Origin: an uncultured virus (IMG/VR IMGVR_UViG_3300020050_005616)
Taxonomy: Duplodnaviria; Heunggongvirae; Uroviricota; Caudoviricetes
Direction: 5' to 3' (one strand)
IMG/VR virus record: IMGVR_UViG_3300020050_005616
Length of the DNA stretch: 64,000 nucleotides
The translations under genes were made by a program, and so were the position numbers. Shown here one piece after another: positions 1 through 64,000 of this stretch. The notes beneath the pieces were generated by a model, which did not search any database, was not told the origin of the DNA, and saw only the letters and a list, made by a program, of their open reading frames with translations. The stretch's first letter is position 1. Every line of letters starts with the position of its first letter.

Positions 1-64
1 TTCTAATAACAAAAACGTAGATGTGATGCTTCCCATAATAGAACAGCACACATCTCTTTTTTCC

Positions 65-111
65 GAGATGGTTCCCCTCACCTCCTCTCCCTCCTCGAGG
101 GGAAGCTTCTC
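65..111 (+). other. GC-rich stem-loop (TTCCCCTC/GAGGGGAA) with a pyrimidine-rich loop, upstream of the tRNA
   Basis: Perfect 8-bp inverted repeat 72-79/97-104, extended by GAGA/TCTC. Loop is ACCTCCTCTCCCTCCTC. Confidence 0.5.
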
Positions 112-176
112 AAATAGAGTGTTTGAAATGGATAGTATCCAGGTTCAGGTTCCTTCGGTGGGACCACTCTACAAAT

Positions 177-248
177 TGCGATTTAGTGTAACTGGTCAGC
201 ACATTGGGCTCATAACCCAGAAGCGAGGTTCGAGTCCTCAATTCGCTA
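177..248 (+). tRNA. tRNA-Met(CAT), initiator (fMet)-like, with several stem mismatches
   Basis: Cloverleaf by eye: D arm GTGT-AACTGGTCA-GCAC; anticodon arm TTGGG-CTCATAA-CCCAG with three consecutive G-C pairs; T arm GAGG-TTCGAGT-CCTC; unpaired 1:72. Followed by CAA rather than CCA. Confidence 0.8.
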
Positions 249-283
249 CAAATTAAAACCAATTTTTAAAATTAAACTACATT

Positions 284-1255
284 ATGGGTAAGACAGGTAA
301 AATTTCTACTATTAAGAGAGACTATTCAAATAGTGCTCAACTTCAAACAATGGATAGTGGACTATCACAAAAAGGAATGACAAGAATCCCTGGAACAGGA
401 GTATTCAAATATCCTTATAAAGAATTAGATGGTAAATATAGAACAGGCTTAGATGAGAATGCTTCTTATATTAAACGAATTCAAGATCCTTTAGAAAAAG
501 AATTAGAAATCGAAAGAGTAAAAGCTCTTAGAACAAAACTTGAAAATGAAATAGGTGATATTGATTTAGGACCTAGATCACAATTCTGGAACTACGGATT
601 ATCATTATCAACAGATGATCAGACTCACGTTCAGTCAGTTAAGTTATTAGATGGTGATAATTATTTTGATCTATCAGTTCCTTTCCAAGAAATTGCTTTT
701 TCATGGTTAAGAGTACATCCTACTATTGCTTCTAGCTATCAAGCTTGGGAAAGAGGAGAATATGCTGCTGACACACAATTTTATGTTGTGGATGATGAGA
801 TTGAAAATGCAGTGATCTACAAGAAAAAACAATTGATCAACAAAGCTATTGTTAAGTTTGATTCTATGACTCCTGAGAAGAAGAAAAAAGTTGCAAGACT
901 TTTAGGTCTTCCAGTAACAGAAGAAACAAAAGAAGAAGTAGTTTACAACTTAGTAGATAATGTATTGAAACAAACAGAATTCAAGAATGGTAAATATTCA
1001 GGATTGAGTCCAGTTGAAGTGTTCAATAGATTTGCAGATATGAAAGATGCCTTACTCCATATTAAAGATTTAGTTAAACAAGCTATAACACATTCAATAT
1101 ATAGAAGCAAACCTAATGGTAAGATTTATGAAGGTGAGTTTGAAATAGCTAAAGACGAAGAAGATTTAATTAGATTCTTAGCTGATGATGATAACCAAGA
1201 TGAGTTATTAATATTAGAAGGTAAATTGAAAACTAAAAAACTAGCTGCTATTTAG
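284..1255 (+). CDS. Conserved crAss-like protein of the block following the major capsid gene (function unknown)
   Basis: 323-aa ORF at the head of a crAss-like structural gene order (synteny inference). Confidence 0.6.
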   Translation: MGKTGKISTIKRDYSNSAQLQTMDSGLSQKGMTRIPGTGVFKYPYKELDGKYRTGLDENASYIKRIQDPLEKELEIERVKALRTKLENEIGDIDLGPRSQFWNYGLSLSTDDQTHVQSVKLLDGDNYFDLSVPFQEIAFSWLRVHPTIASSYQAWERGEYAADTQFYVVDDEIENAVIYKKKQLINKAIVKFDSMTPEKKKKVARLLGLPVTEETKEEVVYNLVDNVLKQTEFKNGKYSGLSPVEVFNRFADMKDALLHIKDLVKQAITHSIYRSKPNGKIYEGEFEIAKDEEDLIRFLADDDNQDELLILEGKLKTKKLAAI

Positions 1256-1265
1256 TAGCTGGTTT
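1238..1265 (+). terminator. Hairpin overlapping the stop codon (possible terminator or processing site)
   Basis: AAACTAGCTGCTA-TT-TAGTAGCTGGTTT inverted repeat. Confidence 0.45.
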
Positions 1266-1281
1266 AAAAAAATAAAAGAAT

Positions 1282-2013
1282 ATGATTCCAGTAGATAGTT
1301 TATTATACAAGATCGATCAGAAACTAAATAAACTATCAACTAATGAGCACCAACAAATTCAATTAGAAGACAAAATCTTAGCTTTGAATGAGGCTCAGAT
1401 TAAGTTGATAAAACAAAAGATTGATGGAATAAGTATTGCTAGTCAATTAGGACAAGATTCATTTAAGAAACGTTATGAAGACTTACAAAGTCTTATAATG
1501 AATTATAATCATCAGCCTTTAGATCTTACATTAAAGAATGTTGAATTGAATCAATGGTGTACGTATGTACATCAACTTAGTCCACAATATATGTTCTACA
1601 TAGATTCATATATACTAGCAGACAAAGGTAGATGTAAAGATAGAAAGATCTGGATCAATAGAGATCTTGCTAAACATGGTGATCTTCAGTTTATATTAAA
1701 CAACGATCATTACAAACCAAGTTTTGAATATCAAGAAACATTCAACTCTTTATCATCAGATGAGATAAGTTACTTTACAGATGGTACATTTATCCCAACA
1801 AAAGTTTACATAATGTATATGAGATATCCAGTGTATATAAATAAGACAGGATATATTATGTTAGATGGTTTACCATCATTTGATCAAGATTGCGAACTTG
1901 AATTATATTTAGAAGATGAACTGTTAGATCTAACAGTACAAAATCTAGCAATGTATACTGAAAATTCTGCTGCAGTACAAAGTGCACAGTTCAGAATACA
2001 AACAAACGAATAA
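1282..2013 (+). CDS. Putative tail ring / head-tail connector protein (crAss-like)
   Basis: 243 aa. N-terminal helical segment (LNEAQIKLIKQ), Y.RYP motif and C-terminal CEL...EDELLDL.V pattern typical of crAss ring proteins; synteny. Confidence 0.6.
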   Translation: MIPVDSLLYKIDQKLNKLSTNEHQQIQLEDKILALNEAQIKLIKQKIDGISIASQLGQDSFKKRYEDLQSLIMNYNHQPLDLTLKNVELNQWCTYVHQLSPQYMFYIDSYILADKGRCKDRKIWINRDLAKHGDLQFILNNDHYKPSFEYQETFNSLSSDEISYFTDGTFIPTKVYIMYMRYPVYINKTGYIMLDGLPSFDQDCELELYLEDELLDLTVQNLAMYTENSAAVQSAQFRIQTNE

Positions 2014-2041
2014 TTTTTTTAACATTTAATAAATAAATAAA

Positions 2042-3208
2042 ATGGCTGATTTTTCATTAACCACGCTCTTCGTGGTTCCAGTAGGACAAACTGCACTTCC
2101 TAGTTCTGGCTCAACACAAAACTTGACTGCAGGACAAGTAGGTATTTTTAAAAGTAACTATGATTTGGCTACTGCTGCAAATATTGCTGCATCTCCTTAT
2201 TTCTACGTTGCTCAAGGTAGAACAAACACTTACCTTCAAGGATCTAAAAGATCTGACAGAATTTCTGGTAAAAACAATGCTGGTTCAGGACAAAACGTAA
2301 CTGAATGGTATAAAGTATCAGGATGCCCAACAGCTGCTAATCAAATTACTGATGTAACTGATTTCACTGTACAATGTGGAGAAGTTATCACGTTAACATT
2401 ACGTGCTTTCTCTAGCTACATTAGTACATTGTATTTCAATGGTTTCACTCGTTCGGTAACTATTCAAGCTCCTTGTTGTGATTGTGATGCTAATCCATGT
2501 GCTGATGTATCTACATCTACTATCATCGATGAGTTAATCTATCAATTAAACTTGAAAGCTCCAGGAAACAACCCTGACAACATTTCTTTCTCTACATTCT
2601 ATACATTTGAAAATGTAGGTGGAACTATTCTTCGTATTACAGGAAAACCATTAACACAATATGGTCAACCTTGTGATATCGCAGCGTTCCCTTTTGAATA
2701 TGACAGAATGTCTTTCAGAACATTTGTATATGCTGGTCCAGCTACTACTGCTGACTTTATTGTTGCTGATGCTTGTAACTTTGTTGCTCAACCTATCATC
2801 ACTCAACGTGCTTCTTATGCTTCAGGACAAACTGCAGAAATTGCTCAATTAGAGAAAAACTTCTACAGCTACCAAGCTGGGTATTTGAAACACCTTTACA
2901 GAATGAATGGATACAACGAGAACTTTGAGACTTGGGTATCTGGTGGAGTTACTTATGATACGTATTATATCAAATTCAATGAATATGATAAATCTGCATA
3001 TCAATGGGGTGATTACATTATGGAAGATTCTACAGTGATCATCGCTGCTCCAAACTCTGTAACAAGTGGTATTGCTGCTGCAATTGAAACTGTATTAGAA
3101 GCTGCTTTAGGAACTGTATTAGATAACAATGCTTGTATCACAACTACAACTACTACATCTAGTGCTCCTGCATCTACTACTACTACAACTTCTACTAACA
3201 TTCCTTAA
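2042..3208 (+). CDS. Putative auxiliary capsid (head decoration) protein with a C-terminal Thr-rich tail
   Basis: 388 aa with high-expression-like codon usage (many NNC codons, CGT) and a downstream hairpin. Ends CITTTTTTSSAPASTTTTTSTNIP. Position fits the crAss auxiliary capsid gene. Confidence 0.55.
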   Translation: MADFSLTTLFVVPVGQTALPSSGSTQNLTAGQVGIFKSNYDLATAANIAASPYFYVAQGRTNTYLQGSKRSDRISGKNNAGSGQNVTEWYKVSGCPTAANQITDVTDFTVQCGEVITLTLRAFSSYISTLYFNGFTRSVTIQAPCCDCDANPCADVSTSTIIDELIYQLNLKAPGNNPDNISFSTFYTFENVGGTILRITGKPLTQYGQPCDIAAFPFEYDRMSFRTFVYAGPATTADFIVADACNFVAQPIITQRASYASGQTAEIAQLEKNFYSYQAGYLKHLYRMNGYNENFETWVSGGVTYDTYYIKFNEYDKSAYQWGDYIMEDSTVIIAAPNSVTSGIAAAIETVLEAALGTVLDNNACITTTTTTSSAPASTTTTTSTNIP

Positions 3209-3242
3209 GGATAAGCAGAGTAGAAAATATTATTAAATAACC

Positions 3243-3290
3243 TATGCCAGGGGAAAGAGGATATCACTCATATTCCTCTGGCATATTTAT
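3243..3290 (+). terminator. Stem-loop, probable terminator
   Basis: TATGCCAG-GGGAA...TTCCT-CTGGCATA followed by TTTATT. Confidence 0.55.
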
Positions 3291-3299
3291 TAAAAAAAC

Positions 3300-3863
3300 A
3301 TGGCAAACTTACAATTAGATATATTAGTAGTTCCTACTTATAGTGTACTTACAATTGGTGTTGCAGATGCTTCTGTATATCCTACCAATCCTCCAGTGGT
3401 CTCAGCACCATCTATTGAGATTGAAATACCAGGATTTGGAACAAAGATATTACCTTTCGTTCCTAATGAAATCAATGTATTTACATCATCTAATTTGGGA
3501 ATAACAGATGTTGGTTGCAATCAACCTCTTCCTGATGGTGTATATAGATTAAGATATTCTGTGGCTCCTGCATATGCAAATTATGTAGAAAGAACAATAT
3601 TACGTGTTGAGAGACTTCAAGAAAAGTTTGACAATGCTTTCCTTCAATTAAATATGATGGAGTGTGATAGGGCCCTTAAAACTCAATCTAGCGTAACATT
3701 AAATACAATTAACTTTTTTATTCAAGGAGCAATTGCTGCAGCTAATAACTGTGCAGAATATGAATCAAATACATTATATGCTCATGCAGATAATATGTTA
3801 GACAATTTTCTTAAATCCAACTGTGGTTGTTCTGGTAATAACTACCAATTAAACTTTTATTAA
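3300..3863 (+). CDS. Structural protein, possible tail hub/collar subunit
   Basis: 187 aa with LPDGVY motif and C-terminal CGC; synteny with crAss hub genes. Confidence 0.45.
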   Translation: MANLQLDILVVPTYSVLTIGVADASVYPTNPPVVSAPSIEIEIPGFGTKILPFVPNEINVFTSSNLGITDVGCNQPLPDGVYRLRYSVAPAYANYVERTILRVERLQEKFDNAFLQLNMMECDRALKTQSSVTLNTINFFIQGAIAAANNCAEYESNTLYAHADNMLDNFLKSNCGCSGNNYQLNFY

Positions 3864-3865
3864 TT

Positions 3866-3961
3866 ATGGCACAATGTTCAAGCTGTGGAGCTAATGTAGG
3901 GTGCGGTTGTCAATTGACAAACGGAGTGTGTGCAGCATGTGCTGCTAAAGTGAATAAATAA
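3866..3961 (+). CDS. 31-aa Cys-rich peptide (MAQCSSCGANVGCGCQLTNGVCAACAAKVNK), missed by the ORF track
   Basis: ATG 2 nt after the previous stop. Six Cys in CxxC/CxC/CxxC arrangement. Fills the intergenic gap. Confidence 0.7.
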   Translation: MAQCSSCGANVGCGCQLTNGVCAACAAKVNK

Positions 3962-3975
3962 ATAAAATTGATATC

Positions 3976-4992
3976 ATGTTATCACCAAGACTAACAAATT
4001 GCCCAGAATGTTCTAACATTCCTGATTTACTTAAAAAAATAAATTGCAAGTTAGCAGAGCTTGGTAATAGTTTGTACAACAATATTTCATATATGTTGAA
4101 CCAACCTATACCTGCTGGTGACATTCTTCAATTAATAGCATATAGAAGGATACTTACTCACAAGTATTGTAATCCTAATTATGTGCATGAATACTCTGTA
4201 GCTATGATAGCTAGCAGAGTTATACGTATTACAGCAGGTTGTGTTAGTAGATGTAATGAACCTGAGCGTTGTTTAGAAGATCCTTGTGATATTGATGTAG
4301 TAGCAAATCCTACAATAACTACTACAACCACTGCAATGGTAGGTTGTAAATCATTTATATTATATAACACTGCGACTGTTGCAGAATCATTCTTGATTGG
4401 TAATTGTAATACAAGAGAACCACAAACAATAGTTTTACAAGGACTATCTAGTATTTGCATAAGCACATCAGTAACTCTTAATGTGTCACCAAATATTGTA
4501 GTGATAGATACAGATGAATGTACAACAACAACAACAAGTTCTAGTTCTACTAGTACTTCTACAACAAGTACAACAACAGCTTCACCTACAACAACTACTA
4601 CAACTACAATAGCTTGTAACTGTGTTACATTTACTAGTACAAGTAGAAGTTTAGTAGATATTGCTATATCATATATTAACTGCTCAGATGAGAATATTGA
4701 GGATTTTATTTCAGCAGAGGATGTATTACAATTCTGCGGATGTTGTGGAACAGCAGATAGTGAGTTAGTAATAATTACAGAAGGTTTACCTTGCATTAGT
4801 GGAGTGTGTCAAACAACTACTACTACTACTACTACTTTAACACCAACTACAACAACTACTAGTTCTTCAACATCTACAACAACTTCTAGTACTAGTACAT
4901 CTACTAGTACAACCACAACAACAACAACTACACCATTAGATTGTATATTTGAAGGATCTGCTGAAGAAATAACCACAACTACATCCCCATGA
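3976..4992 (+). CDS. Structural protein (possible hub subunit) with Cys-rich modules and poly-Thr/Ser linkers
   Basis: 338 aa. Helical N-terminus, two small Cys-rich domains and several Thr/Ser tracts. Confidence 0.6.
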   Translation: MLSPRLTNCPECSNIPDLLKKINCKLAELGNSLYNNISYMLNQPIPAGDILQLIAYRRILTHKYCNPNYVHEYSVAMIASRVIRITAGCVSRCNEPERCLEDPCDIDVVANPTITTTTTAMVGCKSFILYNTATVAESFLIGNCNTREPQTIVLQGLSSICISTSVTLNVSPNIVVIDTDECTTTTTSSSSTSTSTTSTTTASPTTTTTTTIACNCVTFTSTSRSLVDIAISYINCSDENIEDFISAEDVLQFCGCCGTADSELVIITEGLPCISGVCQTTTTTTTTLTPTTTTTSSSTSTTTSSTSTSTSTTTTTTTTPLDCIFEGSAEEITTTTSP

Positions 4993-6011
4993 CAGTACTA
5001 TTAACATTAACAACTGCAGGCTCTGATACAGGACCTTTTGATCTTTATTCTAATTTTGATTATCTTATTCCTTTTGAAACAGGAGTGAGTAAAATAGATT
5101 TAGAAGCAGGATATACAACAATAGTACCAGACTATGCTACAACTATTAGAATAACATCTACAGGAGATTGTATTAACTCTGTAGATATAACATTAAGTGC
5201 ATATACTTCTACAACAACAAGTAGTAGCAGTACATCTACTAGTACATCTACTAGCACTTCTACTAGTACTAGCACTTCTACTAGCACTTCTACTAGTACA
5301 TCTACTAGCACTAGCACTTCTACTAGCACTAGCACATCTACTAGTACTAGTACAACAACCACAACAACAACAATAGCACCAACAACAACCACAACAACAA
5401 CTTCTTGCCCTAATTGTATTTCTGGAGACCCAATTACAATTGGAACTCAACAATGGACAAATTGTAATTTAGATGTAACGACATATCGAGATGGCACGGT
5501 AATACCACAAGTTACAGATCCAACAGCATGGGCAGCCTTAACTACAGGAGCTTGGTGTTATTATAATAATAATTCAGCAAATGGCACTACTTATGGCAAG
5601 CTTTATAACTGGTATGCTGTAAATAATACTGCTAATGGTGGATTAGCGCCTGTTGGTTATCATGTACCAACAGACACAGAATGGACTGTATTAACAGATT
5701 ATTTAGATGCACAACTTCCTGCAGGAAATGTTGGTGGTAAAATGAAAGAAGCAGGATTGTGTCATTGGAATAGCCCTAATACAGACGCTACGAACAGTAG
5801 TGGCTTTACAGGTCTTCCGGGAGGGTCTCGCAACTTCAGTGGTACGTTCACCAGCGTTGGCACCAACGGTCTCTGGTGGAGTTCATCAGAGAGTGATACA
5901 GCAAACGCCTGGCTCCGCTACCTGAGTTATGACGACGGGTTTGCCACCAGAAACTACTTCAATAAGGCAGTCGGTTTCTCAGTAAGATTAATAGAAGATA
6001 ACTTAACTTAA
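4989..6011 (+). CDS. Decoration / receptor-binding protein: N-terminal 'GPF' anchor module, (ST)n stalk and C-terminal Fibrobacter succinogenes major paralogous (FISUMP, C-type-lectin-like) domain
   Basis: Motifs IGTQQW..CNL, YGKLYNWYAV, P.GYHVPT..EW, N.SGF..LPGG.R, G.WWSSS and G.SVR.I are characteristic of Fib_succ_major. Confidence 0.8.
   Translation: MTVLLTLTTAGSDTGPFDLYSNFDYLIPFETGVSKIDLEAGYTTIVPDYATTIRITSTGDCINSVDITLSAYTSTTTSSSSTSTSTSTSTSTSTSTSTSTSTSTSTSTSTSTSTSTSTSTSTTTTTTTIAPTTTTTTTSCPNCISGDPITIGTQQWTNCNLDVTTYRDGTVIPQVTDPTAWAALTTGAWCYYNNNSANGTTYGKLYNWYAVNNTANGGLAPVGYHVPTDTEWTVLTDYLDAQLPAGNVGGKMKEAGLCHWNSPNTDATNSSGFTGLPGGSRNFSGTFTSVGTNGLWWSSSESDTANAWLRYLSYDDGFATRNYFNKAVGFSVRLIEDNLT
5225..5400 (+). 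repeat. Tandem degenerate repeats (ACTAGY/ACWTCT units) encoding (ST)n followed by poly-Thr
   Basis: Directly visible tandem repeats. Similar tracts near 4520-4610, 4815-4930, 7950-8075 and 9120-9285. Confidence 0.85.
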
Positions 6012-6063
6012 TAACCACAACAACAACCATTACAATAGTTTAAATCTTTTAAAATAAAATAAT

Positions 6064-7182
6064 ATGTCAAATTGCTCAAATTGTTATAACGGATGTACAG
6101 AGATTGTCTCTGACAGATGTGTTAAATATACAGGAATAGATGTTCCTGTTCTAGGAATCCAAACTGGTGATTCTTTATCTTTTGTAGAACAAGCTCTTAT
6201 TACATTTCTTGTATCAACATTAGATGGTACAGGAATAAAAATAGATCTCACTGGAATAGATATCTGTGCTCTTGTACAAGCTAATCTTCCTACGTGTGGA
6301 GATATATCAATTGTAGATATATCAAAAGCATTTATTGCTTCTGCTTGTGATCTTCAAGAACAAGTTGATGCTATTGTTGCAGACATAGTAGTGATTAATA
6401 ATGATATAAATGTAATTGAAGCTGATTATACTGTAAGATGTCTTATAGAGGGAACACCTTCTATAACACCTTCTTCAGGAACACATGCTATTCTTCAGGC
6501 TACAATAGATACATTATGTGCATTAGTTTTAGAACTTCATACAAATTATTCAAGTAATGGTACTGAGTTAGATAATTATATTGCTAACTATTTAGCTACA
6601 CAGGGTGGCGGAGGTGGAGCTACAAAATATTATAACAGAATGATTCCTTATGCTGTAGTAGAATACTATGGTCCTATACCAGGTAACTTTGATGCTACAG
6701 GTGCAGGATTAGCAACAGGTCTTTGGGAAAAGATATATCTATGTAATGGTCAAAATGGTACACCAGATAAAAGAGGGAGAGTGGGTGTAGGTACAACAGA
6801 TGGATCTATGTTAGGATTAACATTACCAATTGATACTAACCCAGGTTCTTCTTCATTTAATCCATTATACACATTAGGTGGTTCAGCAGGAACATCAAAT
6901 CAAACAGTTCTTGGAGAAACGCAAATACCTGCACATACACATATAGGAACTATAGCTTCTAATGGTGAACATACTCATAATACAAAATATGGTGAAACTG
7001 GAGCAGGTACATTATATGCTGAATCTCCTTATACTAGTGATGCTTTTGGAGGAACTGCAGGATTAACCACATCTAGTGGAATTCATACACACAGTATATC
7101 AATTGCTTCTACAGGTGGCAATCTTGCTCATTCAAATGTTCAAGTTGGACTTGGTTGTTACTATATTCAATACAGACCTTAA
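6064..7182 (+). CDS. Tail fibre with Cys-rich N-terminal anchor, coiled coil and phage tail collar domain
   Basis: LCNGQNGTPDKRGRV.VG, GG...L...QIPAHTH and repeated HTH triads are typical collar/fibre-tip motifs. Confidence 0.75.
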   Translation: MSNCSNCYNGCTEIVSDRCVKYTGIDVPVLGIQTGDSLSFVEQALITFLVSTLDGTGIKIDLTGIDICALVQANLPTCGDISIVDISKAFIASACDLQEQVDAIVADIVVINNDINVIEADYTVRCLIEGTPSITPSSGTHAILQATIDTLCALVLELHTNYSSNGTELDNYIANYLATQGGGGGATKYYNRMIPYAVVEYYGPIPGNFDATGAGLATGLWEKIYLCNGQNGTPDKRGRVGVGTTDGSMLGLTLPIDTNPGSSSFNPLYTLGGSAGTSNQTVLGETQIPAHTHIGTIASNGEHTHNTKYGETGAGTLYAESPYTSDAFGGTAGLTTSSGIHTHSISIASTGGNLAHSNVQVGLGCYYIQYRP

Positions 7183-7196
7183 TAAATAAATAAAAT

Positions 7197-7580
7197 ATGG
7201 AATATCCTTTTTTACCAGTAAATCCTAGCTGCTCAAGTGTAGTTATAAATGATCCGTGTGGGTGTAGTTCTGTAATTAGTAATAGTGGTTGTAATAATAA
7301 TGATTCATGTTCAACTCTTATAACTGCCTCTAGCACTATTGTTTATGATGGTCCTGTATTATCATGTATAATTGCTGAGCCATGTGATACATTAAATGTT
7401 ATATTACAAAAGATTGATTCAATTATATGTAATTTACTTACTCAGATCAATACATTAAATATTCAAGTTAATAACATTGCTGATCAGGTATTGAATATTA
7501 ATAGTGAAATAATCACTATTAATAATACATTAGATCAATGTTTCACTACAACTACCACTACTACAACAATTCCAACATAA
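7197..7580 (+). CDS. Cys-rich anchor / coiled-coil protein with poly-Thr tail
   Basis: YDGP.L.C...CDTL..ILQKIDS.IC module shared with the neighbouring genes. Confidence 0.65.
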   Translation: MEYPFLPVNPSCSSVVINDPCGCSSVISNSGCNNNDSCSTLITASSTIVYDGPVLSCIIAEPCDTLNVILQKIDSIICNLLTQINTLNIQVNNIADQVLNINSEIITINNTLDQCFTTTTTTTTIPT

Positions 7581-7585
7581 ATAAA

Positions 7586-8494
7586 ATGGCTAATTGCTCT
7601 CAGATAAATAATACAATAATAATAGGAACGAGTGATGTTATATATGATAGCACTCCACTTCCTTGTACAAATATAAAAACTTGTGATGATTTAAATACAA
7701 TCCTTGCTAAGTTTGATAGTGTTATATGCTCTGCTGTAGCTAATGTAGCTACACTTAAAGAAGAGGTAACAAATATCACTGAGGATGTAATGATTATAAT
7801 AGAAGACATAATCAACATTAATGATCAGCTTAATATATGTTGTCCAACAACTACCACTACAACTACAGTGTTGAATTGTAATTTCAGTGGAACTGCTAAC
7901 AAGATATTGAATTGTTCATTTACTGGAACTGCTATTCAACCTCCAGTTTCTACAACAACAACAACTAGTAGTTCTAGTACAAGCACATCTACTAGTACGT
8001 CAACATCTACAAGCACTTCTACAAGCACATCTACTAGTACTACTGTAGTACCAACTACTACTACTACTACTACACCTATTCCTGTATCTACATTTTGTTA
8101 TGATGGTATTTGGGAACTAAATGACCCAAATCACCCAGGAGGTGGCTCTGTTACTTATATAAATAGTTTAGGAATAGAAACTACTATGAACAATATTTGG
8201 CTTGATAATCCAGTGAGTATTCAGGCTCAGTCAACAGGATTAAGCACTAATGGTGTTATTTCTATAACTTGTGAATCTACAACTACAACTACTACTACTG
8301 CTACATTAGTTTGTAGTGAGTATATTTTATATGGTCCTGGTGTTTCAGGAGAAGAAAATACTGTAACGTTTATAGATTGTGCAGGACAAGAAGATGGTAG
8401 AACAGCTATTGACTCTCAAAATGTACCTTTTTGTGCAAGTAGCATAACTGGTGGAGATGGAAGTGTTAGTTATATTGGTCCTTGTGGTGCATGA
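7586..8494 (+). CDS. Cys-rich anchor, coiled coil, Thr/Ser stalk and small Cys-rich domains (decoration protein)
   Basis: Start moved from 7538 to the ATG at 7586, which follows the previous stop. Paralogous N-terminus. Confidence 0.65.
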   Translation: MANCSQINNTIIIGTSDVIYDSTPLPCTNIKTCDDLNTILAKFDSVICSAVANVATLKEEVTNITEDVMIIIEDIININDQLNICCPTTTTTTTVLNCNFSGTANKILNCSFTGTAIQPPVSTTTTTSSSSTSTSTSTSTSTSTSTSTSTSTTVVPTTTTTTTPIPVSTFCYDGIWELNDPNHPGGGSVTYINSLGIETTMNNIWLDNPVSIQAQSTGLSTNGVISITCESTTTTTTTATLVCSEYILYGPGVSGEENTVTFIDCAGQEDGRTAIDSQNVPFCASSITGGDGSVSYIGPCGA

Positions 8495-8883
8495 TAGAAT
8501 TAATAAAGAAAATTTCTAAAGCTAAAGAAGATGTAGTATTTGTAGGAAGTGTATCTTTTTGGAATTTAAAATTAATAACTACTCCTCATGATATAGATAT
8601 AGTTGTTAAAGATTTAGATGGACTAGAAGTATTTGGTAAAATAGATACTTGGAATTCAGTTTCTCCTATGAGCATAAGTGGTAAAAGAGCTTGTATCAAA
8701 AGAGAAGATTACACTATAGATATTTTTATTGAAGATGTTTTCCCTGAGTTTACTATTGAGAATGGAATTAAATTTGAAACTTTAGAAGCTTGGAAAAAAT
8801 ATATGGATATAGTTATTGATTCTTCAGAAGGAGAATTCAAAGATAGAATGATAAAAAAGAAGAAAAAATATAATATAAATTAA
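8491..8883 (+). CDS. Small nucleotidyltransferase-like protein (Pol-beta superfamily)
   Basis: FVGS...PHDIDIVV and later IDIF acidic motif. ATGA overlap with the previous gene supports a start at 8491. Confidence 0.5.
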   Translation: MIELIKKISKAKEDVVFVGSVSFWNLKLITTPHDIDIVVKDLDGLEVFGKIDTWNSVSPMSISGKRACIKREDYTIDIFIEDVFPEFTIENGIKFETLEAWKKYMDIVIDSSEGEFKDRMIKKKKKYNIN

Positions 8884-8897
8884 TAAATAAAAACAAC

Positions 8898-9869
8898 ATG
8901 ACAACATTAATAACATTGGTTATACCAGTTGGTGGGGACGCAGGCCCCTTCGATCTTTCTTCAAATGTAAATGTATATACTCCAGCATTTGCAGAAAATA
9001 TTCCTGCAAATGTTTTAACAGCTGGATATACAACATCTGCTGTTCCTGATGGAACAACTATAATTAGAGTGACCTCTACAGGTCTATGTAAAAATTATAT
9101 TGATATACCAGTTAGTTTGACACCTACCACTACAACTACAAGTACAGCTGTTCCTACAACTACTACTACTACTACTACTACTGCTATTCCTACAACAACA
9201 ACTACAAGTAGTTCTACAAGCACATCTACTAGTACTTCTACTAGTACTACCACTGCTACACCAACCACCACTACCAGTACAACTCAAGAACCTGGTGTTC
9301 TATGTACATGTTATACATTAGATTATACTCCACCACTATCAGGACAACCTACTGGTATAACAACTTATTCATATACTAATTGTGCTGGACAGGGAGTTGA
9401 TATAGATGTTTATGATTTATTTCCAGAAGATGTTTGTGCTCAAGAAGACACTATTACAAAAACCACTGGTGATGGTAATGGTGCTTATGAACCATCATTA
9501 GATGATTGTTGTGTACCAGGTGGTACAAATCAAATTAGGATTCAGAATCTTAATGCGGAAGCTTTGTCTGGTCCAGCTGTTACTGATGTAACAGTGAATG
9601 ATATTGGACTAATAATTAGTATTGGTAGTTTTCCAATATATGGAGGGCAAAGTGCTAGTGCACTTTATGGAGGTCCATACGCAGGGCTTTCTCAAATTAT
9701 AGTATCTCTTTCAGATGTAACAAGTGCTCCAGTGAAGCTTTTTTCAGATGGTATGCTTATGGCTTGTATTATAGGATCAACACCATTTGTACAATTTACA
9801 AACGTAGATTTATCACTAAGTCAAGACCTAATAATAACATTGGGCGTATCAGGTCAATCATGTACATAA
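8898..9869 (+). CDS. Decoration protein: 'GPF' anchor module, Thr/Ser stalk, Cys-rich domain and beta-rich C-terminal domain
   Basis: N-terminus paralogous to 4989 and 9890; long Thr/Ser tract. Confidence 0.65.
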   Translation: MTTLITLVIPVGGDAGPFDLSSNVNVYTPAFAENIPANVLTAGYTTSAVPDGTTIIRVTSTGLCKNYIDIPVSLTPTTTTTSTAVPTTTTTTTTTAIPTTTTTSSSTSTSTSTSTSTTTATPTTTTSTTQEPGVLCTCYTLDYTPPLSGQPTGITTYSYTNCAGQGVDIDVYDLFPEDVCAQEDTITKTTGDGNGAYEPSLDDCCVPGGTNQIRIQNLNAEALSGPAVTDVTVNDIGLIISIGSFPIYGGQSASALYGGPYAGLSQIIVSLSDVTSAPVKLFSDGMLMACIIGSTPFVQFTNVDLSLSQDLIITLGVSGQSCT

Positions 9870-9889
9870 AATAATTTAATTTAAAACTA

Positions 9890-10144
9890 ATGACAGTATT
9901 AATAACATTAACAGTTGCTGGGGCTGATTCAGGCCCCTTCTTCAACCTGTACTCAAATGCAGATGGATATATATCAGCATTTGAAACAGGAGTATCTAAA
10001 TCAGCATTACTTGCAGGATATCCTTCTGCACTAGTGTATGATTACACAACTATTATAAGGGTATTGTCTGTAGGAGAAGATTGTACAAACTATATTGATA
10101 TACCATTAACATCAATAACTACTACTACTACCACTACAATATAA
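9890..10144 (+). CDS. Stand-alone 'GPF' anchor module with poly-Thr tail
   Basis: MTVLITLTVAGADSGPF...FETGVSK..L.AGY matches the N-terminus of 4989. Confidence 0.7.
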   Translation: MTVLITLTVAGADSGPFFNLYSNADGYISAFETGVSKSALLAGYPSALVYDYTTIIRVLSVGEDCTNYIDIPLTSITTTTTTTI

Positions 10145-10179
10145 TAAAAAACTCTTGTTTTGTTGGTTTTACAAGGTTT

Positions 10180-10213
10180 CTCCTCAAGACTTTTCTTGGG
10201 GAGTTTTTGTTTT
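10180..10213 (+). terminator. Rho-independent terminator
   Basis: CTCCTCAAGA-CTTT-TCTTGGGGAG followed by TTTTTGTTTT. Confidence 0.75.
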
Positions 10214-10290
10214 ATAACTAATCTAGTTATAAAGAATTACAGCTCTAACTAAAATTATTTGGAATATATAAAAACTATTGTTTATCTTTA
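10213..10290 (+). promoter_or_regulatory. Bacteroidota-type promoter (-33 TTTG, -7 TATCTTTA) with an upstream palindrome
   Basis: TTTG at 10258, TATCTTTA at 10283 (21-nt spacer); palindrome TATAACTA-ATC-TAGTTATA at 10213-10231. Confidence 0.55.
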
Positions 10291-10317
10291 CAATATTTTT
10301 AACTAATATAGATACAT

Positions 10318-11529
10318 ATGTCTGAAAATCAAAGCTTGTTATATCAATTAGAAGAGTTACTAACGCAGAAGAAAAGTAAGAAATTCTATGCAGAGAAATT
10401 AGGAATAAGTGAATTTGAAGTGAATGAGCTCATGAGAGAGCTTAAAGAAAAAGATGATGATCCTGTAAAAAATTATACAGAAGAACGTAAAGTAAATATT
10501 GAAAAGGGAACTATAGAAAGTACAATAGTTACAGACTTTGATCCTAAAGATGATATAGCACTAGCTAAACTACACAAGATAAATTTAGATAAATACATCA
10601 TAACCAACTATTGGTCTAAGATGTTACCTAATGGAAGATTTACTTCCTCAATCTTTTCAAAAAGAAAAGAAGCAAAAGACTACTCTCCTGAAGACTTTGC
10701 TAAGTTTTTAGAAAACTACAAACCAAATAATATATCAATTACCAAGGTAGATCGTACTAATAGTAAAGACTATGTAGATGTAGAAATATCTATAGCTGAT
10801 TATCATTTAGCTAAAAGAACAGTAGATGGTGATAATGATCCATCAACCAGAGCTTTGAGATATTTTAATGTGGCTCAGTCTTTGATTAACAAAGTGGAGG
10901 CTAATTACAATGTAAACACTGTAGTGTTGCCTATATCAAATGATTTCTTTCATACTGATAACTATCAAAACCAAACTACACAAGGAACACCACAAGATAC
11001 AATAATGGAATATCATTCAGAATATGAATTAGGATTCTCTGTTCTTGTAGATACAATCAATATGTTGAGACAACATTCTAGCACTGTACAGGTAGTCCTT
11101 GTGCAAGGTAACCATGATAGAACTAAATCTTTTTATTTAGCCCATGCATTAGATGTATATTTCAAAAAAGATCTTGATGTAGAGTTTATAAGAGAACATT
11201 CAGTTATAAAAGGAATCACATTAGGAAATACATTTATTGGTTGGCACCATGGTAACTGTAAGTTAGAGGATCTTCCACTATTGTTTGCAACACATCCTAA
11301 ATACAGTCAAGCATTTGGTAATGCTAAATACAGAGAGGTGCATACAGGAGATAAACATCACTACATGGCTAAAGAAGTCAAAGGTGTAAGAATACAACAA
11401 ATGCCTAGCTTATCTGGAACAGATAGATGGCACTTAGATAATAACTTCGTACATTCAGTACGTGCAGCTCTTGCTCTAGTTTATGATTATGAACTAGGTA
11501 AAATAGCAGAGTTTGAAACTCGAATATAA
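10318..11529 (+). CDS. Calcineurin-like metallophosphoesterase with N-terminal HTH-like region
   Basis: Motifs DYH, ND.FH, GNHD, HHG and HTGDKHH. Confidence 0.7.
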   Translation: MSENQSLLYQLEELLTQKKSKKFYAEKLGISEFEVNELMRELKEKDDDPVKNYTEERKVNIEKGTIESTIVTDFDPKDDIALAKLHKINLDKYIITNYWSKMLPNGRFTSSIFSKRKEAKDYSPEDFAKFLENYKPNNISITKVDRTNSKDYVDVEISIADYHLAKRTVDGDNDPSTRALRYFNVAQSLINKVEANYNVNTVVLPISNDFFHTDNYQNQTTQGTPQDTIMEYHSEYELGFSVLVDTINMLRQHSSTVQVVLVQGNHDRTKSFYLAHALDVYFKKDLDVEFIREHSVIKGITLGNTFIGWHHGNCKLEDLPLLFATHPKYSQAFGNAKYREVHTGDKHHYMAKEVKGVRIQQMPSLSGTDRWHLDNNFVHSVRAALALVYDYELGKIAEFETRI

Positions 11530-11531
11530 TT

Positions 11532-12260
11532 ATGGCAACATTAAGAAAATTAGTCAGTGATGTTAGAAGTGTCCACAAGATACTTTCTACAGATAGTCTT
11601 ATTACAGATAGAGCAATTGCTTCTGAGATAAGAAATAACTCTTTGTTATTAATCAAGAGAGAAACCAATCTTAGAAAGCTATGGGCTACTGATACATTAT
11701 TTACCACTATCCCTTGTTTAGAGATGATAGAGGTATCTATTTCTGAATGTTGTAACTATGTAGATCCTTGTTCTATAGCTAGAACTAAATTTAAACTCCC
11801 ACGTATATCTGAAGGAAACTATCAGTATGTTATACAAGGAGTTTATTCTATTAATGCTCTAAGTGGACAAGGAAAGAAATTAAAAGAAATATCTATCAAT
11901 AGATATCTAAATCTTTTAAAACTTCCTGTAATTAAAAAAGAAGAATATTTTTGGATTACTAATGGATATCTGTATGTGAACAATCCTTTACTTAGAGCCA
12001 TTAGATTTGTAGCATTCTTTGAAGAAGATGTTGATAACGATCTTATGTATCCTGAATGTGGATGTGGGACTCCAGAATATACTACTGATGAGATATGTAA
12101 GAATCCTTTAGATAAAGAGTTTGCTCTTCCTGGATACTTAGAACAACAAGTGTTGGAACTAACATCTAAGAAATTATTATCTACATATTTTAATATTAAA
12201 ACAGATACTAGTTCAGAAGGAATTGATGGACAAGCACCAAATTCAAAACCAACTAATTAA
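11532..12260 (+). CDS. Putative tail ring protein (crAss-like)
   Basis: 242 aa, placed directly before the IHF-like, ring and muzzle genes as in crAss-like phages. Confidence 0.55.
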   Translation: MATLRKLVSDVRSVHKILSTDSLITDRAIASEIRNNSLLLIKRETNLRKLWATDTLFTTIPCLEMIEVSISECCNYVDPCSIARTKFKLPRISEGNYQYVIQGVYSINALSGQGKKLKEISINRYLNLLKLPVIKKEEYFWITNGYLYVNNPLLRAIRFVAFFEEDVDNDLMYPECGCGTPEYTTDEICKNPLDKEFALPGYLEQQVLELTSKKLLSTYFNIKTDTSSEGIDGQAPNSKPTN

Positions 12261-12736
12261 TGAGAACAAAGGTTGATTGGAGATCTTCTAGTAAAGACAA
12301 CTATAATCATTTTTGCAAAAAACATCCATCTATAACACTTACTTATGATGAGTGGAGAAATATCATCTACACTTATAATGAACTATTCAAAGAGTATATA
12401 TTAGAAACAGGATATAAAGCAAAGTTGCCTTATGGATTTGGAGAGTTCTCTATCAACAAAAAGAAAAGAAGAAAATTAAAAGGTATAGATGGAAAAGAGT
12501 TTGTTAATCTACCAATCGATTGGCAAAAGACTAAAGAGAAAGGAAAAGTTATATATAACTTTAATTATCATACGGAAGGTTACTTTTTTGGTTGGATGTG
12601 GTTTAAGCAATCCGCAAGATTTAAAAATTCTGACCTTTGGTATTTCAAACCTTCTAGATTAACATCAAGACTATTATCACATTACTTGAAAACCAGCGAC
12701 AAGTATCAACACATTTACAACGAATGGAAAAAATAA
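12260..12736 (+). CDS. IHF/HU-like DNA-binding protein (crAss-type)
   Basis: Basic protein with KLPYGFGEFSI.K, IDWQKT and FKPSR...R.L motifs. Confidence 0.65.
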   Translation: MRTKVDWRSSSKDNYNHFCKKHPSITLTYDEWRNIIYTYNELFKEYILETGYKAKLPYGFGEFSINKKKRRKLKGIDGKEFVNLPIDWQKTKEKGKVIYNFNYHTEGYFFGWMWFKQSARFKNSDLWYFKPSRLTSRLLSHYLKTSDKYQHIYNEWKK

Positions 12737-12739
12737 ATT

Positions 12740-13714
12740 ATGTCGTACTATTATAAATATGCTTTTATAAGCCCAGAACCTGTCTACTCAACTGTTAAAG
12801 AAGAATTAAAATCTTATTTTGATACAGGTGCTGTGGACGATTTGTTATTCCCTACTTACTTAGATAAAGCTCTAAAGAAGTTAGGTAGAACAACCTATGT
12901 AATTACTGATGAGGTATTGTTTGTTGAAGACTTTCAAGCTAGACTTCCTGATAATTTTTATGCTGTTAGAGAAGCTTGGATGACTACAGAGGTAGCTAGT
13001 TATCCTTATCAATCAGCTAATTCATTCTATTCACAAGCAGCTAGTGCAACTACTATCCAAGTGGCTCCTTTAACTATTGGAGGAACTCCTTGTAACAAAC
13101 CTGGATGTCAAACTCCACAATGTGATGGTACCTGCATGCCTGTGCTAGTACAAGCTGTATATAAGACAAATAATAGTGTAGCTAGAGGATTTACTCATGA
13201 CTACTTACTTAAGCCTGGAAACATCTCTGCAAGACAAAATTGTGGAGTGGAATATACAAATAATTGGGAAATGTATTCAGAAGCTCCTCCTATTCATGAG
13301 TTCACACCTGGTTCTGCTAGTTATGATTCATTTGACATTAGAGATAATAAGTTTGTAACTAATTTTAGAAATGGTGTTGTACATTTAATATTTTATGCTA
13401 CAGAATATGATGAGATAGGTAATCAATTAATTCCTGATAATTATCGTATTAGAGAATATGTAGAAGCATTCCTTAAGTTCAAGATATTTGAAATTCTTAC
13501 AAATCAAACTAATGATGAAACTTTCAATCAGTTACAACAGAAGTTAATCTATCACAAGCAAGCATATGAAGAAGCTTTCATAATGGCTAGTATTGAGATT
13601 AAGAAACAAACCCCTTGGGAGAAACAAAGAAGGATCAAAAATGATCTTAATAGATTTAATATGTATGAACTTCCTAACCGCACAAATAGAGGTGGTAGAA
13701 GACGTAATAATTAA
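12740..13714 (+). CDS. Tail tubular / ring protein (P22 gp4-like, crAss ring 1)
   Basis: ARLP.NFY and G..HL..YA..YDE.G..LIPD motifs; lies between the IHF-like and muzzle genes. Confidence 0.65.
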   Translation: MSYYYKYAFISPEPVYSTVKEELKSYFDTGAVDDLLFPTYLDKALKKLGRTTYVITDEVLFVEDFQARLPDNFYAVREAWMTTEVASYPYQSANSFYSQAASATTIQVAPLTIGGTPCNKPGCQTPQCDGTCMPVLVQAVYKTNNSVARGFTHDYLLKPGNISARQNCGVEYTNNWEMYSEAPPIHEFTPGSASYDSFDIRDNKFVTNFRNGVVHLIFYATEYDEIGNQLIPDNYRIREYVEAFLKFKIFEILTNQTNDETFNQLQQKLIYHKQAYEEAFIMASIEIKKQTPWEKQRRIKNDLNRFNMYELPNRTNRGGRRRNN

Positions 13715-13719
13715 TAAGT

Positions 13720-16700
13720 ATGGCTGATCAAGAGGAAACAAAACCTGGAAATATTAGACAGGAGTTCAATAGTGCCAATATTGGGTTAAATATGGATCAA
13801 ACTTTGAACCAGATTAAACCTGGTACATTGACCTATGCATTAAATGCTGCCTTAGAAAACTTTGATTCCAGTTCTGTTAATTATCAAAATGAACAAGGTA
13901 ATGAACTATGTGTTACATTTCCTGAAGGATATATACTAATTGGTACCCATTTTATAAATGAACAAAACAAACATATATTCTATATAACTAATCCTGATAC
14001 AAATGGTAGTCAGATTGGATATATGGATAATAATGATTGTGTGTATCGTATATTAGTTAATGCATCATGTCTTAACTTTAGCATCAATCATCCTATACCT
14101 AAAACAGTACATAAGATTACAAATTGTACAACAGAGATATATTGGACAGATGGAATCAATCCAAGAAGATATTTAGATATTAATAATATTCCAAAACTAT
14201 TACAAACAGGAAGCACACTTTGTGATCCTATATATAGTGATGAGGTGGATTGTAATCAACTTAAATTACAACCAAACTTTAGTATTCCTCAAATTACTGT
14301 AACAGATATTACTACAGGAGGAGAACTTGTTGCTGGTACATATCAGTTTGCTGCTCAGTATTCTGATGCTTCTGGTAATCCATATACATCATATTACTCT
14401 GTTACCAATCCTACACCAATTGCAGATATTAGTATTACAACAGTTAATTTTAATTATACTGTTGGAAAATCTATTGTTATTAATATGACAGCATTAGATA
14501 CTACAGGACAATATCAATATTTCAATCTAGCTGTTATTAAAACAATTAATGGAATATCTTCTGTAGATTTAGTAGGAACATATTTTATTGAAGAAGCTAA
14601 TGATCAGATTACTTATACAGGTCAAAATAAAACTGATATAAGATTAAGCATCAATGATATATTTGAGAAGTTTCCTTATTATGATATAGCTCAAGATCTT
14701 ACCTCTGTACAAGATATTCTTGTATGGGATAACCTTACATCTATAAATAGAATTAACTATCAGGAGATCGCTTCTGGTATAAGTTTATTATGGGAAACAT
14801 ATAGAATCCCTGCCACTGAAAACTATGCAGATGAATTAAATGCTACAAACTTACGTGGGTATCTACGTGATGAGGTGTATGCATTTGAAATAGTATTCTT
14901 ATTGAAGAATGGAAAACAAACAGATGGATTTCATATTCCTGGAAGAGAAAAAGGTTTTGTTGAAAATACAAGTCCTAATATTATAGATACTGATCCAGAT
15001 TTTATTGGAGAACCAGAACCAGGTACAAACTATAGTCCTTATTGGAAAATCTATAATACAGCAAATGTTATTGGTACATCTCCAGATTATTCACCAGCTC
15101 TTACATACAAAGGATCATATCAATATGGAAACTTTGCGTATTGGGAATCTACAGATGAGTATCCTTGTAACATAGATGTATGGGGTGACCTTGCTGGTTT
15201 ACCAATTAGACATCACAAGTTCCCAGATATTCTTGTAAGTCCAGCATTTGAATCAAAATTATTTACTGGTCCTTCATCAATGGTGATGGGTAATGATGCT
15301 GTATTCCCTATTGGTGTTAGAGTGGATAATGATCAGATAAGAAATCTTATTTCTGCATCTCTATTAACTGCTGAACAGAAAGATGATATAGTAGGATATA
15401 AGATAGTGAGAGGAGATAGAGGAACAAATAAATCTATTGTAGCAAAAGGTATTCTTAGAAATGTAGGAGTGTATGATAGAGAAGGACAATCCTACTACTA
15501 TCCAAACTATCCATATAATGATCTTGATGTTGATCCATTTTTAAATGAGACGAATAATGCATGGACAGAGTTATGTGAACCATGGGATATTAATATCTTT
15601 GAATTTAATATGCCAGAAACTGGTACACCTACATATGTTGAATTTGAAATTACTAGTTGTAATACTGATAAACGTTCAAAAATAAAAATTTATGAACTAG
15701 GTAAGACTGTAGAATGTTCTATTACTAGACCTTTACCACTTGGTCCAGGACAATTTAATAAAATGAATACAAATAGAGGTGGTTTTGAAACACCTGCTGC
15801 TGGAATAGTAGCTAATGTATCTCCATCAAATTATGATGTGTGGTATGTTTATGTTGGTACCACTGATGTTGGAACTGGGAAACCTGGATATGAAGTGGGA
15901 TGGGAAGATACAGTAATGGGATTGTCAAAAGAATGGGTTCCTGGTGGTATTTTTGGTGGAGGATCATATTACTTAAATTGTATAAAAGGACTTCCGCCTG
16001 TTAATAATTCAGGGAATGGTAATGAAGAATTTCGTCTTCATGAAGAAATTAGAGTGGTTGCTTGTAAAGGAGAAACTCCACAAAAGGCAATAGTTAATTC
16101 TCATAGACAAATCTTTAATTCACCTGAAACATCTTTTGGACAACCTTTCTTAGGAGGTATTCTTAAGTTGGAGAATGTAATATTTGGTGGTGGAAAAGGA
16201 CACTTTGTTCAAGTTAACAGTAATGCAAAATATAAACTTCTTACAAAAGAGGCTCAAGAAGATGCTCTTAAAAGTTCACAGAATGTAGCAGCTATGAGTG
16301 TTGGATTTAATGTAACAGCAATGTTCACTGTATATCAAGCATATTTAACAATATATGTAAATGGTATTACAAGAAGAAACTATGCTCAATCATTTAACTC
16401 TATAGCTGATTATAACTATTCAGAATCTGTACCTAATAATCAAGGAGTTAAACAAAGAAATCTAGATATAAAAAGATATCTAATTCCTGGTGTACAATCA
16501 GTAGGAGATACATTTCCTATTAATAATTATAGAAGAGAATCTTCAGTTTATTTAAAAACAGTAGATTTTACAGAAGATGGTCTTACACCAGTTGCACCAT
16601 TACCATTTCCTAGTAATAGTCCTAACATGATTGTTGCAGGAAATCCTATAGTTACAGACTATTCAAGATTTACTATTGGAGATACATCATCATGTTCTTC

Positions 16701-18969
16701 TCCTGTTACAGAACAAGATTTACGTGTAGTTTCTTATTATGCATCATTAAAGAATCAGTTTGTAAATCAATGGGGACAAATGTATTCATATGAAACAATT
16801 GATACAGGATTCCAAACAGATATTTATTCATCAGGAACATCAATAGTTTTTGGTGGTGATACATTCATCTCTCGTTTTGCATTCAAAACAAAACTTCCTT
16901 TCTTTATAGATAATAGAGTTAATGCTCCTGATGATTCAGATATATTCTATGATGAGATTGGTAATATAGCCTATCCAAAATACTGGCACTCTGCTAGATC
17001 TATATTAGAAGATTATGTAGTACAAGCTGGTGGTACAGGTACTCTTACAAATATCATATCATATAAAGCTCACAAATTTGATTGTCCTAATAATCAACTT
17101 CCTGGGCCTCCAGATAATAATCCTAATAGAACATACTATGATGGATACTTCTATTTGTTTGCATATGGTGTGCCTAACTTCTATTGTGAGAGTTCTTACA
17201 ATACAGATCTTAGACAAGCATTTAATAATAAAGAAGGAGACTTCTGGCCACATGTAAGTACAAGTATTCCCGATGATTGGGTACAAGAAGATTATGTATC
17301 TATAGCAAATGACAATACATATACATATAATGTAACATTTTCTAAACAGAATAAAGAAAATACATTTACACATTTACCTCCAGATTGGACATCTCAATTA
17401 TGTTTTACATATTATCCATTTAGAGCTATTTATTCTGATTCACAAAATATTGATTCTGATAATAGAGTTAATAGTTGGTTAACATATAGAGCACTTTCAT
17501 ATTTTGATTTTCCTCAAAACTTTGGAGATCTTACATCATTAGATGGTATTCAAAACAAAGCTATATTAGCTAGATTTGAGAATAAGACATTGATGTATAA
17601 TAATCTTCTTACAATTGATACAAGTAATCCACAAGCTGCATATGTAGGTAATCCAACATTATTTAAAGGTGCCCCTCCTATTGACTTTGCTGAAACAGAT
17701 CTTGGATATGTAGGTAGTCAGAATAAGTTCTTGTTAAAGATACCACAAGGACAAATCACTGTAGATGCTAAGAGAGGACAAGTGTTTCTTATAGTTGGTA
17801 CACAGGTAGAAGATCTATCTGCATTTGGTTCTGGAATGAATAGATTCTTTACAGACCATTTAGCCTTTGAAATATTAAGATATTATCCAGATGTAGATAC
17901 AGATAACAATTTTACAGGTATAGGACTGCATGGTGTATATGATTCAAAGTTTGATAGAGTTATTATATCAAAACTTGATTATGTTCCATTAGATCCTAAT
18001 ATTAAATATGATTCTACAACTAGAGAATTCTATATTGAAAATACAATGAATGAGTTTACATTTAGAACACAAGTGTATTTGACAGATCCAGAATATTTCT
18101 GTAATAAGTCTTGGACACTTTCTTATAATGTAAATACTAAGAGCTGGATAAGCTTTCATAGCTATATTCCTAATTTCTACATAGCAGAGAATAATTTCTT
18201 CTATTCAGGAATCAATGGATGTTGTGATGATTTTGATTTAATTGCAGGAGAAATGATTCCTACACCTAGTTCAACTACAACAACATCAACTACATTTGCA
18301 CGTATAACAACTACTACCACTACATCAGCTCCTTTGGATTGTGATTTAGATGGAGAAGTAGTTATAACAGATTGTATATTAGAAGGAATAGGTGTAATTA
18401 CAGTTCCTCCAATTCCACCACCTTGCACAAGACCTATCACAGTGATACCATATGAATTAATTACAGGATACGATATATTAGATCCACCATCAAATGTTAT
18501 ATCAACAGGAAGTCAAATAGATGCATGTGCTGCTATAGCTTATGTAACAACTTACCCAGACTTTATATATACATCAATTAGTGGACAAGCATTTAATCTT
18601 TCATTATTACAAACAGTATACTTAGGCACTGGAACAGATTGTACATTTGTACCTGATGGTTGGTATTTCACAGATGAAAGTGCAAATACAACAACAAATG
18701 TATATCATATTGTATCAGGAGTAATTACAGAAATAGTACAATGTGTTGCTACAACAACTACCACTACTACAATGCCTTGTTATTCATTTACAGTGACTAA
18801 AACAACAGTGGGTATCGTAACAGTATCTTTTATTGATTGTTCAGGGAATCCAGCAACTAGAGATGTTGGGCTTCCAGAAGGAGGATTTTCAACACAAACA
18901 TTCTGTGCACGTAGTGTAACTACACCTACACCTACTGGAGTATCATTAACTAATAACGGACCTTGCTAA
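13720..18969 (+). CDS. Tail stabilisation / muzzle protein (P22 gp10-like), N-terminal portion, with appended Thr-linked Cys-rich domains
   Basis: GLNMD, YALNA, IYWTDG.NP.RY.DI, GGDTFI, GYVGSQ and SWTLSY...WISFHSYIP motifs of crAss-type stabilisation proteins. Confidence 0.75.
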   Translation: MADQEETKPGNIRQEFNSANIGLNMDQTLNQIKPGTLTYALNAALENFDSSSVNYQNEQGNELCVTFPEGYILIGTHFINEQNKHIFYITNPDTNGSQIGYMDNNDCVYRILVNASCLNFSINHPIPKTVHKITNCTTEIYWTDGINPRRYLDINNIPKLLQTGSTLCDPIYSDEVDCNQLKLQPNFSIPQITVTDITTGGELVAGTYQFAAQYSDASGNPYTSYYSVTNPTPIADISITTVNFNYTVGKSIVINMTALDTTGQYQYFNLAVIKTINGISSVDLVGTYFIEEANDQITYTGQNKTDIRLSINDIFEKFPYYDIAQDLTSVQDILVWDNLTSINRINYQEIASGISLLWETYRIPATENYADELNATNLRGYLRDEVYAFEIVFLLKNGKQTDGFHIPGREKGFVENTSPNIIDTDPDFIGEPEPGTNYSPYWKIYNTANVIGTSPDYSPALTYKGSYQYGNFAYWESTDEYPCNIDVWGDLAGLPIRHHKFPDILVSPAFESKLFTGPSSMVMGNDAVFPIGVRVDNDQIRNLISASLLTAEQKDDIVGYKIVRGDRGTNKSIVAKGILRNVGVYDREGQSYYYPNYPYNDLDVDPFLNETNNAWTELCEPWDINIFEFNMPETGTPTYVEFEITSCNTDKRSKIKIYELGKTVECSITRPLPLGPGQFNKMNTNRGGFETPAAGIVANVSPSNYDVWYVYVGTTDVGTGKPGYEVGWEDTVMGLSKEWVPGGIFGGGSYYLNCIKGLPPVNNSGNGNEEFRLHEEIRVVACKGETPQKAIVNSHRQIFNSPETSFGQPFLGGILKLENVIFGGGKGHFVQVNSNAKYKLLTKEAQEDALKSSQNVAAMSVGFNVTAMFTVYQAYLTIYVNGITRRNYAQSFNSIADYNYSESVPNNQGVKQRNLDIKRYLIPGVQSVGDTFPINNYRRESSVYLKTVDFTEDGLTPVAPLPFPSNSPNMIVAGNPIVTDYSRFTIGDTSSCSSPVTEQDLRVVSYYASLKNQFVNQWGQMYSYETIDTGFQTDIYSSGTSIVFGGDTFISRFAFKTKLPFFIDNRVNAPDDSDIFYDEIGNIAYPKYWHSARSILEDYVVQAGGTGTLTNIISYKAHKFDCPNNQLPGPPDNNPNRTYYDGYFYLFAYGVPNFYCESSYNTDLRQAFNNKEGDFWPHVSTSIPDDWVQEDYVSIANDNTYTYNVTFSKQNKENTFTHLPPDWTSQLCFTYYPFRAIYSDSQNIDSDNRVNSWLTYRALSYFDFPQNFGDLTSLDGIQNKAILARFENKTLMYNNLLTIDTSNPQAAYVGNPTLFKGAPPIDFAETDLGYVGSQNKFLLKIPQGQITVDAKRGQVFLIVGTQVEDLSAFGSGMNRFFTDHLAFEILRYYPDVDTDNNFTGIGLHGVYDSKFDRVIISKLDYVPLDPNIKYDSTTREFYIENTMNEFTFRTQVYLTDPEYFCNKSWTLSYNVNTKSWISFHSYIPNFYIAENNFFYSGINGCCDDFDLIAGEMIPTPSSTTTTSTTFARITTTTTTSAPLDCDLDGEVVITDCILEGIGVITVPPIPPPCTRPITVIPYELITGYDILDPPSNVISTGSQIDACAAIAYVTTYPDFIYTSISGQAFNLSLLQTVYLGTGTDCTFVPDGWYFTDESANTTTNVYHIVSGVITEIVQCVATTTTTTTMPCYSFTVTKTTVGIVTVSFIDCSGNPATRDVGLPEGGFSTQTFCARSVTTPTPTGVSLTNNGPC

Positions 18970-18970
18970 T

Positions 18971-19837
18971 ATGTCAAAGACTATAACCATAAAATTAACA
19001 AAGGCTGGCCCTACAGCAGGACCATTTACCATATCTGATCAGTTTGGTAATGTAATAGCAGAAGATGTTTTGAAGAAAACTCTTATTGCTGGCATTAGCT
19101 ATATTGTAAATGATAATGTTACTATACTTGTAATAAAATCTACAGGAAGTTGTAAGGTGGAAAAGAACATAAGTCTTAAACCTATCACTAAAGAAGAGTA
19201 TAATAGCACTCAGTTTTTACAAACTATAACAGCATGTATATGGAGACACTTAACTAATATAAGACTTTACAATACATTCTATGGTGATATAGCACCATAC
19301 ATTATTGAGTATCCTTTTGCATATAAGTTTCAAGATGAAATTCTCCAGAATGTAAAAGATTATACAAAGGCATATAAATATCTTCCTATACTTGATGGTG
19401 TATATAGTTACAATACAAGAATAGAAACAAATGATGAATGGTTTAACAAAGCTATTCTATATAATGGACAACAGAGCTCTGGTATTCTTGAACTGGTTGC
19501 AAAACCTCTTCATAACTTAAAAGCATATATGCAATACCCTATTCTTAATGCTGAGAGCAAAACCATCACTTATACTAAGAGTGATAACTTCTATCAGTAC
19601 AATACATTCTGGGCTGCAGAGAAAAGTTCTCAGATTCCATTATTTAGAACATCATGTGAAAGTCTTTCTATAGATAAGGTGGTGAATCAAGCTAACATAG
19701 ACTATGGCCCTAGAAGCTTTAAGAAAGCAACGCTAAGAGCAAAAGAATTAAAGATAAGACATATATTAGATGACAGTTCAACAACGCATCTAGTGTCCCA
19801 ATTCATAACAGCACCTGCACAAATATCATATAAGTAA
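18971..19837 (+). CDS. 'GPF' anchor module fused to the probable C-terminal part of the muzzle protein
   Basis: N-terminus AGPTAGPFTISD; then IWRH..YNTFYG..PYIIE, FNKAILYN..QSSG and LRAK..KIR. Confidence 0.55.
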   Translation: MSKTITIKLTKAGPTAGPFTISDQFGNVIAEDVLKKTLIAGISYIVNDNVTILVIKSTGSCKVEKNISLKPITKEEYNSTQFLQTITACIWRHLTNIRLYNTFYGDIAPYIIEYPFAYKFQDEILQNVKDYTKAYKYLPILDGVYSYNTRIETNDEWFNKAILYNGQQSSGILELVAKPLHNLKAYMQYPILNAESKTITYTKSDNFYQYNTFWAAEKSSQIPLFRTSCESLSIDKVVNQANIDYGPRSFKKATLRAKELKIRHILDDSSTTHLVSQFITAPAQISYK

Positions 19838-22527
19838 TGAGTAGTAGTAAAGTAAAATGCACATGTGGTTGGTCATGGAACAAATCTGATTCTAGTAAGA
19901 AAGATATGTACATATGTCATGAGTGTGGAAGAGACAATAGCAACAACATGAAAAATGGTGGTTGGTTAGATAATTATAATGATTCACAAGCTTCTGCTCC
20001 TGAAGGAATGGTAGGAGATGGATTCTCTAATGTAGGTAGAAACTATTCTCCTGCATGGGGAGGACAGTTTCAAATGGGTGGAGATGTTTATCCAGTTAAT
20101 TATGTTCCTCAAGCACAGATGGGTGGAACTATAGCAGGAGCTCCAGGTTTCTCATATGCACGTACACAAGGAGCTGCTCCTAGCAATGGGAAGTATGCAA
20201 AGAAAACAATGGCTAGTGCACAAGATGGTCTTGATAGTAATAAATTATTACCACCACCAAAAAATATAAATAAACCAAAAGATGTAAGAAAACCAGGAGA
20301 ATCAATAAAATTATCTGGTTTTACTAATCCAGGTGAAGTAAATTATGCACCTTATACTCCAACATTAGAAGGATTAAATAAAGCAAAAACAAAAACTGAA
20401 AAAGAAGCAACTAAAAAATTTATAGATTGGTATTCAGATCCTGCAACTAAAGCAAAGTTTCAAAAGAATACTGGGTTTGATCCAGAGAGAATGCAAGATC
20501 TTATTGGTAAAGGACTAAACACTCCTATGAGTTTATATGATAGAGCAATAAAGCATGATTGGCCAATGGAGGAAGGTGCAGATGCTGCATATAAAAGTGC
20601 ATGGGTATCACAACAACAAGGAGATCCAACTGCTCCTAAGACAGGATACATTTCATATCTTCCACAAGGAGCTGATATTCCAGAAATGAATGTTTACTCT
20701 CGCCCTCTTAAAGATATGATAGGTCATGAATTAGCTCATGCTTCAGGTTTTGATACTACATTAGCTCCTGCATTATATAGAGCATTAGGTTTAAAATTAC
20801 CTACTAAAGCTGAGCAGCCTGATCTAGCATATCCATCACGCTATATGCAACGTCCAGAAGAAGTATATGGTAACTTTCATGAGTTGAGACTTAATCTAGG
20901 ATTAACACCTGGAGAAAAAGTAGATAGAGAATCATTAAAGAAAAGAGTAAAAGCTGATCCACACAATGCTACTAATTTTTGGGACTACTATTCTAAAGAT
21001 CCTAAGACAGGTAAAGAGGATGATAAAAAAATTGATAAAATTGTAAAAGCTATCAACACTGTTGCACAAGTAGAAAGCACTCAACAAGATCCTAATATAC
21101 AAACTGCACAGAATGGTAAAGAGATGAGTTACTATCAGAATGGATTAGATTGGAAACCTAAATCTATTAGTAGAGATGGTGCATGGTTAGATAACTATGA
21201 AGAAGCTCAAACAGGTAAGAATGTTAAATTTGATGCAAAGAAATTTGCAGCAGATAAGAAACGTAATACACCTTTACAAAAATCTATAGATAAAGAAGCT
21301 CAATCTGAAGATAATAGAAGATGGACAGATAGTAAAGAATACAAAGATAAAGTTAAAGCAAATAAGTTAGCAGAAGATAAAGCTACTATTCAAGATAGAA
21401 AGGATAGAATAAAAAATAGTGAGGCTGCACAAAAGAAATCTTTTACAAAAGATAATTGGAGACAACAGCTTGCAGATGAAACACAAGCTACAGGAGATAA
21501 GTTTAGAATGTTTCCAGAAGATCCAGATAGTTTTGTTGATGAATGGATGAATCCAGGAGTGATGATTGGTAATATGGCTTCTGATTTAGGCTCTGCTCCA
21601 TTAAGAGCACAACAAGAAGATTCATATATGCCTTATGTTACAAGTATAGGTGTTCCATTATTAACAGGAGGACTTGAAGGATTAGGAGCAAAAACAACTA
21701 AACAGTTTGTTAGTAATCTTGCAAATCCTTTTAATATAGTTCCTGGATATAAATCTGTTGAAAAATCTATAGGTAAAGCACTAGGAACAGAATCAGGTTT
21801 ATTATCTAATGCTTATAAATTAAACCCTTATGCGTTTAAAGCTAATCCTGAAATGGGATATAGAATGTTAGGAAGAGAAGGGTTTCAAGATGCAGTTGAA
21901 ACAGGTGTACTTAGAGCAAAACCAATTCCTAATCAAGCACCATCAGGAGGTATTTCACTAACAAGAAATACTAACAGAAATCCAAATACAGGAAAAATGC
22001 AAGGTGCTTTAGACCGACCTTATTTTGCAGATGGTGTAATAGATGAAAGATATGCAGCAGATTATATGGCTGCTGTAAATAAAGCAGAAAATAATCTAGT
22101 ACCTATTGCAACACATAGAGGAATTGCACCTTCTCAAGCTGGTAGTATACCATTAGAAAATGCTACATTATATAAAAAAAATTGGTGGCAAGGATATAAA
22201 GAAGTTCCTAAACAAGAAGATGGAGGAATCATTAAAGATGATAGAGGACAATGGGATCATCCAGGAGAAGTAACAGAGATAGGAAGTAATGATATAACTA
22301 TGGAAGGAGTTCCTTATGATGTTCTTGGTATATCAGATACAGGAGATGTAAAACTAATGAAACCAGGAAAGAATTATAAGTTTAAGGGTAAGAAGGTTAC
22401 AGAATATCCTATGGCTAAGAATGGAATGAGACAAGAACAAAAAGGTTTGCAGAACTTAGATAATCTAACTAACTTTACAAATTATAATAAACCACAACCA
22501 GGAGGCTGGTTAAACAAATACAATTAA
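19837..22527 (+). CDS. Putative virion cargo protein: Zn-ribbon, zincin-like HExxH domain and repeated xxxGG motifs
   Basis: CTCG...CHECG; GHELAHA at about 20722-20742; recurring MKNGG/AQMGG/QEDGG motifs. Confidence 0.55.
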   Translation: MSSSKVKCTCGWSWNKSDSSKKDMYICHECGRDNSNNMKNGGWLDNYNDSQASAPEGMVGDGFSNVGRNYSPAWGGQFQMGGDVYPVNYVPQAQMGGTIAGAPGFSYARTQGAAPSNGKYAKKTMASAQDGLDSNKLLPPPKNINKPKDVRKPGESIKLSGFTNPGEVNYAPYTPTLEGLNKAKTKTEKEATKKFIDWYSDPATKAKFQKNTGFDPERMQDLIGKGLNTPMSLYDRAIKHDWPMEEGADAAYKSAWVSQQQGDPTAPKTGYISYLPQGADIPEMNVYSRPLKDMIGHELAHASGFDTTLAPALYRALGLKLPTKAEQPDLAYPSRYMQRPEEVYGNFHELRLNLGLTPGEKVDRESLKKRVKADPHNATNFWDYYSKDPKTGKEDDKKIDKIVKAINTVAQVESTQQDPNIQTAQNGKEMSYYQNGLDWKPKSISRDGAWLDNYEEAQTGKNVKFDAKKFAADKKRNTPLQKSIDKEAQSEDNRRWTDSKEYKDKVKANKLAEDKATIQDRKDRIKNSEAAQKKSFTKDNWRQQLADETQATGDKFRMFPEDPDSFVDEWMNPGVMIGNMASDLGSAPLRAQQEDSYMPYVTSIGVPLLTGGLEGLGAKTTKQFVSNLANPFNIVPGYKSVEKSIGKALGTESGLLSNAYKLNPYAFKANPEMGYRMLGREGFQDAVETGVLRAKPIPNQAPSGGISLTRNTNRNPNTGKMQGALDRPYFADGVIDERYAADYMAAVNKAENNLVPIATHRGIAPSQAGSIPLENATLYKKNWWQGYKEVPKQEDGGIIKDDRGQWDHPGEVTEIGSNDITMEGVPYDVLGISDTGDVKLMKPGKNYKFKGKKVTEYPMAKNGMRQEQKGLQNLDNLTNFTNYNKPQPGGWLNKYN

Positions 22528-22528
22528 T

Positions 22529-25500
22529 ATGAAGGCACAAATTTTAAAAATAGCTGGTGTTAAATCTGAGAAAGAGTTCTACAAGAAATATCCTTCTGAA
22601 GAAGCATTCATGAAACAACATGGTAAAGCTTTTAAGAAAGCTCAGATGGGTACTATGATTAGTGGAGGTGGTCAAACATTTAATCCTAAGATGCTTAATT
22701 TAAAAAACTTTACCGATCAAGCAGATATGGATGTCACTGGTATGACAGATGATATGAGAAAGAAACAAGCTGCTGAAGCTGCTGCAGCTGCTAAAACTGC
22801 TCCTGCTGGTGGTGGTGGTGGTATTGGTGGTATGATTGGTTCATTAGGTAAATTATTTGGTGGAGAAGGTGGTGCTGGTGGTGGTGAAGGTATGGGAGGA
22901 ATTGGTGAAATGGCTTCTTCTTTAGGAGGTGCTAGATATGGAGCTGATATTCCTAGAGCACAAGTTGGAAGTAATTTACAACCTGCAGGATTAGCACAAC
23001 TTCCTCAACAAGGACCAAGTGCACAAATGCCTACAGCACAACAAGTACAAGGTGGTATAGCTCCTCAACAAAGCGGGATGGAAGGTGCAATGGGTGGTAT
23101 TGCAAAATATGCTGGACCTGCTGGAAAACTATATGAAGGATATCAAGCACTAAGAGGAGAAAGAAGAGCTAGAAAAGCAGCTGAACAACAAAAGGCTGTA
23201 AGTGATATTACATTAAAAGCTTCACAAACTAGACCAGAAGAAATAAAAAGAAAGTATGTAAGACCAGAAGATATACAAAATACTGGTGAAGAGTTCTTTC
23301 CTATATATGGTGTAGGAACTAATCCACTTGCTAGAAATGGTATTAGATTACAAGATGGTGGTGGTATTGGTGGTAACCCAACAGAGATACAAAATACATA
23401 TGGTAATGGTAATTCTTTATATGATGATCTTGGTTATGAACCATTAACTGATCCAAACCAAGTTAAATCTTTTTATCATGGTGGAAGATTGCATAAAATG
23501 CAAGATGGTGGAGGATCTCCATGGGGAGCTATTTCAGGAGTGGCTACAAATATAGGACAAGAAGCAATGGGAGGTCAAAATGCTGGTGGAAATATTGGTG
23601 GTACAATTGGTGAAACAGCTGGTACTCTTATTGGAGGACCTATAGGTGGTGCAGTTGGAAAATTTGTTGGAGGTATAGCTGGTAACGCTTTAGATACAAA
23701 TGCTAAACGTATGAAAAAAGCTCAAGCGGCAACACAAAGAAATGTAACAAAGATGGGTCTTAACTCTGGATTCCAATCATTGCAAGGACAGAATCAATCA
23801 TATATGGAGAATGGTGGTGATATTAATAACTATGAGGATGGTGGATATATGAATCCTGAATATAACCCACAAGTGATTACAATGTTTGGTGATCATAATT
23901 CACAAGACTTTGCAGACTATGCACACAAAGATCAATATAGAGCTGGTGGACATTTAAAAGCTTACACACCTCCTAGTGAAAGAGCTATGGAAATATATGA
24001 AGATGGTGGAGATGTTAAATCATATGGATTAGGTGGAGAGTTAGAAACACATTGGGGTGGAGGATTTGAAAATCTTTCATATAACCCTCATCTACCAGGT
24101 ACAGGTATAACAGGTATATTTAGAGGTAAAAGTCATGAAGAGAGATCTCCTAATGGAGAAACAGGAATAGGTGTTACTTATGGTGGTAATCCAGTAGAAG
24201 TTGAAAGAGGAGAACCTATGGTTGAGTTAGAAGAAGGTGGAACAATAGATCCTCAAACAGGAGAAGTTCAAAAGTCTGGTGTAGTATTTGGTAATCTTAA
24301 AATACCTAATCAGTATATAGATATGTTAGGAGATAAGAATGCTAAAGGTAAAAAGTTTAAAAACTATGTAGCTGATTTATCCAAGATAGAAGAAAGACAA
24401 AACAAACTTATTGAGAAGTCAACTAATGAGTTAGATGGATTTACACCAATAACATCATTTGATAAACTTAAAATGACAGCATTGCAAGCTAATATACAAG
24501 GAGCTAATATGAAGCTTAAAGATATAGCTGATAAGAAAATAAATGCAGCTTCTCTTCAGAATGCTATTAATGATACAGCAGAAGAACGTGGTTTAGTTGC
24601 TGATGATCTTGCTAGAGGTAAAGTGAAAATAGATAAAGAAGCTCAAAAACAATATGCTAAGTTTGGTGGTAAGTTTACAAAAGCTCAAGTAGGAATTAAT
24701 GCTAGTAATTTAACTGATGAAGAACTTATGCAACAAGCAGATCGGCAAGGTGGAGAACTTGATGAAGTGATAGTTAAAGGAAAAAAGAAAAATAAAAGAG
24801 AACAAATAGTTCCACTTGAATATATGAAACCTAAAGGACTAACTTATAGTACAGTGCCAAAATCACCAGCTTCGGAAGTTCGTGCAGAATATTTACGTGG
24901 TTTTGATTCTATTGAAGAAAAAGATGATGCTAAATTTCCTTGGGAAACTTATGCTAATCAACTTATTAATTATTTAAGACCTTCAGATCAAGAAGCTCTT
25001 GATATGGAACAGTTATATCCAGAGATGTATGCAATGTCTTCTAATCAATTAGAACCTGTACCAGCTCAAGGATATCAACCAGAGCTCAGTGTACCATATG
25101 ATATATCATTTCAAGATCAGTTGAATGCTAACCAAGCAGACTATAGAGCAGCACAAAGAATGGTAGGATATAATCCAGCAGCTCAAGCTAATTTGAATGC
25201 TCAGAAGTATCAAGCTAATCAACAAGTGTTAGGTAATCAGTTCAGAGCTAATCAAGAGATGAGAGATAAAGCTTATGGTGAGAATAGAAATATTCTAAAC
25301 CAAGCTAAGCTTACTAATCTTGGTATATTTGATAAGCAATATGAAAGACAAGCACAAGCTTTGTCTAACACTAAAGCTACAACACAAGCTGCTCTTAATT
25401 CTATTGCTGATAAGTATGCTAAGAATAAACTTGAGAATAGAACACTTGGTGTAATGGAGAATATGTACAATTATAGATTTGATGAAAATGGAAGAGTTGT

Positions 25501-25753
25501 TAACATGAATCCTCTTGCACAATTAAATTGGCAAGGAAGAGGAATTTCTGGTAAATCTTCTATTCCTGAAGGATGGAAAGCTACAAATTATGATGCGAAA
25601 GGTAATCCAACAGGAATGAAAAGAATTACAGATAAAGATGTAGATGAGTCTGCACTTGAAGCTGTTCCTGGAGCAATTAAAAATAAAAATGGATCTTCTA
25701 TTAAAAAGAATCAAAAAAATAGTTCTGTAGTAAGAGCATATAAAAATATATAA
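22529..25753 (+). CDS. Putative virion cargo/ejection protein, Gly-rich, with xxxGG motifs
   Basis: Gly-zipper-like segments, G.SHE...G and VEVE.GE motifs, Gln/Asn-rich coiled coil. Confidence 0.55.
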   Translation: MKAQILKIAGVKSEKEFYKKYPSEEAFMKQHGKAFKKAQMGTMISGGGQTFNPKMLNLKNFTDQADMDVTGMTDDMRKKQAAEAAAAAKTAPAGGGGGIGGMIGSLGKLFGGEGGAGGGEGMGGIGEMASSLGGARYGADIPRAQVGSNLQPAGLAQLPQQGPSAQMPTAQQVQGGIAPQQSGMEGAMGGIAKYAGPAGKLYEGYQALRGERRARKAAEQQKAVSDITLKASQTRPEEIKRKYVRPEDIQNTGEEFFPIYGVGTNPLARNGIRLQDGGGIGGNPTEIQNTYGNGNSLYDDLGYEPLTDPNQVKSFYHGGRLHKMQDGGGSPWGAISGVATNIGQEAMGGQNAGGNIGGTIGETAGTLIGGPIGGAVGKFVGGIAGNALDTNAKRMKKAQAATQRNVTKMGLNSGFQSLQGQNQSYMENGGDINNYEDGGYMNPEYNPQVITMFGDHNSQDFADYAHKDQYRAGGHLKAYTPPSERAMEIYEDGGDVKSYGLGGELETHWGGGFENLSYNPHLPGTGITGIFRGKSHEERSPNGETGIGVTYGGNPVEVERGEPMVELEEGGTIDPQTGEVQKSGVVFGNLKIPNQYIDMLGDKNAKGKKFKNYVADLSKIEERQNKLIEKSTNELDGFTPITSFDKLKMTALQANIQGANMKLKDIADKKINAASLQNAINDTAEERGLVADDLARGKVKIDKEAQKQYAKFGGKFTKAQVGINASNLTDEELMQQADRQGGELDEVIVKGKKKNKREQIVPLEYMKPKGLTYSTVPKSPASEVRAEYLRGFDSIEEKDDAKFPWETYANQLINYLRPSDQEALDMEQLYPEMYAMSSNQLEPVPAQGYQPELSVPYDISFQDQLNANQADYRAAQRMVGYNPAAQANLNAQKYQANQQVLGNQFRANQEMRDKAYGENRNILNQAKLTNLGIFDKQYERQAQALSNTKATTQAALNSIADKYAKNKLENRTLGVMENMYNYRFDENGRVVNMNPLAQLNWQGRGISGKSSIPEGWKATNYDAKGNPTGMKRITDKDVDESALEAVPGAIKNKNGSSIKKNQKNSSVVRAYKNI

Positions 25754-25825
25754 CTAATTTGATTATAAAGAATTACCAGAATTGATTATTAATTTTGGTA
25801 GTTCTAATAATTCATATTACATTTG
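25750..25825 (+). promoter_or_regulatory. Bacteroidota-type promoter with upstream conserved 27-nt motif
   Basis: TTTG at 25794, TACATTTG at 25818 (20-nt spacer); upstream ATAACTAATTTGATTATAAAGAATTAC. Confidence 0.65.
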
Positions 25826-25864
25826 CTAATCGACATACATAGTATGTAAAATATAAAAAAGAAC

Positions 25865-28564
25865 ATGGCCTCATATACTGACAAAATCCCAACATTTAAT
25901 CCTTACGTGCAACAACTTCCTGTTGAGGCAATGGTAAAGGTTGGTATGTACAAACAACAAAAGTACGAAGAAGGTTTAGAGAAGATACAAACAAGTATTG
26001 ATAATGTTGCAGGACTTGATGTAGTTAGAGATGTAGATAAAAACTATTTACAATCTAAACTTAATCAGTTAGGTAATGATCTTAAAGGTGTTGCTGCTGG
26101 TGATTTCTCTAATTTTCAATTAGTTAATTCTGTTAATGGTATGACTAATCAAATTAGTAAAGATGAAAATGTAATTAATGCAGTTTCTTCTACAGCTAAG
26201 ATTAAATCAGGATATGCAAAAAGAGAAGAGTTATCAAAAAAAGGATTAACAGATAAAAACAATGATGACTATTATGATAAGTATGTTAAGCAATATTCTG
26301 AAGATACAGATTTAAAATCTAAGTTCAGTGCTGAGTATGTTCCTTATACTAATATTGTTAAAACACTTCAAGAAGCACTTGTTGCTGCAGGAGAAACTAA
26401 AACAACTGCTGAAGAATTATTCGTTACTGATCCTGACACAGGAAAACCAATACCAGATAAAAATGGACATCTTCAATATGCAGATGCAAAAGCTGTTGAA
26501 AAACTTGTATCAAATAAGCCAGCTGTATTAGCAGCAATTAATAATGTTTTAAATCAAGGAGATGTTAAGCAACAATTAGGAATTGATGGTTGGGCTACAT
26601 ATAGAAATACAGAAGCTACTACATTGTTAGAACCTTTAAAGATACAATATGATGCTGAACGAGAAAGATTGCAAAAACAATCATTAGACATAACAGCTTT
26701 ATTAACTAGTACAAATTTATCAAAAGAACAAAAAGAACTTTATACAAAAGCAAGTTCTGATATAGAAGCATCATTATTAAGTAATGATAAAACATTCATG
26801 TCGTTGTCTGATCAAGCTGCAAATAATCCAGAGCAATTCAAACAAAATTATTATGTACAAGATTATAAACATAATCTATTAAATCAGTTTCTTAAAACTG
26901 ATGAAGAGCACACTACTGGAACTAATGAAGCATTAGCACAACAAAATGTTAGAGATAGAATGGCATTTGATGTTCTTCAAGAAAAGAATAAAATAGCTTA
27001 TCAGAATCAAACTTTAGCTGTTTCTAAATCTGCAGATAAAAGAGGATGGATAGCAACTATGGCTACGTATGGTCAAGATCCTGTAACAGGAGAATGGTAC
27101 AAAAAAGATACAACAGCTAGTGCAGCTAAAAAGAAAGCAGGAACTGTAGATGCTAATGCTCCTTTGTTTTCAGGAAATGTTCCTGGAGATAAAGTATCTG
27201 CAGTTAATATAATGAAAGAAGATATATCTACATTAACTGAATCTAAAGGACAAGTTGCATTTACAATGTATGCTGATCTTATTAGAGCAAATAAAAATGA
27301 TTACAATCTTACAGATGATACTATCTTAGCAAGTGTAAAAAATTATGCTACTAAACAAGGTATAACTCCTGATCAATATTTAGATAGATGGGCTGTTAAT
27401 ATAAAAAATAAATATGCTGAGCTTGGATTAAAGCCACCTCCTAATTTAGAAGATGAATTAAATCAATACACTTCTACTTCTAAAACTCTAAAGAATAAAA
27501 TGACAATGAGTAAAGCTGCAGAAATTGCTGCTGATAAAGAAGCTGGAGTTGAAAGAGTTTTAGGAGATGTTTTAAAAGATAAAAAATCAATTAGTTTTAA
27601 TGTTGATGGTAATAAAATAATTGTTGAACCTAGAGATATGTTAGGACTTGTTACAGGAGATGTAGAAAGATTATTTAAATCTTTTAATCGTGCTGAACAA
27701 CAACAAGTATTAAAAAGAACAGATCTAACAAATAATCAAAGGAAATTAATTGCTAATTGGGAGAAGTTACCTTGGGAGATGCGTCAAAATGTTATGAAAG
27801 AATTTTCTACATACACACACGGTCCTTCAAATATTAGTACATACAATGCTGCATTATCAAAATCTAATGAATTATTTAATGATAAATTAAGTAAGATAGT
27901 GGGTGTTACAGATGTCAAAGGAGGAAGTCTTCCTATGTTTAGTGCTGATCAAATTAAAGCTTCTGTAGCTAATGTATCTTCATACTTAAGTGTAGGTATG
28001 AGAAGTTATGGACCAGGAGATACAGAAGAAACTGTTCAAGCTGCTTTAGCTGATCCAACATCTATATCATGGACAGGTAAGAAACCTACTAATGCTAAAG
28101 AAGAATGGACTGGTACTATAATTGTAAAAGATAAAAAAGGAGTTAAACATACTATCACTAATGTTAATCATGAGGAGTTACAACAATTCACAGGTTTAAA
28201 TCTTACAAATTACGAAGAGAAACCTGTTCAGGATTTACTTAATATGAATGACAAAACAAAATCAACTAATTCTAAATACGGACCTAGTTCACCTAAAGCT
28301 TGGACTACATCATACTATCAAGGAAATGATGTTAATCCAGAAGTAGTTAAAGCAGGTTGGGGATATCGTGCAGATGCTGTGAGTGCATCTGGAGGATATA
28401 GACTTGTTAATTATATTAAAGCTCCAGGAAAAAATAATTGGATTACTATATATGGTGGTGCTATTGCAAAAGAAGAAGGTATGATAGATACTGTATTCAA
28501 AACAGCTTCGCCAAAAGATTTAGAAAATTTATATATGATGTATTTACAAAATCAAAATAAATAA
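25865..28564 (+). CDS. Large virion cargo protein preceding the vRNAP
   Basis: 899 aa, N-terminal F.PYVQQLP motif, helical; first of three giant genes. Confidence 0.55.
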   Translation: MASYTDKIPTFNPYVQQLPVEAMVKVGMYKQQKYEEGLEKIQTSIDNVAGLDVVRDVDKNYLQSKLNQLGNDLKGVAAGDFSNFQLVNSVNGMTNQISKDENVINAVSSTAKIKSGYAKREELSKKGLTDKNNDDYYDKYVKQYSEDTDLKSKFSAEYVPYTNIVKTLQEALVAAGETKTTAEELFVTDPDTGKPIPDKNGHLQYADAKAVEKLVSNKPAVLAAINNVLNQGDVKQQLGIDGWATYRNTEATTLLEPLKIQYDAERERLQKQSLDITALLTSTNLSKEQKELYTKASSDIEASLLSNDKTFMSLSDQAANNPEQFKQNYYVQDYKHNLLNQFLKTDEEHTTGTNEALAQQNVRDRMAFDVLQEKNKIAYQNQTLAVSKSADKRGWIATMATYGQDPVTGEWYKKDTTASAAKKKAGTVDANAPLFSGNVPGDKVSAVNIMKEDISTLTESKGQVAFTMYADLIRANKNDYNLTDDTILASVKNYATKQGITPDQYLDRWAVNIKNKYAELGLKPPPNLEDELNQYTSTSKTLKNKMTMSKAAEIAADKEAGVERVLGDVLKDKKSISFNVDGNKIIVEPRDMLGLVTGDVERLFKSFNRAEQQQVLKRTDLTNNQRKLIANWEKLPWEMRQNVMKEFSTYTHGPSNISTYNAALSKSNELFNDKLSKIVGVTDVKGGSLPMFSADQIKASVANVSSYLSVGMRSYGPGDTEETVQAALADPTSISWTGKKPTNAKEEWTGTIIVKDKKGVKHTITNVNHEELQQFTGLNLTNYEEKPVQDLLNMNDKTKSTNSKYGPSSPKAWTTSYYQGNDVNPEVVKAGWGYRADAVSASGGYRLVNYIKAPGKNNWITIYGGAIAKEEGMIDTVFKTASPKDLENLYMMYLQNQNK

Positions 28565-28570
28565 AATATT

Positions 28571-31500
28571 ATGCCAGATAATCAATATGGATCACCTTAT
28601 GTAAGAGGTCCAATTACACCTAATGTTGGTTCTATAACTACCACTCCTTTAACTACAGATTTTCCTGGGTTAAGATCAGGAAGAGCGTTGTCACAAGACG
28701 ATAGAATCAATATGATGAATGGTCAAATAAATCCTAATGATGTAAAACCAGGTAAAACTTATTTATCTGATGTTGCAGGAGATTTGACAGGTAGATATGA
28801 TACTGTTGTCTATGGAGCTAATAATGAAAATGCTTGGGGACAACAACAATCATGGTTAGCTAAAGGTACTAATGGAATATTAAAAGGAACTAATCTTGCA
28901 GCAACAACAGTTGTTGGAGGGTTTGCTACAGTGGGTGGAGCTGTATCAGCTATATTTACAGGAAGACTTGCAGATATATGGGATAACCCTGTAATGCAAG
29001 GAATTGATAAATGGAATAATAAAGTTGATCAAGAATACCTACCTAACTATTATACAGATACTGAAAAGAATGCTGATTGGTATTCTAGAGATAACTGGAT
29101 GACAGCAAACTTTCTATTTGATAAAGTGATCAAGAATAGTGGATTTGCTGTAGGTGCTGTTATATCTGGTAACATGGCTAGTAAAGCACTTGGCTTAGCA
29201 GGTACTGCTATTGGTGAAGCTGCTGCATCTAGAGCATTAGCTATGGAAGCATCACAATCATTTAAATCATTTGCTCCATTATTAAAAAATACAGCAAGAG
29301 CTTTCTCTGTTGGGAAGAATGCTGAAGCTGCTGCTATATTAGAGAAAGAAATAACATCTATAGCTGATGTTGCAGAGAGAACATCTAAGCTTGCTGAGAT
29401 TGCAAAACAAACAAATCAGTTTGCAAAGATAAATGATGTAGGTAAAAGAATAGGTATAGCCACATATTCTCAAGGTGGTGAATCTGCATTTGAAGGATTG
29501 CAAACATCTAATGAATTTAGAAATCAATTAATTGAACAACATAAACGAGGTAACTTTGGTGTAGCACCAAATTCTGAAGAGTTAAAAAAGATAGATCAAC
29601 AAACAGAGAAGGTAGGTAAAACTTCATTCCTTGCTAACATGGCATTACTAACTGCTACAGAATATGTACAGCTTCCTAAATTAATGGGAAGTTCATATGC
29701 TGCTGAAAGACAAGCTGCAAATAGCTTAGCTGGTGTAGCAGATAATGTTGTATTAAGAGAAGGTAAGTATGTAGTTGAAGAAGCTGCTAAAACTAAATTT
29801 GGTAAGCTATATAATAGAGCTAAGGGAGTAGGTAAATATGTATTTGATCCTAAAGAAATGGGTCAAGAGATTGGTCAATATGCTGTACAAGTAGGAACAC
29901 AAAACTATTATAACAAAGCATTCCAAGGAAAAGATGCTAACATATTAGTTGATGGTGTACTTTATGGATTGTTTGGTGAAGATGATTTTGGTAGAGGAGT
30001 GGGAGCATTAAATTCAAAAGAAGGAATTGAAGGTGGTATTATTGGAGGACTTACTGGAGGTGTTATGCAAGCTAAAGGTAATTACCTAATGGGCAAAGCA
30101 ACTAAGACAAACACTAGTAAATTTTTAGAACAACTTAACAATGCACCTACATACAAAGAAGCATTTCAATATAAATTGGATGCTGTTAATAGAGGTGTAG
30201 CACTTCAAGAAGAACAAGAAGATGCAATTATACAAGGTGATGAATTAGAAGCAAAAGATATTAATTCTGATATGATGCATAACTATTTATCTCCACGTAT
30301 CAAATATGGTAGAATGGATATGGTTATGGATGATATCTATGATATGAGACAAACTTCTATGTCACCTGAAGGACTTACATCTCTTAAACAATTAGGACTT
30401 GCTAATGAGAATGATACAGCTGCTACATTCAATGCTAGACTTACAAACTTTGAAACTACAGCTAAGAACACAGAACAAATATACAAGTCTACTAATCTAA
30501 GATATAGTGGTGAACTATTAAAAGATAAAGATGGTCAACCTGTATTAAATGCTAAAGGAGAACAGTTAAGAAAATATTCTGATGCATCTATAGAACAAAT
30601 GATTTATGCTGCTAGTAAAGTGGCTAACTATGATGTAAGGATTCCTCAAGTGTCAGCTCTTCCTGCTGGTGAAGGTATTGACGTACAATCTATTGTAAAT
30701 GAAGAATTAACTAATCCAGAATCTACAGCACTTGCTGATAAACTAGCTGAGCTTGATACTAATCCAGAAGTTAACACAGCAGAGGTTAAACAAAACTTAA
30801 TAGACTCTGTTGAGTTAGCAATGAGAAGAAAAGAATATCTTAAGAACTATAATGATATTATTTCTAACCCAGAAGTTTATAATGAAGAGAGAAAAGAATT
30901 TGAAGGAACTACAGAAGGGCCTAAAGAAACTATCACTATCAAAACTAAAAAGGGTGAGAGAAATATTGAGATAGGTACTGAATATTTCTTAGGAAAAGTT
31001 ACAGGTAAAAGTAAAGAGGATAAAGATGTATATCGTGCTCCTAGATTAGTTGTCTTAGGTAGAAATGAAGATGGTACTATTAAGGTGCAAGACTCAGATG
31101 GTAAGATACATGATCTTAAAGAATCTACACTAGAGAAATATAATCTTGGAAAAGTAGAAACAACATTAAAGAATAGAAAAGCCAAGTTCTATATGGAACA
31201 TTGGAACACTGTCTATGAGTTTAACTTTGGTACAAAAACAGGAGGTAAACAAAAAGGTAGAATTGAATATGATCCTGAGACAAACAAGATGCTCTTTATT
31301 TATAATAATAAAAAAGGAGAGCGTAAAGAAATTGAGGTGACAGGAGATCAGTTTGAACCAAAGAAAGGATTCAAAGAACCTATGATTAAATCAGTAGGTG
31401 AGTTAACTGCTGTTCAACAGAAAGCTTTAACTGATTTTGTTGCTGAGAAAGATCCACGTATAGATGCTAAACGTGAAGCACGTCTTGCTGTATTAAATGA

Positions 31501-34500
31501 ATTGTTTGATACATTAGCTGGAAGACAAGAAAGACTTGATAAAACTATTGAGCAGAAACAACAAGAGCTTACTAAAGCTAAAGATGAATATGCTGCTCTA
31601 GAAAAAGAAATAGAAGAAGCTCAACTTGATAAGCGTACAAAAACTGTTAAGTTTAAAGCTGCTACAACAAGAGCTCTTGAAAATGCTATGCGTCTATCTA
31701 GAATGCAAGAGCAATTAGAAAGAGAGATAGAAGACTTGAAAACAGACTCAGAAGAGATTGAGTTCACTCTTAACTATATTACAGACATGGCCTCTAATAT
31801 AGATGAGTATTCAACTAACTTCAAAGACTTCATGGATGAGCTACAAGATGAAATTGTAGATCTTGAGATATTACAAGAAACAACTCAGAAACAAATCACT
31901 GTTCTATCTAAGTTATCAAGAGATGTACAAGCTGCATTAGACTCAACTATTGATTATTTATCTAAACTTATATCTTCATTTGAATCTAAGTATCCAAATG
32001 TTCCTAGACTTATGGGACAAGACTGGGTTGACTTCTTAAAAGATAATCCTAACTTCCTTAAAATTAAAGCTAATTATCGATCTGACTTACAGATGATTGA
32101 TGATATTGTTGCTGATATGGAAGATGGTGAAGTGGCTCCTAATGAAGAAAGACTAAAAGATCTTACTGATCACTTAGCTATAATGCAAGCATCAATGGAT
32201 GAGGTGCAGAAAGAGATTGAAGCAAAAGAAATTATATTAAATAAATTCAAACAAATTGCTGACAAGTATAAGCAACAACAAGCTGAAGATAAAAGATTAC
32301 AAAATGATCAAGCTCTTCGTGCTGAATACCTAGGAACTAACAGTGACACTGTACAAAGTTTCTTTGGTAAAGAAAGCTATGAAGCTTCTGCTAAGAAAAA
32401 TGATCTTGATTTAGTTAGTTCAACAGTTGCTGTTACTAAAGGTAAACCAGGTGAACAGATTAGAGAACATCATGCAAGAGCAAATCGCTTTGGATTTAAC
32501 ATGTATAAGTTTGAGAATAGAAGTTCTATTCGTGGTGTTGTAGTTACAGCTAAGACACAAGATTCTATTATTCCTGGATTAACAGATTTACTAACCGATG
32601 GTGGAAGAGCTCTTGGTGCTGATGGTAAACCTATCAATCCTAATACTATTGTTGCTCTTGTAATGGTACAAGATAATGAAGATGGTACAATGACATTAGT
32701 AGATGAAAATGGTGTTCCTTTTAATAAAGAACAACTAGCTGATCCTACTAAGTATGGTATTTTCCAAGTGTTCCCTAGTGCTGAACTAGAAGCTAATTAC
32801 AAAGATGAGTCTGGTAAGTCAGTTAGAGGATCTATGTTTAGAAAATCTACTAAAGACTATATACAAACATCATTAAAAGAACAATATGCTAAATGGAGAA
32901 ATGATCGCTTACAAGAAGACGCTCTTCCTGAGCCACAAGATATATCTTCATCATTTGGTATTCCTGATTATGTAACACGTCCAGATGAAAAAGGAAAAGA
33001 GGTAAGAGATTACAATGCTAGAGTTGCTGTAGAAGCTACAGGATTATTAGAAGAAGGAGCATTGATTCAAGATCCAGTATTAATGGTTGCTACAACCAAT
33101 GAATCTGTTAGTTATGGTAAGGTGACATTTGAAACTCCTAAGGGTAGAGTATTCCTGAAAGTTCCTGGTGGATTAGTTAAATTAAAAAATAGACAGTTTA
33201 CAGAAAAAGAAGCTAATACAATATTTGATGTTATACATCAGATTACTAAAAATTCTTCAAAAGATGGCACTGTAAAAACAAAAGAATCACAATACTTACT
33301 TAATTGGTTAAAGAGTGTTGTATACTGGGGTATTGCTAAAAATACACAAACAGGTGAAAGAAAAGATGCTGGGTATAATAATATATGGTTTGAGACTACT
33401 ACAGAAGGCAATAAGTCTTCTACTAAATTATATATGTCAGGTTTACAAACTGAAGGATTTGATTTTACACCAACTGGATTAGAGAATAAAAAATCTGAAA
33501 TTATAGCTATCCTTCAAGGAATGTATAACAATGTGAATGCTACTAAAGTTAATGTAGATTCATTCAAAAAGAAATACACTGAAATAGTAGGTATAGATGA
33601 GAATGGTCAACCTATCAAGAAAGATTGGGATAACTATCAATCGTATCTATTATCATCTGAAGGAAGAATTAATGATGATATTCCTTTGGTTACACAAATC
33701 AGACCATTAACAGATCCTGCTATTCCTAATAAGAAAGGAATCTATTTTACATTAGATTCAACATCTGATGATTATCAAATTCCAGCTCCTCCAGTTGTAG
33801 CTACAGCTGCACCTAAACCAGCTGTTGCCACTACATCAGAAGTTGCTGTTGTTGCTCCTAACGCTGTTGCAAAAGTATATAACTTAGAAGGTGAGACTAA
33901 TGATTATAAATTAGGTCCTTATGGTAATATTCCTTTTAAACTAGATGCACAAAAGTTTATAGATACTAAAGAAGAAGAAGGATTTAGTATTACATTTGAG
34001 GCAGAAACAATGAAAGCATTGATGTCTGCTAAAGACATAGATGAAACTACAGCTAGAGATGTTATATATGCTGCAATAGTAGCTAAGCTAAGACCACAGT
34101 TGGATGCATTCCAAACTAAGTCTAAAATACCTGCAGCTGATGCTCCACAAACTACATTTGTATTAGATGGTGTAGCAGAGAATACTATACAGATAGGAAG
34201 CTATGGTAAAATAATATTTACATTAGATGGTGAAAAGTTTAATGAAACTGGAGAAGGATTTAATATTCAATTCCCTGCTTTTGATTCAGAGGTATTAAGA
34301 AATGTTATGGCTGCTAAGAGTATCACTCAAGCAGAAGCACAACAATTAATAGGTAATAATATATACGCTAAGGTGTCTACACAATTGGAAGCATTAAACA
34401 TTCCTTCTGAGCCTGCTATTGCTACACCATTTACACCTACTGTTGAAGCTGCTCCTGAAATGACTACTGAAGTTACAGAAGAAGGAGAAGCAGTTGTTGA

Positions 34501-37500
34501 ACCAGTTGTACAAAAACCTGCTGGAGTAAATAAATTTGCTAGCAGACAAAGAGGACAAACTCCTGATGATTCATCTATGCGTGTTGCTTTGGCTAAACAA
34601 GCTAAGAAGTTCCAAGGGGAAGACTGGGCTAAATTAGAAGAAGGTATTAAGAAAATGCTTCCTAATGTTCCTTTATATAGAGTGAAGAATATCATTCAAG
34701 CTACCAATGGTAAACAAGCTTGGGGTATGCTTCATCAAGGTGCTATCTATGTATATGAAAATGCTGAGGTGGGTACTGTGTATCACGAGGTATTTGAAGC
34801 TGTATGGAAAATGTTTGCTGATGCAAAAGAAAAAGAAGCAGTACTTAAAGAATTTGCAAGTAGACCAGGAACATTTGTAGATAGAGAAACAGGTAAGACT
34901 GTTGCATATAAAAATGCTACAGCTCATCAAATTAAAGAAGAGCTTGCTGAAGAGTTTAGAGATGCTGTACTTAAAGATAAATTAGGAGAACCAATTGCAT
35001 CAAAAAGTTTGATAGGTAGATTGTTCTCTCAATTGATTGACTTTATTAAGTCTTTCTTTACAGGAGATAGTGCTCAACGTAATACAAAAGAATTATTCAA
35101 TAAGATTGGTAATGGTTACTATGCTACATACAATCCTTATGTTTCACAATTAGCGTATGCTACTAGTGGTGTAATAGATATAGAAAATGCTACAGCTGAT
35201 ACTAGTTCTGATCTTAGAGTTAAGAATATTCCTGCTGTTCAATTACATGAGATTATAGAAGAGATGACATTCATCACACTTAAAGATCTTATTGATAGAA
35301 AAGAAAGCTTATTTGATATAGTTAATCCTAGACAGAAAGAACTATATGAAATGTTACAAGTTAGAATCTTAGATGTTATCGGTCACCAAGCAGATCTTGT
35401 AGAAGATAATGTTGCTAGTGGTGCAACTTCTATAGAAGATTCTATAAAACAATACAATGATATTGAGGCCTTATACAACAATGTTTATGACCAATGGGAT
35501 AATATTATTAAAGAACACAAAGCTAAGCTTAAAACGTTTAATATAGAGTTTGATGAGAACGATGAACTTATATTAGGTGATGAAGATGCTTCTGGAAAAT
35601 CAGACTGGCAAGATGCTAGAAAGATTGACTCATTCAGAAAATCAAATGGTGCTATTAAATTGTTATTAGGAACTCTTCCTATATCACATGTAGTTATTGT
35701 AGATGGAGAAAGAGTTTTGAAAAATACACGTTCTTCTATTGGTGGTGCTATTCTTATGCCTGCTGATGAAGTGTTTATTAAATTAAAGAATAAACTTTAT
35801 GATTCTGTAGATCCTGATGACATGCTTTCTAGACTTAGAGATATGGCTAAAGGTGATCCTACATATGAGAACTTATATAAAAGACTTACAAAGGTTGGAC
35901 CTGCTGAAGATATTAATTTTAAAGCATTAGATCAAAATGGAATACAGTTGCTTTCTGCATTCTGGAAAGCTATGAAGAGTCAAAATGCTGATGCAATATC
36001 TGTATTTATATTACCTAGTGGAGAAGTGGTTGTTAGTGATTCAACATTAACTAGTTCTGCTAAACAAGCTAAGCGTGATATGACCAATACAATGATTGAT
36101 AAAATCAAATCTGATTCTACATACTTCTCTTATGATCCTAAGACAGGAAGATATTTTGCTACAGATAAGATTAGATCAATGGTGTTGAATGGATCTAAGA
36201 TGGAAAGTTATACAGCTCTACTTAAAGAGTTAGGTATTGACTTTGATATTAAAGCATTAAAAAAATTAAATGATAATCAATTAGAAAACTTTAGAGATGC
36301 TGTAGAAGGTATCCAAAATGAATTCATTAGATTAAATGAAAAAGGTAAAGCTAAGACACAAGAAGAAGTAGATGCTGATGAAGCTAATGGAAAAGTTGCT
36401 AGAGGTATTGCATCATTGGCACCTAGAGCATTAGGTATTGAAGGACGTTTATTCCAACTTGGATTAACACAAGCTCTTATTGAAAACAAAGGATTTGAGA
36501 GTACATATTTCAATATGAATGGAGAACGTACACAAACTTATATTGGTGGTAATGCATTAAGTAATATGCATAACGTTCTTTCTAAATTAGATAACATCAC
36601 TGAGTTGTCAAGCAACCCTGCGTACAGTCAATATGAATACTTACGTACAGATGCATTTGCTAAGGGATGTGTAATGTTACAAAATATGTTCAACCTTCAT
36701 CCTACAAAAGGAACAGGTAAACGTATCTTTGGTACAGAGGACTTAATGAAATCTGTATATATTGATGGTACAGATAACCAACGTAGTGGCAAGAAGAAAG
36801 AATCTTCTAAGCTTACAGCTAAAGAAAGAATTGTACAAGAGATAAATCTTAACTTAGATGGGTACTTCTTAAACCTTGTACCTGGAGATGCTTCTATTGA
36901 ATGGGCTGTTAAGATGCTTAACTTCATTGATAGTGATAGTTATGCAGATGATGCTCATCTTGAAATATTCAAAAACTATTTTTTATCTGAAGTGGAACTA
37001 GCTAGAGATGGACGTTTTATTGTTGAGGGTAAAGGAAATAAATCAACAGATTTACGTTTCTTCAAAGCTATACTAGGGGATAAACTTAATAATGAAATTA
37101 CAAAAACAGGTAATCAAGAATATACTGCTTTAGAATTATATGAAGGAAAACCTTCTGTTGGATTCAAAGGATATAAAGGTGAGATAGATGCTGCTGTAAA
37201 TGAGTTTATTAAAAAAGATGCATTAGATACAGAAACTCTTCTTAGAGACTATGGTGTAGTTGGATATGGTGCTGAAGGATTAGAAATTACTGATATAGTA
37301 TTTGATGATAATGTAGAACTAACTGAAGCTAGTTTAAAAGATAATCTTCAAGTGTTGTCAATCAATTATATGATTGCTAACATCGAGATGCACAAATTAT
37401 TGTATTCAGATCCTTATCAATATTCTGATGAGTTGAAACGTATCAAAAACTTTAACTCTCCTAGACAAGCTCTTATGGCTGGATCACAGGATATTAATTC

Positions 37501-40500
37501 TGCACTTGATGCTATCTATAATAAAGGATATAATCCTGGAGATGCTGGGTACACTGATATGACTAATGAATTCTTTAGATCTGTTACTCTTGGCGATGTT
37601 ATGAGTGCAAGTGATCTTAAAGGATATGACCCATATGAAGAAACAGATGGTGGTGGATATATTAGTTTGAAAGCTAATCGTATCTTTGGAATACGTTCTG
37701 GAGAATGGACTAAAGCTAATGAAGCTCAATACAGACATGACATTGCTTTTGAAGAGTTAGTTAAATCTGGAGCAACAGTAAAAGAGATAGAAAAATTTGA
37801 TAGAAACAGTCCTGATATAGCAAGTACATACACCCCTAGAAAACCTATTGTATCTGGTAATAAAGATAATGGTAGAGACTATAATGATGTTGTGATGCAC
37901 AAGTTTGCATTACTTCCTTTATCATTCAGACTTCTATATAAGATAAATCCTGAATCAAATGCTATCAAGTTGTATAATAAAATGCAAAGAGAGAACATTG
38001 ATTACACTGTATATGCATCAGGAAGTAAAGTGGGTACAGAAAAGGTATCTCCTTTATATAATGATAAAGGTGAGTTTGATGAAACTCCATTTGAAGATGC
38101 TAGTGCTGAGGCAAACATATATGAGAAACAAGCTGTTTCAAATATACCATTTGCTATTATGGGTGTACAAGCAGAGGTTCCTTCTAAAGAAGCAGCTTAT
38201 GTAACTCAAGGATCTCAGATAACGAAACTTGCTACAATGGACTTCATGGAAGCTGGTGTACCAATTGATTTTGATTCTTCTACAAAAGATTTCAATACTA
38301 GATTTGTTAAATGGATAAAATTATCTGATGATCAAAAATCAGAACAATCTGAGTTATATAAAGAAATTAAACATAACCAAGAGATGTTACAAGCTAAGAT
38401 AGAGTATGGATATAAATCTCTTCTTAAAAAGCTTGGTTTAAAACAAACATCTAAAGGATTTGAAATAAGCAACATTAAAAAATTAACTGATACATTAAGA
38501 GATGAAATCTTAAAGAGAGAAGTTAACTATAATATCACTGATGCACTTGATGGATTTGAGAAAGGTGATACTGTGTTAGAAGCTACTCCTGCATATCAAC
38601 AAATCAGAAACATATTATATTCTATAGCTGATAAGAATGTTGTATCTCCTAAAATATCTGGAGGTATGAAGGTACAGATTCCTGGTACATTATTAGAATC
38701 TAAAAGACCTGGTAAACAAATAGTTAAAGGTAAGAATGTTTATAGTTCTGACCTACTTAGATTCTATACTAGAAATGAGAATGGTAAGACAATAAATGTT
38801 TGTCAGATAATGATAGCTAGATGGTTTAAATCAGATATGTCTGATGAAGAACTTATGGATTATTTTAACAATACAGAAGAGGGTAGAAAAGAATTTGCAG
38901 CTATCACAGGTGTAGCATTCCGTATTCCTACACAGAAACAAAACTCTATTGATGTATTTGAAATAGGTAAATTCCTTCCAGAAGGATATAAAGACTCAGT
39001 AGTTATTCCTTCAGAACTTGTTAAGAAAGCTGGATCGGATTTTGATATTGATAAGTTGTCAATCTATTTGAAAAACTTATACACTAGCAATGATGGTAAA
39101 CCTAAACAAGTTCCATATTTGGGAACTGGTCAAGAAGCTATTGATAAATTTGGAGAGTTATATAATAATGGAGAATTCAATGAATATCTAAAATCTAAAA
39201 AAGATGCTCTTCCACAAGGATCAGCTGAAGATAGATTGTTTGAAAGTATGTTTCCTGAAGAGTATTCTTTACAGAGAGAAGATGTGATCAATGATCTATA
39301 CAGACAATCATTAGAGAATGAATACATTAGTTCTTTACAGAATTTAATTTCTAATGACTTAAACTTTGATAACTTAATCAAACCTAACTCTGCTGATGAT
39401 TTGAAAAAATTATCAAAAGATATAAATGAAAAACTTGGTAAGACTGAGATTGACTATGGTGCTGTAGGTAACATGTTAAGTAGAGGATTCATGACTAGTC
39501 TTAGACATGCATTTGTTACAGGTAAGTATGCTATTGGTATTGCTGCTGTGAATCAAACAAATCATGCTCAAAATCAACGTAGTCCTATATTTATTGATCC
39601 AACTAAATTGAAAACAGTAATTGATCCAATAGATGAAAAATGGTTAGGTAATGGACAGATTAACTTTCAAGAGTATAACTCAATGATGGTTGATGGTGTT
39701 AAACGTGCCACTCTATCTATGATTAAAAGTGCTGATAAGAAAACATTCATATCTGATACAATAGGACAATTCATTGATGGATATGTGGATATCTCTAAAG
39801 GTCCTTGGATTATGGAGATGGGAGCTTCTCCAAATGTAGCTTCTACATGGATGTTATTAGTTAAACTTGGTGTGCCTATAAACACTGTTGGATATTTTAT
39901 GAACCAACCAGTTGTACGTGAATATTTAAAAACAATTCAGAATAATGGATACTCATGGTTGTTCATTGATAAGTTTGTTGACAATGTAAAATATGATTAT
40001 ATAGGTGGAGAAGATGTAGAAGTTACATCTATCCCTAGTGAAAAAGAATTATTTGAAATGGTTGGTAAGTCTGCTGAAGACATGAGTCCTACAGAATTGG
40101 CTCAACAACAATTTATATTAGATGAGTTCTTGAAATATGCTATGATGGCTAATCATTTATTCCAAGTGACACAAGGTTCTAACTTTGATACAGCTACAAT
40201 CAATGATCCATATTTAGTAACTAAGAAAAGAGTACAATTAGAGAAAGCTAGAAATACAATATTCTCTTCTGTAAACAAAGAAGGTGACATAATAGCTGCA
40301 GTGGACAGTATCCTTGATAACTCATTTATTGGTCCTCTTGCAGAAGTTATATATGGTGTACGTAATGCATTTGCTGAAATATTGATATCTGATAAAAAGA
40401 ATATCAGAAAAGTGATGGAAAGTGTATTAATCCCTTATGCAGATTTAAATGATAGAGATTTTATTAAAGTGAGTCAGAAAGCAGTGAATGATCTATTTGA

Positions 40501-41893
40501 TTGGGCTGTACAGAATAATAGAAAACTTAATAATTCTGTTAAGAAGATATTACTAGGTACAGCAACAGAGAAGAGTGCTGCTAGAGAAATTATTGAATTT
40601 AGAGACAAGGTGTTGAAAGATAAAAATAATCCTTTATTCAACAATTTAATTCTTAAATCAATTCAATTAGAAAGTGGATCTAAAATTGTATTAGATGAGT
40701 ATGAGTTAAGAGATGGTAATACATACAAAAGAGAAAACATAAGTGTTCCTTTATTAGTTAAACTTGGCTACTCTCCAAAAGAAAGTAGAAAGATGATGAA
40801 CATGATGATTCCTAAAGTGGATAATCTTTCTATCAAAGGAAGAGATGGTAAAGTGTATGACCAAAATCTTATCATATATGCATTCAATGAATTGAAAGAG
40901 AAGCTTGGAGATGAGAATAAAGACTTATATGGTAAGCTAGTTAGACTTGCTGTAATACAATCTGGTCTTACTAACTCTCCTATTGCCTTCACTAACCTTC
41001 TTCCTTATGAAGATTTTAGAGAATTCTATAATGAAACGTTGTCTAATCTAGAAAATATACCTAACTTAGCAGACTTTAGACAGTTAGATATAATGGAGAG
41101 AAGCAATTGGAACAACACCAATATAACAATGTTTAAAAAAGGACGCTTACAACAAAGTAAAAAGAATTCTAGTTCTTGGTATTATCCAGAGAGACAATTC
41201 TTAAGTAAGAAACTAGAAAGCAAAATGCTTAATGGTGAGCTTCCTCCAATGATTGTGTTCTCTATGTTTTCACCAGAAGGAAAAAGTGATTTCGTTGTAT
41301 ATAGTTCAGAAGGAAAGCTTACAAAAGCTCAAAGAATTAAAGCTAGAAGAACATCAGATACATCTCACGTTGAAAAAGGATTGTTTAAGAAAGTTTACAC
41401 AGTGAATGAAAATGGTAAGAGAGTTCCTTTGATTCAAGAATCTGAATATAAAGGTAAGTTCTATTTCAACTATGTATATAAAGCTGTGAACGCTTGGGGT
41501 GATTCATTTAAAGCACAAGAGTTCTATGGTAAAACATTCCCATTAGATCCTCTATCAACTGTATCAAGAGCTTCTGTATTAGATAATGGATTTATAAAAG
41601 TGCAGAAAACAATAAATGCTGAAGGTCAACAACTAAGTCCAGATGAGGTGGAAGATAGTGCAATTGAATTAGCTCTATTAGGAACAACACCAATTATTGC
41701 TACAATTCAACCAGTTGAAGAAGTTATTACTCCAGCAGCTGAGACTAGAGAAAGATCTACTGTTGAAAGAACATTGAAAGATGGTAATGCTTACAACATA
41801 GATGATATTAAATTAGGCATGCTAATTAAAATGGGATATACGCCAAGTGAAGTTGGTGAGATATTAAAAGAAATCAGAAAAGAAATTTGTTAA
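28571..41893 (+). CDS. Virion-packaged DNA-dependent RNA polymerase polyprotein (crAss-type double-psi beta-barrel)
   Basis: 4440 aa. FRIPTQ and KAGSDFDIDK (D-x-D-x-D at 39038) catalytic motif, ETDGGG and ID.YVD motifs; zincin-like segment and long coiled coils. Confidence 0.85.
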   Translation: MPDNQYGSPYVRGPITPNVGSITTTPLTTDFPGLRSGRALSQDDRINMMNGQINPNDVKPGKTYLSDVAGDLTGRYDTVVYGANNENAWGQQQSWLAKGTNGILKGTNLAATTVVGGFATVGGAVSAIFTGRLADIWDNPVMQGIDKWNNKVDQEYLPNYYTDTEKNADWYSRDNWMTANFLFDKVIKNSGFAVGAVISGNMASKALGLAGTAIGEAAASRALAMEASQSFKSFAPLLKNTARAFSVGKNAEAAAILEKEITSIADVAERTSKLAEIAKQTNQFAKINDVGKRIGIATYSQGGESAFEGLQTSNEFRNQLIEQHKRGNFGVAPNSEELKKIDQQTEKVGKTSFLANMALLTATEYVQLPKLMGSSYAAERQAANSLAGVADNVVLREGKYVVEEAAKTKFGKLYNRAKGVGKYVFDPKEMGQEIGQYAVQVGTQNYYNKAFQGKDANILVDGVLYGLFGEDDFGRGVGALNSKEGIEGGIIGGLTGGVMQAKGNYLMGKATKTNTSKFLEQLNNAPTYKEAFQYKLDAVNRGVALQEEQEDAIIQGDELEAKDINSDMMHNYLSPRIKYGRMDMVMDDIYDMRQTSMSPEGLTSLKQLGLANENDTAATFNARLTNFETTAKNTEQIYKSTNLRYSGELLKDKDGQPVLNAKGEQLRKYSDASIEQMIYAASKVANYDVRIPQVSALPAGEGIDVQSIVNEELTNPESTALADKLAELDTNPEVNTAEVKQNLIDSVELAMRRKEYLKNYNDIISNPEVYNEERKEFEGTTEGPKETITIKTKKGERNIEIGTEYFLGKVTGKSKEDKDVYRAPRLVVLGRNEDGTIKVQDSDGKIHDLKESTLEKYNLGKVETTLKNRKAKFYMEHWNTVYEFNFGTKTGGKQKGRIEYDPETNKMLFIYNNKKGERKEIEVTGDQFEPKKGFKEPMIKSVGELTAVQQKALTDFVAEKDPRIDAKREARLAVLNELFDTLAGRQERLDKTIEQKQQELTKAKDEYAALEKEIEEAQLDKRTKTVKFKAATTRALENAMRLSRMQEQLEREIEDLKTDSEEIEFTLNYITDMASNIDEYSTNFKDFMDELQDEIVDLEILQETTQKQITVLSKLSRDVQAALDSTIDYLSKLISSFESKYPNVPRLMGQDWVDFLKDNPNFLKIKANYRSDLQMIDDIVADMEDGEVAPNEERLKDLTDHLAIMQASMDEVQKEIEAKEIILNKFKQIADKYKQQQAEDKRLQNDQALRAEYLGTNSDTVQSFFGKESYEASAKKNDLDLVSSTVAVTKGKPGEQIREHHARANRFGFNMYKFENRSSIRGVVVTAKTQDSIIPGLTDLLTDGGRALGADGKPINPNTIVALVMVQDNEDGTMTLVDENGVPFNKEQLADPTKYGIFQVFPSAELEANYKDESGKSVRGSMFRKSTKDYIQTSLKEQYAKWRNDRLQEDALPEPQDISSSFGIPDYVTRPDEKGKEVRDYNARVAVEATGLLEEGALIQDPVLMVATTNESVSYGKVTFETPKGRVFLKVPGGLVKLKNRQFTEKEANTIFDVIHQITKNSSKDGTVKTKESQYLLNWLKSVVYWGIAKNTQTGERKDAGYNNIWFETTTEGNKSSTKLYMSGLQTEGFDFTPTGLENKKSEIIAILQGMYNNVNATKVNVDSFKKKYTEIVGIDENGQPIKKDWDNYQSYLLSSEGRINDDIPLVTQIRPLTDPAIPNKKGIYFTLDSTSDDYQIPAPPVVATAAPKPAVATTSEVAVVAPNAVAKVYNLEGETNDYKLGPYGNIPFKLDAQKFIDTKEEEGFSITFEAETMKALMSAKDIDETTARDVIYAAIVAKLRPQLDAFQTKSKIPAADAPQTTFVLDGVAENTIQIGSYGKIIFTLDGEKFNETGEGFNIQFPAFDSEVLRNVMAAKSITQAEAQQLIGNNIYAKVSTQLEALNIPSEPAIATPFTPTVEAAPEMTTEVTEEGEAVVEPVVQKPAGVNKFASRQRGQTPDDSSMRVALAKQAKKFQGEDWAKLEEGIKKMLPNVPLYRVKNIIQATNGKQAWGMLHQGAIYVYENAEVGTVYHEVFEAVWKMFADAKEKEAVLKEFASRPGTFVDRETGKTVAYKNATAHQIKEELAEEFRDAVLKDKLGEPIASKSLIGRLFSQLIDFIKSFFTGDSAQRNTKELFNKIGNGYYATYNPYVSQLAYATSGVIDIENATADTSSDLRVKNIPAVQLHEIIEEMTFITLKDLIDRKESLFDIVNPRQKELYEMLQVRILDVIGHQADLVEDNVASGATSIEDSIKQYNDIEALYNNVYDQWDNIIKEHKAKLKTFNIEFDENDELILGDEDASGKSDWQDARKIDSFRKSNGAIKLLLGTLPISHVVIVDGERVLKNTRSSIGGAILMPADEVFIKLKNKLYDSVDPDDMLSRLRDMAKGDPTYENLYKRLTKVGPAEDINFKALDQNGIQLLSAFWKAMKSQNADAISVFILPSGEVVVSDSTLTSSAKQAKRDMTNTMIDKIKSDSTYFSYDPKTGRYFATDKIRSMVLNGSKMESYTALLKELGIDFDIKALKKLNDNQLENFRDAVEGIQNEFIRLNEKGKAKTQEEVDADEANGKVARGIASLAPRALGIEGRLFQLGLTQALIENKGFESTYFNMNGERTQTYIGGNALSNMHNVLSKLDNITELSSNPAYSQYEYLRTDAFAKGCVMLQNMFNLHPTKGTGKRIFGTEDLMKSVYIDGTDNQRSGKKKESSKLTAKERIVQEINLNLDGYFLNLVPGDASIEWAVKMLNFIDSDSYADDAHLEIFKNYFLSEVELARDGRFIVEGKGNKSTDLRFFKAILGDKLNNEITKTGNQEYTALELYEGKPSVGFKGYKGEIDAAVNEFIKKDALDTETLLRDYGVVGYGAEGLEITDIVFDDNVELTEASLKDNLQVLSINYMIANIEMHKLLYSDPYQYSDELKRIKNFNSPRQALMAGSQDINSALDAIYNKGYNPGDAGYTDMTNEFFRSVTLGDVMSASDLKGYDPYEETDGGGYISLKANRIFGIRSGEWTKANEAQYRHDIAFEELVKSGATVKEIEKFDRNSPDIASTYTPRKPIVSGNKDNGRDYNDVVMHKFALLPLSFRLLYKINPESNAIKLYNKMQRENIDYTVYASGSKVGTEKVSPLYNDKGEFDETPFEDASAEANIYEKQAVSNIPFAIMGVQAEVPSKEAAYVTQGSQITKLATMDFMEAGVPIDFDSSTKDFNTRFVKWIKLSDDQKSEQSELYKEIKHNQEMLQAKIEYGYKSLLKKLGLKQTSKGFEISNIKKLTDTLRDEILKREVNYNITDALDGFEKGDTVLEATPAYQQIRNILYSIADKNVVSPKISGGMKVQIPGTLLESKRPGKQIVKGKNVYSSDLLRFYTRNENGKTINVCQIMIARWFKSDMSDEELMDYFNNTEEGRKEFAAITGVAFRIPTQKQNSIDVFEIGKFLPEGYKDSVVIPSELVKKAGSDFDIDKLSIYLKNLYTSNDGKPKQVPYLGTGQEAIDKFGELYNNGEFNEYLKSKKDALPQGSAEDRLFESMFPEEYSLQREDVINDLYRQSLENEYISSLQNLISNDLNFDNLIKPNSADDLKKLSKDINEKLGKTEIDYGAVGNMLSRGFMTSLRHAFVTGKYAIGIAAVNQTNHAQNQRSPIFIDPTKLKTVIDPIDEKWLGNGQINFQEYNSMMVDGVKRATLSMIKSADKKTFISDTIGQFIDGYVDISKGPWIMEMGASPNVASTWMLLVKLGVPINTVGYFMNQPVVREYLKTIQNNGYSWLFIDKFVDNVKYDYIGGEDVEVTSIPSEKELFEMVGKSAEDMSPTELAQQQFILDEFLKYAMMANHLFQVTQGSNFDTATINDPYLVTKKRVQLEKARNTIFSSVNKEGDIIAAVDSILDNSFIGPLAEVIYGVRNAFAEILISDKKNIRKVMESVLIPYADLNDRDFIKVSQKAVNDLFDWAVQNNRKLNNSVKKILLGTATEKSAAREIIEFRDKVLKDKNNPLFNNLILKSIQLESGSKIVLDEYELRDGNTYKRENISVPLLVKLGYSPKESRKMMNMMIPKVDNLSIKGRDGKVYDQNLIIYAFNELKEKLGDENKDLYGKLVRLAVIQSGLTNSPIAFTNLLPYEDFREFYNETLSNLENIPNLADFRQLDIMERSNWNNTNITMFKKGRLQQSKKNSSSWYYPERQFLSKKLESKMLNGELPPMIVFSMFSPEGKSDFVVYSSEGKLTKAQRIKARRTSDTSHVEKGLFKKVYTVNENGKRVPLIQESEYKGKFYFNYVYKAVNAWGDSFKAQEFYGKTFPLDPLSTVSRASVLDNGFIKVQKTINAEGQQLSPDEVEDSAIELALLGTTPIIATIQPVEEVITPAAETRERSTVERTLKDGNAYNIDDIKLGMLIKMGYTPSEVGEILKEIRKEIC

Positions 41894-41894
41894 T

Positions 41895-44800
41895 ATGATA
41901 AGTTGTATAAATACTAGTTCAAAAGAATGGCAGTCATTAGTGAATGCTAGAGGTGAAAACATGGCTCATTACTTATGGGATTTTTATGAGGGTGAAGTTC
42001 CTGAATCAGCATATGTTGAAACAGAAAGACCTGCCTCTAAAGCTTCTGATGAGACAGTAGCTGTGATTAAGAAAGCAGCTAAACAAATGGATATTGACAT
42101 TGTACCTCTAGATGATTATACAAAAGGTAATCCTGATATACAGACTAAAGGAATTAATGGACTAGCTGATCTTATTAAAGGAACAGTAGCTGTTGCCCAA
42201 GGTATGGAAAACTATGCTTTAACAGAAGAGATTGTCCATGTGGCAACAGCTATTCTTGAGCAAACAAATCCAAAGCTTGTCACTTCAATGATTTCTAAGA
42301 TAGATAGATTTAAAATCTATGATGATACACTCAAAGCATATAAAGGAAAGAAAGCATATCAGTTATCTGATGGTAAACCAGACATTAGGAAGATAAAGAA
42401 GGAAGCTGTAGATAAACTTATAGCTGAGCTTATTATCAATCAATCTGAGGGCTCTACAGAGTTCCCTGAGTTAATGTCTGAGAACAATCGTTCAATGGTT
42501 CAGAATTGGTGGAACACTATTCTTGATTTCATTAAAGGAGTGTATGCAAAAACAAACATAGATATATTTGAACAGGCTGCGGGTAAAGTTGCTTCTGGTA
42601 ACGTTGGTGGTTTTGTTTCTGATATTGTTGGTGGTGGTGTATATTACCAAGTGAAGAACACTGCTGTAGATAAAATCTTTGATATTGTTTCAGACTTTAA
42701 TAATAGATTAGAGAGAAATAATGCTGTATATGATGCTAATGGAAAAGAGATAGTTAAAAGACATTACACACTTGATGGTCTAGATGAACAGATTCCTTCT
42801 GTTACAGCTGAACTTAAGAAGGGTACAACAATGCCTGACAGAACTCCTCTTCAGAAATTCTTAGATGATCAAAAGAAAGATTGGGGTACAGAAATACATG
42901 ATTACATATACAATTTTATAACTAATAATCTTATTGATAAAGATGGATATAAAAGAGATGACGCATTAACTAATGCTGTATCAACTAAACTTGATCCTAA
43001 AGTTCAAAAAAGACTACAAGATTTTTCAACAGAATTAATTAACTCTTATAAACCTGGTACACGTTTCATATTAGAAGCAATGGTAGTTAATCAAAAGGTG
43101 AAGGGTAAACTTGCATCTGCTATTGACTTTATGGCTATTGAACCTTTTGAAAAAGAAGATGGTACACAAGATGTAAAAGTTGATATACTTGACTGGAAGA
43201 CTACCTCTATCAATAAAAGTAGAGATGAGGATATCAATTGGGCTAAACAAAAAGATTGGAAAGCCCAGATGGGAGAGTATGCAAAGATTCTATATAACTA
43301 TGGATTAACTCCTGCTCAATTAAGAAAAGCTAGAATGATTCCTTTTGTGATGAACTACAACTATCTTGTTGAAGGAAGTCCTGAAAGTGGATTCTCTGCT
43401 CCTACATCTATGGAGATAGGTAAACTTAATTCATTAGAGGAAACAAACTTATATTTACTTCCAGTTCCTATTAATTCTGAGTCTACAGGTAATCCAAAAA
43501 TTGATTCTCTTATTAAATCATTAAGGGAGCAATGGGAAAAATTATATAAGAAACCAGTATCATCTGAAGATAGATATGGTAAAATACTAGAGATCAATAA
43601 GTTAAGTGCAGCTATTCGTAACTTGCATGTTAAATTGAACTTTGAACCTCTTGTTAATGTAGGTAAGTCATTCTTGAAAAATGCAAGAACTGCCTTAGAT
43701 GATTTTGCTAATATAGATTATGATCTAATAAGTAAAGAAGAATTAGACAAACGACTTGGAGATTTAATTGAATATGGGACAAGTGCTTCAAAGTTTACAA
43801 CAATGGATCAGGTATTTCTTTCTGAATATAAAAGAGAAGGAATGTCTAAAGAGAATGTTGAAGTGTTGAAAGAACTAGAACACATTTCTTCCATGGCATC
43901 TAGAATGTTGAATGAGATTTCTACATTGCAACAACAGTATGCAGTTCAATTAGGTCTTAAAGAAGGAGTTACAACAGATGAGACTAAGACAACAATATTA
44001 AATGCTGAGAAAGAAATTGATGGTATGTCTAAGACATTCTTAGAAGGATCAAAACTTTCTGCTAAAATTATAAAGCTTGCTTCTAATTTATTAATAAATG
44101 CAAAAAGTCTTGTTAATATAACACTTGCTAGAAAATTAAAAGAATATGAAAAGATACTTATTCCATTAGAGAAAGAAGCTTCAGCTAGAGGAGTTAAAGC
44201 ATTTGATTTAATTGGAACAATGTCTGAAACAGGATTAAATCTTATTAAAAAAATTGCTCCTGAGTTCTGGAAAGAAGTAGTAGATGCTAGAGAGAATAAA
44301 GATAAAGCTTTCTTTTTAAAGAACATGGATGTTCAAGAATATGATAAACTATCTAAAGCTGCTATTACAAAAGGAATAGAAGAATTAAATAAAACTACAT
44401 TTGCATCTGACCCAGAAGAAGATCAATTTCAACGTTCATACAAGATAACTAAGTTAAAAGATTCTTTAGATATTCATAGTGAAAACTTTGATGGATATGA
44501 TGATTATAGATTTAGACAATTGTTCAAAGAGACAATGATTGAAGAAGGACATTTGTCTAAAGAGTATGAACAAATGAGTAAAACTAAAGCTGCTCTTGAT
44601 GTGTGGAATTTCTTTACTAATTTGAATACTAAAGCTAAACAAATGGGATACCTTGATAAACAAGGAAGTTCATTTTTTCCATTAATAGAAGCTACCATTC
44701 TTCAGAAGTTTGCACAGACAGATGATATATCTGCTCAAGCAAAAGAATCTTTATGGACAGATTTCTATCAAACTAGAATAAATGAAGAACAAAATGTTTC

Positions 44801-46652
44801 TAAAATAGATCCTGAGACAGGTAAAGTAAAAAAGGTTATTCCTAAATACTTTACTAGAACAGATAAGGCTGTAAACCAATTGTCTACAGATCTTAATAAG
44901 ATTGGAGCACTGTGGGTTCAATCCTTATTAGAATATGAAAGTTCTAAGAACTTAGAGAACACACTTCTTACATTACATTCTGTTGAGAAAGCTAAAGGAA
45001 GTCTTGTAGTTGAGAATGGTGTAGTTCAATTTACAGATGGAGAACTTAGTGTAAATGAAGCAGAGAATAAAAATGCAGTTGTGTTACAAACTATAATTGA
45101 TGATGGACTATATAAACTAGGACAAGATCTTGGATCTATAGGAAACATTGGTGTAACTGCTCTTGGAGAAAAACTTGGTAAAGATGAAGAAGACAAACAA
45201 GCTAAAGCAATCAATGCTAAGAAACTATTAAGTAATGCTGACACATTAACTAGAGCTATTGCTGTAGGTCTTAAGCCTCTTATTTCTATTGCCAACTTTA
45301 TGGGATATAATTTCCAATCTTTTGTTAATTCAGGGCAAGTATATTCATTCTCAGAATTTCAAAAGAACAATCTTAAAATTGTTACAGGAAATAATTTCAA
45401 TACAATACAAAGAGGACTTCTAGATTTATTTGTTCCATTGAATGAAGACATTGCTACAGAAGAAAGAAGAAAGATGGCTAAAGAACAAGGACTGATTAAA
45501 TATTTATCCACTTGGTCATTTACTGATGTGATGATGTCTACTAACTCTTTCCCTGAAAGAAAGTTACAATTCTCTAATGCATTGAGTATAATTGATAACT
45601 CAATGGTTGTAGATGGAAAGATTGTTAACATTAGACAATATTTAAAACAACAAGACAGAATTGCTAGAAAAGGAATGTCTGAGGGTGATAGAAAAGCTTT
45701 AGAGAAATCATTTGATGATAGAGTTAAAGAACTAAAAGAAACTTCTTCATTAGAAAAGATAGCAAAGATTGAGAATAATGAAATAATTATTCCTGGAGTG
45801 AGTGATACAGAACTTGCAAAGTTTCGTACATCTATTATTGAATATGGTAGAAAGCTTAATGGTCAGATGAATGAAGACAATAAAGCTGGTTACAGAAGAG
45901 ATGCTATATTTAGTTCATTCATGATGTTTAAAAACTGGATACCTAAATTAGTTTCTGAACATATATTAGGGATTAATAAAAACATTGAACTTAATCAATG
46001 GGAGTATGGTAGAACTAGAGCGTTTCTTAAAACTTGGCAAAGTGTAGGTTTTAAAAACATATCAAAAATGAGAGCTATTATAAGTGGTACTGATGAAGGA
46101 CTACAACTCATTAATGAAATGCTTGAAGCTAAGAGATTAGAATATTTCAGAAAGACTGGTCAAGAGTTAGAGATTACAGAAGAAGAATTCCAAGATCTTA
46201 TAAGAGAACAATTAGCTAATCAGATGAAAGAATTATATCTATTACTTGGTGTTATGTCTTTAATTCTTATGGCAAAAGCTTCTGTACCACCAGAGGATGC
46301 TACAGATGAAGAAAAAAATAGATATAAATGGTATGCTAAACTTATTAATAAAGTTGCTGATGAGATTACATTCTATTACAATCCTCTATCGTTTGAGAGT
46401 ATGACTAAAGGATCTGTACTTCCATCTTTGAACTTATTAACAAAAGCTTCAGATGTATTATATTATTCTGCTAGAGAGCTATATGGAGAAGCTACAGATG
46501 ACCAAGAAATGGTTGATAAATCTCATCCAACTAAATATTTCTTTAATATGATTCCTGTAGCTTCACAGATCCAAAGTGAAATCCTACCTTATCTATATCC
46601 AGAATTGGCTAAAGAACAAGGAATAAAAGTTACTACAGAATCAAGAAGATAA
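41895..46652 (+). CDS. Giant virion cargo protein with degenerate zincin and PD-(D/E)xK nuclease-like domains
   Basis: TEEIVH near 42225; E...IDF...ILDWKT...Q...Y near 43070-43280. Confidence 0.6.
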   Translation: MISCINTSSKEWQSLVNARGENMAHYLWDFYEGEVPESAYVETERPASKASDETVAVIKKAAKQMDIDIVPLDDYTKGNPDIQTKGINGLADLIKGTVAVAQGMENYALTEEIVHVATAILEQTNPKLVTSMISKIDRFKIYDDTLKAYKGKKAYQLSDGKPDIRKIKKEAVDKLIAELIINQSEGSTEFPELMSENNRSMVQNWWNTILDFIKGVYAKTNIDIFEQAAGKVASGNVGGFVSDIVGGGVYYQVKNTAVDKIFDIVSDFNNRLERNNAVYDANGKEIVKRHYTLDGLDEQIPSVTAELKKGTTMPDRTPLQKFLDDQKKDWGTEIHDYIYNFITNNLIDKDGYKRDDALTNAVSTKLDPKVQKRLQDFSTELINSYKPGTRFILEAMVVNQKVKGKLASAIDFMAIEPFEKEDGTQDVKVDILDWKTTSINKSRDEDINWAKQKDWKAQMGEYAKILYNYGLTPAQLRKARMIPFVMNYNYLVEGSPESGFSAPTSMEIGKLNSLEETNLYLLPVPINSESTGNPKIDSLIKSLREQWEKLYKKPVSSEDRYGKILEINKLSAAIRNLHVKLNFEPLVNVGKSFLKNARTALDDFANIDYDLISKEELDKRLGDLIEYGTSASKFTTMDQVFLSEYKREGMSKENVEVLKELEHISSMASRMLNEISTLQQQYAVQLGLKEGVTTDETKTTILNAEKEIDGMSKTFLEGSKLSAKIIKLASNLLINAKSLVNITLARKLKEYEKILIPLEKEASARGVKAFDLIGTMSETGLNLIKKIAPEFWKEVVDARENKDKAFFLKNMDVQEYDKLSKAAITKGIEELNKTTFASDPEEDQFQRSYKITKLKDSLDIHSENFDGYDDYRFRQLFKETMIEEGHLSKEYEQMSKTKAALDVWNFFTNLNTKAKQMGYLDKQGSSFFPLIEATILQKFAQTDDISAQAKESLWTDFYQTRINEEQNVSKIDPETGKVKKVIPKYFTRTDKAVNQLSTDLNKIGALWVQSLLEYESSKNLENTLLTLHSVEKAKGSLVVENGVVQFTDGELSVNEAENKNAVVLQTIIDDGLYKLGQDLGSIGNIGVTALGEKLGKDEEDKQAKAINAKKLLSNADTLTRAIAVGLKPLISIANFMGYNFQSFVNSGQVYSFSEFQKNNLKIVTGNNFNTIQRGLLDLFVPLNEDIATEERRKMAKEQGLIKYLSTWSFTDVMMSTNSFPERKLQFSNALSIIDNSMVVDGKIVNIRQYLKQQDRIARKGMSEGDRKALEKSFDDRVKELKETSSLEKIAKIENNEIIIPGVSDTELAKFRTSIIEYGRKLNGQMNEDNKAGYRRDAIFSSFMMFKNWIPKLVSEHILGINKNIELNQWEYGRTRAFLKTWQSVGFKNISKMRAIISGTDEGLQLINEMLEAKRLEYFRKTGQELEITEEEFQDLIREQLANQMKELYLLLGVMSLILMAKASVPPEDATDEEKNRYKWYAKLINKVADEITFYYNPLSFESMTKGSVLPSLNLLTKASDVLYYSARELYGEATDDQEMVDKSHPTKYFFNMIPVASQIQSEILPYLYPELAKEQGIKVTTESRR

Positions 46653-46658
46653 TCTAAC

Positions 46659-46721
46659 GCTATATTATACCAGTTATTTACCATACATCCTTTTATAATA
46701 CATAATTAATAATTAACTTTG
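46659..46721 (+). promoter_or_regulatory. Promoter (-7 TAACTTTG) with upstream GCTATATTAT box
   Basis: TAACTTTG at 46714 and GCTATATTAT at 46659. Confidence 0.5.
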
Positions 46722-46726
46722 CTCAT

Positions 46727-47116
46727 ATGAGAACAGCTGCAATTTGCCCAACATGTGCTGTGTATGAAAATGCTTTATGCATTATATACAATGGCCCCTA
46801 TCTTACTAATATAAAAGTTAATCCTTTAGAGGATTTACAATCTGTATTGGCTAAGATAAATACTAATTTAGTACCATTATCTGGTACCACTGCTCCTAGT
46901 AGCTCTGCTACATATCTAGGACAAACTTATTTGAATACAACAAAATCTATATTATATTTTGCTAAGTCCGTAGGAACTGGAGCAACAGATTGGAATATTG
47001 TATTAACATCTCCTACACCAACTCCTCAATATGCTAACAATTCAGCTGCTTTATTTGCTGGCTTAGTTGCTGGTCAAATATATCGTACAGGAGATCTTCT
47101 TAAAATCGTTCACTAA
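46727..47116 (+). CDS. Short fibre/decoration protein with Cys-rich anchor
   Basis: C..YNGP.L...L..VL.KIN module; C-terminal AGL..GQIYR.G..LKIV motif. Confidence 0.6.
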   Translation: MRTAAICPTCAVYENALCIIYNGPYLTNIKVNPLEDLQSVLAKINTNLVPLSGTTAPSSSATYLGQTYLNTTKSILYFAKSVGTGATDWNIVLTSPTPTPQYANNSAALFAGLVAGQIYRTGDLLKIVH

Positions 47117-47128
47117 TAATCTAATCAA

Positions 47129-48556
47129 ATGAATACATTCTGTAAAGCTAGTCCTTGTCCAATCATATTAAATTCGTCTTGCGTATTCTACGAAGGACCA
47201 AACTTAGTATGTACTGGTATATATACTAATGAAACCCTTGAATCTGTAATACAAAAAATTAATGCTGCATTATGTTCTGTTAGTGGTACTTCTGGCACTA
47301 GTGGTACTTCTGGTACTTCTGGCACTAGTGGTACTAGTGGAACTAGTGGAACTAGTGGTGTTATTATATTAGGAGGTGGTCCTTCTTCTTCTGTAAGAAT
47401 TGGTGTTGGTAATACTTCTGCTGGTGGACATAGTGCTTCATTAGGTGGTAGAAATAACACTGCTTCTGGTAATTGTGCAACAATTAGTGGAGGTTATTGT
47501 AACACTGCTTCTTGTAATTATTCAACAATTGGTGGTGGTTCTGGTAACACTGCTTCTGGTAGTCGTTCAACAGTAGGCGGTGGTGAATGTAATAGTGCTT
47601 CTGGTAGCACATCCACAATTGGTGGTGGTTCTTATAACAATGCGTCAGGATTGGCTTCAACCATTGGTGGTGGTGGTAAATACTTCCAGAATGGTGGGTG
47701 GTATGGTAAAGGTAATATTGCTTCTGGTACTTTTGCAACAATCGGTGGTGGTTATTATAATATTGCTTCTTTTGGATTTTCAACAATTGGAGGTGGTAAG
47801 CAAAACACTGCTTCTAATGGGTCAACAATTGGTGGTGGTGTTGGTAATATTGCTTCTGGTTCTTGTTCAACAATTGGTGGTGGTTCTAATACTGCTTCTG
47901 GGAATTGTTCAACTGTTGGTGGTGGTTATAGTAATACTGCTTCTGGTTATGCATCCACAATTGCTGGTGGTTATCAAAATACTGCTTCTTGTTGTTCTTC
48001 AACGATTGGGGGTGGTAATGGAAATGTTGCTTCTGATTTTTGTTCAACAATAAGTGGAGGTTATTGCAATACTGCTACTGGTTATTCTTCAACAGTTGGT
48101 GGTGGTTGTTGTAATGCTGCTTCTTGTATTGGTTCAACAATTGGTGGTGGTTTAAGTAATATTGCTTCTGGTTGTACTTCAACAGTTGGTGGCGGTTACG
48201 GTAGTGTTGCTTCTGGGGATTATTCCTCAATATTAGGCGGTTATACTAATACAGCCTCTCAATATGCTTCATCTGTCGGAGGAGGTAAAAATAATAATGC
48301 TTGTAGTTGTTTTTCAACAGTTGGTGGTGGTTTACAAAACACTGCTTCTGGTTATTATTCTGCAATATTAGGAGGGAAACTTAACAACACAAATTTTTGT
48401 GCTTGTGCAATGATAGTTGGTAGTAATATTACTGCTGATAGAGGTAATACTACATTTGTAAACAGCTTATCTATCAAAAATATTCCAACTTCTCCTGTTG
48501 GTTTACCAAGTGGTACTGTTTGGAGATTGGGCACATCAGTTTGTATTATACCCTAA
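47129..48556 (+). CDS. Fibre/adhesin: Cys-rich anchor, (GTS)n collagen-like segment and 14-aa Gly-rich beta-roll repeats (YadA-head-like)
   Basis: Repeats of ASGxxSTIGGGxxN; GTSGTS tract at about 47282-47358. Confidence 0.75.
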   Translation: MNTFCKASPCPIILNSSCVFYEGPNLVCTGIYTNETLESVIQKINAALCSVSGTSGTSGTSGTSGTSGTSGTSGTSGVIILGGGPSSSVRIGVGNTSAGGHSASLGGRNNTASGNCATISGGYCNTASCNYSTIGGGSGNTASGSRSTVGGGECNSASGSTSTIGGGSYNNASGLASTIGGGGKYFQNGGWYGKGNIASGTFATIGGGYYNIASFGFSTIGGGKQNTASNGSTIGGGVGNIASGSCSTIGGGSNTASGNCSTVGGGYSNTASGYASTIAGGYQNTASCCSSTIGGGNGNVASDFCSTISGGYCNTATGYSSTVGGGCCNAASCIGSTIGGGLSNIASGCTSTVGGGYGSVASGDYSSILGGYTNTASQYASSVGGGKNNNACSCFSTVGGGLQNTASGYYSAILGGKLNNTNFCACAMIVGSNITADRGNTTFVNSLSIKNIPTSPVGLPSGTVWRLGTSVCIIP

Positions 48557-48567
48557 TAATAATTTTA

Positions 48568-48575
48568 TATCTTTG
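48568..48575 (+). promoter_or_regulatory. Bacteroidota -7 element
   Basis: TATCTTTG about 30 nt upstream of the ATG at 48606. Confidence 0.5.
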
Positions 48576-48605
48576 TATTTTTAACTTTAATAAATATTTA
48601 TAACA

Positions 48606-48938
48606 ATGGAAAATTTCACAATTCATATCTTTGGATATGGCGAAACCCAAATCAATTCAAAAGAATTATCAGTAAAAGTATCTACAGATACATTAACTAC
48701 TGTAACTCCTTTAGTAGAAGCAATTTTTGCTAAAAAACCTGCAGATAACCCTGCTGTTATTTCTCCTTTTCATGCAATCAATATCTTTGGATATAAAGAT
48801 GTAAGATGGGTGAATAAAGATTCATTCACTGTAAAAGATGATGAAGAATTAAAACCTCTTATTGATGCTTTAATTGCTGAGTTACAAATTGCAAAAGATA
48901 ACTTAACTACTACTACTACAACTACTGTTGCTGTATAA
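48606..48938 (+). CDS. Hypothetical protein with poly-Thr tail
   Basis: 110 aa, internal repeat I(H/N)IFGY, ends TTTTTTTVAV. Confidence 0.7.
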   Translation: MENFTIHIFGYGETQINSKELSVKVSTDTLTTVTPLVEAIFAKKPADNPAVISPFHAINIFGYKDVRWVNKDSFTVKDDEELKPLIDALIAELQIAKDNLTTTTTTTVAV

Positions 48939-48966
48939 TAATTAGTTTTTTTGTATTAAATGTATG

Positions 48967-49002
48967 AAAAGGATAAGGTTTTATTAATCTTATCCTTTTT
49001 TT
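48967..49002 (+). terminator. Rho-independent terminator
   Basis: AAAAGGATAAG...CTTATCCTTTTTTT. Confidence 0.75.
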
Positions 49003-49005
49003 GTT

Positions 49006-49013
49006 TATCTTTG
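49006..49013 (+). promoter_or_regulatory. Bacteroidota -7 element for the sulfation operon
   Basis: TATCTTTG about 20 nt upstream of the ATG at 49033. Confidence 0.5.
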
Positions 49014-49032
49014 TAACTAAAATCAATTAATT

Positions 49033-49854
49033 ATGAAGAAAAGAATTTTATTTAACTCCTCTCTTCCAAGAGCAGGATCTACTCTTCTGCAAAATATTAT
49101 TGCAGATAATCCAGATTTTCATTGTACACCTACATCAGGATTTTTAGAACTATTATTAAGTGCTAAGAATGCATATAATCATGGTGAAGCATTTAAAGCA
49201 CAAGATGCTGAACTAATGAGAAAAGCTTTCTTGGGGTTTTGTCACAATGCTATGCATGGATATTTTAATGCTCTTACAGACAAACCTTTTGTATTAGATA
49301 AGAATAGAGGTTGGGGAATACATTTTAATCTAGCTAGTGAGTTTATGGTGGCTCCTAAAGTGGTATGTATGATTAGAGATGTAAGAGCTGTATATTCTTC
49401 TATGGAGAAAAACTTTCGTAAGAATCCTACACAAGAGAATCATGTTCAAAATCCTAATCAATTAGTAGGTACCACTCTTCAAAAAAGAATTAATCTATGG
49501 GCTGATGGGCCACCAGTTGGTATATCTATGGATAGATTAAAAGATGTGTTTGATCAAGGATTAGATAAGAAGATCTTATTTATTCGTTATGAAGATTTAA
49601 TGGATTTTCCTGAACAAGAGATGAGACGTTTCTATGATTATATGGAACTTCCATATTATGAAGGACATAATTTTGAAACTGTTACACAACATACACATGA
49701 GAATGATGTTATCCATGGAATCTATGGTGATCATAAACTAAGACCAAAGTTTGAAAGAAAGCCTGATGATTTTGAAGAAGTCTTAGGATTTGAAAACTGT
49801 CAATCAATTAAAAACACATATCCTTGGTTCTTCAAGAAATTTGGATACGTATAA
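49033..49854 (+). CDS. PAPS-dependent sulfotransferase
   Basis: 5'-PSB loop SLPRAGSTLL, 3'-PB motif RDVRAVYSS, and IRYEDL...P. Confidence 0.85.
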   Translation: MKKRILFNSSLPRAGSTLLQNIIADNPDFHCTPTSGFLELLLSAKNAYNHGEAFKAQDAELMRKAFLGFCHNAMHGYFNALTDKPFVLDKNRGWGIHFNLASEFMVAPKVVCMIRDVRAVYSSMEKNFRKNPTQENHVQNPNQLVGTTLQKRINLWADGPPVGISMDRLKDVFDQGLDKKILFIRYEDLMDFPEQEMRRFYDYMELPYYEGHNFETVTQHTHENDVIHGIYGDHKLRPKFERKPDDFEEVLGFENCQSIKNTYPWFFKKFGYV

Positions 49855-49864
49855 ATCAACCAAC

Positions 49865-50737
49865 ATGAATATAATATTTGATATATCAGGAGGCTTAGGA
49901 AAGAATGTTCTTTCTACAGCTGTATTAAAAGCTATTAGAACTGAACATCCTAAAGCAAACGTAATTGTTCTTACATCTTATCCAGATGTATTTATTGGTA
50001 ATCCAAATATAAATAAGGTGTTAGTTCATGGAACTACAACAGGTATTTATAAAGATTATATAGGAGGTAAAGATAATACAAAGGTGTTCATCACTGATCC
50101 TTACACTACATCTGATTACTTAACAGAATCAAAACCTCTAATTGAGATATGGTGTAAACTGTGCGAGGTGCCCTATAATAATGAATTACCTGAATTGTTT
50201 ATATCTAAAACAGAAGTGGAATATTATGCTCCATTCTACCAATTAGATAAACCTATTATGGTTATTCAACCTAATGGTGGTCCTCAAGATCAATCATTAA
50301 AATATAGCTGGGTAAGAGATATTCCTTCTCCAGTAATCAATGATGTAATACAACATTACAAAAAAGATTATACAATTGTACATATCAAACGTGAGGATCA
50401 GATTATATATGAAGACACAACAGGAGCACTTGATTCATTCAGAAGTATAGCTGTTCTATTGTCTTTAGCACAAAGAAGACTTCTTATTGATTCATCAGCT
50501 ATGCATATTGCTGCAGCTCTAGGACTTCCAAGTCTTGTATGCTGGATAGGAACAAATCCAAAGGTGTTTGGTTATGAAATGCATGGTAATATAGAAGCTA
50601 ATGCTCCAGATAAAGAATTAAACTTTGATCATTCATACTTACAGAAGCTTCCTTTGTTTGAAGATATTTCTAGATGTCCTTATACAGAACTATCAAGTAT
50701 ATTCAATAGTGAAGATATAATTAAAGCATTGAAATAA
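49865..50737 (+). CDS. GT9-like (GT-B fold, heptosyltransferase-like) glycosyltransferase
   Basis: GGLGK, F.GNP.I and IDSSAMHIAAALGLPS...W..T.P..FGY motifs. Start set at the ATG at 49865. Confidence 0.75.
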   Translation: MNIIFDISGGLGKNVLSTAVLKAIRTEHPKANVIVLTSYPDVFIGNPNINKVLVHGTTTGIYKDYIGGKDNTKVFITDPYTTSDYLTESKPLIEIWCKLCEVPYNNELPELFISKTEVEYYAPFYQLDKPIMVIQPNGGPQDQSLKYSWVRDIPSPVINDVIQHYKKDYTIVHIKREDQIIYEDTTGALDSFRSIAVLLSLAQRRLLIDSSAMHIAAALGLPSLVCWIGTNPKVFGYEMHGNIEANAPDKELNFDHSYLQKLPLFEDISRCPYTELSSIFNSEDIIKALK

Positions 50738-51183
50738 TGGCAGTATATTGGTTTACAGGACAGCCTTCACATGGTAAAACAGTGTTGGCTAAATTGCTAA
50801 AAGAAGAACTACAAAAGCATGGGCAAGTATTTCATATAGATGGTGATGATCTAAGAGCTCTTACATTAAATAAAGACTTTTCTGAACAAGGAAGAATAGA
50901 TAATGTTAAGGGTGCACAGAAGATAGCACACTATTTATATAACCAAAATTATATAGTGGTGGTATCTGTTATCGCTCCTTATAGATGGCAAAGAGAAGAA
51001 CTAAAAACTATGCTTGGTGCAGATCTTGTGGAACTCTATGTTCATACAACCTCACCTAGAGAAAGAGATCATTTTAGTGTAAAAGATTATGAAGCTCCAT
51101 TAGAAAACTTTATAGATGTAGACACTACAGATGATACACCAGAAGAATCAATTGTTAAAATCTTAAATATTATTCATGGATAA
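50737..51183 (+). CDS. cysC: Adenylyl-sulfate (APS) kinase
   Basis: WFTGQPSHGKT P-loop, DGDDLR, FS..GR..NV, IAPY and YEAP motifs. Confidence 0.85.
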   Translation: MAVYWFTGQPSHGKTVLAKLLKEELQKHGQVFHIDGDDLRALTLNKDFSEQGRIDNVKGAQKIAHYLYNQNYIVVVSVIAPYRWQREELKTMLGADLVELYVHTTSPRERDHFSVKDYEAPLENFIDVDTTDDTPEESIVKILNIIHG

Positions 51184-51514
51184 GAAAAACACTATATTTT
51201 GTGATATTGATGGTACTATTTTTAAATATCGTAAATTTGAAACATATAAAACATCAAAAGCTGAATCTATATCTTCAACTGTAGAATATTTAAACGAACA
51301 AAATAAGAAAGGTCACATGATTGTTTTAACAACAGCTAGACCTGATTATCTTCTTGAACATACAATTTGGGAATTAGAAAATAATTTAATACCTTATCAT
51401 AAACTAATAATGGGTATTGAAAGAGGGCCTAGATATTTAATTAATGATATGGATCCTAAAAAAGAAGGTGAAAGAGCAATAGCAGTAAATTTAATAAGAG
51501 ATCAAGGATTTTAA
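51176..51514 (+). CDS. Small cap-less HAD-superfamily phosphatase
   Basis: CDIDGT, LTTAR and INDM motifs. Confidence 0.75.
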   Translation: MDKKNTIFCDIDGTIFKYRKFETYKTSKAESISSTVEYLNEQNKKGHMIVLTTARPDYLLEHTIWELENNLIPYHKLIMGIERGPRYLINDMDPKKEGERAIAVNLIRDQGF

Positions 51515-51526
51515 AAATAAAAACAT

Positions 51527-51961
51527 ATGGAAAATTGGAGTAAAAAAGTACACGTAGAATCATCAATTCCTTCTAAGGAAGGACAGTTTGCAATGTTTGT
51601 TGGTCGTTGGCAACCATTGCACGAAAGCCATATAAAACTATTTCAACAAGCAGTTTTAGAGGGAAAAAATATTTTAATATGTGTTCGAGATGGAGAGGTA
51701 AATGATAAAAACCCTTATACCGCAAAACAAGTAAAAAAAGCAATAAAGGGTATGAGTAAAAATTGGTGGACAGAGGATATTTTACCTTTAATAGAGGAAT
51801 TAAAACCAAAAGTGAAAGTAATAATAATACCAGATATTGAATCGGTTAATTTTGGCAGAGGTGTTGGATATGACATTGTAGAGTATGTTCCACCAACAGA
51901 AATTGCTGATATATCTGCTACAAAGATTAGAGAGCAAATGCGTAAAGATGGTGAGTTATGA
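51527..51961 (+). CDS. HIGH-family nucleotidyltransferase (cytidylyltransferase-like)
   Basis: GRWQPLHESH (HxxH), NPY and ISATKIR motifs. Confidence 0.75.
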   Translation: MENWSKKVHVESSIPSKEGQFAMFVGRWQPLHESHIKLFQQAVLEGKNILICVRDGEVNDKNPYTAKQVKKAIKGMSKNWWTEDILPLIEELKPKVKVIIIPDIESVNFGRGVGYDIVEYVPPTEIADISATKIREQMRKDGEL

Positions 51962-52167
51962 ATGTAGAAAAGAAAAGACACATAGCTAAAACTGTAAGCT
52001 ATAGATTACTTAGCACACTAATTGGATTTGCAATCATGTTAGTTATAACAGGATCATTAAAGATGGGAGCTGCATTTGGTGTAGTAGAATTACTCTATAA
52101 ACCTGTACAATATTACATCCATGAAAGGATATGGTACAGATGGATTAAATATGGATTAAAAAATTAA
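51958..52167 (+). CDS. DUF2061-like small membrane protein
   Basis: RH.AKT.SYR and YY.HER.W motifs. Confidence 0.75.
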   Translation: MNVEKKRHIAKTVSYRLLSTLIGFAIMLVITGSLKMGAAFGVVELLYKPVQYYIHERIWYRWIKYGLKN

Positions 52168-52170
52168 AAG

Positions 52171-52194
52171 AAAACCCTCTACATGAGGGTTTTT
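52171..52194. terminator. Bidirectional terminator between convergent genes
   Basis: AAAACCCTC-TACAT-GAGGGTTTTT. Confidence 0.7.
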
Positions 52195-55142
52195 ATTTGT
52201 TCTATCACCATGTCTGGTGTTATACTCTTTTGACATTCAAACTGTCTCTCTGTGTCTTTATGAACAGGGCACCAGTCCCAATCTCCTTTATCAAACTTAT
52301 ATTTTGGATCATTCCAACATCCATGGCACACATTTGTATTCACTGGTCTTAAACATTCAAACTCGTGATGCTTATCAGTGAAGTTAGAGATCATTATCAC
52401 TTCTTTACCAAGGCCCCAAGCTAACCAGCTAAGCCCACTAGATAGTCCTATAAAGAACTTGCTTTCATCAATAACACGCATAGTGTTAGTCATTGAGGTG
52501 TCAAGTAATCCTTGACAGTTGTCAAATGGATTTTTTTCTAATGATGTATTTCTCACTGTATATCCTTGACCATGTATATAGTTAATCACCTCTTGCCAAT
52601 TCTCTCTGGTCCAGAACTTACATCCTGCAGTACTATTAGTTGCAATAGTTATATACATACCTTGCTCATGTGATTTTTTATATGCAAGTCTTGGCTTGAT
52701 TTCTTTATAAGGAAGACCTAGAATGTTTGTAGCTGTTTGCTGAAGAGGAATTGTATTAGGGAGAGTAGGTTCTTTGTGTTCATTATAGAACCAACCTATT
52801 TTATACATTCCATATATATTGTTAACTACAGTTCCTGGAGCTACAAACTCTAGCATTGGATATTCCTTTTCAAACAAGAAGTTCTTGAATGTACTTACAA
52901 TCACCTCACAGTTGTGTAAACATCTAAACTCTTCTACATAAGGCATCCAAGCTATTGTATCTCCTAGAGATGAGCTATCAAAAGCAATATACACTCTTCT
53001 ACCTTCTAGATTCAAAAACTTATTATACACTTCCACACCATCTTTGTACACAATAGTTTGCCACTTAGTGTAATATTCTCTACTAAGTTTTATCCAATGG
53101 TTGCACTTTATTTTATCATAATGAACTAACTTTTCACCATCATAAAACTCTACATAAAATTCACTGGTAGATGTACCAGTTATCTCTAAGAATGGTTGGC
53201 CTACGAAGTGTTGTGTTATATTATAATCATTTATGTCATTTTTGTGTGGAATAACAGACATTACATTTTTATATAAGTTTGCATGAAGTTTACCAAAAAC
53301 TTCATGCGTATTATCTGTTGGAACATCATATTTCATTAGTAGTCCCAGTATTGGAGAGTTTAAGTCTACACTCTCTGTTATATAATTAGTATACATATCT
53401 TTATATTGTGGAAGATTTTTAGCTATTATAGGTAGGCCATAACTTACAGCCTCTTTAAGTACAATTGGATTACATTCCCATGTGCTGTTAAACATAAATA
53501 CATCAGCAGCTAACATAAAATGATGAATGTCATTTCGTTCTCCCCATATCTTTACATTCTCAGGTAGATCTTTCATTAAAGGTTCCCAGTAGTGTTTGAA
53601 GTTACCAGCTTGGTTACCTATAAAGTGAAACATCACATTAGGATATTTACGAGCAATAGCTAATCCTTCAGCTTGATTCTTACCAGGAGTCCAAAGTCCT
53701 ACATTTATAACATGTCTACCACCAAGACTCATACCTAAAAGTTCTTTATACTGTCTCTTTAATGTCTTAGATACTGGTTCTTTGTCTATAGGATATTCAA
53801 TTACTTCTTTATATCCATCAAGGTTAGCAAATGTATCTACATGATAAGGAGTACAGAATGCATATGCATCAGGTGTGAATATTTTACTAGCAGGATCAAA
53901 AGATACATCATGACATGTTTCTACTATTCTATACTTTCTACTAGGAGAATATAGTTTAGTAATCATCTCTCTATCCATTCTCTCAGACATTTCATCTATA
54001 TGAATAACATCTGGTTGCCATCCATCTATTATATCAAACAGTTTCATTTTATCTTCCCATAGTGTATGGAAGTGTGGATCTACAATATCCATGATTTGAT
54101 TTCTTTGTACAACATAATCAATACCATGACATTGATATTCTACAACAAAAATCTCTACATCTGTATTAGCTTGTAATGCCTCTATTCTTTTAAGAAGAAA
54201 CTGTGGCATACCTCCTGTAGATAGATGAGGTGCAAGGAACATCACTCTCATAGATTTAGACATCTTAGACATTATTTTAGACATTACAATAGGATCTTTC
54301 TCTCCATGTAAGAATAACAATTGTTCTTTACTCTCTGGTAGTTTAAACCAAGGCTTAACCATTGTTCCCCAATTATTCTCTTCATAAATCTGATCTAGTT
54401 TATCAAGACTAGCATTAGTGTAAATATATGGAAGCCCTATATGTATATCATGTTTCCATAGAAGAACATTAAGAATAGTTTCTTCGTGATAGGGAGCATA
54501 GTGTTGTGGATTTTTAAGAATGATAGGATGATTACACATCCAACTCCATTCATCTAAAAAGTTTATAGTGTTTGCACCAGCTACAAAATAACCTGTTTGT
54601 CTGTATTTATTTCTTCTCTCTTGAGAAACATTGAATAATTGACATGCTGGATATTCTAATGTTTCATGAGCAGTGGTTCCTCCTCTACCATTAATAAATA
54701 AATAATCATATATACCCTCTACAAAATATGGATGTCCACATTCAGTATTATACATATCAAATATACTATCTATATATGATGTAGCTACACTATCAGAATC
54801 TACATAACATATTGTATTAGCAAAGTGTTCAAGAGCATGCTTTACAATAAGAGGCCTTTGTATTAATAGATTGTATATTCGAGAATCATCTCTATCTATA
54901 TAAGCTTGTATAGGTAAGTCTTCAATGTCACATTCCCAATATACAGCATTAGCTCCAGGAACCTCACTGTGACAATTTAACATATAAACTGTAATTGGTA
55001 TATTACTCACCTTATTAATACTCTCTACAGCTATACATACAGTATTATAATAAGATGCATTTGCATATAATACGTACATTTTTTCCTCTTTTATACGTAC
55101 ATCCGTATAATCTTTATTTTTGGATATAGAACTATGTGACAT
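52179..55142 (-). CDS. Three-domain glycosyltransferase: GT-A (DxD), GT4-like GT-B, and Aah/TibC-like autotransporter O-heptosyltransferase domain
   Basis: YVDSD; APHLSTGGMPQ, KNQ and E..PIVLKEA...GLP; SSSLGDTIAW.PY, FIGLSSGLSWLAW, CHGCWN and WCP.HK...QFEC.K.IT. Confidence 0.8.
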   Translation of the reverse strand: MSHSSISKNKDYTDVRIKEEKMYVLYANASYYNTVCIAVESINKVSNIPITVYMLNCHSEVPGANAVYWECDIEDLPIQAYIDRDDSRIYNLLIQRPLIVKHALEHFANTICYVDSDSVATSYIDSIFDMYNTECGHPYFVEGIYDYLFINGRGGTTAHETLEYPACQLFNVSQERRNKYRQTGYFVAGANTINFLDEWSWMCNHPIILKNPQHYAPYHEETILNVLLWKHDIHIGLPYIYTNASLDKLDQIYEENNWGTMVKPWFKLPESKEQLLFLHGEKDPIVMSKIMSKMSKSMRVMFLAPHLSTGGMPQFLLKRIEALQANTDVEIFVVEYQCHGIDYVVQRNQIMDIVDPHFHTLWEDKMKLFDIIDGWQPDVIHIDEMSERMDREMITKLYSPSRKYRIVETCHDVSFDPASKIFTPDAYAFCTPYHVDTFANLDGYKEVIEYPIDKEPVSKTLKRQYKELLGMSLGGRHVINVGLWTPGKNQAEGLAIARKYPNVMFHFIGNQAGNFKHYWEPLMKDLPENVKIWGERNDIHHFMLAADVFMFNSTWECNPIVLKEAVSYGLPIIAKNLPQYKDMYTNYITESVDLNSPILGLLMKYDVPTDNTHEVFGKLHANLYKNVMSVIPHKNDINDYNITQHFVGQPFLEITGTSTSEFYVEFYDGEKLVHYDKIKCNHWIKLSREYYTKWQTIVYKDGVEVYNKFLNLEGRRVYIAFDSSSLGDTIAWMPYVEEFRCLHNCEVIVSTFKNFLFEKEYPMLEFVAPGTVVNNIYGMYKIGWFYNEHKEPTLPNTIPLQQTATNILGLPYKEIKPRLAYKKSHEQGMYITIATNSTAGCKFWTRENWQEVINYIHGQGYTVRNTSLEKNPFDNCQGLLDTSMTNTMRVIDESKFFIGLSSGLSWLAWGLGKEVIMISNFTDKHHEFECLRPVNTNVCHGCWNDPKYKFDKGDWDWCPVHKDTERQFECQKSITPDMVIEQIKTLM

Positions 55143-55161
55143 GCTTTTTATTTTTAGTAAA

Positions 55162-55169
55162 CAAAGATA
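55162..55169 (-). promoter_or_regulatory. Bacteroidota -7 element for the minus-strand glycosyltransferase
   Basis: CAAAGATA on + is TATCTTTG on -, about 20 nt upstream of the start at 55142. Confidence 0.55.
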
Positions 55170-55189
55170 TAAAAATATATTTATCTTAT

Positions 55190-55252
55190 GCTATATTATG
55201 ATGGAAATCTATTTTAACTACTTCGTTATTCCAAATATAAATTTTATATTTG
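55190..55252 (+). promoter_or_regulatory. Lysis-cassette promoter (-7 TATATTTG) with upstream GCTATATTAT box
   Basis: TATATTTG at 55245 and GCTATATTAT at 55190. Confidence 0.5.
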
Positions 55253-55340
55253 CTATATATAAATTGGTATAATCATTGCATGATTACGAATAAACTCCTT
55301 AACTCGTATATATGTCATAATAACACCCACACTCTCCCTT

Positions 55341-55661
55341 ATGGAAAACACATTTGAACAACAAGTAGAAAAAGAACTTAAAAGCATGGATCAACGCCTA
55401 TATGATCTAGAGGAGAAAATGACTTCTATAGATACCAAACTAACACAAGTTGTAGACGCTATATTAGGAAATGCATTAACAAAAACAGGGGGATTTGTTG
55501 CTGATATATCTGAACTTAAAACAAAGATAAAAGAATTAGAAGATAAGATACAGAAACAAGAAGAATTCAAAAAGAAATTCACTTGGACTGTAGGGCTTAT
55601 ACTAGGTATTGGTGTGTTATTACAATATCTATCTACACTTTATAGAAATATAAAAGCATGA
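55341..55661 (+). CDS. Coiled-coil protein with C-terminal TM helix (holin/antiholin-like)
   Basis: Heptad pattern followed by FTWTVGLILGIGVLLQYL; first gene of the lysis cassette. Confidence 0.5.
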   Translation: MENTFEQQVEKELKSMDQRLYDLEEKMTSIDTKLTQVVDAILGNALTKTGGFVADISELKTKIKELEDKIQKQEEFKKKFTWTVGLILGIGVLLQYLSTLYRNIKA

Positions 55662-55861
55662 GTACAAAAGAGAAGATAGATTTTTATTTAAACAAATGGG
55701 TGAGCAGAAAGCTTACAGTATTTGTTGTAGCTTCTGTTGGTCTTTTTAGTGGGGTAATCACATCTACTGATTGGGTGATTGTTGCCACATCTTATATTAC
55801 TATTGAAGGAGTTACAAATATTGTAGAACGTTTATTTAAAGCAAAAGCTGGATCATTATGA
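55658..55861 (+). CDS. Putative holin
   Basis: 67 aa with SRKL motif and two hydrophobic segments, directly before the endolysin candidate. Confidence 0.6.
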   Translation: MSTKEKIDFYLNKWVSRKLTVFVVASVGLFSGVITSTDWVIVATSYITIEGVTNIVERLFKAKAGSL

Positions 55862-56253
55862 TATTAGAACTTAAGAGAAAGATATTCACAGATGACTCTA
55901 CAATAGGAGAAATATCTATTGATGGTGCATTTGTATGTTATACACTAGAGGATAAAGTGAGAGATGCTAAAATATATGGTATAACTGCTATTCCTTATGG
56001 TAAATATGAAGTGATAGTTAGTTTTTCAAATAGATTTAAACAATACATGCCTCTTTTACTTAAGGTGCCTGGATTTGAAGGTGTGAGAATACACCCAGGT
56101 AACAAATCTGCTGATACAGAAGGATGTATCCTTGTAGGAAGTTCCAAATCTTTGAACTTTATAGGTAGTTCTAGAGTGACATACAAGAGCTTGTTTGCTA
56201 AGATAAAACTAGCAGCAAAGAAAGAAAAAATCTTTATAAACATTACCAAGTAA
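55858..56253 (+). CDS. DUF5675-family protein, putative endolysin (L,D-transpeptidase-like His/Cys motif)
   Basis: TIG, CYTLED, TAIP.G.Y and IHPGN...DTEGCILVG motifs. Confidence 0.75.
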   Translation: MILELKRKIFTDDSTIGEISIDGAFVCYTLEDKVRDAKIYGITAIPYGKYEVIVSFSNRFKQYMPLLLKVPGFEGVRIHPGNKSADTEGCILVGSSKSLNFIGSSRVTYKSLFAKIKLAAKKEKIFINITK

Positions 56254-56570
56254 TGATAGTAAATTATTTAAAAGATCAGTACTTAGCGGTGATCATCACC
56301 GTTATCTGGATATTCTTTACACTACATAATCAGAATAAGAATGATATTCTTATAGAACAAACTAAGAAACTAGAACGTGAGATACTTGTTCTTGAACAGA
56401 AAGATCATGAGTCTAGTAGAATTATAGATAGCTTATCTAGAGTGGACACACTCATAGTTAATAGAATTAAAATCATCAAACAAAAAGAATATGTACAAAT
56501 TAGGATTATTGATAGCTTGCCTGTTAGTGGGCTTCAAAGGTACTTCACAGATCGTTACTCAGAAAAATGA
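56253..56570 (+). CDS. Putative inner-membrane spanin component
   Basis: N-terminal TM helix plus coiled coil, after the endolysin; overlaps the next gene. Confidence 0.5.
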   Translation: MIVNYLKDQYLAVIITVIWIFFTLHNQNKNDILIEQTKKLEREILVLEQKDHESSRIIDSLSRVDTLIVNRIKIIKQKEYVQIRIIDSLPVSGLQRYFTDRYSEK

Positions 56571-56967
56571 TTCTGTCGTTACCCTTAGTGAAGCTATATC
56601 TAGGAAGGTTGTTTCTGATCTTGTACGTTATGATTTTGCTAAGAATGTTCTCAAAGAGCAAGAGATAAGAATCAAGAATTATCAAACTAAAGAGATTCAA
56701 TTTAAGAATCAATTAGATATAAAGGATTCCATTATATTCCATCAGAAGAGTATCATTGATATTCACAAAGAGATAATCAAGAGTAAAAAATCTTTAGAGA
56801 TACATGGATATATAGGTGTACAATCAATTCAATTCAGATTAGTAGAACCTATGTTGTATACAAATATAATGTTTGAGTTTCCTAAGTTTAGTGTAGGAGC
56901 TCAATACTACGTACAACCTAACAATCCTAGTGGATATGGGATTATTCTAGAATATAACTTATTTTAA
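56491..56967 (+). CDS. Putative outer-membrane spanin-like component
   Basis: Signal-peptide-like N-terminus, coiled coil, amphipathic beta-strands ending ILEYNLF; 80-nt overlap with the previous gene. Confidence 0.45.
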   Translation: MYKLGLLIACLLVGFKGTSQIVTQKNDSVVTLSEAISRKVVSDLVRYDFAKNVLKEQEIRIKNYQTKEIQFKNQLDIKDSIIFHQKSIIDIHKEIIKSKKSLEIHGYIGVQSIQFRLVEPMLYTNIMFEFPKFSVGAQYYVQPNNPSGYGIILEYNLF

Positions 56968-56968
56968 C

Positions 56969-57103
56969 ATGGCAAAACAAACCAACACATCAGAAAAAGC
57001 AGTAAAAATTAAAGTGAGCAGACCAGGTGTGCACGCTAAAGCTCAGACATCTAAACTTAAATCTTCTAAGAATTATAAGAAGATCTATAATGGACAGGGA
57101 TAA
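56969..57103 (+). CDS. 44-aa basic peptide (MAKQTNTSEKAVKIKVSRPGVHAKAQTSKLKSSKNYKKIYNGQG)
   Basis: ATG 1 nt after the previous stop; TAATG coupling to the next ORF. Confidence 0.65.
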   Translation: MAKQTNTSEKAVKIKVSRPGVHAKAQTSKLKSSKNYKKIYNGQG

Positions 57104-57252
57104 TGGATTGGGAATTAACATTCGCTCTCTATTGGCCTCACGATAGATTTGCTATAGGATGGGATGTCCTACATGCTGATGAAAAATATAATTACAACAC
57201 ATATATATTGTATCTAGGGATACTTACAATAACATTAGATATAAATAATTAA
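57103..57252 (+). CDS. 49-aa hypothetical protein (MDWELTFALYWPHDRFAIGW...)
   Basis: TAATG-coupled small ORF. Confidence 0.55.
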   Translation: MDWELTFALYWPHDRFAIGWDVLHADEKYNYNTYILYLGILTITLDINN

Positions 57253-57326
57253 TCTAGTTAGACTCGTTCTAACTATTTTTGTTATTTTATTTTGGTGAAA
57301 AATAAAGACTTATAGTAAAAAATACT

Positions 57327-57334
57327 TATTTTTG
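57327..57334 (+). promoter_or_regulatory. Bacteroidota -7 element
   Basis: TATTTTTG upstream of the ATG at 57358. Confidence 0.4.
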
Positions 57335-57357
57335 TATAATGAATAAAATTTAAAGAA

Positions 57358-58002
57358 ATGGCTATACCATCAAGACAGATAGGTTGGAGTGCAGAAGATA
57401 ATCTGTTGTGGCAAATCTCTAAGCAATTAGAACAACTTACTAACGTTACAAGTAACAGTAATGGAACTTCTGGTACAAGTGGTACAAGTGGAACCAGTGG
57501 AACAACTGGTACAAGTGGAACATCTGGTACAAGTGGTTCTTCAGCATATAAATATAATTTTGGAGGAAGTTTAACTTTAACTGGTACGTTAACAACTACT
57601 AACTTACTAACAATAACAATACCAGCAAATTCATTAACTGATTATTTGGATATTAGAAGTATAATGGTGCAACAATCTGGTACAGTTTTAGGGGGTATGA
57701 CAGTAAGGGTATGGCATAATAGTGTTAATAATTTTAACACAGCAACTAGAATAGCAAACTATGCTTTCGGTGGTGGCGGGGCTGATCTATTTGCGCAAAT
57801 GACAAGAAAGTTTTCATTGCAATCTGGATTATTGTTTGGTTTTCCTGCACAGGGTTCAAATATTGCTGGGGAAGGTTCAACTGCTAATGCGGCTTTATCA
57901 ATACCTTTTGATCCAACGGCAATTAATTATTTATTTGTATCTATACAATTAAACAATGTAACAGATACTGCAACATTAAGAAATGTAAATATAATAAATT
58001 AA
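57358..58002 (+). CDS. Fibre/decoration protein: IPSRQIGW anchor, (GTS)n and beta-rich head
   Basis: N-terminus shared with 58006 and 60057; GTS repeats. Confidence 0.7.
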   Translation: MAIPSRQIGWSAEDNLLWQISKQLEQLTNVTSNSNGTSGTSGTSGTSGTTGTSGTSGTSGSSAYKYNFGGSLTLTGTLTTTNLLTITIPANSLTDYLDIRSIMVQQSGTVLGGMTVRVWHNSVNNFNTATRIANYAFGGGGADLFAQMTRKFSLQSGLLFGFPAQGSNIAGEGSTANAALSIPFDPTAINYLFVSIQLNNVTDTATLRNVNIIN

Positions 58003-58005
58003 ACT

Positions 58006-60042
58006 ATGTCAATACCTAGTAAACAGATAGGGTGGGGAACAGAATCCAATCTCTTATGGCAGATTGCTAAACAGATACAATATTTAACACAAGTAACAGC
58101 ATCATCTGCTAGTGCACCAAGTCCATTTCAATATAATGCAAACGGAACTGGCATAGAGCCAATTTTAGGAACTAATGATGCAAGTGGTACAAACGCTACA
58201 ATAGGTGGTGGATGTGGTAATACTGCTTCTGGTACTATTTCAACAGTTGGTGGTGGTCTTTGTAATTTTGTAACTGATAATCAATCAACAATAGGTGGTG
58301 GTTATTGTAATATAGCTTGTGGTAATTATGCAACAGTTGGTGGTGGTAGGCAAAATACTGCATCTGGTTCATTTTCTATAATCGGTGGGGGTGGTCAAAA
58401 TATTATCAATATTACTGGCGATGCACCAGCTTTAATTAGTGGTGGTAGAGGAAATAAAATTTGTGGTTATGGACAAAGTGCTTCAATAGTTGGTGGCGAA
58501 AATAACTGCATAGTTGGTAATGGAAATTATCAATCATTTATAGGTGGTGGTAATTGCAATCAAATAAATGGAAGTTATAATGGTAATAGAAATGCTATTG
58601 TAGGTGGTGGTTATAATTCAATATTAAATGGTAGTTATAGTATAATTGGCGGAGGTAGATGCAATAATGTTTCTAATACCTATATAACCATAGGTGGCGG
58701 TTCTTTTAACACTGCTTCTGGTGGATGTTCAACAATAGGCGGTGGTAAATGTAATACTGCTTCTGGTTGTTATTCAACAGTTAGTGGTGGTCAATGTAAT
58801 ACTGCTTCTTATCGTTATACAACAGTTAGTGGTGGTAAAGGTAACACTGCTTCTGGTGGTTATTCATTTGTTGGAGGTGGTAGATATAATATTGCTTATT
58901 CTGGTTTTGGTGGTGCAACAGTTAGTGGTGGTTTTGGTAATTGCAGTTGCTCTGATTACTCTACAATTGGTGGAGGTAGTTTTAACTTAATTAATGATGT
59001 TGGTGCTTGTAGTTCAACAATATCTGGTGGTAGAGATAATATTATTGGAGGAAGTGCTGGTTGTGCCGTTATTGGTGGTGGTTGTAGAAATAAAGTTTAT
59101 AGTAATGGTTCAACAATTGGCGGTGGTTTATATAATACTGCTTTTAGTTATTATTCAACAATTGGAGGTGGTTATTGTAATAAAATTTATTCTGGAGGGA
59201 ATAGTGCATCTATTGTTGGTGGGAAGTGGAATCGCATATCAAACTCAATGAGTTATCCTCTTGCAAATGGTTCATTCATCGGTGGTGGTTATTGTAATAA
59301 AGTAGAAGCCAAGTATTCATTAATTGTTGGTGGAGGTTATAATGCACCTAGTAATGGTAATGGAATATATACTGGTGCTGACTTTTCAACAATAGTTGGT
59401 GGTAATGGAAATAAAGTTTATAGTAATGGTAAATTTTCTTTCATCGGTGGTGGTGGTGGAAATAACTATTTATATGGTAATAAAGTAAGTGGTTGCTATT
59501 CATCAATTGTAGGTGGTAGAAATAACAATGCTTCTGGTAATTTTGCAATAATTGGAGGTGGTTTTTATAATGCTGCTTCTTATAGTTATTCAACAGTAGG
59601 AGGTGGTAAAAGAAATACTGCTTCTTGTGTTTATTCAACAGTTAGTGGTGGTTTTGGTAATACTGCTTCTGGTATAGGTTCAACAGTTAGTGGTGGCGGA
59701 GCGTATTATTATAATGGTGGTTTTTATAATGCTGGTAATATTGCTTCTGGAAATAACTCCACAATTGGCGGTGGTTTATATAATATTGCTGCTAATCCTT
59801 ATTCAACAATAGGTGGTGGACGTCAAAACACTGCTTCTGGGTCTGCTTCTGGAATTTTAGGGGGAAAATATAACAACACAAACACTTATGATTGTGCAAT
59901 GATAATTGGTAGTAATATTACTGCAAATAGAGTTTGTGCAACATTTGTAAACAACTTATCTATTGTAAATATTCCAACTGCAAGTGCTGGTTTACCGAGT
60001 GGTTCAGTTTGGAAAAATGGAAATGTATTAAATATAGTTTAA
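58006..60042 (+). CDS. Long Gly-rich beta-roll fibre/adhesin, paralogue of 47129..48556
   Basis: 14-aa STIGGG.N repeats; C-terminus GSNITA.R..TFVN.LSI.NIPT...GLPSG.VW shared with 47129. Confidence 0.75.
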   Translation: MSIPSKQIGWGTESNLLWQIAKQIQYLTQVTASSASAPSPFQYNANGTGIEPILGTNDASGTNATIGGGCGNTASGTISTVGGGLCNFVTDNQSTIGGGYCNIACGNYATVGGGRQNTASGSFSIIGGGGQNIINITGDAPALISGGRGNKICGYGQSASIVGGENNCIVGNGNYQSFIGGGNCNQINGSYNGNRNAIVGGGYNSILNGSYSIIGGGRCNNVSNTYITIGGGSFNTASGGCSTIGGGKCNTASGCYSTVSGGQCNTASYRYTTVSGGKGNTASGGYSFVGGGRYNIAYSGFGGATVSGGFGNCSCSDYSTIGGGSFNLINDVGACSSTISGGRDNIIGGSAGCAVIGGGCRNKVYSNGSTIGGGLYNTAFSYYSTIGGGYCNKIYSGGNSASIVGGKWNRISNSMSYPLANGSFIGGGYCNKVEAKYSLIVGGGYNAPSNGNGIYTGADFSTIVGGNGNKVYSNGKFSFIGGGGGNNYLYGNKVSGCYSSIVGGRNNNASGNFAIIGGGFYNAASYSYSTVGGGKRNTASCVYSTVSGGFGNTASGIGSTVSGGGAYYYNGGFYNAGNIASGNNSTIGGGLYNIAANPYSTIGGGRQNTASGSASGILGGKYNNTNTYDCAMIIGSNITANRVCATFVNNLSIVNIPTASAGLPSGSVWKNGNVLNIV

Positions 60043-60056
60043 TAAAATAAAAAATC

Positions 60057-60203
60057 ATGGCAATACCTAGTAGACAAATTGGATGGAGTACACAAAGTAA
60101 TCTCCTATGGCAAATATCTAAACAATTAGAATATCTGACATGTGTAACTGCTGGTGGATGTAATACAACTACGACTACCACCACAACAGTTCCTGTTCTT
60201 TAA
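60057..60203 (+). CDS. 48-aa IPSRQIGW anchor peptide with poly-Thr tail, missed by the ORF track
   Basis: MAIPSRQIGWSTQSNLLWQISKQLEYLTCVTAGGCNTTTTTTTTVPVL; clear paralogue of the 57358 and 58006 N-termini. Confidence 0.8.
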   Translation: MAIPSRQIGWSTQSNLLWQISKQLEYLTCVTAGGCNTTTTTTTTVPVL

Positions 60204-60231
60204 TAACACAAACAATAAAACCAACTACATT

Positions 60232-61248
60232 ATGAAAGATTTAAAATTTATCCAGGCTTGTCCTAGCGATATTTATTACACATGGCAAGTTAACCTTTGG
60301 TTAGAGAGCTTAAAAGAGATAGGACATAGCGATAAAGCTATATCAGTTATCTTCACTCCTAAAGGGAGAGAGAATAAAGACAAGTGGAAACAGATAGAAG
60401 AGTTATATCCAGAGGCTGAGTTTCATTACTACGAAGATGAAGATAATTTAAATCGATTGTTAGGAGTTTATATTCCTGTACTAAGACCATATGTTCTTTG
60501 GAAACATTTCAAAGCACATCCAGAACTAAGTGAGAAAGCAATTTTCTATTGTGACTCTGACATTCTTTTTATGAAGGATTTCAATTTAGAACAATTCTTA
60601 GAAGATGATATTAACTATCTATCTGATACAAACAGCTATATTAATGCTAAGTATTTTGATAGTAAAATAGGTCAAGTGTTACCAGAGAAGCTAGAAGAAT
60701 ACAAGAATAGAGATATTCTTGGAGAGATTGCAAGTGTTGTAGGAATAAACAGAGAAATATGTGAAGCTAATAATGATCATTCAGGAGGAGCTCAATATCT
60801 ATTAAAGAATGTAGATGGTGATTTCTGGAGTAAGGTGATGAATGATTGTATTCTTATAAGAAGCTATTTACAAACAGTGAATAGAGAATTCTTTAAAGAT
60901 GAAAATGCTGGATACCAAAGCTGGTGTGCAGATATGTGGGCTGTCTTATGGAACATATGGTTGAGAGACCAAGAAACTAAAGTGGTTCCAGAATTAAATT
61001 TTGCTTGGGCAACTGATCCAATATCTAAACTTGATACACATACAATCTTTCATAATGCAGGAATAGTTTCTGAAACAGGAAATGGTTACCCAGCCTTTTA
61101 TAAAGGTAAATATCACATGGGAACTGATCCAACAAAAGACACTAGTCTAGATGTTGTTATTAATGATGAGAATTCAAAAAAATATTGCACATGGTTCTAT
61201 GCAACTAAATTAAATGAACTAAAACAAAAATATAACCTAAACTATTAA
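60232..61248 (+). CDS. GT-A glycosyltransferase resembling peptidyl-Ser/Hyp O-glycosyltransferases (SGT1/HPAT-like)
   Basis: YY.WQ, RPY, YCDSDI (DxD), GGAQYL, W.ADMWA and H.AG motifs. Start set at the ATG at 60232. Confidence 0.55.
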   Translation: MKDLKFIQACPSDIYYTWQVNLWLESLKEIGHSDKAISVIFTPKGRENKDKWKQIEELYPEAEFHYYEDEDNLNRLLGVYIPVLRPYVLWKHFKAHPELSEKAIFYCDSDILFMKDFNLEQFLEDDINYLSDTNSYINAKYFDSKIGQVLPEKLEEYKNRDILGEIASVVGINREICEANNDHSGGAQYLLKNVDGDFWSKVMNDCILIRSYLQTVNREFFKDENAGYQSWCADMWAVLWNIWLRDQETKVVPELNFAWATDPISKLDTHTIFHNAGIVSETGNGYPAFYKGKYHMGTDPTKDTSLDVVINDENSKKYCTWFYATKLNELKQKYNLNY

Positions 61249-61264
61249 CCCTTAATTTAAACAA

Positions 61265-61450
61265 ATGGGAAGCATTAATTCAAGACCTTTAAAGGCTTTC
61301 GTTAGATTCGATGGATCTGGCAGAATAGTTGCAGGAAGCTTAATCCTTAGAAAAAATAAGCCAAAAGTGGGCAAGTGGAAAGAAATCTCAGCATACGAAT
61401 GCTGTAATTACATTCCTACCACTACATCTACAACAACATCACCAACATAA
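61265..61450 (+). CDS. Small protein with CCNY and Thr tail (tandem paralogue 1)
   Basis: LKAFVRFDGSGR.V..SLI...KPKVG.WKEI.A.ECCNY.PTTT. Confidence 0.75.
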   Translation: MGSINSRPLKAFVRFDGSGRIVAGSLILRKNKPKVGKWKEISAYECCNYIPTTTSTTTSPT

Positions 61451-61452
61451 TC

Positions 61453-61638
61453 ATGGCTAGAAATAATAATAATAAGCTTAAAGCTTTTGTACGTTTTGAT
61501 GGTTCAGGACGTGTAGTATCAAGTAGTTTAATTGTACAAGCATTTAAACCGAAGGTTGGTAATTGGAAAGAGATAGATGCTAAGGAGTGTTGTAATTATG
61601 TTCCAACAACAACCACAACAACCACTGGTCCAACATAA
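61453..61638 (+). CDS. Small protein with CCNY and Thr tail (tandem paralogue 2)
   Basis: Near-identical motif to 61265..61450. Confidence 0.75.
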   Translation: MARNNNNKLKAFVRFDGSGRVVSSSLIVQAFKPKVGNWKEIDAKECCNYVPTTTTTTTGPT

Positions 61639-61655
61639 TTTAAAAACTAAATAAC

Positions 61656-62072
61656 ATGGCACTAAAATCACTATTTCCAGATGATATGATTAGTAAAGGA
61701 TCTAGTAGCGAGCTTTCATTAGAGAGTATCGCTGCTAAGCTTACTTACTTTCATGAGCAACTACATTTGTTGCACTGGCAGACAAGTTCATATGCAGAAC
61801 ATCAGGCTCTTGGGAGCTTATATGATTATGTACATGATTTCAAAGATGGTCTGATTGAGAAGATTATGGGATATACAGGTAAAAGACCTACAGCTTATAA
61901 GATAGAACCTCTTGGAGCAGCTAATGCTACATCTGTTGTTTCTGAGTTAATGAGCTTTGCTTCATCTCTAAAAGGATATGGTGAGAAGAATAGCTTCCAC
62001 GATGTATGTAATCTTGCAGACTCTCTATCAGGAGAAGCAGCTAAAACTAAATATCTTTTAACATTGTCATAA
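61656..62072 (+). CDS. Ferritin/Dps-like four-helix protein
   Basis: HLLHWQT.SYAEH.AL..LYD....D..IE and KYLLTL motifs. Confidence 0.65.
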   Translation: MALKSLFPDDMISKGSSSELSLESIAAKLTYFHEQLHLLHWQTSSYAEHQALGSLYDYVHDFKDGLIEKIMGYTGKRPTAYKIEPLGAANATSVVSELMSFASSLKGYGEKNSFHDVCNLADSLSGEAAKTKYLLTLS

Positions 62073-62356
62073 TGGAGATAAACAGAAAACATTTTCCAAG
62101 AGTGATGCAAGATAATGATGAAACATTCCTTGCACATCTGGAAGGTGTTATTTCTTCTGTTGATGAACTATGTAGCTTAGAGATAACAAAGAGTTTAGAA
62201 TCATATAGATTCAGAATAGCATGTAGTCTTCCTAAGTATAACAATATGGTGATAGAAGAAATATTAAAGTTCTGTAATCTATTCCATATAAGACTTGACA
62301 TGAGCAAGAGTATTAAAACATCAAGTGTAATATCATTTGAAATAAATCTAAATTAA
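62072..62356 (+). CDS. Hypothetical protein
   Basis: 94-aa ORF coupled by TAATG to the previous gene. Confidence 0.6.
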   Translation: MEINRKHFPRVMQDNDETFLAHLEGVISSVDELCSLEITKSLESYRFRIACSLPKYNNMVIEEILKFCNLFHIRLDMSKSIKTSSVISFEINLN

Positions 62357-62358
62357 TT

Positions 62359-63510
62359 ATGCCAACATTTATAAAACCAGGATTCTGGAAAGAAACATGC
62401 AATCCTTGTAATGGTTACAAAGGATGGCTAAATCTTGATCAATTCTCTAGTCAATCGGGAACAAATGGAACAAGTGGAACTTCAGGACTTAATGGAGATA
62501 GATATCAAACTACATCTACAACAACTTTTGAATTAGGAGTGAGTACAACTCTTACAGTTGGTACAGGATTAGCTTATTCAGTGGCACAAGATGTCATTAT
62601 ATCATATAATTCTACTAATCATCAAGTAAGTGAAGTAGTGAGTTATAATCCTTTAACAGGTGTTTTAGTAATTGGGCCTCCTACTGTTGTAACTGGATCA
62701 GGTACATATAGTGTATGGGGAGTAAATCTAAATGGTGCAGCTGGAGGAAATGGTACAAATGGAACTTCTGGTACAACTGGTACATCAGGTAGCTCTGGAA
62801 CTAGTGGAACAACTGGTACTTCTGGAACAACTGGTACTTCTGGGACTAGTGGGACTAGTGGAACATCAGGAAGTACAGGAACTAGTGGAACAGCTGGGTC
62901 TAGTGGGTCTAGTGGTTCATCAGGTACTTCTGGAACAAGCGGAACATCTGGTACAAGTGGAACTAGTGGATCTTCAGGAGTGAGTAATGCTACAGCATCT
63001 TACGGTTTATTTGCTCAAACAGCTGATTCAACCCCTGTAACTAACACTGCAGTAGAAACAACAATAATAGGACCAGGAGTTGGTACATTAACTGTTCCTG
63101 CAAATGCATTTTCTATTGGAGATTCTTTTACATGTTCGTTAGATGGTATACTTTCTTGTACGAGTTCCTCTACAGTGCATATTAGAATAAAAACAGGAGC
63201 TGGTGTACTTCTTGCAGATACTGGAATAATTGATTTAGCTGCAGCAACTAATAAAGCTTGGATAATAAATTTATACTTTACAATTAGAACATTAGGAGCA
63301 ACTACTGTTGCATCTGTTTCATCTGGAGGATTATTTTCTTATATTAGAAATGGAGGAACACAATTTGAAGGTTATAATTTAAGTACAGTTAATAGCACTA
63401 CATTTAATACCACTGTAAGCAACACGCTTGTAATCACCGCTCAATGGGATACAGCTACTATAGATAATTCAATAACATCAAGAAACTTTACATTAACAAA
63501 AGTTTATTAA
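62359..63510 (+). CDS. Fibre protein with long (G-T/S-S/T)n collagen-like region and beta-rich domains
   Basis: More than 25 consecutive Gly-X-Y triplets at about 62734-62980. Confidence 0.7.
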   Translation: MPTFIKPGFWKETCNPCNGYKGWLNLDQFSSQSGTNGTSGTSGLNGDRYQTTSTTTFELGVSTTLTVGTGLAYSVAQDVIISYNSTNHQVSEVVSYNPLTGVLVIGPPTVVTGSGTYSVWGVNLNGAAGGNGTNGTSGTTGTSGSSGTSGTTGTSGTTGTSGTSGTSGTSGSTGTSGTAGSSGSSGSSGTSGTSGTSGTSGTSGSSGVSNATASYGLFAQTADSTPVTNTAVETTIIGPGVGTLTVPANAFSIGDSFTCSLDGILSCTSSSTVHIRIKTGAGVLLADTGIIDLAAATNKAWIINLYFTIRTLGATTVASVSSGGLFSYIRNGGTQFEGYNLSTVNSTTFNTTVSNTLVITAQWDTATIDNSITSRNFTLTKVY

Positions 63511-63511
63511 A

Positions 63512-63543
63512 TTTGGATTTGTAACAAATATATACTAAATTTG
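63512..63543 (+). promoter_or_regulatory. Bacteroidota-type promoter
   Basis: TTTG at 63512 and TAAATTTG at 63536 (20-nt spacer). Confidence 0.65.
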
Positions 63544-63572
63544 TGACATAAATCAATTAAATAATTTACATT

Positions 63573-63809
63573 ATGGCACAGTATGATCCTAACAAGAGGT
63601 ACACATGGACTCCTGAAGACACATTTACATTAACAGGACAACAATTTGGTCTAATTCTTAACACGGTTAGATCTTATCTATCATCAGAAGAAGCAGCACG
63701 CTTTCAATTGATGGTTCAGGCTAATGAAGTGATCGAAAAATTAATGATAGCAGGTGTTGAAGCTGATGTTGTTAAAGAAGTAGAAGAAGCTTCTCCAGTA
63801 GCAGAATAG
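63573..63809 (+). CDS. Hypothetical acidic protein
   Basis: 78-aa ORF with its own promoter and a downstream hairpin. Confidence 0.65.
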   Translation: MAQYDPNKRYTWTPEDTFTLTGQQFGLILNTVRSYLSSEEAARFQLMVQANEVIEKLMIAGVEADVVKEVEEASPVAE

Positions 63810-63816
63810 TTAACAT

Positions 63817-63849
63817 ACCTGTTGGGTGACGAAAAACAGGTGTTTTATT
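63817..63849 (+). terminator. Possible terminator
   Basis: ACCTGTT...AACAGGT followed by GTTTTATT. Confidence 0.45.
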
Positions 63850-63869
63850 AAGAACAAAAGCACTTCCTT

Positions 63870-64000
63870 ATGGGAATATACGAACCAAAGAATAGAATAG
63901 ATGTTACAACACCCAAGGGAGATGGGATAATTCTTTTTGTGACTGATTATGGTCATGAGACAGACACCATCTATACAATTATTATTAATACCACAGGTGA
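63870..64000 (+). CDS. Partial hypothetical protein running off the window (MGIYEPKNRIDVTTPKGDG...)
   Basis: Open frame from the ATG at 63870 to the window end. Confidence 0.55.
   Translation, partial: MGIYEPKNRIDVTTPKGDGIILFVTDYGHETDTIYTIIINTTG

Follow-up and report, generated by a model that had tools for sequence, protein, structure and literature searches.

The window analysed here, a stretch of 64,000 nucleotides from the uncultured Caudoviricetes record IMGVR_UViG_3300020050_005616, contains a cassette of six open reading frames for the making and use of PAPS (Table 1). All six lie on the plus strand and are closely packed, with junctions, in gene order, of a 10-nt gap, a 1-nt overlap, an 8-nt overlap, a 12-nt gap and a 4-nt overlap. 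The tight six-gene unit of the preliminary description is thus confirmed by ORF positions, strand, junctions and Pfam families.

Table 1. Features of the sulfation cassette and its surroundings (positions in the window).
Position	Strand	Feature	Remarks
47129..48556	+	Context: Ser/Gly/Thr-rich adhesin-repeat (UspA1-type) fibre-like protein	Candidate acceptor
48966..49000	+	Terminator-like hairpin, 15 pairs and T run	Closes upstream fibre/virion genes; hairpin scan
49006..49013	+	Probable Bacteroidota-type promoter -7 element TATCTTTG	First ATG 27 nt downstream
49033..49854	+	PAPS-dependent sulfotransferase, 273 aa	PAPS-binding motifs intact; nearest solved fold tyrosylprotein sulfotransferase
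49865..50737	+	GT9-like glycosyltransferase, 290 aa	Weak Pfam match
50737..51183	+	APS kinase with shortened lid, 148 aa	G8, G13-K14, D37, R40, R53, P81 kept
51176..51514	+	Small capless HAD phosphatase, 112 aa (DIDGT, TTARP)	Usually between APS kinase and small nucleotidyltransferase
51527..51961	+	NMNAT-derived HIGH nucleotidyltransferase, 144 aa	Candidate minimal ATP sulfurylase
51958..52167	+	DUF2061 small membrane protein, 69 aa	DUF2061 61.4 bits
52170..52194	.	Terminator-like hairpin, readable on both strands	Between cassette and convergent glycosyltransferase gene
52179..55142	-	Context: 987-aa multi-domain glycosyltransferase	GT4 and TibC/Aah-type heptosyltransferase domains

The unit had also been credited with a promoter and a terminator of its own. 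Terminator-like hairpins flank the cassette on both sides; the scan found 7 where 2.4 were expected. The motif TATCTTTG upstream of the sulfotransferase gene, which fits the Bacteroidota -7 consensus, is also found at -27 in five close relatives. Of 59 distinct upstream regions, 14 contain the -7 motif, compared with 23 of 295 control windows. A sigma-70 promoter is not supported: the scan gave 29 sites versus 32 expected, none of them 5' of position 49033.

The first gene product matches PF13469 with 59 bits (cut-off 27) and carries both PAPS motifs, the 5'-PSB loop (PRxGST) and the 3'-PB motif (R...S). Residues P12, R13, G15, S16, R115 and S123 are invariant in 21 sequences. Together with its fold, these features identify it as a PAPS-dependent sulfotransferase. 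The GT9-like protein scores 16.8 bits on PF01075 (cut-off 22), and its gene lies beside the sulfotransferase gene in 71 of 80 related loci. Its start is probably the ATG at 49865 rather than the TTG at 49790, because its relatives have 289–292 residues. A search of PDB sequences with its family profile found no solved relative.

The APS kinase scores above the Pfam cut-off for PF01583 (73.5 bits, cut-off 21.1) and below the curated cut-off of TIGR00455 (73.1 versus 138.7 bits); the full lid (RDPKGLY...GFTG) is shortened. Residues G8, G13, K14, R40, R53 and P81 are present in all 46 aligned kinases and D37 in 44. The corresponding elements in CysC are the P-loop, the DGD motif, two substrate arginines and the proline of SPY. 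The best PDB matches are all APS kinases.

The HAD phosphatase matches its family with 29 bits, the solved protein closest to it is Pnkp1 (E = 1.4e-4), and it gave no match to the inositol-monophosphatase (CysQ) family. It was found in only 2 of the 80 sulfotransferase loci and in none of loci L001–L134, yet it tracks PAPS genes. We therefore rejected it as a core part and regard it as accessory. In relatives the DUF2061 protein also occurs as a fusion with the nucleotidyltransferase or with APS kinase (P0033, L085). Profile searches of the six ORFs gave no match to Sat, to CysD (TIGR02039) and CysN, or to a GTPase, in agreement with the preliminary description.

Origin of the small nucleotidyltransferase

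The protein encoded at 51527 has the GRFQPxHxxH motif and the fold of archaeal/NadM NMNATs. Its motifs are G26-R27-x-Q29-P30-x-H32-x-x-H35, R54, N62-P63, G110-R111-G-V-G114-Y115 and S130-x-T132-x-x-R135, and it matches CTP_transf_like with 25.5 bits, including H32-E-S-H35. In 179 sequences H32, H35, S130, T132 and R135 are conserved to 97–99% (98% for each histidine); R54 and R111 are conserved in the family as well. A segment of about 25 residues that follows IPDI in NMNAT is absent, and GRGVGY stands in its place. In NMNAT this segment carries the Trp helix, which binds nicotinamide.

Descent from the catalytic domain of Sat, as proposed in the preliminary description, was not borne out. An hhalign comparison of the family gave 99.9% for NMNAT versus 78.7% for Sat over 55 columns, and fold comparison gave Z = 9.5 for an NMNAT (1f9a) versus Z = 6.9 for a Sat (1v47). 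The window protein has no match to PF01747 (Sat) at E ≤ 0.1, and 30 of 76 family members match it weakly (best E = 6.4e-6). Judged against the Sat of locus L179, it has neither the QxRN motif before HxxH, where it reads GRWQP, nor an N-terminal PUA_2 domain. By eye GRGVG resembles the motif of Sat called the GRD loop, but hhalign left the two unaligned. At the same time the family forms a single clade separate from NMNAT (support 97/92), and the window protein is far below the curated NMNAT cut-offs (NF002243, 28.3 versus 127 bits; TIGR01527, 19.1 versus 181.2). The family descends from archaeal-type NMNAT/NadM and is distinct from it; on profile, fold, hhalign and clade results we rejected a trimmed Sat as its origin. 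A Foldseek search with the small enzyme gave no match at E ≤ 0.001, and matches to PPR were discarded as repeat noise. Automatic annotation names family members cytidylyltransferase-like or putative NMNAT.

Linkage to APS kinase and distribution of sulfurylases

Linkage or fusion to cysC had been named as a check on the sulfurylase assignment, and it was found. Among the best 120 longer homologues, 96 are fused to APS kinase, 82 with the kinase first and 14 with the kinase last. In 54 viral loci the small enzyme is fused to the kinase (33) or adjacent to it (14), which gives 47 linked loci; the remaining seven, without APS kinase, are all truncated at a contig end. In cellular loci an APS kinase is fused or near in 38 of 54 cases versus none of 26 NMNAT controls. 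Half of 26 scanned cellular loci (13) have CysQ-like, sulfotransferase, sulfatase/TauE or arylsulfotransferase genes as neighbours, and four of five CysQ candidates beside the small enzyme score above the cut-off.

The pair could in principle make the 3'-phospho-nucleotide of another anion. The small enzyme would then nucleotidylate a group of the phosphate or phosphoramidate type, and the 3'-OH would be phosphorylated by the short-lid kinase. The model would be the kinase that acts on cytidine diphosphoramidate in the capsule pathway of Campylobacter, a CysC homologue (Cj1415). A 3'-phospho-CDP-amidate intermediate is known (PMC6429109). Kinases of the window type, which have lost the lid, reach similar scores on TIGR00455 and NF004041, below both cut-offs. 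However, fusion partners and neighbours of the family also include kinases well above the TIGR00455 cut-off for CysC, the family adjoins CysQ and PAPS-dependent sulfotransferases and alternates with CysD or Sat, and the sulfotransferase next door has intact PAPS motifs. We consider this explanation very unlikely.

The small enzyme largely excludes Sat and CysD in cellular genomes. Among 50 carrier genomes, 48 have a detectable APS kinase (none was found in the other two), one has Sat and four have CysD-like genes; 45 have neither. In the five carriers with a known sulfurylase the two coexist, and at locus L089 cysD/cysN adjoin the fusion. In 14 Dadabacteria-like genomes, eight of them single-chromosome assemblies, the small gene stands alone, with a canonical cysC elsewhere in 13 and Sat or CysD in none. 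Among cysC-positive Flavobacteriales, CysD is absent from all 9 carriers but present in 101 of the 103 non-carriers, and the small gene occupies the place after cysC that cysD has in other genomes. In Omnitrophota, Sat or CysD occurs in 2 of 7 carriers versus 72 of 81 non-carriers, and in both exceptional genomes the Sat contig carries another APS kinase gene within 2 kb. The Fisher p-values (1e-11 and 9e-4) overstate independence, because the carriers within each taxon are closely related; most of the genomes are incomplete MAGs.

These data bear on whether the protein is a divergent NMN/NaMN adenylyltransferase or another ordinary HIGH transferase (PPAT, cytidylyltransferase) that merely travels with cysC. 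In profile and structure searches archaeal NMNATs rank first, nearer than Sat in sequence, profile and fold, which counts against a sulfurylase, and the automatic names concur. The protein nevertheless falls about 100 bits short of the NMNAT cut-off, lacks the segment of about 25 residues and belongs to a separate clade; none of the 26 true NMNAT loci lies near APS kinase, and a passenger would leave fusion in both orders and the exclusion of CysD unexplained. We regard this reading as very unlikely.

In 15 of the 80 sulfotransferase loci the kinase occurs without the small enzyme, and in the 11 of these loci that were read neither Sat nor CysD was seen in the vacant slot. Three of the 15 lie in 99–100% complete phage records, so the "self-contained" sulfation pathway proposed earlier fails for the family; the shortened lid of the window kinase was also counted against it. 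Such loci, as well as 9 of 81 Omnitrophota genomes with cysC but none of the three sulfurylase kinds, count against the sulfurylase reading, as does the low score of the window kinase on curated profiles. They would fit a small enzyme that acts on APS or PAPS otherwise, as a non-catalytic kinase partner or in APS consumption or recycling, the APS itself being supplied by the host or by an enzyme not recognised here. The near-invariance of the catalytic residues H32, H35, S130, T132 and R135 and the single-chromosome Dadabacteria-like assemblies, in which cysC has no other detectable source of APS, make this highly improbable.

Proposed pathway

Based on the linkage to cysC and the exclusion of Sat and CysD, the role of ATP sulfurylase stand-in given to the small enzyme in the preliminary description is well supported as a prediction. 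Probably the family is an undescribed third kind of ATP sulfurylase, derived from an archaeal-type NMN adenylyltransferase, and in diverse bacteria and archaea it appears to take the place of both kinds known so far. A full-text literature search, covering listings and the beginnings of abstracts from a collection with few subscription papers, showed no description of such a family.

In the proposed mechanism the conserved HxxH and ISAT motifs would hold ATP, while the GRGVGY loop and the invariant R54 and R111 probably bind sulfate. The small enzyme would convert ATP and sulfate to APS and PPi. The ATP sulfurylase step is thermodynamically unfavourable, and the neighbouring kinase would pull it by converting APS to PAPS. 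The sulfotransferase would use PAPS on a phage-made acceptor. The likeliest candidates are a virion fibre protein or a sugar added by the GT9-like enzyme, an assignment to which we give an even chance; since the best fold matches of the sulfotransferase are tyrosylprotein sulfotransferases, the fibre protein encoded nearby is a possible acceptor. For the optional HAD, removal of PAP or PPi is the likeliest role, at slightly less than even confidence. The combined picture is more tentative: an NMNAT-derived sulfurylase of 110–145 residues might supply APS in phages and many apparently sulfurylase-lacking bacterial and archaeal lineages, and here feed a TPST-like enzyme that sulfates the phage's own tail-fibre protein or its sugar, with the HAD recycling PAP.

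Sat and CysD/CysN are the ATP sulfurylase kinds represented in the families searched. An additional kind with one-third of the length of Sat would explain how genomes with cysC but neither of these enzymes obtain APS, correct the cytidylyltransferase and NMNAT annotations and exemplify a substrate change from NMN to sulfate. With about 250 residues, the fusion proteins would rank as the smallest PAPS synthases and be useful for enzymatic sulfation. If the fibre is the acceptor, phages would sulfate their own virions.

Comparison with known systems

The protein shares the HIGH-superfamily fold with Sat (PF01747; 1v47, 1i2d) and its APS-kinase fusions (human PAPSS1, 1x6v; Aquifex, 2gks). Like Sat, it has two catalytic histidines, an ISxT motif and no GTPase partner, and it is paired with or fused to APS kinase in either order. 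In PAPSS the catalytic histidines lie in HNGH (PMC11697783). In contrast to Sat (~350–400 residues), members of the family have about 110–145 residues and neither PUA domain nor QxRN, and the likeness to the Sat profile is confined to the C-terminal 55 columns.

With archaeal/NadM NMNATs (MJ0541, 1f9a; M. thermautotrophicus, 1ej2; NF002243, TIGR01527) it shares the GR[WF]QPxHxxH, NP, IPD and ISAT motifs, and an archaeal NMNAT is its top fold match (r.m.s.d. 3.0, 111 aligned residues at the Z-score given above). It differs by the deletion with GRGVGY, by Arg54 where NMNAT has IGS, by its separate clade and by its sulfur-gene context. The proposed reaction is that of CysD/CysN; CysD has a different fold and needs a GTPase.

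TPST1/2 (5wri, 3ap3) are the best sequence (E = 5e-9) and fold match of the phage sulfotransferase (Z = 20.5, r.m.s.d. 3.6, 245 aligned residues; next non-TPST match Z = 15.5). Identity is 15%, and in the sequence alignment the CGEE segment of TPST, which holds the catalytic Glu, falls on TPTS, so that this Glu is apparently not kept in place. The rhizobial nodPQ-nodH genes form a dedicated PAPS-plus-sulfotransferase module. The cassette resembles it in the local supply of PAPS beside a sulfotransferase and differs in being a viral module among fibre genes.

Cassette anatomy and surroundings

The window belongs to a tailed phage, with head and tail genes matched in PHROG. All six plus-strand open reading frames of the preliminary description lie where it had placed them, and neighboring frames are spaced by, or overlap by, no more than 12 nt. 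Of the promoter and terminator it had also assigned to the cassette, terminator-like hairpins are present on both sides, but a sigma-70 promoter scan upstream gave no site. Instead, TATCTTTG is located 27 nt 5' of the first ATG and matches the consensus of the Bacteroidota -7 element. It is over-represented in the window (13 observed vs 5.7 expected) and conserved at -27 in five close relatives. In our tree, the closest cellular relatives of the small enzyme belong to the Crocinitomicaceae, which fits a Bacteroidota host for the phage.

Features of the cassette and its neighborhood in the window
Feature	Position	Strand	Assignment
Sulfotransferase	49033-49854	+	Pfam match, 59 bits
GT9-like enzyme	49865-50737	+	Weak Pfam GT9 match, 16.8 bits, under cut-off
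APS kinase	50737-51183	+	Pfam match, 73.5 bits
HAD	51176-51514	+	Pfam match, 29 bits
Small enzyme, 144 aa	51527-51961	+	Pfam cytidylyltransferase-like HIGH domain, 25.5 bits
DUF2061 protein	51958-52167	+	Pfam match, 61.4 bits
987-aa glycosyltransferase	52179-55142	-	GT4 domain and C-terminal TibC/Aah heptosyltransferase domain
110-aa protein	48606-48938		No known family; C-terminal run of seven threonines

The cassette is flanked by a Ser/Gly/Thr-rich adhesin-repeat gene on one side and by the convergent 987-aa glycosyltransferase with its TibC-type domain (TIGR04414, 249.5 bits, cut-off 200) on the other. The glycosyltransferase gene is preceded by a TATCTTTG of its own, and relatives of its product extend about 150-160 aa further at the N-terminus. 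Among 80 sulfotransferase loci, 32 have the 110-aa protein close by.

Conservation and ancestry of the small enzyme

A search of 50%-identity representatives yielded 920 relatives of the small enzyme (E<=0.001). Residues G26, R27, H32, H35, R54, P63, G110, R111, V113, G114, S130, T132 and R135 are 96-100% conserved in 179 distinct domains. The family profile aligns end to end with that of archaeal NMNAT (99.9%), whereas the alignment with Sat covers 55 C-terminal columns only (78.7%). A gap of about 25 residues in the NMNAT alignment coincides exactly with the GRGVGY motif of the family; the absent segment is presumably the nicotinamide-binding segment of NMNAT. Arg54 replaces the IGS of NMNAT. 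The best structural match of the predicted structure (pLDDT 89.9) is NMNAT 1f9a (Z 9.5, rmsd 3.0, 111 aligned); Sat 1v47 (Z 6.9) is one among many HIGH enzymes. In a tree of 64 family and 24 NMNAT rows, from which Sat was omitted as unalignable, the whole family is set apart by a branch supported at 97/92. By profile comparison, fold match and tree, the small enzyme is thus an offshoot of NMNAT and not a trimmed Sat. Membership tests place it in none of the Sat, CysD or NMNAT families.

One Bacteroidetes genome carries a second, distinct cytidylyltransferase-like gene between cysC and the small enzyme (locus L067:7606-8004). In viral record G328 the small enzyme appears to be in two pieces, 3' of an intact kinase and HAD (loci L265-L266, G328:C1:84587-84983).

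Linkage to APS kinase and near-exclusion of known sulfurylases

The proposal that the small enzyme replaces ATP sulfurylase had named linkage or fusion to cysC as its test, and this linkage was found. The 1763 longer homologues were sampled by their best 120, and 96 of these are fused to APS kinase (kinase first in 82, last in 14); the others comprise 22 endonuclease-like extensions, judged by eye, one HAD fusion and one unexplained case. The first half of one PHROG family matches the window kinase and its second half the small enzyme, and 29 of 150 small-enzyme representatives carry a kinase domain. In 54 viral loci, many of them near-duplicates (51 from IMG/VR, three from GenBank phages), the kinase is fused in 33, adjacent in 14 and missing in seven, all seven cut by a contig end. 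In 54 cellular loci it is fused in 21 and near in 17, and the small enzyme stands alone in 16. The same scan found a kinase within 8 kb of none of 26 true NMNAT loci.

The 22 in-frame, N-terminal extensions measure about 180 aa (loci L194:7634-8599 and L225:1853-2815, proteins P0151-P0167); their frequency suggests that homing endonucleases inserted repeatedly at the start of the small enzyme. Small-enzyme matches occur in the cultured phages Xylella Bacata and Salvo, Stenotrophomonas DLP6 and Clavibacter 33, and the fusion is present in the three cultured phages whose genes were read. On marine viral contigs a fusion of about 267 aa lies 5' of genes that by eye resemble SAM synthetase and adenine phosphoribosyltransferase (marine and cultured-phage loci together: L016-L051, L052-L054). 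In Inquilinus limosus and a Rhodospirillaceae isolate the kinase-enzyme fusion adjoins arylsulfotransferase (ASST) genes (L108:7551-8333, L104:7551-8354).

The window kinase retains the P-loop and the substrate arginines, and several partner kinases of the family score over the curated CysC cut-off. The lid of the window kinase is shortened and it misses the curated cut-offs, which leaves room for another nucleotide substrate. The kinase of the Campylobacter phosphoramidate pathway is homologous to CysC. That pathway provides a precedent for such a substrate (PMC6429109).

Fifty carrier genomes, from 50 of the 54 cellular loci, contain APS kinase in 48 cases, Sat in one and a CysD-like gene in four, each under cut-off and next to a CysN-like gene. 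Dadabacteria-like genomes account for 14 of the 16 stand-alone loci; 13 have a canonical cysC elsewhere, eight assemblies are a single chromosome, and neither Sat nor CysD was found in the 14. We sampled two control taxa, with two carriers known beforehand in each. In the order of genome G010 (Flavobacteriales by record title; 251 genomes, 112 with APS kinase), all nine carriers have the kinase, and among kinase-positive genomes CysD occurs in 0/9 carriers vs 101/103 non-carriers, with no Sat in either. In the phylum of G016 (Omnitrophota; 200 genomes, 88 with APS kinase), Sat or CysD occurs in 2/7 carriers vs 72/81 non-carriers; in the two exceptional carriers, a further kinase adjoins the Sat gene. 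The two taxa point the same way, with p-values (1e-11 and 9e-4) that overstate the case because of the preselected carriers, kinship among carriers and mostly incomplete genomes. One cellular fusion, a counter-example, adjoins cysD/cysN. A CysQ-like, sulfotransferase, sulfatase/TauE or arylsulfotransferase neighbor was present, as a raw count, in 13 of 26 scanned cellular loci; four of five CysQ candidates score over cut-off.

Sulfotransferase, HAD and the proposed pathway

Eighty loci anchored on the sulfotransferase contain the GT9-like gene in 71, APS kinase in 60, DUF2061 in 49, the small enzyme in 46, HAD in two and a fibre-like gene in 67 (BLAST with a repetitive query). Kinase and small enzyme occur together in 45, the kinase only in 15, the small enzyme only in one and neither in 19; in six of the last group the small enzyme lies elsewhere in the record, always beside a kinase. 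The records of the 15 kinase-only loci, three of them rated 99-100% complete, yielded no small enzyme elsewhere, and the 11 loci read had no Sat or CysD in its slot. Some phages thus rely on APS or PAPS of the host, and the viral pathway, previously proposed to be self-contained, is not so in every case.

The PAPS-binding motifs of the sulfotransferase are invariant. Tyrosylprotein sulfotransferase (TPST) is the best match of its profile and of its model (pLDDT 91.5; Z 20.5, 20.2 and 19.8, next 15.5); the TPST catalytic Glu is not retained in place. Since GT9-like and fibre genes are its usual neighbors, the likeliest acceptor is a fibre protein of the virion or a glycan on it, for which we see an even chance. 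In marine and Xanthomonadales phages, many of the fused forms lack a window-type sulfotransferase in their vicinity, and PAPS may therefore have different uses in those phages.

Among the relatives found with the small enzyme, the closest, L001 (86% identity), has no HAD, which is thus an optional part of the cassette. The HAD was found in 22 loci: 16 of them contain kinase and small enzyme, four have neither, one has the kinase followed by the contig edge, and in L179 it lies between a sulfotransferase and a canonical Sat-APS-kinase fusion. A HAD-small enzyme fusion also exists (protein P0224). Among proteins of solved structure, Pnkp1 is the closest to the HAD (E 1.4e-4). The earlier idea that the HAD hydrolyses PAP or PPi is plausible, at slightly less than an even chance. 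Its position is often occupied by a small protein of 77-110 aa without Pfam match and with an IRYN/IRFN...W start (L003:6405-6638, L002:5679-5990, L011:5752-5991), which is fused to DUF2061 in L158, L241 and L257. Canonical Sat-APS-kinase fusions occur on viral contigs, many labelled GVMAG (L179:4190-6987, L267-L287).

The anatomy of the cassette, the conservation of the small enzyme, its kinase linkage and its near-exclusion of known sulfurylases are observed; the following reaction steps are what we infer. The small enzyme, which is likely an ATP sulfurylase, would convert ATP and sulfate to APS and PPi at its HxxH/ISAT site, with sulfate held by R54, R111 and the glycine loop. The kinase would then form PAPS from APS, the sulfotransferase would transfer sulfate to a phage acceptor, and the HAD would remove a product.

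Database names of family members are cytidylyltransferase-like, NMNAT or adenylylsulfate kinase. A literature search of partial coverage, confined to main texts, returned no description of the family; passages of a paper on viral AMGs deal with cysH instead (PMC9301287). The family is real and probably undescribed, its proposed reaction and type of pathway already known. Although it fails the Sat membership tests, we propose that the small enzyme works like Sat, and its two histidines correspond to those needed for human PAPSS activity (PMC11697783).
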